Shown here: piece after piece, positions 1-64,000 of the stretch
How the letters are laid out: the number at the start of each line of letters is the position of its first letter
Position numbering within the stretch: the first letter of the stretch is position 1
From: Xylographa opegraphella
Lineage: Eukaryota
Reading direction: 5' to 3'
Assembly: GCA_022813865.1 (NCBI GenBank)
Contig: JALDZX010000031.1
Coordinates: forward strand, 186,001-250,000
Length of the DNA: 64,000 nt
Notes under the pieces: model-generated
The model's database searches: none
The model's input: only the letters and a program-made list of their open reading frames with translations
What the model was told of the DNA's origin: nothing
Translations under genes and position numbers: made by a program

Positions 1-145
1 CCAGCGCTATCGGTCCTGTAACATTGGAATTCCAGAATCCGCGATGAGTGCCACACCACGAGACAAGAATCAGGTAGGCGATAGAAAAGACAAGCTGGCC
101 GATGCGGATAGCGAAGAGAATCTTTGGATTGCGCAGAGTGTCCAT
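1..145 (-). CDS. Partial (5' end) small membrane protein, possibly MARVEL-like; runs off the window
   Basis: Manual translation from ATG at 145: MDTLRNPKILFAIRIGQLVFSIAYLILVSWCGTHRGFWNSNVTGPIAL. Open to the window edge, with an N-terminal 'R.xQLVF' hydrophobic helix. Confidence 0.5.
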   Translation of the reverse strand, partial: MDTLRNPKILFAIRIGQLVFSIAYLILVSWCGTHRGFWNSNVTGPIAL

Positions 146-1127
146 GATATGTGGATGTCGTGTGCCAAAACTCTTACGTGTTTCTCGATGTTAAGGCGAG
201 CGTTGGTGTTAGATCGAGAGTGTATCGAGAATGTATCGAAACCTCAGACAGCTAGGAGAATGCGAGCTTGAAAGTGAGGTAGGCGTACGGAAAAGGCTTG
301 AATATAAGCACGCAGAGTGAGTGGAGGATTATTGGGTTTGAGGGCAGTGAACACAAGATCCTGGCTGTGAAGGATTCAAGAATCCTTGTTTATGTCCATG
401 GTTACCTGGCTGTGACCGTTACAGAGTTTTTGTCTGCATATCGGCGGTCATAATCACACCACCTGGCTGTCGTATGGATAGCCGACTAAGGACCAATGAT
501 CCTTCGTACACTGCCCGGCGGTTGCCAACATGGCATCTCTTCCATGCTGCTTCTGAACATCTTCCTGAGCATGTGCCTGCCGCACTTCACAGCCTTAAGA
601 CGTGACTAAATCGTCCCATTGATTCACAACGTCCGCGTAGGATATAAAGGCTGGCTGTAGTTGGACATGTCGGTTGTGGGGCCTTGCTAGTGGCGGGCTG
701 AGGCGTTTCACATCGAACATGTGGCGTAAGTAGGCCCTAGAGCGAGGCTGAGCATTCCAATTTAGGGATCATTGAGGTTTATTTCTTTTCATGCTCGCTG
801 TCTTCTATGCGCAAACGGTCATCCATGATACTCTTTTGACTGAAAACTTGGCAGCTGGTTAGTGAGTGGAACTGTCTGCTCAATCGCCAGCATCTACCGT
901 GGACTGATAAGATTGTCCATTGGTATGTGTTCGCTTGAGTTCGTACATAGCTCCCAGCGCACAGAGGCATTGTTTAGTACATACCAAATTTTGTGATATT
1001 CATCATACACGTGTAGAAAGCTATCACTTCAACTCAAACCCAGAGATATTTTGCTTTACAACCATGGCAGGTCGCTCGTCAGCTTTCTACACGGAGAACC
1101 TCTTCGTCTCCCTTTAGCATTCAACTC

Positions 1128-2121
1128 CTACTCGCTTTCAGTCGACCACTCGCCGTATGTACTCTTGTTCGGATTTAGAGGTACTCCGCCGTTTTCTAGT
1201 CGCCGAGGGACTGCTTGCGGTATCCTCGACGGCTTTGCATGCACAGCTCGATCTGTTGTTTGTTGAAGCCCTGTCGTTCCCGACTCGAGGTCTCTCGTTG
1301 CTCCACCTTTTTGGTCCATTGGGGTTGTCGCTCCCTCCGAAGGGTTTTGCTGCGTGCTTTGAGAATGGGGATTTTGAGCAGGGTTATCAGGGTTTTGCAC
1401 TTCATAGCCACGGGGTTGATATGGTCTTTCTGACGGAGGCTGACGAATGTTCGCGTCCTCGTGGCTCTGATTTTCCGAGTGGTTTCTTGGATAGCACTGC
1501 TGCAACGATTGGCTGCGCATGGGGGATAATGGGTATACCGAGTCCCCCTGGTGAAGGTGCAGACTCAGACCTGGTTTGGGGACTTGTCCTGGCGAGAGAA
1601 TTTCTTCCTGGGAGAAGGCGCTCGCCAATGGTAACCTGTTCAGGGGGCTGATGTCCACCCTGCGTCCCGTCGGGCGGCGTCATAGTGAATCTTCCGACCC
1701 TTCTTACCACCGCCGGAGTCCAGGGTTGTGGTACCGCATCGCCCGACCGTACCTTGATAGTGATGTAAAGCAACAGCCATGCAACAAAACCAAATACAAA
1801 GACGACAACTATTGCAACTGTGGCACGCTCTGGAACCGGCTGACGGAACCCAAGTGAATAGATTGTAAGAATAGCGCCCGCAATGATTAACGAAGTGAAA
1901 AAGAAGAACTGCATGGCAGGGTTGAAACTCCAATGCAAGAAATCGTCAAGCCACAGTGGAGGACTCATACCTGATTTGATCGCGTTCGATCTGTCCTGTA
2001 GCTCTCTTAGCCACCTGGGATAGAGACTACGTACAGATAGAGACGAAGTAGAGCTTGAGCGCGAAAAGATTTCCAGTAATCTAATCATTGATATAGGTCC
2101 CAACCTGAAATATGTTGCCAA
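1128..2121 (-). CDS. Hypothetical protein with two predicted TM segments and a low-complexity tail; exon structure unresolved
   Basis: ORF 1402-2121 contains FFFFTSLIIAGAILTIYSL and VAIVVVFVFGFVAWLLLYI. Overlapping ORF 1128-1658 is Q/P/S/N-rich. No family recognised. Confidence 0.35.
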
Positions 2122-2452
2122 CGAGCGGTTACAGAAGATGGCATGCCTACAGAGTGAGAGCGCATATTAGTTCGTGCTCGAAGATCTCTGTGCTTCGTTG
2201 TTGATGCAAGCATCTTCTCGGCCTTCTCATCCACGAGACATTCTTCTCAGAGCTGGCAAGCGAACATTGCTGAGACAAAAATAATGTAAAACAAGACATG
2301 CCCTGAACAATGGCAGACCAGCGATGGGAAAACTGTTGAGGCGAGGATGCTGGAGCACCTATGTTTCATTCGCTTGTGTAAACAATGATCATAATTTCCC
2401 ATTATTGAATCGAGTGGACTGCCATGGTCGACACCATCAATTCTTCTCCGAC

Positions 2453-3170
2453 TTAGACCGCACTCCTTACGACTTCCCTCTCAGTCATTCCCATCGCCCT
2501 TCCGCCCGTCGGGTCCACACCGTCCTCCAGCCCTCGAACCGCTTCGTCCACTTCCAGATACTCCTTGTGCCCCACCCACCTTCCCAATTTCTCTCGCACA
2601 AACGTTTCAAAGTCCCATTCTCCTTCCTCTAGCCTCTCTGCTCCGTCGATCCACACGTAGGTCTCCGCCTCGACTGCAATCTCTCCCGACCCACCACTCC
2701 CATCGCCAGCACCATCAGAAATGACCTGCACATCAACTTTCTGGCGATTGTACTCGTCCCCCTCGAAGACATCGAGGCGGAACACATTCTGAGCTGAAAG
2801 GCCAGTGACAAGTGTCCCACGGACGCTGTGAATCCCTTGCGCACTTGTCGACGATGTGGAAGACGGTATGATGGCAGGATAGTCGCAGCCTCGGACCTTG
2901 TGTCTGCTGTAACCCTCAAGAATGGCCGATTCTATCTTGAGAGAAGACTTTTGCTGGGCTGTGGGCGCCGTAGTGCCGTAGATGACACGGTGAAGGACCT
3001 GAGGCGCCATCTGAGGCAGTATTAGCCTGGACTCTGAAGTGCAGTATTAGGAAAAGGTCTAGCAAAGACTAACCAGCGTCCCTAGAGATGGCGATTTAGC
3101 TCGTGGGTCGCAATGCGGTGGATGTGCCGGCGAGGACCGTACCGTAGAAGAAGGCAGTGTGCAGCTCCAT
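2453..3170 (-). CDS. AIG2-like / gamma-glutamylcyclotransferase family protein (3 exons, including an 8-nt micro-exon)
   Basis: Exons 3170-3143, 3081-3074 and 3010-2453 splice to MELHTAFFYGTLMAPQVLHRVI... Motifs FFYGTLM, DYPAI and LDVFEGDEY.R are typical of the GGCT/AIG2 family. Confidence 0.88.
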
Positions 3171-3717
3171 GATGGAGATTACACTGTAGCTGTAGCTGGA
3201 AGGAACTAGATCATTAGCTGTAGGCAATTTCAATCCGCGATTCACATGAGCATGGGACTGAAGCTACGTATCAAGGATAGTTGCTGTGGATAGCGTGTAA
3301 TAAATGCAAGGGGAAAGGTATTCCGACTTCAGGATGAGGAAGCTAGCGAAGCGAGATATTGTTCCGGGCGATATAATTGGTCACGTCACGAAATCACTTG
3401 CGATGTGTATAATCACTATTTGCTCATATATATATTTCCATTGTTATCTTAAAGTAGTGACCGGATTTGCGCACTTCCTCAACATGGTGCTGAAACATCA
3501 CCGACTTATCCCATTGTCCCTACTCCTGCTTGTGTACTGTGAAGAAGCCCCCCAAAAAAAATAGCATAAAATCCGAAGCAAATCAAGTGGAGAACAAACA
3601 GCAGCCTTCCTTAGCATTTCCCTTAGTCCGCTTGAAATCTATTTTAGGATGTTACAAGCGTAGTCTTCATATTCGAACATCATAATTATTGACATGGGGC
3701 ATAACAACTTACCTCGC

Positions 3718-4268
3718 CTAGCACATTTCCCACCAAAGACACCATTGTTCATCAAGCTCGAGGTTCTGACCAAGCCAAAAAGGAGAGACCTTAACATAAA
3801 TTTTTTGCTGTTGAGGGACATAGACGCCTGGCAGTGAACAGGCTTCTTTCATACTCGTATGTCCTGAAGGTGGGTTTGGCGTCTCCAGATCCGGGTCGAC
3901 AGCGTTGAGATGACCGTCGTCATTGTGGTTATTATCCCTGGATTGCATAACTATGTCCTCGAGCAACTTGGTTTTTGCTGCATATTGTGCAAGCCGCACT
4001 TCTAGTTCTTTGCGTTCATGATTTGCTCTTGCTACAGCTTGCTCGACTCCACAATTTGACGCTGATGCGGCTGAGGACAATCTGCATCAGGTGTAGAATC
4101 TGGATGTTTACCTTTAAGGACAGACGGTGCCTGGTCTGGGAAGTAGGTTTGGAGGACAGTATCCCAGCCTGCTTCGCAAGTCACTTGATTGGGTTGGAAA
4201 CTGATTCCTGGAGCGTCATTGAACATATCATCCTGAAAACAAGGTAGTATATCCCATTCGGTCTCCAT
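3718..4268 (-). CDS. Hypothetical protein with a coiled-coil segment (2 exons proposed)
   Basis: aaaATGG start at 4268. A 41-nt GTAAAC...CTGAT...CAG intron would join METEWDILP...PSVLK to AASASNCGVEQAVARANHERKELEVRLAQY... The intron is short and no family was recognised. Confidence 0.3.
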
Positions 4269-5089
4269 TTTTATGTCGACAGCAGACATTAGCATGTCAC
4301 GCAAATTCAGAATCGTGATCCATGACTTCTTGTCAAAGAGGGGTTGTAGGTATTTAGGAATGATAAGTGCGATGATTGAATCAGAGGCTGGGCGGTAATC
4401 CGTAGTTATCAACCAATGTGGGAGATTGGATGATGATCAAGCATTCATCAGGAGTTGGTCATAACAAGTGAACGTGAAAGCCTTCACACAAGACTTTGAC
4501 TGGGAATTGAAAAAGAAGCAGCAGGCATTATTTGTCGGAGAAATGACATTCCCAGAGAGGTGAAATTTGGGAAATTGTCCAACGTTTATACATTTTGAGA
4601 TGCAACGGTGACTCATAGTGGTTTATATTTAATCTGTATATGGTTAGACCAAGGCGTCAGTCTAACCATTTTCTACCTAGTAAAGCTCTAGTAGCCCAAG
4701 TCGAATCAGACCTCGGCACAAATATGAGTATCACATGTTAACTGCCAGTAAATAAAATCTCTTCAATATACTGGTGTCGGGATGTCGTGATTGCTTTCGC
4801 AGAGGGATCAAGACCTCTCTGCGACAATAACGGGCAACACACCGCTTCGGCAATGACTCTATATGACGTATTAAAATAACGCAGAGCTGGGGCTTCAAAC
4901 GGACAACATGAATCTCACGGCCAATGTCCCAAACTGCCTACTCGTGCTAGAAGATAGATAGGAATAGCTTCTTCAGATAAGTAGAGGATTGACCGATGAG
5001 AAGAGGGACACTATGACGAGTACGAGGAAGCACGTCACGCAATCAACGTCGTTCTCGCTTCCTGCCTGCTGACAGCCGCTTTTTGAATG

Positions 5090-6524
5090 TCACAAAACGC
5101 CTAGCATCTTCAAAGTCGGCCTCACAACCGAGAACGGTAACGAATCCTCGGCCGAAATCCCATTGCGGATACATGCGAGCATCGCCAGCTTCGCAGTGTA
5201 GCACCACACTGCCAGCACCCACACGATGCCCACCACGCGGTGCCAGGGCTTCGGCTGCGCGTCCTGACCCTTGGGCACTCCGGTCCACGCTTTGTAACTC
5301 CAGATGGCAAAGTCTTCGAAGTGGACAGCGACGGCCTGCAGCATCATGAAGTTGAAGAATAAGAAAAAGCGGTTTGCAAGGGTGTTGGTGTCGCGGGTGT
5401 GGTAGGACATGGCGTATGTTACCTGTAGACATATTAAACGGAATCTGTAGTATGGTAATGGTTGGATTCGTAGGGCTACGTACCATCCCGTGTCCCAAAC
5501 CGGAAATGAAGAAACCCAGGTAGAGCTGGAAATAGGTTGACAACCAAGTACCCTTTTGGATGCCCAGCAGTTTCATGAGGCCATGGCTCCAGTCGGTATA
5601 CGTCTTCCGAATTGTTTGATGCCAGAATGTGTTCCATAATGTACGTAGGGTTGTGACCTTCGCTGGTTTGTTTCCGTAGATAGGAGGCCAATCCTAGATG
5701 TTGAGACCCGTTAATTCAACACAAATAGCTATGGCCAATACGGGAACCGACCTTCGGCTGTCCACCGCCACAAAGAACCGATATCAGAGCGATCTGAGTG
5801 TAAAGGTTCTGGACAGGTAGGTAAACCATTGCGAGCGTACCCCAGAACATGTTATAAAACCGCCGGCCGAAGAAGCTGCCAGGAAGTTCGATGAATGGCA
5901 TAGTTGCGGGGTCCGGCTTGCCGCCATAAACGCTCTCAATTATATAAACATTCGTGATATCTATCAGGAGCCACACAACGCCGAGCCATATTAAGTTGTC
6001 CACGAAAAACTGTTTCTTGGTTCTAACATGGTCATCTGGAATGCCTTTGACCCGATAGTTCCAGCCTACGCCACTAATGATCTTGTCAGTCTCACTATCT
6101 TACCCATTTGGAGCGTTGTCTCGAACCGAGGAGAGCAATATAGCGCTGCAGACCACTTCAACTTCTGTAAAAATGGCATGTCCATCGCCTCATGGGGCTT
6201 GCGATCGATCCTCCAATAATCATATTCGGGATTCGCAAACACAAGTTTGGCTATTGTGCCTAGGTACCACTACTATGGTCTCAACCTCGATAAATCTTCG
6301 CAATTGAGAGCACCTACCGGCCATTGAGCTATCAGAGCTGCCCTACCGAATGAATTTGTGGTGAACAGATTTGTCCATGTTGCATACACGAGACCGCAGA
6401 TGATCGGAGTGAAAATGGCAGCACGGCCTTTGAAAGGTGGCAGCGCCAAAGCAAGAATCTGAGAGAATGGCAGCAGAACATGGGGCAAGATAGAACCCCC
6501 AAGTGCATCTAGAGGAGCTTGCAT
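5090..6524 (-). CDS. Membrane-bound O-acyltransferase (wax synthase / MBOAT_2, Tri7-like), 5 exons
   Basis: Spliced translation gives SPRGVGWNY, DWPPIYG...TLRTLWNTFWHQTIRK, YLGFFISGLGH and FMMLQAVAVHFED, the conserved blocks of fungal MBOAT acyltransferases. Confidence 0.88.
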
Positions 6525-7710
6525 GTCGGATGCTAATTGGCAACAAGATCACGCCCAAGGAGAGGCCGCCGTGCTGGGAGAACAGTACGAATTGGTGGAG
6601 GGCGAGGTAGTCACCATCTCCTTAAGACCACACAGACGCAACCGCAGCCGCATATTACCTGTCATCGTTTCGAGAGTAGTCTCAACGTGCCAGACGCTTC
6701 TCATTCCTGATCAGGGGTGGCGTTTGCTGGTTCGTTCTCCGTGCCGTTCTCAGGTGCATGCCGCTGCTAGGTAGCACCCCCGGCCCCCCCTACAGGTCGT
6801 TCGGGAAGACCTTCCAGCTTCTTAAGCGGCACTGCACCTTCGCATGCTGTGTGATAAGGTACGTATTAATTGTTGAACAGTGGGAACGTCGCACCACCAG
6901 TGGCTGAACCACAATTGCCAGGATTCAGACGCAGGACAACTGTGCCGGTGCCTTTGTAGATGCAATCTGCTTCGCAGCTGGAAAAAGCCACTGGTACGAT
7001 GGGTAAGCCTCCAAGGACAGCTTTGGGGGAGCAGCTTCAAGGATAAAGACGGACTATATGCCGCAACAGCTACATCAATATTTCCCACACGGAAGAAGTG
7101 CAAAGCTATCAGAGAATGGCCAGATAGATGGAACGCTGCCGAGTACAGAAGGGCGACAGGAGCCTCACTGGAAGGTGTGCGTGTGCGTAGTACTTCGCTC
7201 GCTCGTTGTCGATCTAGCCCGTCCTAGTCTAGTCTAGGTGTCTAGTTCTGGGATTTCGGAAAGACGCCTTCTTAAGGTATGTACTCCACCCACCCAACGG
7301 CATGAATTACTGGTCCACGATGCCACAACCACAACAACAAGATACTGCCATGCGACGGACTGTAGAATTACGCTCTATGGGTGGAATTTTCCACACACCA
7401 CAAGAGCTTTAAGCTATGAACCGACCAATAGCCAACCGTAAACCATGATTCTGCTGAAATAGCGCTGAATGCCGCAGTAAGGACTGCTTAAGGTTCTGCA
7501 TCGATGGCTTCACTGTACAGAAGCCAGCAGCCTAATCAAAAAGCTTGTGGATGCGCGCTTTCGTATCAGCAAGCACCACTACCACTTCTGCGGTTCGAGT
7601 CGGTAAAACCGAAGCTGCAGCTAAGCCGGCCTCCGTGCGAAATACTCATAAGATCTCTGTGATTCCTTCTACATAGTGGACGTAGCAGATACCAGCTACT
7701 CCACCAAGCA

Positions 7711-9401
7711 ATGGAGTTTCAGCTGGTACCGACTCTCAATATCCAGTTGTTTCACCTTCTGGTTTCCGTGATATTTCTTCTCTACCTTGGACGAGCTATT
7801 TATCGAAAGTCGTTCTCATCTATATCTGATATACCCGCGCCCAATATTGTTGCTTCGGTATCCATCTGGTGGCAAGCATGGCATGCAATCAAAGGGGATA
7901 CTCACACTATACTCGTGGACTTGCACAGGGCAAAGGGTCCCTTTGTCCGCATCAGCCACAAGGAAGTTGCGGTCTGCCACCCCGAGGCTATCCCAGTGTT
8001 ACTGAAGAAAGCATTGCCGAAAGTAAGTGACGAAGAAGCGAGACCAGTGTAGTAATTCTGCGATAAAGCAAAGCTTACCATTGTCGGCAGGCACCATGGT
8101 ACCGTGTCTTTGCCATTCCAAACCAGGGCTATCAAAATCAAATGTCGGAGACCGATCCTGCTCGTCACATTCATGTCCAGAAGAACATAGCGTCAGGGTA
8201 TGCCATCTCCAACATAATCTCCACCGAGCCAGCGGTTGACAAGTCTATCATACAATTAAAAACCAAACTGGCAGAATGCTCCAAGACTGGCTCCGTTGTT
8301 GACTTTGAGGATTGGTTCAACTACTTCGCATTCGATGTAGTAGGCAGCGTAACATTTTCAAGAGACTTCGGCTTCCTTGAGGCGGGTCGAGACATCGGTA
8401 GCTCCATTGCGGCCGCTTCATTTCTCGAGGCATACTTTGGGCTAATGGGCCATTTCTATTGGCTTCATAAGCTGCTTTTGGAGAACTATCTCCTAACCTG
8501 GCTTAAATTCCAGCCGAAAAGTCATCTTTTGGACTTGACCCTTAGCTCTATTGCAGGTCGCAAAGTAGACCACGAACCTCGAAATGACATGATAGAGCAG
8601 TGGATCACAATGCGCCGCAAATATCCTGACCGGATGGACGATTTAGAGATCCATGGGGCTTCGGCAGCAAATCTCGGGGCCGGCGCCGACACCGTTGCGG
8701 GAGTGCTCCAGGCCTTCATGTATAGTATAACCAAGGACAAAAAAAGGCTCGAGGTCTTAATCGAGGAGCTGGATGGTGCCACTGCGCGAGGCGAACTTGA
8801 TTCTACTGCCACATGGGCCTAGACCCAGAAGCTACCATATCTGCAAGCTTGTGTATGTGACCCTTTTCCCGCCGCTGGGAGGCAAATCTAAGTATCATGG
8901 CAGATCAAGGAAACATTGAGGTGGCATCCTGTCTTCGCCTGGGGACTACCAAGGATTGTGCCAGAAGGCGGCGTTACGATTGCCGGGCGTTCCTTTCATG
9001 AGGGGGTTTGGATGACCTCACTGCCTTGTTCTCACTAAAGCTCGATCGCTAACTTAACACAGATCACCTTGACAGTCGCTCCGTGGTCTATGCACCACGA
9101 TGCAAAGCTATGGGGGCCTGATGTCGAGGTCTGGAGGCCCGAGAGGTGGCTTGAGCCGATGAGCAAAGAGCTGGACAAATTTTTCATGCCATTTGGGTGG
9201 GGCTATCAGCAATGTCCAGGTCAAAAACTAGCACTCTTCGAAATAAGCAAGCTCATGGCGACTATTATCCGCGACTTCAAGTTTGAACTTGTCGAACCCA
9301 GCAGATGGGTACACGTTTCCCGATTCCTCGCTATGCCGAAGGGTAGCTGCAAATGCACGGTCAAGCAGCGGTTGGGATGTGCCGTTGAGAAGACCGAGTA
9401 A
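7711..9401 (+). pseudogene. Cytochrome P450 with a premature in-frame TAG (probable null allele or young pseudogene)
   Basis: N-terminal anchor, GPFVRI, AGADTV (I helix), IKETLR (ExxR), WRPERWL and FMPFGWGYQQCPG (heme Cys) are all present with canonical introns. TAG at 8820-8822 interrupts ...TATWA*TQKLPYLQAC. P450 identity is certain; inactivation depends on the base call. Confidence 0.8.
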
Positions 9402-10760
9402 AGCATTAGCCAGGATCATCAAGACCACGATGATGGGAAGGTTGTGCCCCCTTGACGAAGATTCTCCAGACATTTACACCCTCTGCATTTTAACGTGGAC
9501 GAGCCGGGCCAAACACCAGCACCGTAAGCAAAATGTAGACCTGCAACCGAAGAAGTCTAAATCCGACGCGAGAGACTTCGAATCAGAAGCTCTATCGCAG
9601 GCGGCACAGCGATAAGGTGAGTTGTCGAAGGCTCCCATCCAGTGGAAGCACACCCTCCCGTTGGGTTGTACGATGCAGGATCGGGCATGGCCGTGAGTGG
9701 TGACAGCGCCGCCGGTTAAAGTCAATGGGCAATTTCCGGCCCATTCCACATGTCCGCGTGGCATCCAATGTCTGTGCCTCTGAACAGCAGACGTTCCGAT
9801 TTTGACGAATTGAAAAATGGTGTTGCTCGCTCCCCTTCCTTCCGGTGCTTACCGGTTTCCATCAGCGATTGGACAGTGTGGCGGCCACTAAGCTTCGACG
9901 GTGGAAGTCAGCTATGGGGCTATCTCGACCGATCCAAAGACTCGCGGGCCGTACCAGCAGGAAACTTTGGTAGCATGGTAGTACGCGGTCCGCTGCAAGA
10001 ATAATAAGGAATCCGTCCCGCATTACAGGCCGGGGACATGTGCTGCGTATGTACAGATTTCGTGATGAACAGGGGCCTTAGGGACCCGCGCAGGGGATGG
10101 TTAGCGGATCAAACCCCCAACATGGCTGGTGTTCGACCTCGCTCCAATACCAAAGGGCGATAATGTGGTTTCTGTGCCACGAACTCTGTATCCACGTCAA
10201 GATTACGACACTTTGTGACTTTGTGGGTCATGTAACGGCTATCGAGTTCTATCTGACAACCTGCCATATTCGGTAGCTTTGCTGTCAATGATCGTTGGAA
10301 TTTCATGTTCTCCCTCCAACGTCAGGGCGTGCCTCTCGACACCGCTTCCCGTGGCATTTCAGACACGGCAAGGAATGCTCTAAAAAGATCTGTGAGGACT
10401 TGGTTGACGCGCATGCTACGGCGCCGCTTAGCCTACTCTGCTCTTCTTCCTGCTTTGGTGTGCGATCGCGACCTTCGAGGACGCCATGTTGCCACGCCAC
10501 CAGCCTGCAACACACGCGGGATCTTCATCCAGGCTCATACCTTGTGGGTGACCATGTCATTGGGTACCAATAGCTGGACCACCCAATATATATGCATGAG
10601 GCGAGAGGAAAGCTCGGCGTGACATCAACCCCTGATGATGAGCTTCGAAACCGTGAGATAGTCTCAGAGTTGGAGATGGACCCGTTATGATGATACTCAA
10701 AGCACATCTTTCCATCCCTTCGTGTCCTATTGCTCTGTTCCCTCGTTGGTGAGCTTCAGA

Positions 10761-12163
10761 ATGGCCCTATCGTATTCCGGTGTCAATCTCGTCATTCTAT
10801 TTGTCGTCTTCGGCTTCTTGGGGATCTCGTGCGTCATTTTGAGAATCTATGCCAGGCACTTGAAGAACACGAGCTTGGCATTTAACGACTATGCGGCGGT
10901 CTTGGCTTTGGTATGTGTTGAAAGTTTCCATCGCTTGCCCGATAGCCGCTGAGTTGTGCAGATTTTCAGCCTCTCGCTCAGTGCGAGTGTTTGCGCCGGT
11001 GGGTCACTTCGAGCTTTCGGTCGTCCAAATCGGCTGATATCCTCGCAGCGGCCGGCGAGTTTGGCCTCGGAGCTCATGATGCAGACTTGGAAAATCCTCC
11101 AGCGGATCTGACAAATATTCTCAAGGTGTGTTGGCTACATGACTGTGTGCATACAAAGCACACCAGGAGAGCTTCAACTAGTAAATCAATGTCTTGAGCT
11201 TACTGATACTTCTTTTGTAGTCCTTGTTTTCCTTTCAGATTACGTGGGCGCTCGCAAACACGTTCATCAAACTATCAGTCTGCCACCTCTACGTAAGTCC
11301 GTGAGTTTTCATCAAAAGACTCGAACTGACATACACAAGGTTACAATTTTCAGGCTTCGGCCTTTCCGCGTAGCCGCTTACACTATCATGGGCCTCTCAA
11401 TAGTATACGGTTTTGCCGTGCTCCTGGAGAGTATGTACTCATCGATGCCTATATCAACTTTACTAAACAACTATCAGCCCTGTTAATATGTAAACCCATC
11501 GCCTTCAACTGGGACACAACAATTGAAGGTGGAAGCTGCGCCAACCAGACCCAAGCCTTCGAAGCCGTCGGTATCCTCAATTTACTGACCGACATCGCAA
11601 TAATAATCCTTCCTATGCCCTGGTTATGGACACTACAGTTGCCATTTTCAAAAAAGATCGGTCTGACCGCCATCTTTGGCATCGGTATCATGTAAGTATT
11701 AGCGTTCGTCCCCCGGCTTCCAGCGGCGAAAGACTAATTCCCCAAAGCATCTGTGCCATCAGTGTCGTCCGCATCGTCGCTCTCGCAACCTGGGTAATGC
11801 TCCCATGTTCCGCATTCATGTTATCAAAGCTCCGCTAACACCTTGGTCATTTAGGACTTCTCCGACTTCTCCTACGGTCTTGGTAAAGTCGCATACTGGT
11901 CGACGCTCGAGCCCGCGCTCGGTGTCATCAATTGCTGTCTGCCCGTTCTGCAGCCCGTACTCTCGAAGCTCCGCGGCACGAGTTTTGGGACCAAGGGCCG
12001 CTCGAAGCTGTCTTACGGGCGCTCGGTCACGTCAAAGGAGTCCGGCTCCGCTAAGATCGGCCGCTTCCAGCGGATGGATAATGATTTATATCCGTTGACG
12101 GATGTAGACGTGGGCAAGATCACAGTGCAGCATGAGGTTGTGTTGGAGCACGAGGATGCTTGA
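10761..12163 (+). CDS. PTH11-like integral membrane protein (fungal rhodopsin domain), many small exons
   Basis: VILRIYAR...LAFNDY, FIKLSVCHLY, ICKPIAFNWD, NLLTDIAIIILPMPWLWTLQL, ICAISVVRI and WSTLEPALGVINCCLP; TGA at 12161-12163. Confidence 0.88.
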
Positions 12164-13291
12164 GTCTTTGACGCCAATTCGCGGATATTTGGTCATAGAA
12201 ATGGTGTGCTCGTCGAGGTGGAAAAGGCGTTGATGGCTAACGTCAGGTCTTGTGGCCATAGAGTTAATCTCGGAGACGGGGTGGGGGCGGTTTGGTGGCG
12301 TCGAAGCGATGCCGTTTGTTGACCGCGCGCCAAGGATCTTACCGTACAAAAACTTGGCGGGTGAGCATGGCAATGCTCGTCGTAAATATGGATATGGAAA
12401 GAGTATATAGTTTCAATCAGAAAAATTACATGACGTGGGAGGAGGGTATTATTCCAACGTCGAGATTCTGGGCCTAAGGATATCGGCCTTTCAAGAGCTG
12501 GAACGGTGTCCGGTCCCCTCGACGCTGCAGCCCAGCCGATCTTAGATCTCATTTGGCCTTCTTGGCCCCCCGAGCGGACTCTCACCCGTCACAAGGGCAT
12601 GGGCGCGGTGCTGGCGGGTTAGCTGGAAGGGTACGATGGTGTGGCGGCTGTCGTCGTCGTAACCTTTGGAACCTTTGTGGGGTGTGGGGCGTCGTGGAGA
12701 ATAGGGAGGGGGGGGGTAGCTGACAAGTATGAGCACCGCAGTAACGCAAATATATTTTTGATATGTTTTGATAGTATAGCATTGCTGCAGACGCGAGCCG
12801 GGTTGTCTATCGGAGGTCGCCGTCGTTGCGTATTTGACTGTTGTTTTCATGGGTTGGGTCTAGAAGTACTTCTGCTCCAGGAGAGACTTCACATGCGCTG
12901 AGGGTTTATTCCGGAGTTTAAAAGCATATATGCTGACGCCGGCCGCCCGTGCTCGATTGATATGGTCGTGTTGATTTGTAAAGAACGCTTCGCTGCCCCG
13001 ATGACCAGTACATCACAGCATGTGCTATCCGTAACACAATAGATTACATGACGACGGGACCGATACATGAGTCACAAGCATGAAGGGTCGAATCGAGCGA
13101 CTGAATTTTCGGGTGGAGACTTAGGCAGGAAGCATGGAGAACTTAGGGTTGCTCTTGCGTAAATTCAAATTCTGCACGAATGCAAATCTAGTGTATTTAG
13201 AAAGATCCGCTTCGAACACAACCTCCAGACATCTTTCTTGCTCTTGATCTACAGTGCTCAGAACTTCTTGTAGCACACCACAGTCGTAATA

Positions 13292-14655
13292 ATGGCTTCA
13301 CCACCAGTAGAAAAGCCAGAAAATCCTGGTAGAATGGATTCGCAGCTTATGGCAGAGCCTGGCACTCCTGTCAGAACATCAAGCGAGCGTCGAGTGAGCG
13401 AACCGTCCCTGGATGAGCTCGTGTTCGAAAGGGACAAGCTGGCAGAACAGGTCAAACAGCTTAGAAAGCAACTGGAGCTAGGTTTAACCTATGACACGCT
13501 GTGAGCCATTCATTGACATGTGCTTCTCAGTAGGTATTGGGCCAAAAGAACAGGAGTGCAACGGAAGCTCTCGGAACACACGACAATACAGAAGAAAATT
13601 TCTTTGCTCAATTTCAAGCAAACTGAAGTTGAATCTGAGGAGACATGGGAGAAGTCTCCCAATGGTTTGGCATTGTTGGAGCGCGAAAAGGCATATGCCC
13701 TTTAGCACGACTTTCGAATGTACAAGCCAAAAGACTCGAGACAGGGCCGAAAGACCACCTGGGAAATTTCCGTCGAAATCTCATGCAACTTTACACCGCT
13801 AGCAAGCTTGGTCTAGGAATTGCCACAAGTGTTGGCCAATCGGACTCAACAGAGCAGGGGGAATTCCGGCAAAGTCTGATTGCAGCTTACCAAAGCGCCC
13901 ATCCAGACCAAAGGAACGATTCTCTCTGGTGTCCAATCGTCAATGATTGGGTTCTTTCGGAGAATGTCAGAGCCGCTCATATATTCCCGCACGAGCAAGG
14001 CACAAGTATGTTTCGATCAATATTCGGGCTTGAGGATTCCCTATATTCAATTAACAACGGGATCATAATGTCCTCATCAGCAGAGCAGAAGTTCCTCAAA
14101 GGCTTCTTCATTATAGTTCCACTCGTAGAGGACGAAGCTTCACCTGCCACAGTAGAAGCCTGGATTAAATCCGAACCCAAGCGGTACAAGATCCGTGTGA
14201 TCAATTCCGAAGGCCAAAAAATGGGGAAATATACCAATCTATCGTCTTAAACCACATGGAACGATCTCGATGGTAGAGAGCTTATTTTCCGCAGCAAGCA
14301 TCGTCCGAGGGCCAGGTACCTTTATTGGCACTACTGCCAAACAATCTTACGTCGATCTTGGGTCCATCAAAAGACGATAATTGCTCTGAATGACGAATTG
14401 GGAAAACCATATTGGGGAACACCGGGGCCTTTCATGAGAAAGCAGATGTTGCTTGCCTTTGTCGAGGAACTAGGCCACTCCTATGATGGCCTTATGGATG
14501 GTGTAGAGGAGGATGGGACCGACGAAGCTGTCGAGACTGCCCTGATTGCGGCGAACCACGGAATCCTCAAGTCGACAGAAGTGAGTGACACCGGCATGGC
14601 ATATGGGATTGAAGAGAGTGATGGCGATGATGACCACGACGAAATGGTATTATAG
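13292..14655 (+). pseudogene. Disrupted fungal HNH-endonuclease-domain (HNH_2-type) gene
   Basis: LWCPIV...AAHIFP...INNGIIM...KGFFIIVP, then WNDLDGRELIF...HRPRARYLYWHY and YWGTPGPFM. In-frame TAA at 14248-14250, TAG at 13703-13705, and an apparent frameshift near 13720. Confidence 0.75.
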
Positions 14656-15888
14656 CATATTTTCTGTAGCAGTGTGAGGGGCACCTTGTGCAATCCAACA
14701 AGTGATTTCGGAGTGCTGCTGAACGGCTATTTTAACTTGGATTATTATTCCGCGTGCACAGTTGGCCGTATGCCCAGAGGAAGTAGTATAAAAATGTGGA
14801 CAACCCTTGAAGCACAATGACCGAAACTTGTTTCTCCGATGATTCTTTACGAGAGCCTTAATTCCATGAGCTAAATCAAACGTAAACGTCCCAAGTGTGT
14901 GTGATATAATCCTGCGAGATCGAGAGACCCACAATCAATAATAATGATTGAGCAGAAACAACGAGTAGAATCACATATGCTCTTATCCGGCGGACCTTGA
15001 TGTAAACTCTTTCTTGGTCGAAATCGGCCTGAAGCCCATTAAGCAGTCCTACCTCCCACTGAACAACAACTGGTTGAGCACAAATCTTGATAAAAGCGAG
15101 TCTATCACTTTCGGAACGTCCTATAACCGGAACACTAGCAGAACGGAGCCGAGCTTATGTTGGAAGATTGCCCACTGAAGAATTGAATAACGGTAGAGAA
15201 CTTGGCTTGCCAGACACAGCAGGACTGAACTTGTCAGGAGGCAGTGTTTCAGAATGAGCCTTCTCGGACAGGTTGATCTCCATTAGTGAAATGATGATGA
15301 ACCGGCAACCACGATCCGGTCATTATGTATAATTGAGCAACAAAACCCCCAGAAATAAGCGAGGCGTAGTTCGTCGTCGGTGGGTCCAAACACGTGGATA
15401 GGAACGACAACTTGACGCAGCCCTCTACGCTATCAACGCATGCGCGGACCGACGGACAAATATCACGACCAGGACCCAGTGATTCATTAGTAGGTTGCTC
15501 GTGTTAGTAAAACATGTATTTCGGCCTTATGCCAGCCACCACCGGAAGGCGCAACGCCGGCGACGGTATCAGAGCTAGTTTTCGTAGCGCGACGACATCT
15601 TACACAGATGAAATACCGGCCAATGACGGCGCATTGGAAGTCATCGACGAGTTTCTTGTTCAGAAGTGGACCTTCGGTTCAGCAAGCCGAGTAGCTGCTT
15701 TCCTACATGCATTTATCCCAGAAACCCCGCATTCTTCCCCAGTCGAGGCCGCTGCGGAACAATTATTACTCCTTGATACTCCACACGATCCGCGATGCCA
15801 CGTGTGGAATTTATGATAAGCATGCTCCCAAGGACAAGAATGGGCACTGCATTATCTGGTGCCATTGGCTTGCATAGTTGTTGTCACA

Positions 15889-17717
15889 ATGGATTTCAAA
15901 ACCGCCGACCATGCAGAAACAGTCCACAGGACAGACACAGCAACCAACGAGCATGGCGAGACCGTGGGCGAGACTCGCATCCACGAGTCGCGCATGGAAG
16001 CGGCTCTGCTTGAAGAGAAACCCTTTGCATGGAGGAAAAGCTTTCTAAAGCTGTATGCGTGTATTTTTGTCGGATACCTTTGTTCTGCGACCAACGGTTT
16101 CGACGCGAACACATTCGGTATGCAATACCGCCGACACTTAACCCTATTTTGACACTGACTCTTAAGGTGGACTGTCGGCGATTCCCTCGTTTGTGGACTT
16201 CTTTGGTATAACAGCGAGTAATCAAGGGCTCGTCGCCGCTCTGTGTATGGCTGACCCTATCTTTACTCAATCTGGTATCTTCTAACAATATATGAACCTA
16301 GACGTTATCGGCAATGTTGCTGGATCATTTTTTGCAGGGCCATGCGCGGATCAATATGGTCGCAGGATCGGCATGGCAATTGGGTCGGCGATCTGTATCA
16401 TCGGAGCCGTACTCCAGGCAGCGGGTCAGAACCTCTCTACTCTCATGGCCGGTCGATTCGTCCTAGGAATGGGGGCTGTCCTTGTGCAGACGGCAGGGCC
16501 TAGCTATGTTGTGGAGATGGCATACCCGAAGTATCGAGGGCAGTTGACCGGAGGCTTCCAAGCATGCTTCTTCCTCGGTACCATTATATCAACCTGGCTT
16601 GAGTACGGCTTGAATTATTGTGATACTACTTCCTCCTTCGTCTGGCGAATACCCCTTGCCGTTCAAGGTCTGCCATCAATATTGGTCTTGATATTTGTCT
16701 GGTTTATACCCGAAAGTCCTCGCTGGTAAGCAACATTGATTTTCAGTCGTCCATGTCTCGGAGGAATATTGACTGATCCCGGCCGTCATATAGGTATATT
16801 GGCCGTGATCAGCACGAAAAAGCAAGAGAGATTCTTGTGAAATACCATGGCGATGGCAACCCAGACTCCCAGGTTGTGGCAATCGAGATGGAGGAGATGA
16901 TTGAGGTTATCAGTATTTCGGGGTCCGACCAACGTTTCTGGGACTTCGCTCCACTTTTCAGTACCCGAAGCGCCAGATATCGAACGTTCCTCGTGACATG
17001 TATTGCTTGGTTTGGGCAATTAGACCTTCCCCCAACATCTTATTACTTCCCATTGATGGCGGCGACCGCCGGAATCACAAGTGTGCAGACTCAACTCTTA
17101 CTCAATGCTCTCCAGACACCGATAATGATGGTAGCGGCATTGTGTGGCCTGCGCTTTGTCGAAAAATTAGGCAGACGAAAATTACTTATGTTTTCAAGCG
17201 CTGGGATGTCAGCCAGCGTTATTGTGATAACAGCTTGCACGGCAAACCAAGCTGGTAAGCCAGCAGTTGGTGGCACCGGCGTTGCTTTCCTATATGTGTT
17301 CTTGGTAGTCTTTGCTTTTGCTTGGGTATGGAGACGTCACTCTTCTCTCAATGAATCTAATGCTAACAGATATAGACACCAATGCAATCACTGTATCCAT
17401 CAGAAGTTCTACCATTCAACACTCGGGCCAAGGGTCTGGCTTACATGAACTTTATGGTAAACTGCGTTAATATTCTTAACACATATGTTCCACCAGTAGC
17501 CATTACAAACAGTGGATGGCGGTTCTACATCCTCTATATTGTTTGGGATGCCTTCGGGGTAGTGATCGTCTATTTCTTCTTTGTGGAAACCAAAGGACGA
17601 AATCTGGAAGAACTCGATCAGATCTTCGAATCCGACCATCCCGTCAAAGCAAGTTTTGAGACCAAAACGGCGTTAACCAAAGAGGATGGAACTATCAAGG
17701 TAGTTGATCATGAATAG
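15889..17717 (+). CDS. MFS sugar porter, lactose permease / cellodextrin transporter-like
   Basis: YLCSATNGFD, ADQYGRRIG, AGRFVLGMG, YVVEMAYPKYRG, IPESPRW, KYHGDGN, VEKLGRR, YPSEVL...RAKG and ETKGRNLEEL; canonical introns. Confidence 0.92.
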
Positions 17718-18408
17718 ATCGATAATAACACATCCCCTCGGTTTAGATCTCTTTAAATCTAGACCAAACCTAGAAATAATATGATTCGTTTGCTTACGGA
17801 TCCATTACAAAGACAACGGCGGCTTGAGCCATGAATGAAGAATGAATACTGAAGTATATGAAACATGATAGCTCAACGTAAATACAAACTATTGATGTGA
17901 TGACATAACAAGCTCTCCAGTCCTGCGATTTCGATGTTCCGAACAGAACAGAAACCTGGCTGGGGGTCGCTCGCAGACTGAATGCTTCCGATATTGGAGA
18001 AGAAACAGAGAGACATATTCATGGTCCTTTCATGGACTCACCAGAAGGTATAGAAAATAGGGTAGTCGTACTAAAATGCATCGTGTTCTAACTGCATTTT
18101 GAGAAGTCCCACAAGCTCCGAGTTCAAGTGTTTGAAAGCGGCATGGCAGCGGAGGGCAGGGGTCTGTACATTTATACATACCGAGATATCTTAGCGTCAG
18201 CGAACCACAGGACAACTTTAGCTTTTCAAAACCGATTATCAGTTCGAGCGCGTTCCAAGAGTTATTATGGGCTTCGACTTCCATTACTTGGGGTTGCACG
18301 TCTGCTCCCTTGATCATGGGCTCCTGGGGTTTGTTATAAGAGCATAAATCGAAATGCTGTCTACGCGTCGACCAGCTCCCACTTCATGCTGCTCTCTGGT
18401 CTTTCATC

Positions 18409-21400
18409 ATGTCCTCTGCCAACCCTAGACCGTCGGTCGACAATTCTACGTCGCCCCAGTCGTACAGGTCTTCTAATCAGTACCCTTTCCCTCAGCATGA
18501 TACACCACAACGACCTGGCTCAAGCTGCCTGCACTCAAGAAGAACTTCGACCGCAAGCTCAATTACTTCTGTTGGAGGTATCCTGGAGACAGCTTCACAG
18601 GCGCGGGGAAGTTCGATAATAGAGTCAGGAAATAATGGTTAGTCCAATGGTGAACTTTTCGCGGCCAGGGCGCTCATCTTATGCGATTTAGCCATTTCGA
18701 CGCTGCTTCAGCCGCCAATTGTCCGTACTGGCCTTCTGCCACACACATCCGGCATCGGCGCCCAGAAAGCTCCTTCGACTCGTGACATACCTCCTGTGAC
18801 CCTTGCCAATATTCCTCACATTGACAATAGCGTCTTCAAACCATACCTTTCCCAAGCAGGATCCTTGTACGAAGCTTTTAGGCGAGCGAAAGACGGAAGT
18901 GACAATGGCAGGCCACTCTCAAGTCGAAGAGCCTCAAAAGGGGAGCAAGGAATGCCGGATGCGTTCTATCACGGAATGCAGAGAAAGACCTCGGGGCTCA
19001 CCAGCTCTCCCAGGATGGACTCCTCAACCTGGACACAGATTTCACCTGTGGAGGCTCCTCAACCTAGACGAAGGACGAGCGGTGGCATATCGCGAAGGCC
19101 CGGTCTTGCAGTTGCGCCACTGTCAACGATCCCGCAAGTGTATTTCGAGTCCGAGTTTCATCTGGAAAATCCAAGAACATTTGACATTGTAAGTGAAAGA
19201 TCCGAGATTGTACAGCCACCGGCAATAACAAATGGCGCTGCCGTCACGGCCGGAACTACTGGTAAGAAAGCTCTGGCGTCAAATGCTATTTTGCAGGAAA
19301 AGTTATCTTGGTACATGGACACCGTTGAGATACATCTGATTTCCTCGATATCTTCTGCATCCACCAGCTTCTTTGCTGCTCTCGGATCATTGCGAGAACT
19401 ACATTCTGAAGCAGCTCAATCGGTCAAGAATATCAAGAAGCTCCGTTGTGAACTCATGAGCTTGGATCAAGATATGGCAATAAGCGGGCTTAAGATTGTC
19501 GCCATGAGAAGGAGACGAGAGAATATGCGGAAGCTTGGAAATGCAGTGGACCAACTACGTGAAGTCGTGGAGTCTGTGACTCGATGCGAAGAACTTGTTG
19601 ATAATGGTGAGATCGAGACCGCTCTAAATGGATTGTCTAATGTAGAGAATCTCATGGCTGGTGACACTATTGACTCCATGGTTTCAAACTCAAGCCGGAG
19701 GGTTCTTAGCCAAAATGGTAGTCTGGTCGACTTACGAGGCATTAAAGCGCTCGATGGTGCTGCTGGTGACATAGCATTTCTCCGAAAAAGGATAGGTAAA
19801 GCTTTTGAAGCTAGATTCCTTGATACTCTATTAGGAGATATTCGGTGGCATGTAGACACTGTGCCTTCCAGTAAAACTTTTCAGCGTTGGGATCAAGCCT
19901 CAAATCGATTTCGTGTCGGCCACATTCGGACACCGACAGAATTTCCAGCATATCTTCAGATAGAAGGCAGTCTGCGCTCGGCTTTGCTTTCGCAGCTCAA
20001 AGGATTAGCAAGGTCAGAATATATCATGCCTGCTGCAATAGCATACCGTGAGGCAATCCTCCGAGAATTCAAAAGCCTTATACGGAGGCATTTACCTAGT
20101 TCCAGTGATGATGATACCGAATCAACAACTTCAATCGCTACACAGGAAAGTCGACACACAACACCACAAGAGAGATCGTCAATTCTCGCTCGAAATTTGC
20201 GGGCTCTAGATGCTGCAGATGCGGAAGAGATGTTCAAAAATATATACTCGAACACTGGAGAAGCTCTTAGGCGTCTGGGGACACAGGTCAAGCTGCTTCT
20301 CGATATCACAAGCAGTTTAGGAAACCCTCACCCTAACATGTCCTTGAGATCTCCTCCGAGAAGTCCGCAGCTAGCCTCGATTGACGGCTATCTTAATTCA
20401 GCACCCAGCCCTCTTCCACCACCGGCGTCAATAAAGCAAGAGGAAATCCAACAAGCCCTGGACCTTTCTAGCCTTTTAGGCCAAGCAGTTGACATTGCTC
20501 AAATTCAAATCACGAAGATACTCAAGGTCAGGACAGATCAGACTACTGCTTCAGATTTGACAAGCTTTCTACGCTATTTCACTTTGAATAGGCTGTTTGC
20601 TGATGAGTGCGAAGGCGTCTCCGGGCGCGGCGGAACTGCACTCAAAACCGTCGTCAACGACCATATCAGAACCTTCGTTAGTCACATTGCTGATCTGGAG
20701 AGAGAGCGGTTGCTTTCGACAATGGATACAGACACATGGGATGCCAAAGACTTCACTCAAGACGCTTCTGACAGGCTTTCACGCATCATCACTTCAAGCA
20801 CCAAAGATGTCGACTCCTGGTACAGGAGCTCGTTGTTGTGGGAAGACGAGGGTGTGACGACCGGACAAACATCGAGCAATGGGATACCAATCAATGGTAC
20901 CCAGCAAATCTCTAAGGATAAGGTCCGCAGTGCTGTTATCGACGAGGAGAAGTTCATACTACCCGAATCCGCCATTGCAGTTTCACGAGGCATCGAGGCA
21001 TTCGAACATCTCCTTACAGGCATTCCAAGCATGACTCAGGAAATTTCGAGCTCGCTCCTTGAGTACCTGAAAGTTTTCAATTCTCGATCTTCGCAGTTGA
21101 TTCTCGGTGCTGGGGCTACTCGGAGTAGTGCGGCACTGAAAAACATAACCACGAAGCATTTGGCGTTGTCCTCACAGGGTCTGAGCTTTGTCAAAGCACT
21201 CATCCCCTATATTCGCGAATTTGTTCGCAGGCATGTTTCCAGTTCTGGGAACCTTATGATGGATTTTGACAAAGTAAAACGCCTCTTCCAAGAACATCAA
21301 TCGGGGATACATGACAAGCTTGTTGAGATAATGAGTGGAAGAGCCGCAGCGCATGTCAATACCATGAAGAAAATAGACTGGGATCAGCCGGTGCAAAACG

Positions 21401-21831
21401 AGGCGGTCAATGGATATATGGAAACACTTGTGAAGGAGACAACTACTTTGCACAAGGTTCTTAGCAGACATTTGCCAGGCGATTCCGTACAGATGATTAT
21501 GGGCCCAGTAGTGGAGAGCTATAAAGACTTATGGGGCAAGGCATACAGAGCCGTGGAAGTGAAGACTCCGAATGCCAAAGAGAGGTATGTCAAATATTTA
21601 GTGACAGAGATTTATACGAAGCTAATTTTTACCAGACTACTCCGAGACGCCGAGTATCTCAAAGCTCGTGTTGGCAAGCTTGATGGCTCCGGCGATATTG
21701 GAGATTATCTTGTAAATGTCATCAACGAGAAGTCTGTGGAGACTGAGTCTCGGCCAAGAGGCAGGACTCCAGAACCGGATCGACAACCAACTGAAAACCC
21801 AAGGACGAATGGCAATTCAGACGGGCCCTAA
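18409..21831 (+). CDS. VPS54: GARP complex subunit Vps54
   Basis: AISTLLQPPIVRTG, FHLENPRTFD, LQEKLSWYMDTVEIHLI..ISSAS.SFF.ALGSL, and the C-terminal FNSRSSQLILGAGA...LKNITTKHLAL; 3 exons. Confidence 0.95.
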
Positions 21832-23810
21832 TGTATCTCTGAATCTTTCTGTATATTGATGGCGCGTCACGAGAACGGAAGGTTTGCAGCCTATTCCATA
21901 GCTCATGTACCTAGTGTGTGCGCCGCCAGTCTCTGTAAGACAAGATTATACTGGTAGGGATCAGCACTTGATCTTGTGCTTAGCTATCCCAATCCTCCAT
22001 TGAGGGACAAGATATCACCTATTATCACCGCCCACGCGAAAACATACGTATCTCAATGACTATCCAGCCGTTTGAGACGATATTTCTCACACGCCGCACG
22101 AGTCACGAAGGGCGAAGTCGCACTCCTTCCCTTTCCTCAAATCACCCTGATATGTAGAGACGCTATATATATCACACCAAGTGCAGTGTGATTCCATGGT
22201 CTACACAGCCTGCTTCTTCCATACGACGGGGGAATGGAGAACCGAGAAACATAACCAGCCCACTCGATCATTCTATCTTGTATCGAAACGAGAGCTTGAT
22301 TCCGTTTCGATGCCGTGACGCGGATCGAATTCTACCATATTGTTTGTACCTTATCCTGCCTGCTCGAGGGTATGCCTGTCTTTACGGAGCTAGATATTAC
22401 ATACAAAAGGATATTTCACAGCAGAAGATCTGGGTCTGCTAGCGAGATCGATAACTGGCAGAGTTATTGTGAGAATGACAGCTACTCATCACCGCCGGCG
22501 TTAGTCTGGGTGGAAGCGGTATTATGGTATTGACTGTCTCTTCAGCCGCCTTTGCTGCCAAGTCGTATTAGGATTCTTTGAAACCTAGAAGGCTTTATAT
22601 CCAGATTGAGAGCCTCCGCTGCTCCTCCGTGCAGTTTTTTGATTATGAGTTACCTCGGCAAGGTTTTTCGGGGAACTGATGCATTACGAAGTGAGAGATA
22701 TGAGGAGTCCTTTGCACTGGCTCAGGTCACTGAAGTTGTGTTCGATGTTCCGAACAAATATCGCGTCGTCCGGTGTGAGTCTCGAGAGACAAAGAGCATC
22801 ATCGGACTCTGGGGCCTCTGATTATATGGTAACCCTGTTTTGAGTACGTCACCACTATATCTATCGTTTACGCATCGACTGGCTATGAGCTGGCAATATG
22901 TATCCTCGTACGTCCGGAGCACGGATGAAAGCTGGTGCTGTTGTGTAAGATTTCAAGCAGGGTAGATGGAGTCGTCTGCAAATTCAGTCTCATTTGCCAA
23001 TCCGGCTTACGGTTGTGTACAAGGTCTGTATGACTTGCCAGCAACTTAGCTAAATATTACGTTCCTGCCTCTGCAGCTTAGATTGAAGACCTCGTGTCTG
23101 CAACCTGGTGATTTGACTGTCGACCCTTGGGACTTGACTTGGTACACGCTTTTCGCCTCCTCGGTTTTCTTCGATTGATCAGATGCGTCGCTAGAAAGTT
23201 TGCTCGTGCTTCGATGCGAAGTCCCTATTCCTACACTCCAATAATGAAGGGATGTGGTCAGAAGCCATGTGCCCGCCGCAAGCATCAGGATCCTTGGATT
23301 CTTGCCTGCTGATTTGATATCTCGGCACCCTTACCATGTAACGAAACAAATAGTATCACGCAGACCAAGAGACACCATGGTCATGACTTCAGCTACGAAA
23401 TCGAACACCACGTATTGTGGATCATGCTAGACACAGCTATGCCGGGCCCAGCCGACCACAAAGTAGTGGAAATGATGATGGGTTCACTGTCATGTCCGGT
23501 AGATCTCATGTGACTGAGGAACTCAATCGTCGAGCAATTTTGGGGGCCTTCGCTCCTTCCGGACATTTAAAGGCGTATGTGGTTTCCTTGGTCCCATGTG
23601 GCGCTTCTTTCGTCGAAGCTTATCGCTCTATAGTCTTCAGAAACAGGAGACCAATATAATGCTCTTCTTCAGGCGAAAGCGTCCTCGGTGGGAAGCATTG
23701 ATATTGAAGGGCACAGCATGAAGCCAGAAGACCCCTTCACGCTCAAAGACTGTGCTTATAGGAAGATGAATGACACGTAGGGAAGGAGGTCCTAGGGAGT
23801 CCTTCCAATT

Positions 23811-23820
23811 ATGACGTCAT
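23811..23820. promoter_or_regulatory. Perfect CRE/ATF palindrome upstream of glycogen synthase
   Basis: ATGACGTCAT about 590 bp before the glycogen synthase ATG. Motif match only. Confidence 0.4.
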
Positions 23821-24404
23821 TATCTTAGCCCCGTGAGCGCCAAGCATCGTGGCCGACGCCGGCACGACATAACTCCGTCCCTCCCCCAAGGATGCATTCT
23901 ACCGTCCACCTCCACATTCCTGCCTCCACCCCGCAGCACAAATGGGCACGCCTGCCTGTATCCTGTCTAGCGTGGCTAGCTCCGAGTGCGGGCACCAACC
24001 TCTCCATTCTGCAGCTTCGTCCCAGCAAACTGTCTTTGTCTGTTTCACTCTGTACTCATATCCACCATTTCGCGTCAAGTCGTATGGTGTTGCTGTTGTC
24101 AAATACCTGCTTCTTGAGTTTCTCTTCAGCTGTATCTCTGCAATTGACCCACGTAGCCCAATAGCACAGCTCCGAAGCAGGGCTGTTGAGTTGAATCCAC
24201 CCCAAAAATGTGGGGAAGCTCCGCCTAGCTCCACCCAACCAGCGTTATTCTGTCATAAGATTCTGCCAATCACTAACCGAGACTTTTACCCCAAAGCATA
24301 GAATTCCTGTCCCTTCCTCTCCTGCCTCAACCTCCCAGTCTGGGGACCATTTCTCATACAGTGAGAGTCTTTTGGCACCGACACGGTCACTCGCTCGAGT
24401 CGCG

Positions 24405-26837
24405 ATGGCTTCTGAAATCGCTGGGTCCCACACCAACGGCACCATGGAGGATGCAGGCTCGGCGCATCGCAGCATAAAGGATCATATGCTGTTTGAGATC
24501 TCCACAGAAGTAGCCAACCGAGGTGAGACGCTCTGTCTTAACACAGTTCATGAACAGGAAGACTAATCCTATAACCAGTTGGTGGGATCTACTCCGTCAT
24601 CAAGTCCAAAGCCCCAGTCACTACAGCAGAATATGGGGATAGATACACACTCATCGGGCCTCTCAACCGCGCCTCTGTAAGCACAAACCCATCTTGGAAT
24701 CGTGTTTTGAAACTCATACATGCAGGCCGCCGTCGAGGTGGAGCCTCTGACTCCTACCAATCCCGAACTTGCCGAGTCCATAACACGGATGCAAGATCGA
24801 GGAATTGGGCTCGTGTATGGACGATGGTTGATTGAAGGTGCTCCGCGCGTTCTTTTGATTGATACCAAGACCGGCTATCGTTGGTTAGACGAGTGGAAAG
24901 CCGATCTTTGGAACACGGCCGGTATTCCCTCGCCCCCAGGCGATGATGAGACCAACGAAGCAGTTGTCTTTGGATACCTGGTGGCTTGGTTTCTTGGCGA
25001 GGTTTGTTGCTTTTGAGGGCTGGAACTTGCTGCCGCTGACATGATTCAGTTCGTCTCCCACGAAAAGAAGAGAGCTATCATTGCACATTTCCACGAATGG
25101 CTAGCTGGAGTTGCACTTCCTCTTACGAAGAAGCGTCGTATAGACGTCACCACAATCTTTACGACTCATGCTACCTTGCTAGGGCGGTATCTCTGTGCTG
25201 GTTCGGTTGATTTCTACAACAATCTACAATACTTCGATGTTGATGCTGAAGCCGGGAAGCGAGGTATCTACCACCGCTACTGCATAGAACGAGCAGCTGC
25301 GCATGCTACGGATGTCTTTACGACGGTCTCACACATCACTGCGTATGAGAGCGAACACCTCCTAAAGCGCAAGCCAGATGGCGTGTTACCAAATGGCCTC
25401 AACGTCAAGAAGTTCTCTGCAATGCATGAATTCCAAAATCTGCACCAGCAGTCAAAAGAGAAAATTGCGGATTTCGTGCGCGGCCACTTCTATGGTCATC
25501 CCGGTTTCGATGCAGAGAACACTCTTTACTTCTTCACTGCTGGTCGATATGAATATCGCAATAAGGGCGTCGATATGTTCATTGAGTCCTTGGCGCGCCT
25601 TAACCATCGTCTCAAAACATCCGGCTCGAAGGTGACTGTTGTTGCATTCATTATTATGCCAGCGCAAACACAGTCCTTGACTGTCGAGGCGCTGAAGGGA
25701 CAAGCTGTCATTAAGTCACTGCGTGATACTGTTGAGGTTATCGAGCGACAAGTTGGCAAACGGCTGTTTGAACGCTGCTTGAATTGGCACGATGGCGATG
25801 ATCTGCCAGACGACAAAGACTTATTGAGCAGCTCAGATAAAATTATGATCCGGCGCCGACTATTTGCGATGAAGCGCAATGGTCTTCCGCCAATCGTGAC
25901 CCACAATATGGCCAACGACGGCGAGGATCCAATTCTCAACCAGATTCGGCGAGTGCAGCTGTTCAACCATCCTTCCGATCGCGTTAAAATCGTCTTCCAC
26001 CCGGAATTTCTCAATTCTGCCAATCCCGTGCTTCCACTTGACTACGATGACTTTGTTCGTGGTACACATTTGGGAGTATTCTCATCCTACTACGAACCAT
26101 GGGGATATACTCCAGCGGAATGTACAGTGATGGGTGTTCCGAGTATCACGACCAACTTATCAGGATTTGGGTGCTACATGGAGGAATTGATTGAAAATGC
26201 GTCAGACTACGGTATTTATATTGTGGATCGCCGCACCAAAGGCGTGGATGATTCAGTCAATCAGCTCACACAATTCATGTTCGACTTCGCCGGCAAGTCT
26301 AAACGACAGCGTATCAACCAGCGTAACCGGACCGAGCGTCTGAGTGATTTACTCGATTGGAAGCGGATGGGTATGGAGTATGTGAAGGCTCGGCAGTTAG
26401 CTCTCCGAAGAGGTATACCATGACGAACATGTGTTACTACTCCCTACTGCAAACTAACAAGTCGTAGCTTATCCTGGATCATTCGATGATGACTATGACG
26501 AGGAGAATCTATTCGATGCTATTGAACCAAAGCTTACGCGACCACTCTCTGTTCCGGGCTCTCCTAGAGATCGCTCCGGCATGATGACACCAGGCGACTT
26601 TGCATCGTTACAAGAGGGCCGTGAAGGTTTAAGCACGGAAGATTACATTGCGTGGAAGTTGCCGTGAGTGTTTGTCAGCACATGTTAGATTGAGCCATTT
26701 TGCTAAAACATACATGTAGAGAGGAGGAGGACCCTGATGAGGTTTACCCTTTCCCGCTAACGCTGCGCGCGCCCAAGAGACCCCTAGGTCCCAATTCGCC
26801 CGTCGAAGGCCTTGCGAACGGGTCTTCTCAAGCTTGA
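24405..26837 (+). CDS. GSY1: Glycogen [starch] synthase (GT3)
   Basis: [63 protein letters not shown] and the C-terminal phospho-region [12 protein letters not shown] at 26835-26837. Confidence 0.97.
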
Positions 26838-27791
26838 TACGGGTTTCCAGCATGGTGACATAAATCGTTACTCTGAGGGTGCATGCATACAGATCATTGT
26901 GCTTCGAAGCAGAGGGAGAAGAGGAGGATTGTACAGACTGCTGAATCGACATGGGGCCAAAGTGGGCTCTCTGCATCTGCAGAGTCGTAATCGATGTGCT
27001 TTGAGATCGGTGTACTTGAGTGCATGTCTGCTGGTGGAGGTGCTGACTTTTCTTGGATGCTGATTCCCCGGTGAGGCCGATGCTATTGCTCCTGTACGAT
27101 AGGCGCTCCCTTCATGGCTGTTTTGTACGTCAATGGTACAACTTGCTTCCGCATACACCCTCTGCCGGATATTAGGAGACGTGGTAGATTAGATGATAGA
27201 AGCGATGCGTCGAGCGCAGCTTTATCTACGTTGTACTCATGCTGCGCTTTGCTGTGATGAGGGTGTGGCATGTAGCTGTGAGCTAACGTTCAGAGTGACA
27301 CGCACCCGACAAAGCTATTGTCCTTCCATGGTATTTCCGTACTGGCTATGTTGAGCGTAGGGGATAGGGGCTATGTAAGAGCTTTCCTCCCTGCATGCTA
27401 CACCAGCGATAAATCATCCGAGCTTGAGTAGGACGTCGCTTCCTGGGTACCAAAGCTACGAACCTGTTGATGGGGAGGGCAACGCACAGAGACCGGGGTG
27501 AGAAATCCGTCGCCATTTTTTTTTTCAGGATAGATCATGTGGGAATGACAAAGGGTGAAATGCGACGGAGAGGTGGAGGGCGACGAGCGAGAAACAGAGG
27601 GGGGAAAAAGGGGTAGGAGATTGTTTATAGTATTAAGATTCGATTCGGGAACAAAGTGGCTCTGAGGAGGGCCGGGGTATTCTGGCCAGAGATATTACGC
27701 TCTTGTAGCACCGACTGATCTCTACGCTTTGTGTATCACCTCTCGCACATGCCGTTGCAAGTGCCTCAACCAAGTCAAGACAATCTCATTT

Positions 27792-28910
27792 TCACTTGTT
27801 CCGCTTGTAGATCTTCCCCAGGAAGCTCTCAAACACCTCCCTCTTGAGCCCCTCGCTCTCGTCCACTTGCGCGATCATCTCCCGTATCTCCCCCACGCGC
27901 TTCTCCTCGAAGGCCCGGTACACCTCGTCCAGCTGCAGCTCGCGATACACCTCCTTCACCCGTTTCTCCATCTCCCCGTCCTTGCGCCCGTAGTTATCCT
28001 CTAGCACCTTTCGCTGCGCCGTCGACGCGTGCAGTAGCGCCTGGTTGACCAGCCAGCTGCACTTGTTGTCCTGGATGTCCGTCCCGATCTTGCCAATCGT
28101 CTCCGGCGCGCCGTACGCATCCAGGAAGTCGTCCTGCGCTTGGAAATACTCGCCCAGGGGAATAAGGATCTGGCGGGCCTGCTCGAGGTTCTTGGGCGTT
28201 GCGAGCTGCAGGTAGTGCAGGGCCAGCGCAACCGGCAGGTAGAAACTGTAGTAAGCGGTCTTGTAGATGACGATGAAGGTGAACTTCTCGACGCTGAAAT
28301 TGGTCAGATCGACTTTGTCCTCGGGCGCGGTGAGGAGGTCGCATGTCTGGCCGATCTCGGTCTGGAATGTGACTTCGTGGAAGAGCTCGAGGAGGTCGAC
28401 GTACGCCGGATGGCTGCGGAAGTGCTTCTTCAGCAGGATGTAGATGGCTGACTCGAGCATGAAGGCGTCGTTGATGGCAATCATGGACACGGCGGGTTGA
28501 CGGTACCAACAGGGTTGCCCGCGCCGTGTGAGGGAGGAGTCCATGATGTCGTCCGAGACAAGGAAGAAGGCTTGCAGTAGCTCGGTCATCCAGCCGAGGG
28601 TGGCAGCTGCGTGGAAGGCGGAAGGGGAGAGGGTGGAAGTTGAGGAGAGCAGGGCGGTGGTGTCGAGGACGGAGATGCCCCGGTTAGCTTTGCCGCCGAG
28701 GGTGTTGTAGTTGAGAGACTGGAGAAAGGCATTTGGTCAAATTGCTGCGCGGAAACGGAGAGAAGCACGTTCGGGGGAGTGGGGAGGGCAGCATGCCTTT
28801 TGAAACCACGTGAGGGCCGCTTCGGGGAGGTTATACTGCTGGGCGTGCTGCGAGAGCTCGTCAACGAGCGACGGCCATACGGACTCGAACTCTTTCAGAG
28901 TGTACGGCAT
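27792..28910 (-). CDS. ERG20: Farnesyl pyrophosphate synthase (2 exons)
   Basis: [29 protein letters not shown] (FARM with aromatic residues at -4/-5), [23 protein letters not shown] (SARM), [14 protein letters not shown] and C-terminal KIYKRNK. Confidence 0.97.
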
Positions 28911-29312
28911 GATGACGTTGGGGAGAGAGTGTGATTGAGAGTTGAGGTCTCAATTCCTGGTGGTGATACTTCAATGGATGGAATTCGTCCAGGGGATGAT
29001 GAGCTTTGAAATGGTGAATTATTCGGGTACGCCACCAACCCCTGCAGACCTGCGGCAGGGTCTAGGGTCTCGGTGTTCATTAGCGTGTTTCAGCGCGTTG
29101 CACTTAGGGTTGTGGATTCCTCCATTGCTACACAAACAGCGGACAACAGTCTTCGAGTAGAGAACTTACCTAACCTGAGCCTTCAGTGCCACTAGGCGCC
29201 CAAGCCATTTGATTGTTCCCAAGTGCTACAGGTAAAGCTCATGATGCTGACGAACCATGTAATAATACATCTGTAATTCGACTATTGCTGGCCGTCAGCA
29301 CTGTCCGTCAAT

Positions 29313-31462
29313 ATGGCGACGTTTACAAAGGAGGACGCACGGCAGCTTCGATCGACCTTACAGGATGCTACTATCAAGTGTTCCGAGCGATGTCTGTACC
29401 AGTCTGCAAAGTGGTAAGACACTCATTAATCTGGCTGACGGCGTCAAAAGAGGAAGCTAAGTATTAACTCGTCAAAGGGCAGCTGAATTATCAGCATCTT
29501 TGTCAGTGCGGATTGGTGATTCGGATGAAGAAACAGACCCAGACTCGCCAATGGAAGATACAGGTCCGCCTCCAACAGTTTTCCCAGTGGTTGTCTCGGC
29601 CAATTCCGACCTGCAAGAGGCCCGTCTTGAAGCATATGAAATTCACAAGTATCTCCTAGCTAAATCATATTTTGACTGTCGCGAGTTTGAGAGATGTGCG
29701 GCTGTTTTCCTGCCATCTGCTGTGCCAAAAAGCTCTTTGTCTGTATCTTCTCCGAACGTCAGCACTCGGAGTCCAGCTAAATCGGCGAGAGGGAAATCCA
29801 AAGAGACAAAGGCAGCAACAGAAGGTCCTACAGCTGGGTCAATTCCACCTCCAAATGTCTTGCCACGCCTCAGCCAGAAGTCACTCTTCTTGGCTCTGTA
29901 TGCTAAGTATATGTCTGGGGAGAAAAGGAAAGATGAGGAAAGCGAGATGATACTGGGGCCGGCTGATCGAGGATCTGCAATGAACAAGGAACTTGTTGGA
30001 CTGTCCCGTTCATTGGAAGGATGGTTTGCCACGAGGAGACCTGATCAAAGTAGTGGAGGCTGGCTGGAATATCTCTATGGCATCGTACTGGCAAAGGGAA
30101 AGAATGAAGAAGACGCAAAACGCTGGCTTATTAGAAGTGTGCATCTATTCCCATATAATTGGGGTGCGTGGCTTGAGCTGAATGATTTACTTGGAAGTGT
30201 AGAAGAGGTACGTATCTCCTCTTCAAATACACATCTCAAATCCAATTCTTGTGGCAGCTTCACCGTATCGTGCCCGAGCTCCCTCAGAACGTGATGACTT
30301 TGGTCTTCCATCTATACGCAAATCAAGAATTATACCAATCCACAGAGCCGATTCACCATCAGCTGAACGAGCTGCAAAGGCTATTCCCGCAGAATCATTT
30401 TCTCATGACCCAAAGAGCACTGCTATATTACCACTCAAAGGGTTTTTCTAACCTAATTTCACCCTTTTCGAGCGAATGAAATACTAAGAAGCTGTAGACT
30501 TCGACGAAGCCGAATCCGTCTTCTCTGACATCCTTCATGCCGACCCCTACCGCATCGACTCCCTCGACCACTATTCCAACATCCTCTACGTCATGTCCGC
30601 CCGCCCGAAGCTCGCCTTCGTCGCCCAACTCGCCACCGCAACCGACAAGTTCCGCCCCGAAACCTGCTGCGTCGTCGGCAACTACTACTCGCTGAAATCC
30701 GAGCACGAGAAAGCGGTCCAGTACTTCCGGCGCGCCCTCACCCTCGATCGCAACTTCCTCTCCGCCTGGACGCTCATGGGCCACGAGTACGTCGAGATGA
30801 AAAACACCCACGCGGCCATCGAGTCATACCGGCGCGCCGTCGACGTCAACCGCAAGGACTACCGCGCCTGGTACGGCCTCGGGCAGACGTACGAGGTCCT
30901 TGAAATGCACCTCTACGCCCTCTTCTACTACCAGCGCGCGTCCAGCTTGCGGCCGTACGACCCCAAGATGTGGCAGGCGGTCGGCAGCTGTTACGACAAG
31001 ATCGACCGCCCCGTGCAGAGCATCAAAGCGTACAAGCGCGCTCTCGTCGCCGGAACGTACTACGACGTCGGCAGCTCCTTCGGCTCGGGCACGACGTCGG
31101 ATCCACCCAGCGGTGCCATGGACCCCGAGATCGTGTACCAGATCGCGCTGATGTACGAGAAGCTGGGCGAGCCGGACGACGCGGCGGAGTACATGGAGAT
31201 GACGCTGGCGCAGGAGGAGGGGCCGGTCGGCGAAGACGACGATGGGGAGGAGGTCCGAGGCGCGGGCACCGGGGTCACGAATACCACGAGCAAGGCGCGC
31301 ATGTGGTTGGCCCGGTGGGAGTACACGCGTGGGGCGTATGCGCGGGCAATGGAGCTGGCGAACGAGTTGTGTCAGGATGGGGTGGAGGTCGAGGAGGCGA
31401 AGGCGCTGATCAGGGACGTGAGGGCGAGGATGGAGGGCGAGGGCGATGCGGGTGAGTCGTGA
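29313..31462 (+). CDS. CDC23: Anaphase-promoting complex subunit 8
   Basis: [29 protein letters not shown] and TPR repeats with [14 protein letters not shown] and [15 protein letters not shown]; 4 exons. Confidence 0.96.
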
Positions 31463-32628
31463 GTGGTTCATCTTCAGGACCAATTGCTTGTTAGCAACGG
31501 TGGAAAGGGCCAGGCATTAAATATGGTGGGTTAAGGTAACCATGCCAGTCTCAGGTGGTTGGCGGTCAGATCCGAGCTATACTCCTTATGAAACTTGTGT
31601 TTGAGGACACAATAGAGGTCCATAGCCATGTTTCATGTTATGCTATACTACAACCGCTACAACCTTACATAGTATTGGTATCTAAGAAGCCCGTAATAGT
31701 CGCATAGGACTTCACACGCCAGCGGTATCTGGAGGAATCGTAAAACTGCAGCTACGAGGTCCACCTAAGACCGCTCCCAAAGCCGCCGCTCGCAACAGCG
31801 GTGGAATGGTTGGAGGCTTCCTGCCATTGTGCACAATCAACCCAGCAGTTCCCGATGATCCCACTAGCAAGAAAAACTGCCACATGGCACAGTCAAGATG
31901 CTTTCCACGACTTGCACCTATCTTTCGCCACCAAGGGACACGCCGAGGCGAAAGATACCGCCCACCATGATTGGCAGGGCCGCGCATACAGGCTGTTTCG
32001 TGGCCTATTGCGACCGCCAGTCGTAACGTGGATACATCTGGCGCCGAGCTCGGAACAAATATCGAGTTGAGTGATTAGAGGAGGGTAGTAATTATTCTAT
32101 CAAGTAGGTATGACATGACTTCCGGGATGCTTGCTAAGGGCAAGTAGACATATTCCTTATACAGCAAACTGACATGGCCTCCAGGTAAAGCAAGTTTTCG
32201 TTGCTTGCAAGGGCAAAGCGCCGAGGTTCGTGATCTTTGTAACCACATTCTGATGAAGCGGGCTGATTTGTTACTCTCGGCCCTAAGTGTTGCAAGAGGT
32301 CTCCCTCCTCGTGTTTAGCATAGGTCATGTGTTGAGTTTCTTTGATAAATCGGAAACAGGATTTCCAAAATTTCATTTGGTACATGAGATTGAGATAGCA
32401 ATTGATCGAAACTCTGGAAACAACCAAATCGGAGTTAGTCAGGGTACCACCTAGTATGGCGTGATTGACTTGTATCACGTTTTTGGCACCCAGTTGTGTA
32501 TTTTCGCCGTCGTTGCTTTGGCCTACATCTCGGCTGGTAGATATTTACATCCACATTCACAGTTATCTCAGTTTGTCTGTCTGTATTCATTAGGTCCTTT
32601 TTCAGGTTTTCTTTTCGCCGCGATTTTT

Positions 32629-34923
32629 TTACAGGAATCGCCCAGCTGGTCCAGCCTCCCAGGCGGACCAGTCAATGAGCTCAAAGTTGAGCAGGTCAGA
32701 GTCGAGGGAGTCATCTGAATCATGTTGGCCAGCCGGGACAGTTTCAGCATTGCGAGCATCGACGTGTGCCTCAAGCTTCGCAACACACCAAGGCTTCTCG
32801 ATATTCTGACTTTGCTGTTTCTCGAGGTATTCCTGCCGCTGTTGCCACGCGCGTAAAATCAAATGCGTGATGGCGGACAACTCAAGGCCAGGTCCGGCTG
32901 CCATGAGCCTAGGATGAAGCTCGCAGACTCTGTTGATGGTGGCCCATAAGCTTACGGCCTCTGCAGTGGCTGCCCGATGGTGTGCTTCGACGATCACGTA
33001 CACAAACGAGGAAGAAGCGAAGTAGAACTCATAATGCCACCGGAAACGAGCGATGGCTGGAGTGGTTTGTACAAGAATATAGTAATCCATGGTTTTCATA
33101 CAATTCTTCAGAAATTCGTTGCGATCAGCCAGGGACATGTCCGATATGCGTATATTTGCCATGAGAGGCTGCCGCGCATGCCTCTGTGCCGCAAGCAGGA
33201 AACTCTGCACACCAATCTGGATATAAAGGTGCATAGGGTTGACGGGTTCGCAGTGCTGTAAGAACTTGTCGACCAGCTCTTTTCTAAGTAATTCCATCAA
33301 ATCGTTCTTTTCTATCATCGACACATTGGTCGATGTGAACCATGCAGTGCCTTTACGAGCGGTATCACGGATGTGATACCCAACCCAATATCTATGAAGG
33401 ACCTGGCTCATGCCGGTCAAACCCGGTCGATTAGGAGGCAAGGTCGCCAAGGTGGGAGTAATGTCACTATCTTCAAGATTCGAAGGCATTTTCGTGTCCC
33501 AATTCGCATTGACACTCATTGGTCCGCAACCTACGACCAAGGCTATTAAGACTTCTACCTGCTGCATTTGCCACCAGGTTCGTCGTCGCTCTTCTGCAAC
33601 CATAGGGGATAAGCCTAGAAGGTCGCCGTCCCTATGTAAGCCCAGACGTTCTGCTATACGGACAGCGATACCCACTGAAGTCAATCAGTTATACGTTCCA
33701 ATATGTGCAATTATCAAATGTTGCCCAGGTGTTAATAAAGCCGGACAGGCTTGTTTTTTTGGGTCCGGGACAGTTGCTGGAATGTAGGAAATGAAGTTAA
33801 TTATGCAGAAATGGAAGACTCACTCAGCGAATAAAGTGTCGCCGGCCTTGCCCTGTTTCGCATAGCCAACTCGCATACATGTTAGTGGGTAAAGGGAAGA
33901 GCTCTATGGGCGCTCTTACAACATATAAATAGAGCGCCTGAAGGACAGGTAGATCACTCGTTGAAGCGTAACCAACACGCTCCAGGGCAGCCTCGACTGA
34001 CGACTGGAAGTCATCTAGTAGCAACAATCTCTCTGATGTTTCGAACAGCACCTTAAACTCTGTGTCGGTAAGACTCAAGACAGCAATGAAGTAGATAGCA
34101 AAAACCAGAGCTTCTTGTGGTAAGGATAGACTTGTAGGCTCATTGGCTGCTCTTTCCATCATGGGAGCTTTGTCCCAATCGAAGAACAGCTTCACAAGCG
34201 GATGTACATTGGTAAGATATGTCGTCCAGAGTGCAGAAGCAGTCTTGGGTGATGGATGACGATGCAACATGTCGATAGCCCACGCCGATATGGGCGGATC
34301 GAGGAGCGCAGCATGGTAATTAGTGCTGAACTGAGCTTGTTGTTGCGGACTATCGCTCCTCTTCTGCTGGGATTTCTCTGTCTCTCCATCAGGCATTCTT
34401 GCCTCACTCCAGCTGTACCACATAGGTCTGAGCAGGCACGTATCAGCGAGCGAACTTTTGAGCCGTTGGAGCGCAGAACGTACGTTTCGATATAACCAGT
34501 TTGCTTGTCGTGCTCGACTACGTAAGCTTCTCGGGTTTTGTATGATGTTAGCTCACTAGGACGAAACATGCCATTATGGTCTCGCTTCGTTCCAGACTTC
34601 AGCGTTGAGTCAAAGTTGGAAGAAGTACGAGGTGTGGGCAGTGCTTGATCCTGAGAACTAGCTATCGTCCGTTGGTGAACATGGTTCAGATCCACACCAC
34701 TACGAATAATGAATTGCTCGAGCTCATGAATTCGATCTTGTTGCATCTGGACGATTTCTCCACTCAGGTGTGCCTTGGAAGGAGTGCTCTTGGTCATGGG
34801 ATAAACACAATTGTCCTGTTTCCGCCGCTTGCAATGACAGCAGGGCTGAAGTTGATCGCATTTTACCTTTCGTTTGGCGCACGGCATACAGCTGGCAGGC
34901 TTATTAGCCACCTGTGAGTCCAT
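32629..34923 (-). CDS. Zn(II)2Cys6 transcription factor with fungal-specific TF middle domain
   Basis: SCMPCAKRKVKCDQLQPCCHCKRRKQDNCVYP, YLTNVHPLVKL, GIAVRIAERLGLHRDG...AEERRRTWW and MPSNLEDSD. Confidence 0.92.
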
Positions 34924-34996
34924 GACGCCGTCAACTGTTGTGAGCCACTCCATATATAAATTAGGAATCGTCGTCGACGATTCTTTGATGCACAAA

Positions 34997-35060
34997 CCTC
35001 GGCCACTAGTCCGAATTCTTGGCCTCGGCCGCTAGTCCGAAGCTCGGCCTCGGCCCCCGA
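34997..35060. promoter_or_regulatory. Tandem TCGG-N8-CCGA elements, candidate Zn2Cys6 binding sites
   Basis: cctcggccactagtccgaa (34997-35015), cctcggccgctagtccgaa (35023-35041) and a third degenerate copy, all in the 347-bp divergent intergenic region. Confidence 0.55.
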
Positions 35061-35270
35061 AATGACTGCGCTAATGTTTTGATATGTCTGTCGCTCCATG
35101 TAATGACATAAGTGACAGGTAGGCAGCACAGGTATGGCAGGACAGTATCTGGAATATAAGAAGCATGGATCGCATACTCTCCATCCTTCTCCATCCACAA
35201 TCCTTACTTTGGCTTGCACATCGTATTGCTGTCATTCCAAACGCTATTGTTGCTCCCTGAACTCGTCAAG

Positions 35271-37100
35271 ATGAACGCAGTTGACCAACAGGCTCGGCTC
35301 GAGAAGGAGGAAGAAAATCAACCGCAAGAAGAACATGATGGGGCCCAAACAGGCAGCAAAGAAGATCCAAGCCAGGACTCCGAAGATACAGAAGATTTTC
35401 CACCATTCAAAATCGTTCTTCCAGTGGCTTTGTCCATCTACCTGTCCATCTTCCTAGTATCACTAGTCAGTATCTATGGCCTGATTCCATGAGTGATACC
35501 CTCTTAAAGATACCCATTAGGATCGCACGATCATCGGTGTTGCAATACCGGCCATTTCCAACAACTTCAACAGTTTTGGCGATATCTCGTGGTACGAAGC
35601 CGCCTTTCTACTGACCTTCGCTGTCACCCAATTGCCTATGGGCAAAGTGTATGTGAGTTTTGTTGGATGCAGAACATAGAAGGCACGGACGGAGGCTGAT
35701 ACGGCCAAATTTCCAGAAATTCTACTCGGCCAAGTGGACTTTCATCCTGATTGTGGCCACTTTCGAGATCGGCTCCATCGTCTGTGCCGCAGCGCCTTCA
35801 TCAAATGCATTCATTGTTGGCCGAGCTCTCGCAGGTATTGGCGGAGGTGGTGCCGCGGTTGGTGCGCAAGTCATCTTCAGATCGCTTGTGCCTTTGGCAA
35901 AAGTCCCAGTGTATGTTGGTGTTACTGGTGCAGCTTTTGGCATTGCTTCGATCATGGGTCCTCTCCTGGGCGGATTCCTCACCTCCAAGGTGTCATGGCG
36001 CTGGTGTTTCTGGATCAATGTTCCAATCGGAGGCTTTGCTCTGATATGCCTTGTTCTTCTTTTACCATCTTCACCGGCTCCCAGCAAACTCGAGGGCACG
36101 TTCATGGAAAAGGTCAAGAGGTTCGATCCAGTTGGCAACGCTGTGCTTGCCCCAGGCCTCATATTATTTCTCTTGGCTATACAGTGGGGTGGTAGTACAT
36201 ACGCCTGGAGTAGTGCTAGGGTGGTCACTTGCCTCGTCCTTGGTATAGTATTAATTATCGCATTCATGGTCATCCAATACTGGATGCAGGAAGAGGGGAC
36301 TGTGCCCCCGAGAATTTTGCTACAAAGAAGCATCGCTGCTTGTACGGTCGTATCACTTTGCAGCGGCGCATCCCTCATCATCGACTCATTCTACCTACCC
36401 ATCTGGTTTCAAGCAATTCAGGGAACCTCCGCAGCCGAAGCTGGAATCAGGATGTTACCTTACTTCCTTTCGACAGTGGTCTTCGTGATTACATCTGGTT
36501 TCGCAGTCTCCAAGCTCGGGTACTACACCCCTTTCTTGATCTCTGGAAACGCTATTGTGATAGTCGCTACGGCGCTCTTAACAACGCTTCAAATCGGCAC
36601 CACTATAGGCGAATCGATTGGGTATCAGGTAGGCAGAACATTCTCTCATATGGAATTTCGGGTCACTGACCCATTTGCTTCAGATTATTCTCGGTGCAGG
36701 TACTGGTAGTGCTCTGATACAAAGCAATAATGCTGCGTTGACTGTCTTAAGCAAAGAGGACATACCCACAGGCGTCACTATCCTAAACTTTTTTGGCCAA
36801 GTGGGAGGGTCAGTCTTCATATCGATTTGTCAGACGATCCTGTCCAGCTCGTTGAAGTCTCAACTTGCGAGTACTTTGCCAGGTTTTGATGCTTCTGGAA
36901 TCGCTACATCCGGCGCGACAGAGATTCGAAATATGGTACCGGAACAGCAACTGCCTATTCTACTCAAAGCGTACAACGCTAGCATAGATAATGTCTTTGA
37001 TTGCGCTCTAGGCCTTGCTTGTTTGGCTTTTGTCGCTTCGTTATTCGTGGAGTGGAAGAGCGTGAAATCCACGGGAAAGGCCGTAGAGGACAAGGTATAA
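35271..37100 (+). CDS. MFS drug:H+ antiporter (DHA2 / AflT-GliA-like efflux pump)
   Basis: LVSLDRTIIGVAIPAIS, DISWY, FEIGSIVCAAAPSS.AFIVGRA, SWRWCFWINVPIG, YLPIWFQAIQG and EWKSVK. Confidence 0.95.
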
Positions 37101-37748
37101 ATATCCGATGAAAGGGACTGGCTGGTAGATGAGGAGGAGTGGAGGAATACCAAGACTTGTGCTTGATAGCAAAAACGAGAGACAATAAATGTATCATTCG
37201 ACGGATAGAAGCTATTAGACTGTTCGAATTATGTTCATAATCATCATGGACAAAATAATAAGGTCGCAGATGAACTGTACTGTGAGTTAATTGAAGCATT
37301 GAACACAAATTAGCAACTTTTGTGCAAATACTATTTTTCACACATTGGTCAGGACCGGGGCTATGTCAAATTGTAATCCCGGAGCTTGATCACATCATCC
37401 AGACTCCAGTATAGGTCGATGCGGGAGAGTTGAAAGATCGGCAGCTCACCCTGCCAAGGTAATGCAGGGCGTAAAATTGAAACGAGCGGAATGCGATTGA
37501 GTGATGGGAATTGAGAATCTTGTGGCTCATCTCTCCCACGCCCGCCTTAGATGCGATACTTATTCCCGCAGAATCTTCGATCAAATGCATTGCAATGAGA
37601 AGTGCTACTGTAAGATATAGCCTGCCACGGGCGGGTTTCGTCACCTAGGTAGCTTTTCGGCCATTGGATGGTCAGCTACGACACCGGCTCCGCCTGGATC
37701 GGCATGGGACGACTGCCACTGGAGACTGGTGATCTCTCCGCTCAAACC

Positions 37749-37804
37749 AATGTCCGCGACAAAGACTCGCACTTGGAATGTCCGCGACAAAGATTCGCAC
37801 TTGG
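37749..37804. repeat. 28-bp tandem duplication
   Basis: aatgtccgcgacaaaga(c/t)tcgcacttgg, two copies, one mismatch. Confidence 0.85.
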
Positions 37805-38324
37805 AGGTCCTGAAAGGATGGCAGATCTCTGTTGACTTTTCGACGAACAAACGTGGATAGGTATTCTGGACCTAAAAGAGATCCGAAGGATCTAGGACAT
37901 TGGCTAAAATAAGCGCCTGAGCCGCGAACCTAGAACAAAAGCACATCGCGTCAGGAGTACCTAGTCCACCGTGTCTCTTGGATTTTTTTGTAAGTACGAT
38001 TGATAGCACTTAGCGTGGCTCCCAATTCAACTCGTATCCGAGACATGTTCAGTAGCTGCGAGATTCCGTTTCCTTAGCCGGGTATCTTACCGGCCAAAAT
38101 ATAGCTGTTCCCAAGATAAAGACGCGCCATCCACAGAATCGGGTGCGATGACTCATTGGCTCGACGAATTATATCCGCCATGGATCTCGAAATCCTGTGT
38201 CTTCCCTACATTGGGGCTTAGAATAGATGTCAAGACATATCTAGATAGCCAACGTGAAACCAGGACGCTTGTACAAAACTCTAGATTAGGCTTACTGCCA
38301 CTCTGACCAGAACTCCTCCCGCCA

Positions 38325-39083
38325 ATGGAGAAAAGACCCATCGTCCACCTCCCCACAACCGCGGCCTACGACCGCTGGGCACCTGTCTACGACCACGACG
38401 ACAACCCCCTCCAAGCCCTCGACGACCTCGAGCTCTCCACCCTGCTCCCGGAATTCCTTGCTCTCCTACCCAAAAGCCCACACAAACGCGCTATCAGACT
38501 TGTAGATCTCGGCTGCGGCACCGGTCGAAACACCCTCAAGCTGCTGTCCCTCCCCAACACCCACATCACCGGCCTAGACGCATCGCCGAATATGCTCAAT
38601 ATCGCTCGGCAGCGCTGCATCTCACGGCTCGACTCGCTTGCGGGAGGAAATCGCGTTGAAAAAGTCGACTTCGAGATCTTCGACATGCTGGCGGCTGCTA
38701 CGGTACCAGACTGTGCTCGATATGCGGACGCGGTGCTAAGCACGCTAGTGCTGGAGCACATACCGCTCGCGGTTTTCTTCGGTACCGCAGCGAGGCTGTT
38801 GGTGAGCGGAGGGTATTTCTTGGTTACGAATATGCATGCTGAGATGGGAGCAAAGGCGCAGGCGGGCTTTGTGGACCCGGAGACGGTTACGAAGATCCGG
38901 CCCGAGAGCTTTGTGTACGGTGTCGAGGAGGTGGTAAGTGAGGCGGTGAGAAGTGGGTTCCGTATTGTCGGAGGAATCAGGGAACGCGCTGTGAGAGAGG
39001 AAGATTTGTTAATGTTGGGGCGCAGGGCGGCGAAGTGGGTAGGTGTTAAATGCTGGTTTGGATTAGTATTCGAGAAGGTGTGA
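38325..39083 (+). CDS. Class I SAM-dependent methyltransferase, single exon
   Basis: AYDRWAPVYD, LVDLGCGTGRNT (motif I), GLDASPNML and STLVLEHI. Confidence 0.92.
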   Translation: MEKRPIVHLPTTAAYDRWAPVYDHDDNPLQALDDLELSTLLPEFLALLPKSPHKRAIRLVDLGCGTGRNTLKLLSLPNTHITGLDASPNMLNIARQRCISRLDSLAGGNRVEKVDFEIFDMLAAATVPDCARYADAVLSTLVLEHIPLAVFFGTAARLLVSGGYFLVTNMHAEMGAKAQAGFVDPETVTKIRPESFVYGVEEVVSEAVRSGFRIVGGIRERAVREEDLLMLGRRAAKWVGVKCWFGLVFEKV

Positions 39084-39770
39084 GGCAGCGTTTGCGAATG
39101 GGTAAGCTATAAGCTCAATCGCTCATTCGCTCATTCAGTAAGCTTGAGGGCGCATTCATGATGCGAGTGTGGGATTGCTCGGGAGATTCTTTGCTACAGC
39201 GGCGCTCCCAACGGCCGAGACGGTCCCATACAGACATGCAAGCTGAGTCGACTGTTAAACCAGACAAGCAAGCCAAGCTGGCCAATTCCAATTTCCAGGA
39301 AGGTGAGACAGCCCCGACTGATAGCATTAAGCGCTTAGGAGCGCACTATTGCCGGAGCACTGCGTGTCTTTATGATATCGAGAAGAGCGGAAACCCATGC
39401 AAGGACAGATGGTACGTCGAAGTGATATCTTTTTATTACAGCGTGTATAGTTCAGGTCGTGTCTGTATGTAATCCAATTCAGCAGCGAGCCACAGATTGA
39501 TGCTGATTGACAAAATCGATAGAGCCCACAGACAAGAACCTGGCAGTTGCTCTGGCAAAGTCTTCGTCGATACCCTCTTCAAACAATGAAACATATACAT
39601 AATGTCAGGGCATAGTACATGTATGTCGAGCGAAATTGTAAAGGATGAATAGTGCTCTTTACGATCTAAACAGCTATCTCTTTGGTTATTTTCGGTGATC
39701 TTGTTTAGAGATCTCAAACATGTTCAGAAGCATACGATAGGTAAGAAGAGAGTCGACAATCGAGACCAAA

Positions 39771-40001
39771 GTCACCCCAAGCATATCAAGGGCGCTGTGG
39801 GTGCACAAGTTACCTGGTCAGACTGTATAGTAAGGCTAGCTTCGATTTCGTATGGTCGGACCACAGCACGGGCTGGCCTGCACCGTCCCGTAATGTCTCG
39901 TTACGAGCTGTAGCAGGCGTCCGCCGCGGCTAATCCTGAAACCATTCCGTCGCAGTGAATTCGTATCATAAAATCAGTGCCCTTGATATGCTTGGGGTGG
40001 C
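39771..40001. mobile_element. Candidate MITE / non-autonomous TIR element (about 230 bp)
   Basis: caccccaagcatatcaagggcgctg (39773-39797) matches the reverse complement of 39975-39999 at 24/25 positions. The interior is non-coding. AAA flanks both ends (possible TSD, weak). Confidence 0.55.
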
Positions 40002-40155
40002 AAAAGTCAAAAAGTAGCGTCGTCTAACGCTAACTCAACTTGGACTAGCGGCTCACTTCGCCCGTCACCTTCCTATTGCTCGGCGGAATCCGGCGGAGGC
40101 TTCCCCACGATACCCACATTCTCACTCAACCAAAGATAAAGATGCAAAAACAAAA

Positions 40156-40274
40156 ACATACAACAGCTGGGATTCGCTGGTGGTCACCCACCCAACTACT
40201 AATCAGCCGATCTCAAGCTTATGTATGCCAGAGCGGACGGGATAGCCAGTTCTCTTGAGTCTGTGGTCGTATGT
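40156..40274 (-). rRNA. 5S rRNA gene (dispersed copy)
   Basis: 119 nt: ACATACGACCA...TCCCGTCCGCTC...TTAGTAGTTGGGTGGGTGACCACCAGCGAATCCC...GTTGTATGT. A T-tract Pol III terminator follows, and TTATAA lies at about -25 to -30. Confidence 0.96.
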
Positions 40275-40563
40275 GCTCAAATCTTGAAAAATTCAGAGTT
40301 ATAAAGATATGGGAGGCCTCCGCCACTCTGAAAACCTTAGTTTTTTAATAGCACATCTGGAATTTTAGAAGCTATATAAGGTACTTACTTATGTCAAGCA
40401 AGTATTCAAAGTTTGTAATCACGCTTGCGTTCATATTGTACGTTCTACGGTCAGGTTACATGTCATCCACTGTGTAAAGGAGTATCATTATGTTATAGAA
40501 AACAGATGGGCTTCACATAACGAACCTTGCCTACCCACAGAACATACATATGTCACCGGAGGG

Positions 40564-41471
40564 CTAATTCATACTATGCGTCTTCGCCATCTGGTCCAGA
40601 CCTCTCCCCTTGGTGATCAAACCGTCGAAGACTCCAGCAGGCAGCAATGACTTGGTCCATTTGACTACATGCGCCATATTACCCCTCCAAACAAGGCCTT
40701 TCTTTCCGTTCAGTATGTCCTTGACTAGTCGATTGGCGAATACCTCCGCCTCCATAGCTTTTGGGACGTCCTTTCCCAAGTCCGAATCGTTGATATTCTT
40801 TTCCACGGGTTTGTACATGCTGTCGGGTGGTAGGGAGTATTCGGCGCTGTTGACGTGAAGATTTGACTTCACCACACCAAGCATGGCAGTGATCACATTG
40901 ATGTTGAACGGGGCAAGCTCGAGGCGGAGGGTTTCGGATGCGATGGTAAGGGCTGATTTGGAAGCGCTGTAGATTCCTTAAGCTGCTATTAGCTTCCGGG
41001 AGTGACAGAGAATCGCATGATTGTCTCACCTAGATACGGGGTATGTACAATGGCTCCTACGGAGCTTACGTTGACCACTGTTCCTCTGGAGTTTTCCAGA
41101 AGCGGTACGAATGCTTTGGTCATACTCAAGACTCCCCAGAAGTTGACATCAAACATCTTTCTGGCGGTCTCCATATTGGTGTCCATCAGGGGACTCGTGT
41201 AGGTGGACCCGGCATTATTTACTAGGCAGTCAAGGGAGCCCTTTGTTTTTGAAGCCACAAACTCAAATGCCGCGGCGATAGAGTCTTCGGAGGCCACATC
41301 GAGCGTCAAGACGTGCACGTTGGGAAGAATTGACAGCGAGGGATCAATCTTGGAGACCGACCGAAGACCTGCGAAGACGGTGAAGCCATGGGCGGCGAAC
41401 GAAGCCGCCAGAGCAGAACCGACAGAGCCGCTGGAGGTTCCGGTGATAAGGACGGATCGCTCAAATGCCAT
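40564..41471 (-). CDS. Short-chain dehydrogenase/reductase, Ayr1 (1-acyl-DHAP reductase)-like, 2 exons
   Basis: VLITGTSSGSVG, LVNNAG, FDVNFWG and YSASKSAL...SETLRLELAPF (YxxxK) after the intron. Confidence 0.92.
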
Positions 41472-42551
41472 AGCGGCCCGGCGTTAGGGTACTCTAGTCG
41501 TACTGGTGTCGTTCCTCATCCACGACCCGGGGACCATCGAAGTGTTGAGATGGCCATAGACATAGCTATCCTAAGTAGCAAGTCGTTTGAAGTGCTTCCA
41601 AAAGGCATCCATCAAATGGAAAGTAACTTCGCTTGCTGCGTTTCAGCTTCGGAGGCACAGTGTGACACAAGAACTCGAACACATCATGCGAGAAGCTCAG
41701 AAGCATTGGTGAGCAGCGCCAACCAATGACAGGCAGTCTCAAGTATAAGCCAGACAAGTGTATGAACTCCCGAGTCAGACGACGAACTATGTTTGTGCCA
41801 TCCTAGACTACCTAGGCGGTTGTTGCTAGTCTGGCTGCCACCGGCAGTGCACACCTCTAAATTGAAGCTTATGAGCTCGAATCTAATGACGGTCGTGGCT
41901 TTGCCGTGCCATGTTGATCAGCACGCTTGCTATCTACCACGCCTCTCTCTTGGGGCCCAAGGATGAGATCTCTGACAGTGTGCATGGCGATCCTGCCAGA
42001 TCTCCAGCGTAGTGCTGAGCGAGAGTGCCTGTTCAGTGCATACTCTACATAGTCTATTCGTCCGCTTCCCCTCGGCGCTGACTACATTTGCTGACTGCCT
42101 GACTCTTCTTCTGCAACACACACCGCAATGCCGTCGTATGCCCGGCATAGGAACTGATGTCTCCATGAGGAAGTTATGGCTGACACTCCAACTTCCTCGC
42201 CGCAATCCCTCCATTTAGCGAAACCTTGAAGCACAGAATGGCTTGTATCCGTCCAATAAAATCGGACTTCCTCCGATATCTTCTCACTTGCATCTTCCAC
42301 CTTTCACCGTCTAGATGGTGGACTCGATGTTGCCGCATTGACATGACGATTAGGCGTCCCAATCGATCAGTGGTGTCAGACATGTGGGTCGTGGATTGCC
42401 TACGCCACTCACGACCTAATCTTCTGCGTGTTCCTTCGACTTTCCTCTAGATCGTCCTTCTTTCTATGTCTGCCTGCTTTTTCCTCTCACAGACAGTCAC
42501 GCAAAGTACCTGGAATACATCCTAGAAGCGTACTTGAGAAGTCCTGCAACG

Positions 42552-44411
42552 ATGGCGGCGGCCTTCGTGTCCAGTTTGACTCCAGAAGAGCTCAATGCTT
42601 TGTCCAGTGTTCCTGCGCTGGCTCCACCACCTGGAGTCGAGTCGCAGTTTGTGGATCCGCAGAATCAAACTTTGTCGTTCTTACTTGTGACTTCAATTCT
42701 CTTTGGCGTTATGACAATATTCTTCGTCAATCGAATATATACCAAGGCTTTCATAATAAGAAAGTACACGTGGGATGATTGTGCGTGACCGCATTATGAT
42801 CTGAGACTCTCAGCTAACCATGGTAATAGTAACTATAATTATTGCGTTTGTGGGTGGTTTCCGTATCGTTCTGTGGCGTCTACTAATACATTGGTTTCGC
42901 TCTATAGACAAGCTCTATTGCTTACTACGTCGTTTGTATCTGGGGTAGGCGATACACTCTTGCTTGTGGCCATGTAGACCCATTGACATGTATAACTTAG
43001 GCGTTCAAAAGGGCAAAGTGGGTGTACACGAGTGGGACATCAATATCCCAGATATTTTGAGTCTCAATCTCCTTATTGTGAGTTGTACGGCAATGTCTAC
43101 CGCGCCAATAACTAAGATCGTCAATTTCAAAGCCGGAATACCTCGCTTCGATATTGACCGAAGTCGCTTTGTTGTTTACGAAAGCAACATTTTTCTTCAT
43201 GTACCTGAGTATATTTGGTCCGCTGCAATGGATGAAAGTATCTGCTCGGCTGGGTCTCGTAGTGAATACGGGGTTCTATCTTGCAGTCTTGGTCGCGAAC
43301 ATGATCTTGTCCACCCCTAGACCGGGGCAATCATGGCAACAAGCAGCATTTGGCGAGCAAGGGACACTTGCGCTAGCTATTCCTCAAGCTGTGGGAGGAC
43401 TTATCATCGACTTATTCATACTAGCTCTCCCAATCATCGCTGTTTCCAAGCTGCAGCTACCCCCTCGGCGGAAACTTGGTGTTATGCTGATATTCACGAG
43501 TGGCGCTCTGTAAGAATCGGAATATGTCCGAAGATGATTCATACTGAACCTGGTACAGTGCCGTCGCTGCTTCTATCCTAAAGATATATTACAGCTACAT
43601 TCTGATCAACACTACCGACCTCACATGGGCCAGCTTGCCTGTAAATATCGTAACGTGAGTATAGCACATCTCTTCCCCGATGCTACATAGATGAAAGCTG
43701 ACAAGATACAGCTTCACGGAAATATCCGTTGGCATCTCATGTGCTTGTATGCCAGCTGCTGCGCATACCTGTCGGCATCATGCTTCCTCTTTTGGATATA
43801 TGAGGAAGATCTTGTCGCGGAATCTCAAGAGTTTCAGTATCAGGTCTACCTTGCGCAGCAATTCCCCAACATTGCCCACCAGCGATCTGAATGGGCTTCT
43901 CGAGAAAAATCAGGACGGGAGCAGCGACCCCTATCCACGGGTGGAGAGTCCCGCCATCCAAAATCGGGGTTGGATTCATGACCAGCAGTTTCAGAGCCAA
44001 GAGATCGGGAGCAAGCGCCCTATTCCGAAGTTTGTCCCCATTGTCATACGGGCCGAAGACCAGAAAGTTGTGGGGCAGAGCCGCAGTCAACATTCGTACA
44101 CCAGAAGCGGCAGCCAAGTACGGCCGCCGCCCAGTGGACTTCGTCCAGCCACAGCAGTCCACACACCAATAAATGGAGGCAGCAATCTCGAACGCAACCA
44201 CGAACAATTTTCCAGGCTCGATGAGTACCGGCTCAAAAGCGAGAGAATCGATAACGAAACCCCCCCTCCTGTCCCACCTAAAGAATTTCCCCATACGCTA
44301 CCTCAGGCTCAAGCCAGGGGCCTGCGTCCACTCAAGCCTATCAATACAGCCGTAGGCAGGGGGTCTCCAGGCGCTCTCGAACGAAAGACCCAAGAGCGAT
44401 ATATGAAATGA
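42552..44411 (+). CDS. PTH11-like integral membrane protein (fungal rhodopsin domain) with long C-terminal tail
   Basis: PALAPPPGVESQF, RIYTK...TWDD, GVHEWDI, FTKATFFFMYLSIF, IDLFILALPI..VSKLQL and EISVGISCACMP. Confidence 0.88.
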
Positions 44412-45272
44412 AAACTACTCTTATAAAGCCAAAACACTATGCGCTTGAAGCAAAATGCTCTGATTACAGACAGCTGCAGCGGCCGCTCGAAGGGTACTGG
44501 CCATTCGCACCATTTTTTTGGTGATCATGGAGCTCGAGACCGAGGAGAGTCTTGTGATATCCAACTACACGCGCTATATCGGTCGAATGTCGACGACGAT
44601 TCGGGTTGAGCTGGTCTGGTACTCGTCGCAGTACACTCTTCACCAGTGTGAATCAGGATGTAGGAAACCCATGAGGGCATCACAAAAGTCAGTCCCACGA
44701 GGTATGTGGTCAGATTGAGTCGCCCTGGCCGGAGCACCGCAAGCTTCGGGAGCGTGGCAGAGTCACTTGAACATATATAGTTGTGCGACCAAGTTACATG
44801 TGGACTGAATACAGACGAAACCCACGGAAGTGGCAGGGAGGAATGTCCTCGTTCCCTATTCAGATATGTACGCTAGAACAGTCTCGGATGGACCTTTAGG
44901 ATACCTGCAACGAAGGCCATATAGAATAGGAAGAATAGCAAATAAGCACGAGTACTTAATCATGACCTGTTAACCCTAGTTATTCTACCAACGGCTTGTA
45001 TAAGGGTACTTCATAGTAGTCTCTGTTGTTTTCCTAGAGCTTTATACTCGTTTTAATTTGGCTATCTACCTATGTATGGATTTGGCATCGAGCGAGTCGT
45101 CGAAACCTTAACCAAAATTGGCCTAGCGCGTCACGAAAAGCACTCAAAGTCGCGTCCTCCACACCTACATCTTGAAGTTGTAATAAGGTACGCCGACTTG
45201 CTTGAGACTGCGCAAACTCATCCTTCGCAACAGCCTATGTTCTAAAGGATATCTCAACCTTGCTTCACTGTG

Positions 45273-47373
45273 ATGACGTCCTCCATCCCACTGAAACGTA
45301 GCTTTGAGGCAACCGGACTCCATAACAGCGTCGAGAGCAGTTTGGAAACTTCCGTATACGCTCAACCACATGCATTATTCTCAGATGTGCAGAGCCAGCC
45401 GGAAGCTTGTAATGTCATGGATGCTCTGGGAGGGATCAGCAGAGAGACGTCTCCGCTCTCAAGCACAGCGACCTCCACCACCCGCGAGAACTCTGCTGTA
45501 CCAGTAGTCTCCACTGTCACTACTACAGTTACTACTTCGAAAAAGAGAAAACTCACCTTTGCTGGGAGAGAAGTTATACGGATAGAGAAACAGTACAAAG
45601 AACAGCAGAAAGCAGAAGAGAAGGCAAGAAAGGATGAAGAAAAACGAGCGAAAGAGGAAGAACGTCGAATCAAGGAGGAGGAAGCGAAGGAAACCAAAAG
45701 GAAGCGGGAGGAGGAACGGGAAGAGAAACGGAAGCTGCGCGAAGCAGAAAACCAACTTAAAAACGAGGAGAAACGCAAGAGGGAAGCAGAGAAAAAGGCC
45801 AAGGGTGACGAGAAGGCTAAGAAAGAAAGAGTAAGTCGGATTCATGATGCAAAAAATCGGTAGTATACTGAACCCTTCACAGTCTCAATTACGACTCAAT
45901 TCCTTCTTCACTAAGCCTTCGGCTCACATAGGAGGAGGCTCCGAATGTCATAATCGAAGCGGGCCTTCAAGCCGACGAAGTTCCATTTCATCCCTCGAAG
46001 ATGACAAACCAAATGGGCAAAGTCATTCAGCCACCATGATGTCAGACGAAGACACCCCATCGGACTACACACGTACCTTTCCTCCGTTCTTCGTACACGC
46101 GCATACGGACGTCGCTCCACCGAGCCGATTCAATTGCAACAACAGAAATACTGCAAGTTATGACTTTGATATCAATACAACGGCATCGCAGTCTACCGAG
46201 TTTGGAGGTACAGCGAGCGCAAGCATAACGTTCTCAATAAGGAATCTGTTCCCTGCTTCAAGAAAACGGCGACGAATTACGCCTCGCATTATTGCTGTCA
46301 AGGGTATAGTAGCCGGTTTTCACGGAAGCGCTACTGAGCCTATCGATCTGACCCAGGCACGGAAAAAGAGTCAATGTAGTCCGGCAGATCTCTTGAAGGC
46401 GGTACCTGTGAAGTATCTTCGGTATGTGGAAGATGTGAGACCGCCGTACATTGGGACATACTCGAAAACTCCGGTGAAATGTTCTCCTTCGAGACTCCTC
46501 CGAAGACCTTTTCTGCGGGCTTTACCGGCTACGAATTACGATTACGACTCCGAAGCAGAATGGGAAGAGCCTGAAGAAGGAGAAGATCTTGACTCCGAAG
46601 GCGAAGAAGAGATTGGTGAGGATGAACTTGGTGACGATATGGAAGAATTTCTGGACGATGACGACGCGGAAGGATATGGAGCCAAGCGTCGCAACTTGAT
46701 GGGGGACGTGCAGCCAATATGTACAGGTTTGATATGGGATAGCGCAGCAAGCCAAGCACAGCCAAACGTGATCACGTATGGTGATACTACCTTGGATCTG
46801 AATTCATTCAGAACGGAGCTGCTCTTTAGTATGTTTCTTGGCTCTAATATCGGTATTGACTAATATTTCCAGCCGATACTTCATGGCCGTTTGATCCGTA
46901 CTCAACGTCGTACTGGCCAACGACACAATCCGGAACTGTCGACAGCCGCATCTACTCATCAGCTACGATGGCGCCACCAAGGGTACCGCTGAGTATCATC
47001 CAAAAGAACAGCAATATCCCGCCGTCAAGCGCTCCTCAGCCTGGTACAGACACAAAAATTGGAGATGCAACTTGTCTCCCAGTGAAGCCCAGCACCAACA
47101 AGCCAAAGAACTCTGCCCCATCAAAGCCCATACCATCAGAACTTCTCGAGGACTTCAAGAAAGCTATAGAAGGCAGCGATCTGACCAAAGCTGGTCTGGT
47201 CGAAGTTTTAAAGAAACGGTAAGTGGTCCTCGTCCCTTATGATCTGGTGATGCTTTACTCACATCCAACGCAGATTCCCATCAATAACAAAAGGCACCGT
47301 GCAGGACACCATTGCTTTGGTTGCCGAGCGAGTTGGGAAGAAGGAATCGGATAAGAGATGGCGTTTATTATAG
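45273..47373 (+). CDS. RLF2: Chromatin assembly factor 1 subunit A (Cac1/Rlf2)
   Basis: K/E/R coiled coil, PIP box QLRLNSFF, EDVRPPYIGTY, NYDYDSEAEWEEPEEGEDL, and a C-terminal WH domain (SDLTKAGLVEVLKKRFP...VAERVG). Confidence 0.93.
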
Positions 47374-48063
47374 TAAAGCGGTTCTTACGAATGTCTAGAA
47401 TAGCCCATGCATCGGGCGGAGTGTCAAGTTGGAAGTTGCATTCGTTTCGTAGCATTCATGAGCTACTGCCGCAGTAGGGTTTGTATGGAGACCCACTTTG
47501 GATTCCCTTTAGGGACCAGATAAACTGTATGAGTAATGCCACCAAAGTCTTCTTTGCCCTTGCTCCTTTCAGCAGATCAACATCAGATGGAACTTGTTCT
47601 CGGGTAATCCCATTATATGCAATTACTCATGAACATCTTTCCCACGCCCAAGAGAACCGCGCTCCTTCTCGCCTTGCCAGAATCACCATTCGCATCAAGA
47701 TTGTCTGACAATAGTTGCTATGTAGAGCTTACTCCCTGCTCAGCTATCAGGCACTTGCTATCCAGACCCGTAAGCACCATTCTTGTTATCTAAGGAGAAA
47801 AGACTCGGTCGCTGGCTAGGGCGGGCGAACGGTCAAAGATATCAGTGTTATATATGCACGTCTGTTAGCCGCTCCAGGGGGACAGCATTCTGCACGAGAT
47901 TTGAAGAACATGATCACGCAAGGCTTTCTGGTGCGGCTTCATGCCTATTTTACCACCTGGCATCGAGCTCTCCGACCCGGTCACACAGGACCATAGATCC
48001 CCGCTCAAAACCTCCCCGTCCTCCAAGCCATCCACCACCTCTCTCCACCCCACCCACCCGCCA

Positions 48064-48768
48064 CTACCCACAGCAACCCGTCACCTCATCCGCACCCCTA
48101 AACACCACAATCAGCACCAGCACCAGCACCAGCACCAGCACCAGCACCAGCACCACCATCAGCACACACCACCCCCCCTCCTCAACGCCACAGGTCAGGA
48201 AAAAACTTACACTACCCCCCCCACCAACATCCCCCCGCACAAAAACGACCCCAAAAAAGCCCCGAGCAAGATACAGATGATAAGATACCCATTATAGTAC
48301 ATCGCCAACAACATAACCGCATACGCGGCCGCGAAAGACAAGGTATGGATGCCCGCGCGCACAAGCCGCTGCCTCGTGCGCAGCCCTCTTGCCGGCCGCA
48401 CGCGCAGCCACGTTGCCGGTGGGGGCTTCTCGATCCCTTGCTCCGGCGGCGTCGCGCAGTCGCGGTCGGTGGCGCGTGTGCCTTGCGAGGAGGTGATGAG
48501 GTGGTGGTCGTACTCGCGCTGCGCGCGGCGCAGCAGCTCGAGGGCGAGGACGACGCCGACGACGCCGATGCAGCTGCCGCCGAACATGCCCGCTGAGGTG
48601 TTGTGCCATGTGGAGGCGAGGAAGCACGTGTCGATGGTGTCCCTGTTCCAGAGCATCTGTGGGGACGGTGGGGTGGTGGTTAGCAGGGAGGGATGAGGGT
48701 TGGAATGGGATTGGGGAGAGAGGTACGGAGATCTTGCAGGCGTGGGGGGTGGGGGCGGGCATGTCCAT
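48064..48768 (-). CDS. CTR family copper transporter (3 exons)
   Basis: MDMPAPTPHACKIS joined to MLWNRDTIDTCFLASTWH, the MLLAM (MxxxM) motif and YYNGY...GAFLG. A phase-2 intron at 48098-48210 leads to a final exon GADEVTGCCG*. Confidence 0.92.
48112..48153. repeat. (CAGCAC)7 microsatellite in the CTR last intron
   Basis: Seven perfect hexamer copies read directly from the sequence. Confidence 0.95.
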
Positions 48769-49118
48769 TGTTTTGGGTTGCAAGGGGTGTTGCTGGAGAG
48801 CGGAGATGAATGGGTGTTGTGTAGACTGGAGATTCGGAAGAATAGCAAAGAGATGGTTGTTGTTAAATGGAATATGCGGGTGGGAGGGAGAGGAAATCGG
48901 GAGAGTTTTTCGAAGATAGAGTGTTCGCCGTATAGAATCACTTGAAGAAGGAGCGCTCTTGTTCCGGTAAGACCGGATTTTGCATGCGGGGTCTGTGAAA
49001 AGACTTCCATCAACAAAGGTTGAGAGAGAATGAGCAAGTTTGCGAAGAAAAAACGGAAGCCTCCACTAGAGTGAATGACGGACGTGTCGATGTTCGGTAA
49101 ATGTATAGTTATAGTGTC

Positions 49119-50777
49119 TCAATCGCTCCTGATCTTCGTTCCACTACCGTTGACGTATCTGTTGACTACACCACTGGTTTCGTTCGCTGACTCGTCAACC
49201 TCATGGACCCTCATGTCCATACCGACCCAAAATCTTCTGCCTCTCCACACCACGGTGGTCCCGCCTAGGACAGCCCAGGTCCAGATCGGGAGCGCCAAAA
49301 GTTCTCGTCCCAACCAAGCGCTGACCCAGCTGCCTCTGCGGCGTTGGCTGGCGCTTCCCACAAAAAAAGGCACATCTTTCTCACCCGCTTCTCCGGCCCA
49401 GTTCTGCAACATGTTCCAGACACAGTAGTCCACTGCGCTCCAGGTGATGATGCCCAGAATCCAGATGGAAAAGAACGTAGGCCATGACTTGGAAATCCCG
49501 AGAATTTCGCTGCACCAAGGATAAGACGTCAAACCGAATGAGCAATAGAATGTACATAACAAAGACTCGGTTCCAGGCTCGACAAAGGTAGCCATTGGCA
49601 CGGTGAACTTACGCACACGAAGCCATCGGGCGCGACGCGCGATGTAGGTTGGTATACTTTGCCGCGACACCGGCTGAATGCAGGGCGGTGCGAGGACAAG
49701 GGCATGATGGCCCCATGAGATGCCTTCTTCCTTCTCATCGAGACAGCTCGAGCCACCTTCGTGCAGAGCCTCTTGGCGAACTGATTCAGCCACAGGTGTC
49801 TTCCACAGCAAGTCACCTATCAAATGGTCTTCGCAGATGTTTTCGGAAAAGTAGTCGATGCCTGAGCTCCGACTCGACGGGTCCGAAGTGGGAGTCAGGA
49901 GGTTTAAGTGGGATCGTCGGAACATGTTGGATTTCCCAACGGTACAAGGCGCGATTGCAACCGTAGATATCGCAGTGTAGAACTTGGCGTGTGAAGTTGA
50001 GAGGAACATCTCGTCAAGCAGACTTCCTGAGTCTGAGATAGTGGCTTTATTCGTCGAGAGAACAGGATCTCGTTGTTTCCGAGAGTCCTCCGTGAAAGTT
50101 GCCACTTCAATGGTGCGAACGGACGAGTCTGTGATGTCGACGACCAGGGGTAGCTGGTGAACAAATTTATATTTCCGTCCACGGCTCGCAGGGTCAAATC
50201 CACATAACCGGTCGACCATGAGTCCCGCCACGCTCCTACTGATCCATACATTGCAGTCTATAATCCAAACAATGTCTCCCTTGGCCTCTCGGTATGCCCT
50301 GCTCATATTCCGTATCTTGGGGTTTGGGCCCAAGTTGTGCTTTCTCCCGTCTTTGCCCGACAGGTTGGGATCCTCTTCTTCCACAAATATGTTCCCATCG
50401 CAGTTCGGGAAATCCGAAACCACTCGCTCGAGAATGGGAAGTGCAGGGTCGTTCCGAGAAGAAACGCAAAAGCAGACCGTCAGCTTCGACGGAGGATAAG
50501 TTTGCCGGAATGTAGCGGCAAGACAGTCGTAGAGACACGGTTCAAGCCCTTTGACCGGGCGTATAATAGTGACGTGAGGGACATCGTTTAGGGGAAGCGT
50601 CGACGAGACTGGTGCTCGAGGCGCTTTCGAATAATGTTTATATCTAAAAGCGTGTTAGCATTATCAGAAATGACCCGATTCATGCACTGGTTACATCTGC
50701 AGACACCCAATTGTACAAACAAGGACGACAGCACAACACCAACCAAGGCAGCATAATGCCACCACCTCTACCCACAT
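49119..50777 (-). CDS. GCS1: Ceramide glucosyltransferase (GT21), 2 exons
   Basis: N-terminal TM segment, VTIIRPVKGLEPCL, GPNPKIRNM, WIIDCNV, GKSNMFRRS, ICEDHLIG, RRARWLRVRKF and WLGRELLALPIW. Confidence 0.94.
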
Positions 50778-51194
50778 GGACAAATAATAGCATGGATTAC
50801 ATTTATTACAATCGTGATCAAGTATAATTCCCGCCCATATTTTCGGCTCTAAAACGTCATTGTTGGGGCTTTAACGGGCGCATTGAGACTTCCATCAGTC
50901 TCTGGAAGCTTTAGTTGATGGAGAACGCTAAACACTGGTGCACCCGGATTCGACATGAGGCAGCATTTGCATTCAGTTAACTACGAAGAACAGCCTGAAT
51001 ATTGGCATTAGCAGACTTGTCTCTGCTCCTCGTTCGAGTCACGTTTATAGTTTCCACTCATCACCAGGCCATGCCAAAAGAGGGCCTTATTCAACCATGC
51101 AGCTCACAAGAAACCCCAAGTCTGTGAGCTGCGGATATGACGAGACTCCTTTCGCTATGCAACCAATATCTGTGTCCAAACCGTGACTCCAGCA

Positions 51195-52877
51195 TCATAC
51201 CTTGACCTTCTTCCGTACCAAACCGGCACTTAGCACTGTTACTCCATCGGTCCCCTTGCCATCTTCTGCATCTCCACTCGTGACTGTATCACTTCTTTTC
51301 TTCTTTCGTAAGAGTGCAGAACCCAGCATCACAGGAATGATTGGGGTTGCCTCATTCGTAGCTACCGCGGGAATTGACGGCGGTGGTTCCTTTCGTCCGA
51401 TCACTGCTGCACCCCAGGTATCCAAACCCATTTCTGCTGTAGCAATAGTAAGCCACCTGAGTGTGCTCTCAGTAGCAAGAGTAAGATTTGCATAGTCTAG
51501 CTCCTGGAGTAGAGAGACTATACGATTGTAAGAGAGCTCAGGAAGGGACAGTGACGACGTTGCAAGCGTTGAACGGGTCGAGTCCTGTGTTACATGAGTA
51601 CCGATATCGTGTACCATAGTATTGACGGGGTTTATCGAAATCATCTTAGCGAGTGACGGTCCTGCAATATTCAGTTGCGGGTCCATTTCTTGTGGCTGTG
51701 GCTGAGAAGAAGGTAGAGGACTGAGCAGTGAGCCTGGCTGTGGATTGAAAAGTTTTGAGGATGATTGAGGAAGGCTAATTGGTCCTCCGAGGACTTGCGA
51801 GTCGAGTGGTGTTGGAAAAAAAGGCTCGCCCACCCTATCAACCTCTGGCAGCTGATCATCCTCAACGTCAGTGTCGAATGGCCGATCCACCAGGCCAATG
51901 GGTGTGATTACACCCCAAAGAAATCCCACTAGCCGTCCCGCAGCACACTCTTGTCGAAAAGCCATCATATCCCAAAATTGTTCCAGGCTCTTCACACTCC
52001 GCCATTTACCCGGCAATTGGGACTTCGATGAACTCTCCGTCACCAATAAGCTGTTCTCTGGCAGCTCGTCATCGAGATCCACCACAAAGCGAGCCTTTGG
52101 ATCATCTGGGAAACGAGGAATTAGGCAACGTTCCGGTATACCAGGCGGCTTTCCAAGAGCACGCAAAGGATCAGAAGCCAGCCAACGAGAAGTACTCGAC
52201 GGCTGCCGTTTAGCGTAGTCGGGAAAGAATGCCCTGGTTTCATAAGCATCACAACCAGGCACTCTTAGAAAGCCGCGGGAGGACGCGATATCACGTTCGA
52301 ACGATTGGTCACCATCACTATCGACAGACACGTTCTCGACAGGGTATGCCTCCAAGACTCCATCCAGTACCTTGGACCACCATTTTATCAATCCTCGATC
52401 ATCAAGAACATGCTTCTCACTGTTCTCGATGCTGCCAGGGAAAAGGTACTGGTCTTGGGCCCTTGCAAACAGGGACAATACAAGTCGTACACCAGGTCTC
52501 TGCTTCCGCTCTACCAAGAGCTTGAGATAGATCGAGATAGTTGTTCTGAGAGGCGAAGGTGTACCGGGTGGAAGTTTCAGAAGGTGCAGGTATCCAGTGG
52601 AGTCCGCCTTGGACACAAATACAGTAGTGAGAGCTTTGGTGGTGTAAATCAAGACCTCAAGAGCAAATGCTTGGACTTTCGAGCCGTTGACATCAATGGA
52701 GGCACTGAGAAACAGTGATTCGCAAAAAGTCTCTTCAGGAGCATGATCAGGAGCTGGTGGAAAAATTGGAGGGCATGCGATTGGTTCTGAGCATAAATGA
52801 TGTATCGTAAAGCTAAGGTCCTTGGGAAGCGCGGCAGAGAGCCGCTCTTGTAGAGCGCCAACCAATGATACAGCCAT
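51195..52877 (-). CDS. RTT109: Histone H3K56 acetyltransferase Rtt109
   Basis: FVSKADSTG, LFARAQDQYLFPGS.EN..KHVLDDRGLIKWW, IPRFPDDPKARF and FWDMMAFRQEC. Confidence 0.95.
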   Translation of the reverse strand: MAVSLVGALQERLSAALPKDLSFTIHHLCSEPIACPPIFPPAPDHAPEETFCESLFLSASIDVNGSKVQAFALEVLIYTTKALTTVFVSKADSTGYLHLLKLPPGTPSPLRTTISIYLKLLVERKQRPGVRLVLSLFARAQDQYLFPGSIENSEKHVLDDRGLIKWWSKVLDGVLEAYPVENVSVDSDGDQSFERDIASSRGFLRVPGCDAYETRAFFPDYAKRQPSSTSRWLASDPLRALGKPPGIPERCLIPRFPDDPKARFVVDLDDELPENSLLVTESSSKSQLPGKWRSVKSLEQFWDMMAFRQECAAGRLVGFLWGVITPIGLVDRPFDTDVEDDQLPEVDRVGEPFFPTPLDSQVLGGPISLPQSSSKLFNPQPGSLLSPLPSSQPQPQEMDPQLNIAGPSLAKMISINPVNTMVHDIGTHVTQDSTRSTLATSSLSLPELSYNRIVSLLQELDYANLTLATESTLRWLTIATAEMGLDTWGAAVIGRKEPPPSIPAVATNEATPIIPVMLGSALLRKKKRSDTVTSGDAEDGKGTDGVTVLSAGLVRKKVKV

Positions 52878-53106
52878 AGCAAAACGACATGTTATCAGCC
52901 AGCAAGACTCATGCAAGTCGCCAACATCATAAAGCCGCCGGAGCGCTCGAAAAGAAGGAAGGCAGGCTTCATAGTGCGCGGAAAACGCGGTCGTGGGACA
53001 AATTGAGCAGGGATTATGTATAATGCCACTTTAGGATTAGCTTGGTAATTTTGGCGGACGAAGTTCAATGAAGTTATCGAAATCCTCATGCACTTCGAGA
53101 AGCGCA

Positions 53107-54014
53107 ATGCCTCCACGAATTACGCTCTTGGGCTTAATTGGAGACAAGCGGGCCATATTACCAAGAAGGATTGTACAATACCATTGTGAGAATGCTCCTA
53201 CGAAAGTGAAGTCGGCGGGCTACGCTACCGCCAGCACCTACCAGAATGATCCGGAAGCCAGGCTCGAGGATCGACCTCGGTGGCAGCAGACTCCGAGTAG
53301 AATGACTGCTCCAGTCCGAATGAGACAGTACAAGCCCAAAAACGAGTACCGAGTGAATGAAGATCCTCGGCAACTGGACCAAGTCTACGTACAGGTTTTG
53401 GGACCGGATGGGGACAAGGTACTGTCCGATGAGGTCAAGTGGCTAGCTGTCACACATAAGAGCTTTGATCAGGGTAGGAGGGGATACAATGACAGATTGG
53501 CATTTTTCGGTAGGAATACTGAAAGCTTCTGACCGATGAACCGAATTTAATCTTGGCTGTACAGGGAAAAGGATAGTGGATCTACAGTCATCTCTAGCGA
53601 TTCTGAGCTCCCACGCAGCCACAGGGTCTCCAGCACCGCCACCGGACAGCTTCGAGCGAGAACAATATCAACATCCGGCCCTTGATTCCATACCTCAACT
53701 GACCGAGGAGGTTCGAAAGGATATTACTTCCAGAAAAAGAATATCAGATATTGCTCAACGGTACGGACTGCTCTCGGTCTTGAGGTGGAAGCCAAAGAAG
53801 GTACACAGTTCACATCTACTCGATTCCTTTGCTTTCACTACTGCAGGACTAACGAGGAGCCTCATAGGCTTCTGATCTTCCTGGTTCCGGGTTGGAGTTG
53901 GCACTTGCTCAAGCTTTATATGCAATAGTAGGTGCGGTTTCACTGCAGAAGGGGGGCGAAGTTGCGAATAAGGTAGTGAGAGAGCGGATCTTGAGTCAGC
54001 TCGGGCTGAGTTAA
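53107..54014 (+). CDS. MRPL15: Mitochondrial ribosomal protein mL57/L15 (RNase III-like domain), 3 exons
   Basis: PRWQQTP, KWLAVTHKSFDQGRRGYNDRLAFFG, RWKP and LYAIVGAVSLQKGG; TAA at 54012-54014. Confidence 0.9.
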
Positions 54015-55058
54015 AGCTCTTTGTAAATTTGTATAATATGCACTGCATTGTCGGCGCTTTAGCGGGTTCTACGCTCATAGATAACAGTATCGGGAAGCTC
54101 TTCCGAGAAGGGAAATCAAGAAGAGCTAGTCGGTATTTGCTGTATAGATGCGTTGTCGAGTTGAATCAGTAAAATGAGAAAAGCGTAAAGACCGAGCCTT
54201 CCAAACGTGCCTGGTTTCTCATGTACGACCGCTTGAGCTTGCTGTAGGCAGGTCGGGAGTATCAGAAGTCTATATCAGGAACGATGGAAAAGAATATCTG
54301 CCCAGTATTTTCTCATTTGACGATCCACTATCCACATTTTTGCTTAACAAAGATATTCAAGTTTAGTTATTAGTTAGGTTCACACGAGGTTCACACGGGC
54401 TTTGCACTTGACGAGTATCAATAATGAGTAGTAACAATTCCGCTGACAGCACGAAACATCGTATTGCAGTAGGACTTTGAAGTAGAAGCCGACGTTTTCG
54501 TCCGAAGGTTCCAGTCTATGACCCTTTGAAATCTTTACTCTCAACGTCACAGATGATGCCAGTCCATGACCTTCTGACATCTTTACTCTTAAACATCACA
54601 CCGCACAAAAATCTGTCCGGTCTCTCTGACACCGCCCGCGCAACAGCACAAAATGCTCGGCCAGCTCTTAAGAAACCCTCGTAATCCCTCTTCGCAGCCT
54701 CCAAATCGCGAGTCTCAGCAATAGATGATCCAACATAGGTCCCGACAGAATGCCAGGCCAAGCGTGGGGCTGTTGAGTTGCACTGTCTATTGGGCGCGTG
54801 ATGATAAAAAAGAGAAATCCAGCAGTGCGGGAACGGAATTCTGATATTTGCTTCAGAACGCGCTAGGACCAATTGGGAAGTGGCATAATTCACAGAATCG
54901 AGGGAATAAGACCAGGCAGCACCAGCACAGGCACACTTCTGATGAATGGTGGGAGTATGCCGGGTGTAAGGTTTTCAATGGTCCTTGAAAGTTAAGAACA
55001 GGTCGTTGTGTTACTGCGCGCATCAATCCCCCGCCCTCGAAGCTCCCACACCGCAGCC

Positions 55059-56945
55059 ATGGCCTCGGCGGTGTTCTTCCTCGACCTCAAGGGCAAGGTA
55101 CGCTGCCTCATATTACCCCTATAGGGTTTGCGGAGAAGATCTAGGTACTGACTGCCGCTACAGACCCTCCTCGCTCGCAATTATAGAGGGGACATACCCA
55201 TGTCCGCGGTGGAGAAGTTCCCTATCCTCCTCAGCGAAGCCGAAGAAGAGAGTTCAGCAGTTCCACCATGTTTCTCCGACGAGGGGATAAACGTGAGTGG
55301 ATACCTAGATTCTAGGTCTCAAACATAGCTCCATCCCAGCCCAGGTGCTCCTGGCAACGGAGGATAGAAATATTCTTGTCGGTCATCCTGCATGAGAAAG
55401 CCAGCTAACCATCCCTTTCCGGCACCAGTACCTCTACATCCGACACTCTAACCTTTACCTTCTTGCTCTCACCAAACGCAACACCAATGCCGCTGAAATC
55501 CTCCTCTTCCTCCACAAGATCGTCGAGGTCTTCACCGAGTACTTTAAAGAGCTCGAGGAAGAATCCATTCGCGACAACTTTGTCGTAATCTACGAACTAC
55601 TGGACGAGATGATGGACTTCGGGTACCCGCAGACGACGGAGACGAAAATCCTACAAGAATACATAACGCAAGAGAGCCATAAGCTGGAAGTGCAAGCACG
55701 ACCCCCGATAGCTGTCACAAACGCAGTGAGCTGGCGAAGCGAGGGCATACGGTACCGGAAGAACGAGGTCTTCTTGGATGTGGTGGAGTCGTTGAATCTG
55801 CTTGTCTCGTCTACAGGAAATGTGCTCCGCTCGGAAATTCTAGGTGCGATCAAGATGAAGTGCTATCTCTCGGGGATGCCAGAGCTGCGCCTAGGGCTCA
55901 ACGATAAAGCGATGTTCGAGACGACCGGGCGAGCCACAAGGGGAAAAGCGGTGGAGATGGAAGACGTAAAATTCCACCAGTGTGTGCGTCTCTCAAGATT
56001 CGAGAACGATCGCACCATCAGTTTCATTCCCCCAGATGGGGAGTTCGAACTCATGTCGTACAGACTAAACACACAAGTCAAACCGCTTATCTGGGTGGAG
56101 AGTGATGTCAGAAGTCATTCCGGAAGCAGGATCGAGTACGTTTTGAAGGCAAGGGCACAATTCAAGAGGCGCTCAACAGCAAATAATGTGGAGATCTTGG
56201 TGCCGGTGCCATCGGACGCCGACTCGCCCAGATTTCGGACCAATATCGGGAGCGTTCATTACGCGCCGGAGAAGAGCGCCATCATCTGGAAGATCAAACA
56301 GTTTGGGGGCGGTAAAGAGTTTCTCATGCGCGCCGAACTAGGACTGCCTAGCGTCAAGGGAGATGACGAGCATGGCGGCGGCATGACAGGAGGATTTGGT
56401 GGCAGTATGGGAGGAGCCGGTGGACAAGGTAAAGGAAAGAGACCGGTGCAGGTCAAGTTCGAGATACCCTATTTCACAACGAGCGGCATCCAGGTGCGGT
56501 ATTTGAAAATCATAGAGCCCAAGGTGAGTCGTCCGGCGCGAAGGCGCTCTTCTTTATTTCATGATCACGTTGTGTTTTCTGTTGTTTGGTATCTGAACCA
56601 TGCCGATCCAAAGCGGGCGGCTGCGGCCTGTTTTCCATTTGTGGTTCTGTCCCGCCGGGGATCCTGCTGCAGCACACCCATTCCGTCAGAACAACAGAAC
56701 TCGCAGCCCGGTTTCGACCTGTCGATTTTCTACAGTACACGAGAGCCGCTGCACCGGCCACGCCTCCTCGGTCTTTGTCAGCTGAAAAATGCACGCTCTA
56801 TCCCTTTGCGCGATCTTTGTACAACGTCAAATCGTCATGCACTAATTTCTCGTGCCTTTCGCAGTTACAATACCCCAGTCTTCCATGGGTCCGATATATT
56901 ACGCAGTCCGGCGATATAGCAGTGCGATTACCAGACGTCCAATGA
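55059..56945 (+). CDS. APM1: AP-1 adaptor complex mu subunit (4 exons)
   Basis: MASAVFFLDLKGK, ELEEESIRDNFV..YELLDEMMDFGYPQTTE, VSWRSEGIRYRKNEVFLDV, FIPPDGEFELMSY and LQYPSLPWVRYITQSG. Confidence 0.97.
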
Positions 56946-57302
56946 TTGGCGTTGGCGAGAGTGGTGTGACGGGACGCAGAGCCTCATTTCATAAAAAGAA
57001 TGAAAATAAGGATCGTGTGGCAGTCATAGCTATGTAGTTATAGAGTCTGACGAAATTCAATACACGAAAACTTTCGTAATCCTTCATGCTACTACCGCCT
57101 TCATCAGCTCGTGAAAAGCAAGTCAACGTCAAAGCTGGAAACCACAAAAAAGACTCAAACGGCAAAGGCATCCCTGTGTACAAGACTTAGACAATGCGTC
57201 AAAATTATAACCGCCTCGCCAGCAAGCAGAGGAGAGGAATCCATGTAGCATTGAGGCAGAAGCGTCCAATGACGGTACCAAGGAAATAGAAACATCAGTC
57301 GA

Positions 57303-58242
57303 TCAACGAAAAAACGGCCCATAGTGGCCCTGTTCAAGATTCTTTAGTTCCGCTGCAGTGGTTTGAGACTGCTTGTTCAACCAGATTGTTATAACCATGC
57401 CCCTGTATTGCGTGCCTGTGGTAGGTATCAGCTTTGGCACCAACGGAAGCCAACATGGACTCACGGCCGTTCGATGGCAGATTATATGGTAGCCATTGGT
57501 ACGGTTGAACGTGGGCAGTCAAGGAAGTGTGAAGTTCTGCCGGCTGACGGACGAATGCCACAAGCCCAAGTATCAGGGTAAGCTTTCCAGTCAGACCGGC
57601 TGATACGGAAGGAGGATTCGGGTCAGTGTTGACGTTATATCTGTATTGCGCTGTGAAAAGTTCATTTACCCAAGCACTATTTGGGAAACCTGGTGCAACA
57701 AGATGATGTTCTGAACCCGGAGGGTCGAAATCTAGTTCGGAATATTGGGGCCCATTCTCTGATAGTGGCACATGATGGAACCCCAGTCTCTTCCAGCCAT
57801 CATGGTTGACGACATTTTTGGCTCTGGCATCAAAGGGAACGGCGTAAAAGTGTTGCGTAGAGGGGTCGTGGGTGAAAATAGTAGCACTGCTGTATCCAGC
57901 TCCTATGTTCGCTGGTGAAGCATAAGTGATACGGCCGTTTGTCCAGCAGTAGAGATTCCCGTTGGTTTCAAGATACGCATTCCAATGATCTGGTGGGATC
58001 CAAAAGCCGCTCGGGTCATACTGTGGGCCAAGAATCGGGAAATTTGGGTACAGGCCATCGATACGGAAAATAAAACTGAGGGGTACTGGATATTGAGGGC
58101 TTGTGCGTGGTTGCTTCGAAGATTCCTGAAGAGTGATTAGCTGTGGTAGATGGGACAAATCTTCAACGACAGCTACAAACGGAGCACTTGCCGACTTAGT
58201 CGGATATCCCGCTCGTCCAGTGCCAGGCTTCCATGAACTCAT
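57303..58242 (-). CDS. Fungal protein of unknown function (2 exons)
   Basis: Long ORF from ATG at 58242. A GTGAGT...GCTGAT...CAG intron joins it to RTQYRGMVITIWLNK...LEQGHYGPFFR*. Confidence 0.65.
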
Positions 58243-61066
58243 TTCTAAGGTAACGCCGATTCTGAATTATGGAAACAGAGTCCACGTGATCCTCAAATCG
58301 CAACTTTGCCAAACGATTTACATTCTCTCTACGCTGATCCTTCGGATTCGATATCTTATGCCCTGGATGCCGGCAGAGCCTCAATCAGGTGCTCAGCGCA
58401 TGACTGGTTAAGGTCCGCAGGGTAGTGCTGGCCTTCGGAATCATATCGGCTGCCGTATGAACGATCCAACCACGCTATCCTTTCCATCCGGCGGCCCTAG
58501 TTCAGTCCTCGCTATCAGAAGCCCGATTGAGGAGCTCATTAAGTGCTGTCATACATTCACTGTGCCACTCCCATTCGCCGGCTTCGGGCCTGGGTGCGGG
58601 TGTAAAGCCAAGTTCCATTGTCACACATCATTGACTAGACACTCGCAGAGGTGCAGAAGCAAGCCATGGCCCTTCTCCTCCTTTTCATTATTGGCTCCCT
58701 CGGTTGGCACGATAACATGTTTAAGGGCAAGCCTGGCGAAAAGATGGCCCCCCGCATCATCATCTGATAGTGATCGACCACAATGGTTGGCGAACATTAC
58801 CTCGATGGCCAACCGATGCGGTCTAAGAGCACGACCGATGCATAAACAGACAATCATCGGATGTTGATCATGTAAGTGGTGTGGCAACCTGTAACAGGAC
58901 CCGGCTGTTGGGCATCTAGCGTAGACTGCTGCTGCTGGTCCAACACTCTTGAGACTGACAAAGTTGTAGCCTGAATTGAAAAGGATCAAGCAAATAGTGC
59001 CGGGACAGAATATGATGTGATCATAGGAGCACTTGATGGGGAAACAGAATTTACCAGTGAATTGAGGCGCGGAGCCTCAATTTAATGACATCCGCACGCA
59101 GCCTTGCGAATGCTATCGGCGGTAGGTGGCAATGATCCTTCATCCATTATGCTCATACAAAAGTTCCACCAACACGGAATTTATCCTGAAGCAATTTGAT
59201 TGACAGTGACATTCGAAAACTTCGAAAGGTTGCAGAAAACAGGAAGCAATATATACAAAGACTGTCAAGGTAGGGGATGCACAGCAGAGAGGCTAGCGGA
59301 GATTGACTGCAAAGCCGGGCGTTGGCTGTTCCAGCGGCATGGTATCTCATTTGACAACCAGCAATCGAATGATTCCTAGCCTGTAATGATGCATTTCCTT
59401 TGCAGCAGACGGTAAGTGGAAACGAAGGTGACATGCTTGCAGCTGTCAGTGAGTAGTGAGTAGGCTGATCCGTTTCTGACTAGCTAGAATTTTTGAGAAC
59501 GTGTCGTACGATATCATTCACTCGATATGTGACATGACCAATGAACCTCCTATTCGCCAACGAAGGACTTGATTGGTCGATCGCAGCTGATGTTGCCCAA
59601 TAGTATTCATCTGGAATGGTCTCAAACGTCTGAGATATGTCTATATGCCACCGAAAGTCTCATTCAACGAAGGGACTGCGGATACAAGTACCTGAACATC
59701 TGACCTGGGGATACTAGCATGGAGCCAAGTTCGCTATGACCGTCAGTAGGAACAGTGTCTGACGTCAAGGTAATCCTCGTATTGCAGAACATTTGTGTGG
59801 CTGATAGTGGAATGTATCGAGCAGAGCACATACAACATTTGAGTAATGAGTCCAATTCTGTGGAACTCATGTGTTCTCAACGATCCACTGATAGGACTGG
59901 ATGATTACAGAAGCAGAATAGCACAAAGGATGTACGACTTCAAGGAACTTTTGAACGGAAGAGATTCAATCCATTCGAACAGAAGGTGTTCAATCCTATT
60001 CGCCACTTTCATGCGGTATAAGTGCAGATTCGTAGTACCTAGGCAAGCGGGACTCGACCTTGACGATGGGTAGTTGATTGATTTTCGTTCTGGTCGAGCA
60101 GGAACCCCTTACTGTTTCCACGTCAGCACCTCATCAAGTTTTCTTCTGCTATTTTTGCAGCTTCTTGATAACTAAGACAGATTTGGACTGTGTTGACGAT
60201 GTGAATATTTATATCGCCATAGTCAACGCGACGGGAAAGGGAAGCCGGCCAAATGTACGTATCTTGCCCTGCTGAGATGAATTGTGTCACCAATTGCTCA
60301 GACATAATCGAAGGCACCGACCTCTCTCGAAGAGCAATTCATGCTTTCGAGGTGCTGGAATGTTCCGTTGGGTGATCGCGGTCAAGACACGCCGCGTTTT
60401 GCAGAGCGACCAGAATCAACGTCTACATTTCCGGGCATAGCGAGTACCGGCTGCAGCTTCACAAGAGACGAACGACTGCCTGGCACGCCATCGCTGGCAA
60501 AGGTTCTCGATCAGACGGTGAAGGCTTCAGTATTGCTGCACCTGGAGCAGGATGGCAACCGGCTCATGGTGTTTTGACAAACGGCCGATCTCAGTTATAC
60601 CACGAAGATGGTCGAAGTTCGAAGCACGAAGCTGAGAGGGTGTGGAAGCTGACAGGTTGCAGTGCAGAAGACATGCGGAACGGCCAAAGCGCCGCAAGTG
60701 GATTTTTGCCTACCTGCCTTCGGATAGTCTGCGAACCACTCCAGACGCTACGGACACTTTCAAGGCATAGGGCTGAATGGAGCGAAGCTTAGGGGCTGGG
60801 TCTGACGCTCGTAAAGGAAACCCGGTGTCTTGAAAATGGGGAGGGTGAAGGATGGAGAGTGTATTGGTACTATAGAGGACGGGAGTCCCATCACACCGAA
60901 GTTACATCTTTCTCGTTGTGAGAAAAGGTAAATTTAAGCGATTAAATGCACTCGGTCCAACCTTTTCCTGTAGATATGGACCTAAGCTATTTCACATTTG
61001 TTTTTTAAGAGAACAGACTGCATCTAGAAGCCGTAGACGTGACTTGCAGGATATACTTCGCCTATC

Positions 61067-62401
61067 ATGGATATTCCGAAGGTGGTACACAGCATTGTCC
61101 TGGATGCGTCGCCCCTGCTTGTCAACGAACCGTCCATCTCAACGCTTTTGGCAAGGGCAGAAAAACTTTATACCATCCCACAAGTCATCACAGAAATAAG
61201 GGACAGAGATGCACGAGCTCGCCTGGAAGCCACAGTGCTGCCTTTTCTCACAGTTCGAAGTCCTCGTCCTGCAAGTGTCACAGTCATCCTCGATTTCGCA
61301 CGCAGGACTGGTGATTTAGCTGTCCTGAGCAGTCCTGATATACATGTTATTGCATTAGCATATGAGCTTGAATGTGAGTTGAACCATGGGAACTGGAGAC
61401 TACGCAAGGTACCAGGCCAAAAGCGCGTAAATGGTCCTCCACCCGACATAATATCCGAGATTTCACCAGATTCTCCAACGCCCGTCCCAGCAACGAAAAA
61501 TTCGATATCCAATGCTGCAGATCCTCTAGATCCCTCTGCGCAGTCGGCCTTGGAGAACCCTTCAGACAACTGTGCTGCAAATCGGTCTGGCGTGCAATCC
61601 TTACTTCTCATATCAAAATCTGACTCATCCAATATCTCCTCCCTGGAGCGAGCCGCCCAGGATCTTCACCTTGAGAGTTTGGAGGATGGAGTTTTTTCAC
61701 ACAAAACAGTTGATGATGTGCAACCAGCCGAAGAAGCTCCAATTTCTGAAGGGGACGAATCGGACTCAGGTGGCTGGATCACTCCTTCGAATATCAAGAA
61801 ACTACAGATAGGAGACCAGTACTCAGCTCCAGCTACAGCACCCAAGAGAGGGAAGATGCAAGTTGCCACTATCACGAATGATTTTGCGATGCAAAATGTT
61901 CTGCTGCAGATGAATCTGAATCTACTCTCAAGATCAATGCTACGAGTACGACAACTCAAAACCCATATTCTACGTTGTCATGCCTGCTTCGAAAAGACCA
62001 AGGACATGACGAAGCAATTCTGTCCGCGTTGCGGCAAACCCACCTTGACCAGGGTTTCCTGCTCTACGAATGCAAACGGCGAATTCCAGATTCATCTCAA
62101 GAAGAACGTCCAATGGAATCATCGAGGGGACCGTTACAGTATCCCCAAACCAGTCTCTAACAACTCTAATGGGAAGGTCGGGACCGGGAAGGGGGGCGGG
62201 AAAGGAGGTTGGGGTCAGGAGCTGATTCTATCAGAAGACCAAAAGGAATACCAACGGGCTATGACGGGACGAAACAGAAAGAAGGAGAGAAACCTTATGG
62301 ACGATGATTACCTGCCTGGCATCTTGACGGGCGAGCGCAACAGAGCCGGTGGAAGACCAAAAGTGGGAGCAGGGAGGAATGTTAATTCAAAGAAGCGATA
62401 G
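61067..62401 (+). CDS. NOB1: 20S pre-rRNA D-site endonuclease Nob1
   Basis: PIN domain (IVLDAS, EIRD, TGDLAVLS.PD), GWITPSN, DFAMQNVLLQM and Zn ribbon CHAC...FCPRCG. Confidence 0.96.
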   Translation: MDIPKVVHSIVLDASPLLVNEPSISTLLARAEKLYTIPQVITEIRDRDARARLEATVLPFLTVRSPRPASVTVILDFARRTGDLAVLSSPDIHVIALAYELECELNHGNWRLRKVPGQKRVNGPPPDIISEISPDSPTPVPATKNSISNAADPLDPSAQSALENPSDNCAANRSGVQSLLLISKSDSSNISSLERAAQDLHLESLEDGVFSHKTVDDVQPAEEAPISEGDESDSGGWITPSNIKKLQIGDQYSAPATAPKRGKMQVATITNDFAMQNVLLQMNLNLLSRSMLRVRQLKTHILRCHACFEKTKDMTKQFCPRCGKPTLTRVSCSTNANGEFQIHLKKNVQWNHRGDRYSIPKPVSNNSNGKVGTGKGGGKGGWGQELILSEDQKEYQRAMTGRNRKKERNLMDDDYLPGILTGERNRAGGRPKVGAGRNVNSKKR

Positions 62402-62516
62402 ACCGATATAGTATATTTCGACTCAATCGCTATTGTTCTAATGTTAGAATATTCATTCGTTCCCTTCCTCCCAGTTCAATTATATGCCGGAACTCCCCAA
62501 CTGCAAAGTTCCTGAC

Positions 62517-62831
62517 CTATTGCCCCAAGACCTTCTCATTCTCTATGAAGTACGTCAGAATTAGTAGTCATAAATAGCCACCTTCCCTGCATGTACCCAC
62601 TTTGCTGTATTATCAATAGGCCATATCGCTTTTTCAGCGTCACTCGATGCCTGTGAAACCCTGTCAGCTAACCCCTGAGGAACGCCTTCGTCACAGTAGC
62701 TCGTACCTCGAATACTTGTCATCTGGCGAGAAGCGTGCTGGATGGGCGGATTTCGTCACTTCGCTGCCTTGGACTTTCTTCAAGGTGTATGTGCGCTTGC
62801 CGTCCGCATTGAGGGTATACATGAGATGCAT
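62517..62831 (-). CDS. NOP10: H/ACA snoRNP subunit Nop10 (3 exons; last exon tentative)
   Basis: MHLMYTL...YTLKK...[15 protein letters not shown] joined to [12 protein letters not shown]; proposed end QQKNEKVLGQ*. Confidence 0.93.
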
Positions 62832-62982
62832 GTTCGATGGTTTCGGCCAATGATCGAGGAGGCCACAGAGCTGGATCACACCTGGACCGAATTTGAAGAG
62901 GGCGCGATTGAGCAAGTCGAAGGTCGATTTCGGCGTATGAGGTTCAAAAGTTTCCGCGCCGTGTTTGATAGGGCTGTGCGAG

Positions 62983-63012
62983 CTCTTGGCAAACTCTTGG
63001 CAAACTCTTGGC
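62983..63012. repeat. 11-bp unit (CTCTTGGCAAA) about x3 in the NOP10/SEN2 divergent promoter
   Basis: ctcttggcaaa-ctcttggcaaa-ctcttggc read directly from the sequence. Confidence 0.85.
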
Positions 63013-63145
63013 GTTTCAACCGAAATTTCAACTCACTTCCCATCAAATCTCTCATCTCGTGATGAAATCTTGAGGTTGAGTTCAAACCGTATAATGATAT
63101 AGCAATAAGTAAGTGCGGTCCGTCTCATTAGTGTTATTTGTGTTT

Positions 63146-63255
63146 CTGCGGTGATGACACCAATAGATACCTAGAAGAGTGGCTCTGACTTTATGTTATT
63201 CGTCTATGTTGGTTCTATATTCTCTCACGAGAAGACTACAACGGTATCTGAGCAG
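63146..63255 (+). ncRNA. snR79: Box C/D snoRNA, snR79-like (18S 2'-O-methylation guide), intronic
   Basis: Box C GTGATGA (63151-63157), D' CTGA (63185-63188), D CTGA (63248-63251) and terminal stem CTGC/GCAG. The guide AAGACTACAACGGTAT is complementary (one mismatch) to the conserved 18S segment AUACCGUCGUAGUCUU; the D+5 rule points to the C equivalent to yeast Cm1007. It lies in a GTAAGT(63109)...GCTAAT...CAG(63320) intron. Confidence 0.85.
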
Positions 63256-63380
63256 CATTCTTGTTGAATAGTTCTCATCGAAAGATGGACCCAGGCGATC
63301 GCTAATTGCTTTCTCTGCAGATGTATGGAGCACAATTTTAGAAAGTTCAGATACCGTCCGTGTAACTATTCTTCTTGCTC

Positions 63381-64000
63381 ATGTCACATATCACACCCGA
63401 TGAGGGCTCTGTGAATATAGCTGGAATACGCTCCAAGGCAATTACACAGAGCCGGCCTAATCGGCCTAATTACAATGTTCTTCATGCCTTGCCTTTACCT
63501 CTCAGCATATATTCGTTGCCACCACTAATTCTCCACAACCCACTTTCCGTTGTATATTTTGCATATACCTACCTGTATCAGCTGATAGTTCCGCTCTCTT
63601 CCCATCGCAAGACTAAAGTGAAAGCCCACTTCTCTTCTGAAACCCGGTCTGTGCATGTCACCGACCAAAATGCTGCTCGTCTACTTTGGGAAAGTGGATT
63701 CTTTGGTAAGGGAAACTTGAGCAGGAGTGAGCCTAGCTGGCTTGATAGAGAGATGAGGCGAAAGGGCATCATTGTTGGGGAGACAAGTGAGGAGATTACA
63801 AGGCGAAGGCGAGAGGAGAGAAGGGAATTCAAGAAGGAGAGAGCGAGAAAAGAGCGAGAGACAATCGAGAGTTTACTGAAAGAGGAGAAGATTCCAATGA
63901 CTGAAGATCCTCTGGTACAGTCAATAGGTGTGTCTAAGTTTCCCAAGGATCAATCAGAGCTTTCAGGCACAGCAAAGGATACCGACGACCAGGTCATGTC
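63381..64000 (+). CDS. SEN2: tRNA-splicing endonuclease subunit Sen2 (5' part; runs off the window)
   Basis: Manual translation: MSHITPDEG...RPNYNVLHALPLPL...HNPLS...ETRSVHVTD...LWESGFFGKGNLSRSEPSWLDRE...TSEEITRRRREERREFKKERARKE. Confidence 0.9.
   Translation, partial: MSHITPDEGSVNIAGIRSKAITQSRPNRPNYNVLHALPLPLSIYSLPPLILHNPLSVVYFAYTYLYQLIVPLSSHRKTKVKAHFSSETRSVHVTDQNAARLLWESGFFGKGNLSRSEPSWLDREMRRKGIIVGETSEEITRRRREERREFKKERARKERETIESLLKEEKIPMTEDPLVQSIGVSKFPKDQSELSGTAKDTDDQVM

Follow-up and report, generated by a model that had tools for sequence, protein, structure and literature searches.

A probably young inverted repeat in a fungal SEN2 leader is predicted to pair with the 3' end of an intronic snR79-like snoRNA

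In the mammalian SNORD2-EIF4A2 system (Bergeron et al. 2023, PMC10324135), a box C/D snoRNA encoded in an intron pairs with nearby downstream sequence of its host, and the resulting structure is an alternative to the snoRNP that could change how the host RNA is processed. The partner sequence is itself intronic and covers the branch point; the duplex is reported to be highly conserved in vertebrates, and the evidence for it includes PARIS/LIGR-seq, antisense oligonucleotides, and mutants. A second mammalian snoRNA, SNORD86, senses the NOP56 protein and picks between NOP56 splice forms leading to NMD; it is described as conserved in eutherians and involves no anti-guide element (PMC11028025). 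The locus analyzed in the present study lies near one end of a 64-kb stretch of fungal DNA (hereafter the window) and resembles the first of these systems in that an intronic box C/D snoRNA would pair with host sequence shortly downstream, and in that the predicted structure would compete with the snoRNP and could affect processing of the host RNA. In contrast to SNORD2-EIF4A2, the partner is in the downstream 5'-UTR exon of SEN2, the branch point falls in the loop, box D is itself paired, and the element is not conserved in the relatives sampled; whereas the mammalian duplex has direct experimental backing, the SEN2 duplex is a prediction from sequence. SEN2 is also, in contrast to NOP56, not a snoRNP component.

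The snoRNA itself has the same guide and box layout as snR79 and its N. crassa homologue CD18. The latter is listed in PMC2780460 as likewise intronic, with 18S-Cm1004 as its target, and the CD18 passages and supplement rows there name neither a host gene nor a complement in a host. Yeast snR79 is listed in PMC3116282 among the snoRNAs whose C'/D' motif is conserved although the guide next to it is inactive. In the window, the snoRNA has an RUGAUGA C box near the 5' end, a CUGA D box near the 3' end, and a short terminal stem of 3 bp (TGC/GCA), and its guide agrees with the Rfam consensus over GACUACAACGGUAUCUGA. The match to RF01184 scores 37.5 bits (E 0.0024), which is under the gathering score of 55, and the middle of the snoRNA departs from the yeast-based model. 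An alignment of 29 sequences shows no variation in the C box, while the identity of the guide and D box across the same sequences follows from the search pattern, which required them. When compared by eye with the fungal 18S sequence in the available portion of PMC3550802, the guide is complementary to an 18S stretch with one A-C mismatch. A second snoRNA on the minus strand was considered and rejected, as an Rfam search of both strands found the plus-strand copy only. The segment just upstream of and including the D' box (63166-63188; CCTAGAAG...CTGA) is common to many relatives.

Features of the snR79-SEN2 locus. Positions are those of the window; arms A and B are the two complementary segments.
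Feature	Position	Strand	Basis and remarks
NOB1	61067-62401		Pfam PIN_6 and Zn_ribbon_NOB1; right end of window
NOP10, first coding part	62691-62831	-	Pfam Nop10p, 2.2e-16; divergent from the snoRNA/SEN2 unit
Putative leader intron, 212 nt	63109-63320	+	Sequence reading and motif scan
snR79-like box C/D snoRNA	63147-63254	+	Rfam RF01184 match over 63147-63253
C box, GTGATGA	63151-63157	+	
D' box, CTGA	63185-63188	+	
Arm A	63228-63253	+	snoRNA 3' end: guide, box D, and two terminal-stem nt; repeat search and duplex folding
Guide, GACTACAACGGTAT	63234-63247	+	
D box, CTGA	63248-63251	+	
Upstream ORF 1	63321-63341	+	Sequence reading; ATG is leader exon base 1; 6 codons and stop
Upstream ORF 2	63325-63414	+	ORF list; 29 codons; crosses arm B and the SEN2 start codon, in a different frame from SEN2
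Arm B (anti-guide) in SEN2 leader	63345-63377	+	Repeat search, duplex folding, flank shuffles, alignment
SEN2 CDS, 5' part	63381-63998	+	ORF; tblastn to at least 22 loci; continues beyond window edge

The intron assignment is based on a GTAAGT 5' splice site at 63109-63114, a branch motif CTAAT at 63302-63306 with its branch A at 63305, and the AG at 63319-63320, which is the first AG past the branch motif. The leader exon thus defined contains two later AGs (63340-63341 and 63349-63350, the latter inside arm B), either of which, if used as an acceptor, would remove both upstream ATGs. Upstream ATGs in the leader exon are present in several relatives too. A Pfam search with the window's own 206 residues of Sen2 returned no match; the homologue in locus L033, however, carries tRNA_int_endo (3.2e-12) and tRNA_int_endo_N (2.2e-05) domains, and SEN2 is therefore the right name for the open reading frame at 63381. 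The divergent intergenic region between NOP10 and SEN2 also harbors three tandem copies of an 11-nt unit (62978-63012; 13-nt family GCAAACTCTTGGC), located just 5' of the presumed first exon.

A metagenome scan using a 17-nt guide/box D pattern yielded at least 111 loci, 31 of those listed having only 300-nt flanks. Sorting of the 111 listed loci by motif rules gave 48 that were small-subunit rDNA on the opposite strand, 31 that were unclassified, and 32 that were snoRNA-like, and only these 32 were used. By tblastn against all 111 listed loci, a SEN2 homologue was identified downstream of the snoRNA, in the same order as in the window, in at least 22 (L033, L013, L059, L056, L020, L072, L010, L047, L005, L008, L035, L058, L017, L069, L079, L057, L021, L063, L107, L081, L022, and L084), with NOP10 divergent upstream in at least three of them (L033, L079, and L005). 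Among 26 loci read by motif scan, most have a splice donor 5' of the snoRNA and a branch motif and YAG 3' of it, and relatives show this order continuing into a SEN2 open reading frame. The recurrence of this order, together with the splice motifs flanking the snoRNA, indirectly supports the placement of the snoRNA and the SEN2 leader on a shared transcript. The relatives are distant, with Sen2 N-terminal identity of at most 61% and snoRNA identity of at most 83% among the matches listed. An snR79 that precedes SEN2, to all appearances within a leader intron, seems to be widespread in filamentous-fungus-like contigs. A full-text literature search on SEN2 as a snoRNA host gene returned no description of the snR79-SEN2 arrangement. 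The occurrence of snR79 ahead of SEN2 across many such loci, sometimes with divergent NOP10, is the more solid by-product of the present analysis.

Several of the loci recovered in the scan have features of their own. In two nearly identical loci (L011 and L024), the host is not SEN2 but a gene for a lysine- and glutamate-rich protein, with the snoRNA in an intron that separates two coding exons, and one lineage thus seems to have switched host genes. The 48 opposite-strand rDNA loci (for example L018, L030, and L055) have T where the fungal 18S in the portion of PMC3550802 used here has C, and in organisms with T at that 18S site the guide would pair without the A-C mismatch. The SEN2 leaders of one group of relatives (L008, L084, L078, L094, and L010) have a motif of the form ATAGC-TCGTC-TCAC in common immediately ahead of the ATGGCAGAC start (columns about 120-150 of alignment A2), which indicates some constraint on the leader within this clade.

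The defining feature of the window locus is the exact reverse complementarity between TCAGATACCGT (63347-63357), in the SEN2 leader, and ACGGTATCTGA (63241-63251), which consists of the last 7 nt of the guide and box D. A repeat search returned these segments as 11-nt arms, 100% complementary and 95 nt apart. The wider context (63345-63364, GTTCAGATACCGTCCGTGTA; 63232-63253, AAGACTACAACGGTATCTGAGC) extends the pairing on both sides, and RNAduplex reproduced what the initial annotation had proposed, namely 13 bp including one G-U between 63345-63357 and 63241-63253, then a CCG bulge (63358-63360), then 4 bp between 63361-63364 and 63237-63240. To these the program added, beyond a loop at 63365-63369, an outer 8 bp between 63228-63235 (CGAGAAGA) and 63370-63377 (TCTTCTTG), again with one G-U, for a total of 25 bp at -30.6 to -31.3 kcal/mol. 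Two transitions and two length differences separate the present arms, and both non-Watson-Crick pairs are G-U on the transcribed strand, a type of pair that the folding program favours. The placement given in the initial annotation also holds, as the element starts 25 nt past the 3' splice site (63320) and spans 17-36 nt before the SEN2 ATG; with the outer pairs included, arm B ends 3 nt before that ATG.

The initial annotation further claimed that the leader repeats 12 nt of the 18S target of the snoRNA, and the letters bear this out, as 63347-63358 (TCAGATACCGTC) is present in the fungal 18S of PMC3550802, in the portion available, where it is followed by GTAGTC. This identity raises the question of whether arm B is a captured fragment of 18S rDNA instead of a copy of the snoRNA, and position 63358 fits such an origin, being C as in 18S where a perfect snoRNA complement would have T. 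However, the flanks, aligned by eye and without gaps to the available PMC3550802 18S sequence, match at only 3 of 8 positions upstream and about 4 of 16 downstream, so that the identity ends at the 12-mer; an Rfam search of 63300-63420 gave no rRNA-like match at E up to 10; and the complementarity to the snoRNA reaches further, over 25 bp. On these grounds an rDNA-derived origin of arm B was rejected, and we give it hardly any credence.

The same 12 nt could alternatively make the leader a target in trans, with the mature snR79 snoRNP taking it for 18S and either 2'-O-methylating C63355 or merely occupying the leader. The leader and the 18S target site, as represented in the available portion of PMC3550802, have the 12 nt in common, including the same C opposite A63240. 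The register is also correct, since C63355 lies opposite G63243, the fifth nucleotide upstream of box D. Against this, only 7 of the 11 contiguous base pairs are with the guide proper (63241-63247), past which an A-C mismatch and a 3-nt bulge intervene, and the other 4 use box D, which is protein-bound in the mature snoRNP and so not free in the assembled particle. Guide-target duplexes are usually longer than 7 bp, and the element is not conserved in the listed relatives. The snoRNAs with the shortest guide pairings have extra base-pairing, according to sections of PMC3116282. Methylation of the leader at C63355, as the initial annotation had envisaged, is thus unlikely, and we regard trans targeting as a whole as very improbable.

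How readily would such a complement arise by chance? Within 150 nt downstream, an 11-mer complement to any part of the snoRNA occurred in 838 of 300,000 shuffles and one to the guide/box D segment in 78 of 300,000, in agreement with the earlier estimate of a few per thousand for the snoRNA and fewer for its guide and box D. With the core held fixed, shuffling of both flanks gave an extension at least as stable as -31.3 kcal/mol in 28 of 3000 trials, and shuffling of the right flank alone did so in 111 of 3000. The combined odds of a guide-specific core with its extension are about 2e-6, and the duplex energy has a z of -5.14, with none of 200 dinucleotide shuffles as good. The guide complement is a real match and an unlikely one for a single snoRNA.

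A scan of very many windows would nevertheless meet such matches by chance. Under pure coincidence, no special mutational event took place, and a search for snoRNA complements was bound to turn up an 11-mer match somewhere in a very large scan. The less specific rate, that for a complement to any part of the snoRNA, is the one that suits this reading, and the window as a whole is not poor in comparable structures, with 7 perfect inverted repeats whose arms are 11 nt or longer and whose loops do not exceed 200 nt (about 3 expected), and 35 of 5314 29-nt probes that reach -31.3 kcal/mol or better with their next 200 nt. The outer arm, moreover, sets a GA-rich stretch of the snoRNA against a CT-rich leader that is partly common to relatives. 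Set against these points are the combined odds and the energy z-score for this particular duplex, and we consider coincidence without any special event rather unlikely.

The snR79-SEN2 arrangement is retained without the element, and the 11-mer is absent from the 250 nt downstream of the snoRNA in all 32 of the snoRNA-like loci among the matches listed. The best match to it in these 32 loci has 3 mismatches in 7 loci, 4 in 19, and 5 in 6, and the mode of the shuffled null is also 4. In the listed snoRNA-like loci, perfect complements to the guide/box D probe reach 7 nt at most in the next 400 nt, and an equivalent duplex was found in none of the 30 listed loci tested (L045 and L111 were outside this test). 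The duplex z-scores lay between -1.52 and +1.82 for 26 loci and between -0.06 and +0.79 for the other 4, compared with -5.14 in the window. In a MAFFT alignment of the 10 nearest loci (A2), most of 63345-63366 lies opposite gaps in a region that aligns poorly (46% mean identity), and the loci partly have in common a pyrimidine-rich stretch that immediately precedes the ATG. The initial annotation had suggested looking for conservation of the anti-guide across orthologous regions; none of the 32 listed snoRNA-like loci, all of them distant relatives, carries the element. On the loci compared, arm B is outside the conserved snR79-SEN2 arrangement. Because the element is absent from the related loci sampled, a recent inverted repeat seems a better description of it than a regulatory switch of long standing; because those relatives are all distant, there is room for a young, lineage-specific function.

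Weaker pairings among the relatives were also inspected. When the full-length snoRNA was paired with the 200 nt that follow it, two loci stood out, L056 with a z of -2.96 and L079 with one of -3.15, but their duplexes are chains of short helices. A 9-bp stem in L079 (two G-U, inside the intron) and another in L107 (one G-U, about 91 nt downstream of box D) were set aside as within chance expectation, and an 11-nt guide complement in L038 was dropped since the contig is rDNA-like.

The predicted behavior of the stem depends on the context in which it is folded. In 63100-63400, the arm A/B helix has a probability of 0.49 and is missing from the minimum free energy fold, which is unremarkable overall (z -0.52), and enforcing the helix costs 1.1 kcal/mol; in three other contexts its pair probabilities are 0.76-1.0. 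As a whole, the helix has a predicted probability of 0.49-0.99, depending on context. The stem is strong and predicted to dominate the fold in most contexts. For the last 15 nt of the guide/box D segment, the mean probability of pairing downstream is 0.97 in the window and 0.00-0.59 in 26 relatives. The branch A at 63305 and the AG at 63319-63320 fall in the 91-nt loop between the arms and the duplex masks neither, the only AG within arm B being that at 63349-63350. The part of the cis-pairing proposal in the initial annotation that folding supports is structural, as a helix is predicted in the naked pre-mRNA with guide and box D buried and with the branch point and 3' splice site looped out. 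The regulatory switch built upon it is not supported by the comparison with relatives, as the element is carried by 0 of the 32 listed.

A functional switch in cis would operate as follows. When snoRNP assembly lags, the leader would pair with box D and the guide, blocking snoRNA maturation and altering SEN2 splicing or translation, possibly because splicing moves between three acceptors, whose AGs end at 63320, 63341, and 63350, with the two upstream ATGs kept or removed as a consequence. The strength and specificity of the helix, evident from its z-score and from the shuffles of the guide-specific core and of the flanks, are in favor of this model, together with the top rank of the window among 27 loci in guide/box D pairing downstream (0.59 at most elsewhere). 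The position of arm B is suggestive as well, in the exon adjoining the intron, overlapping the AG at 63349-63350 and reaching almost to the start codon, in an exon that opens with upstream ATGs at 63321 and 63325 that the later acceptors would remove. There are also the mammalian precedents, SNORD2-EIF4A2 and SNORD86-NOP56, for which passages of PMC10324135 and PMC11028025 describe snoRNA-host pairing in cis that controls splicing. However, the SNORD2 duplex is reported there as highly conserved (PMC10324135), unlike the SEN2 element. The stem leaves both the branch point and the 3' splice site unmasked. The model must also contend with the order of synthesis, for box D is made 95 nt before its complement, which gives co-transcriptional snoRNP assembly a head start, and with the lack of an obvious reason for coupling one methylation to tRNA splicing. 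On balance, we consider a functional cis switch unlikely.

In a more specific version of this idea, the anti-guide is a recent fungal invention. In this scenario, the SEN2 leader would capture box D and the guide of snR79 when snoRNP assembly is limiting, the stem would shift 3' splice-site choice (63320, 63341, or 63350) so that the upstream ATGs are kept or removed, and Sen2 translation would follow snoRNP assembly capacity. We regard this as quite improbable. If true, it would be the first fungal snoRNA-host cis switch and the first with an exonic partner that pairs box D itself; if the element is functional, snoRNA-host cis regulation would extend from mammals to fungi, and the element would illustrate how a single mutational step can give rise to such a switch.

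The reading that we favor, with moderate confidence, is that arm B repeats, in inverted orientation within the SEN2 leader, the 3' end of the intronic snR79 orthologue, and that this repeat is young and specific to one lineage; little or no selected function is to be expected of it. We count in its favor the absence of the element in the listed relatives, the retention of the host arrangement without it, and the 7 local inverted repeats in 64 kb. We count against it the low chance odds, the strong stem, the G-U pairs, the distance of the relatives sampled, and the coverage by the stem of exactly the functional 3' end of the snoRNA, with a stop 3 nt before the SEN2 ATG. A striking guide complement beside a snoRNA can, if this reading is right, be lineage-specific and without sign of selection.

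As to origin, mutation is the most probable source of the arm B core (about 13-20 nt), and the likeliest event would be a short-range template switch in replication that wrote a reverse-complement copy of nearby sequence, the alternative being plain coincidence. Template switching is documented, in the parts of PMC5453318, PMC8794818, and PMC8604942 used here, as a source of nearby reverse-complement copies and of RNA hairpins. The SEN2 leader resembles the hairpins described in passages of PMC5453318 and PMC8794818 in having a reverse-complement copy of sequence about 100 nt away and a potential RNA stem, and differs from them in that its origin by this route is conjectural. The outer 8 bp would probably stem from a leader that was already pyrimidine-rich and that faced a GA-rich part of the snoRNA.

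The same inverted repeat would have physical consequences in only some transcripts. In unspliced RNA in which the snoRNA is without its core proteins, the arms could form the interrupted 25-bp stem, burying box D and the guide and placing the branch point and 3' splice site in the 91-nt loop. Completed snoRNP assembly or removal of the intron would take the pairing partner away and leave the leader free. Assembly of snoRNPs is co-transcriptional, and because box D is transcribed ahead of its complement, the stem would be expected to touch a minority of transcripts only, namely those that are unassembled or that retain the intron.

The strongest local inverted repeats of the window are located elsewhere: an 18-nt perfect inverted pair with a 185-nt loop at 39776-39996 (-46 kcal/mol) and a cluster of probes at 48349-48600 (-34 to -42 kcal/mol). 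The window also carries a dispersed 5S rRNA gene on the minus strand at 40155-40274 (71.8 bits).
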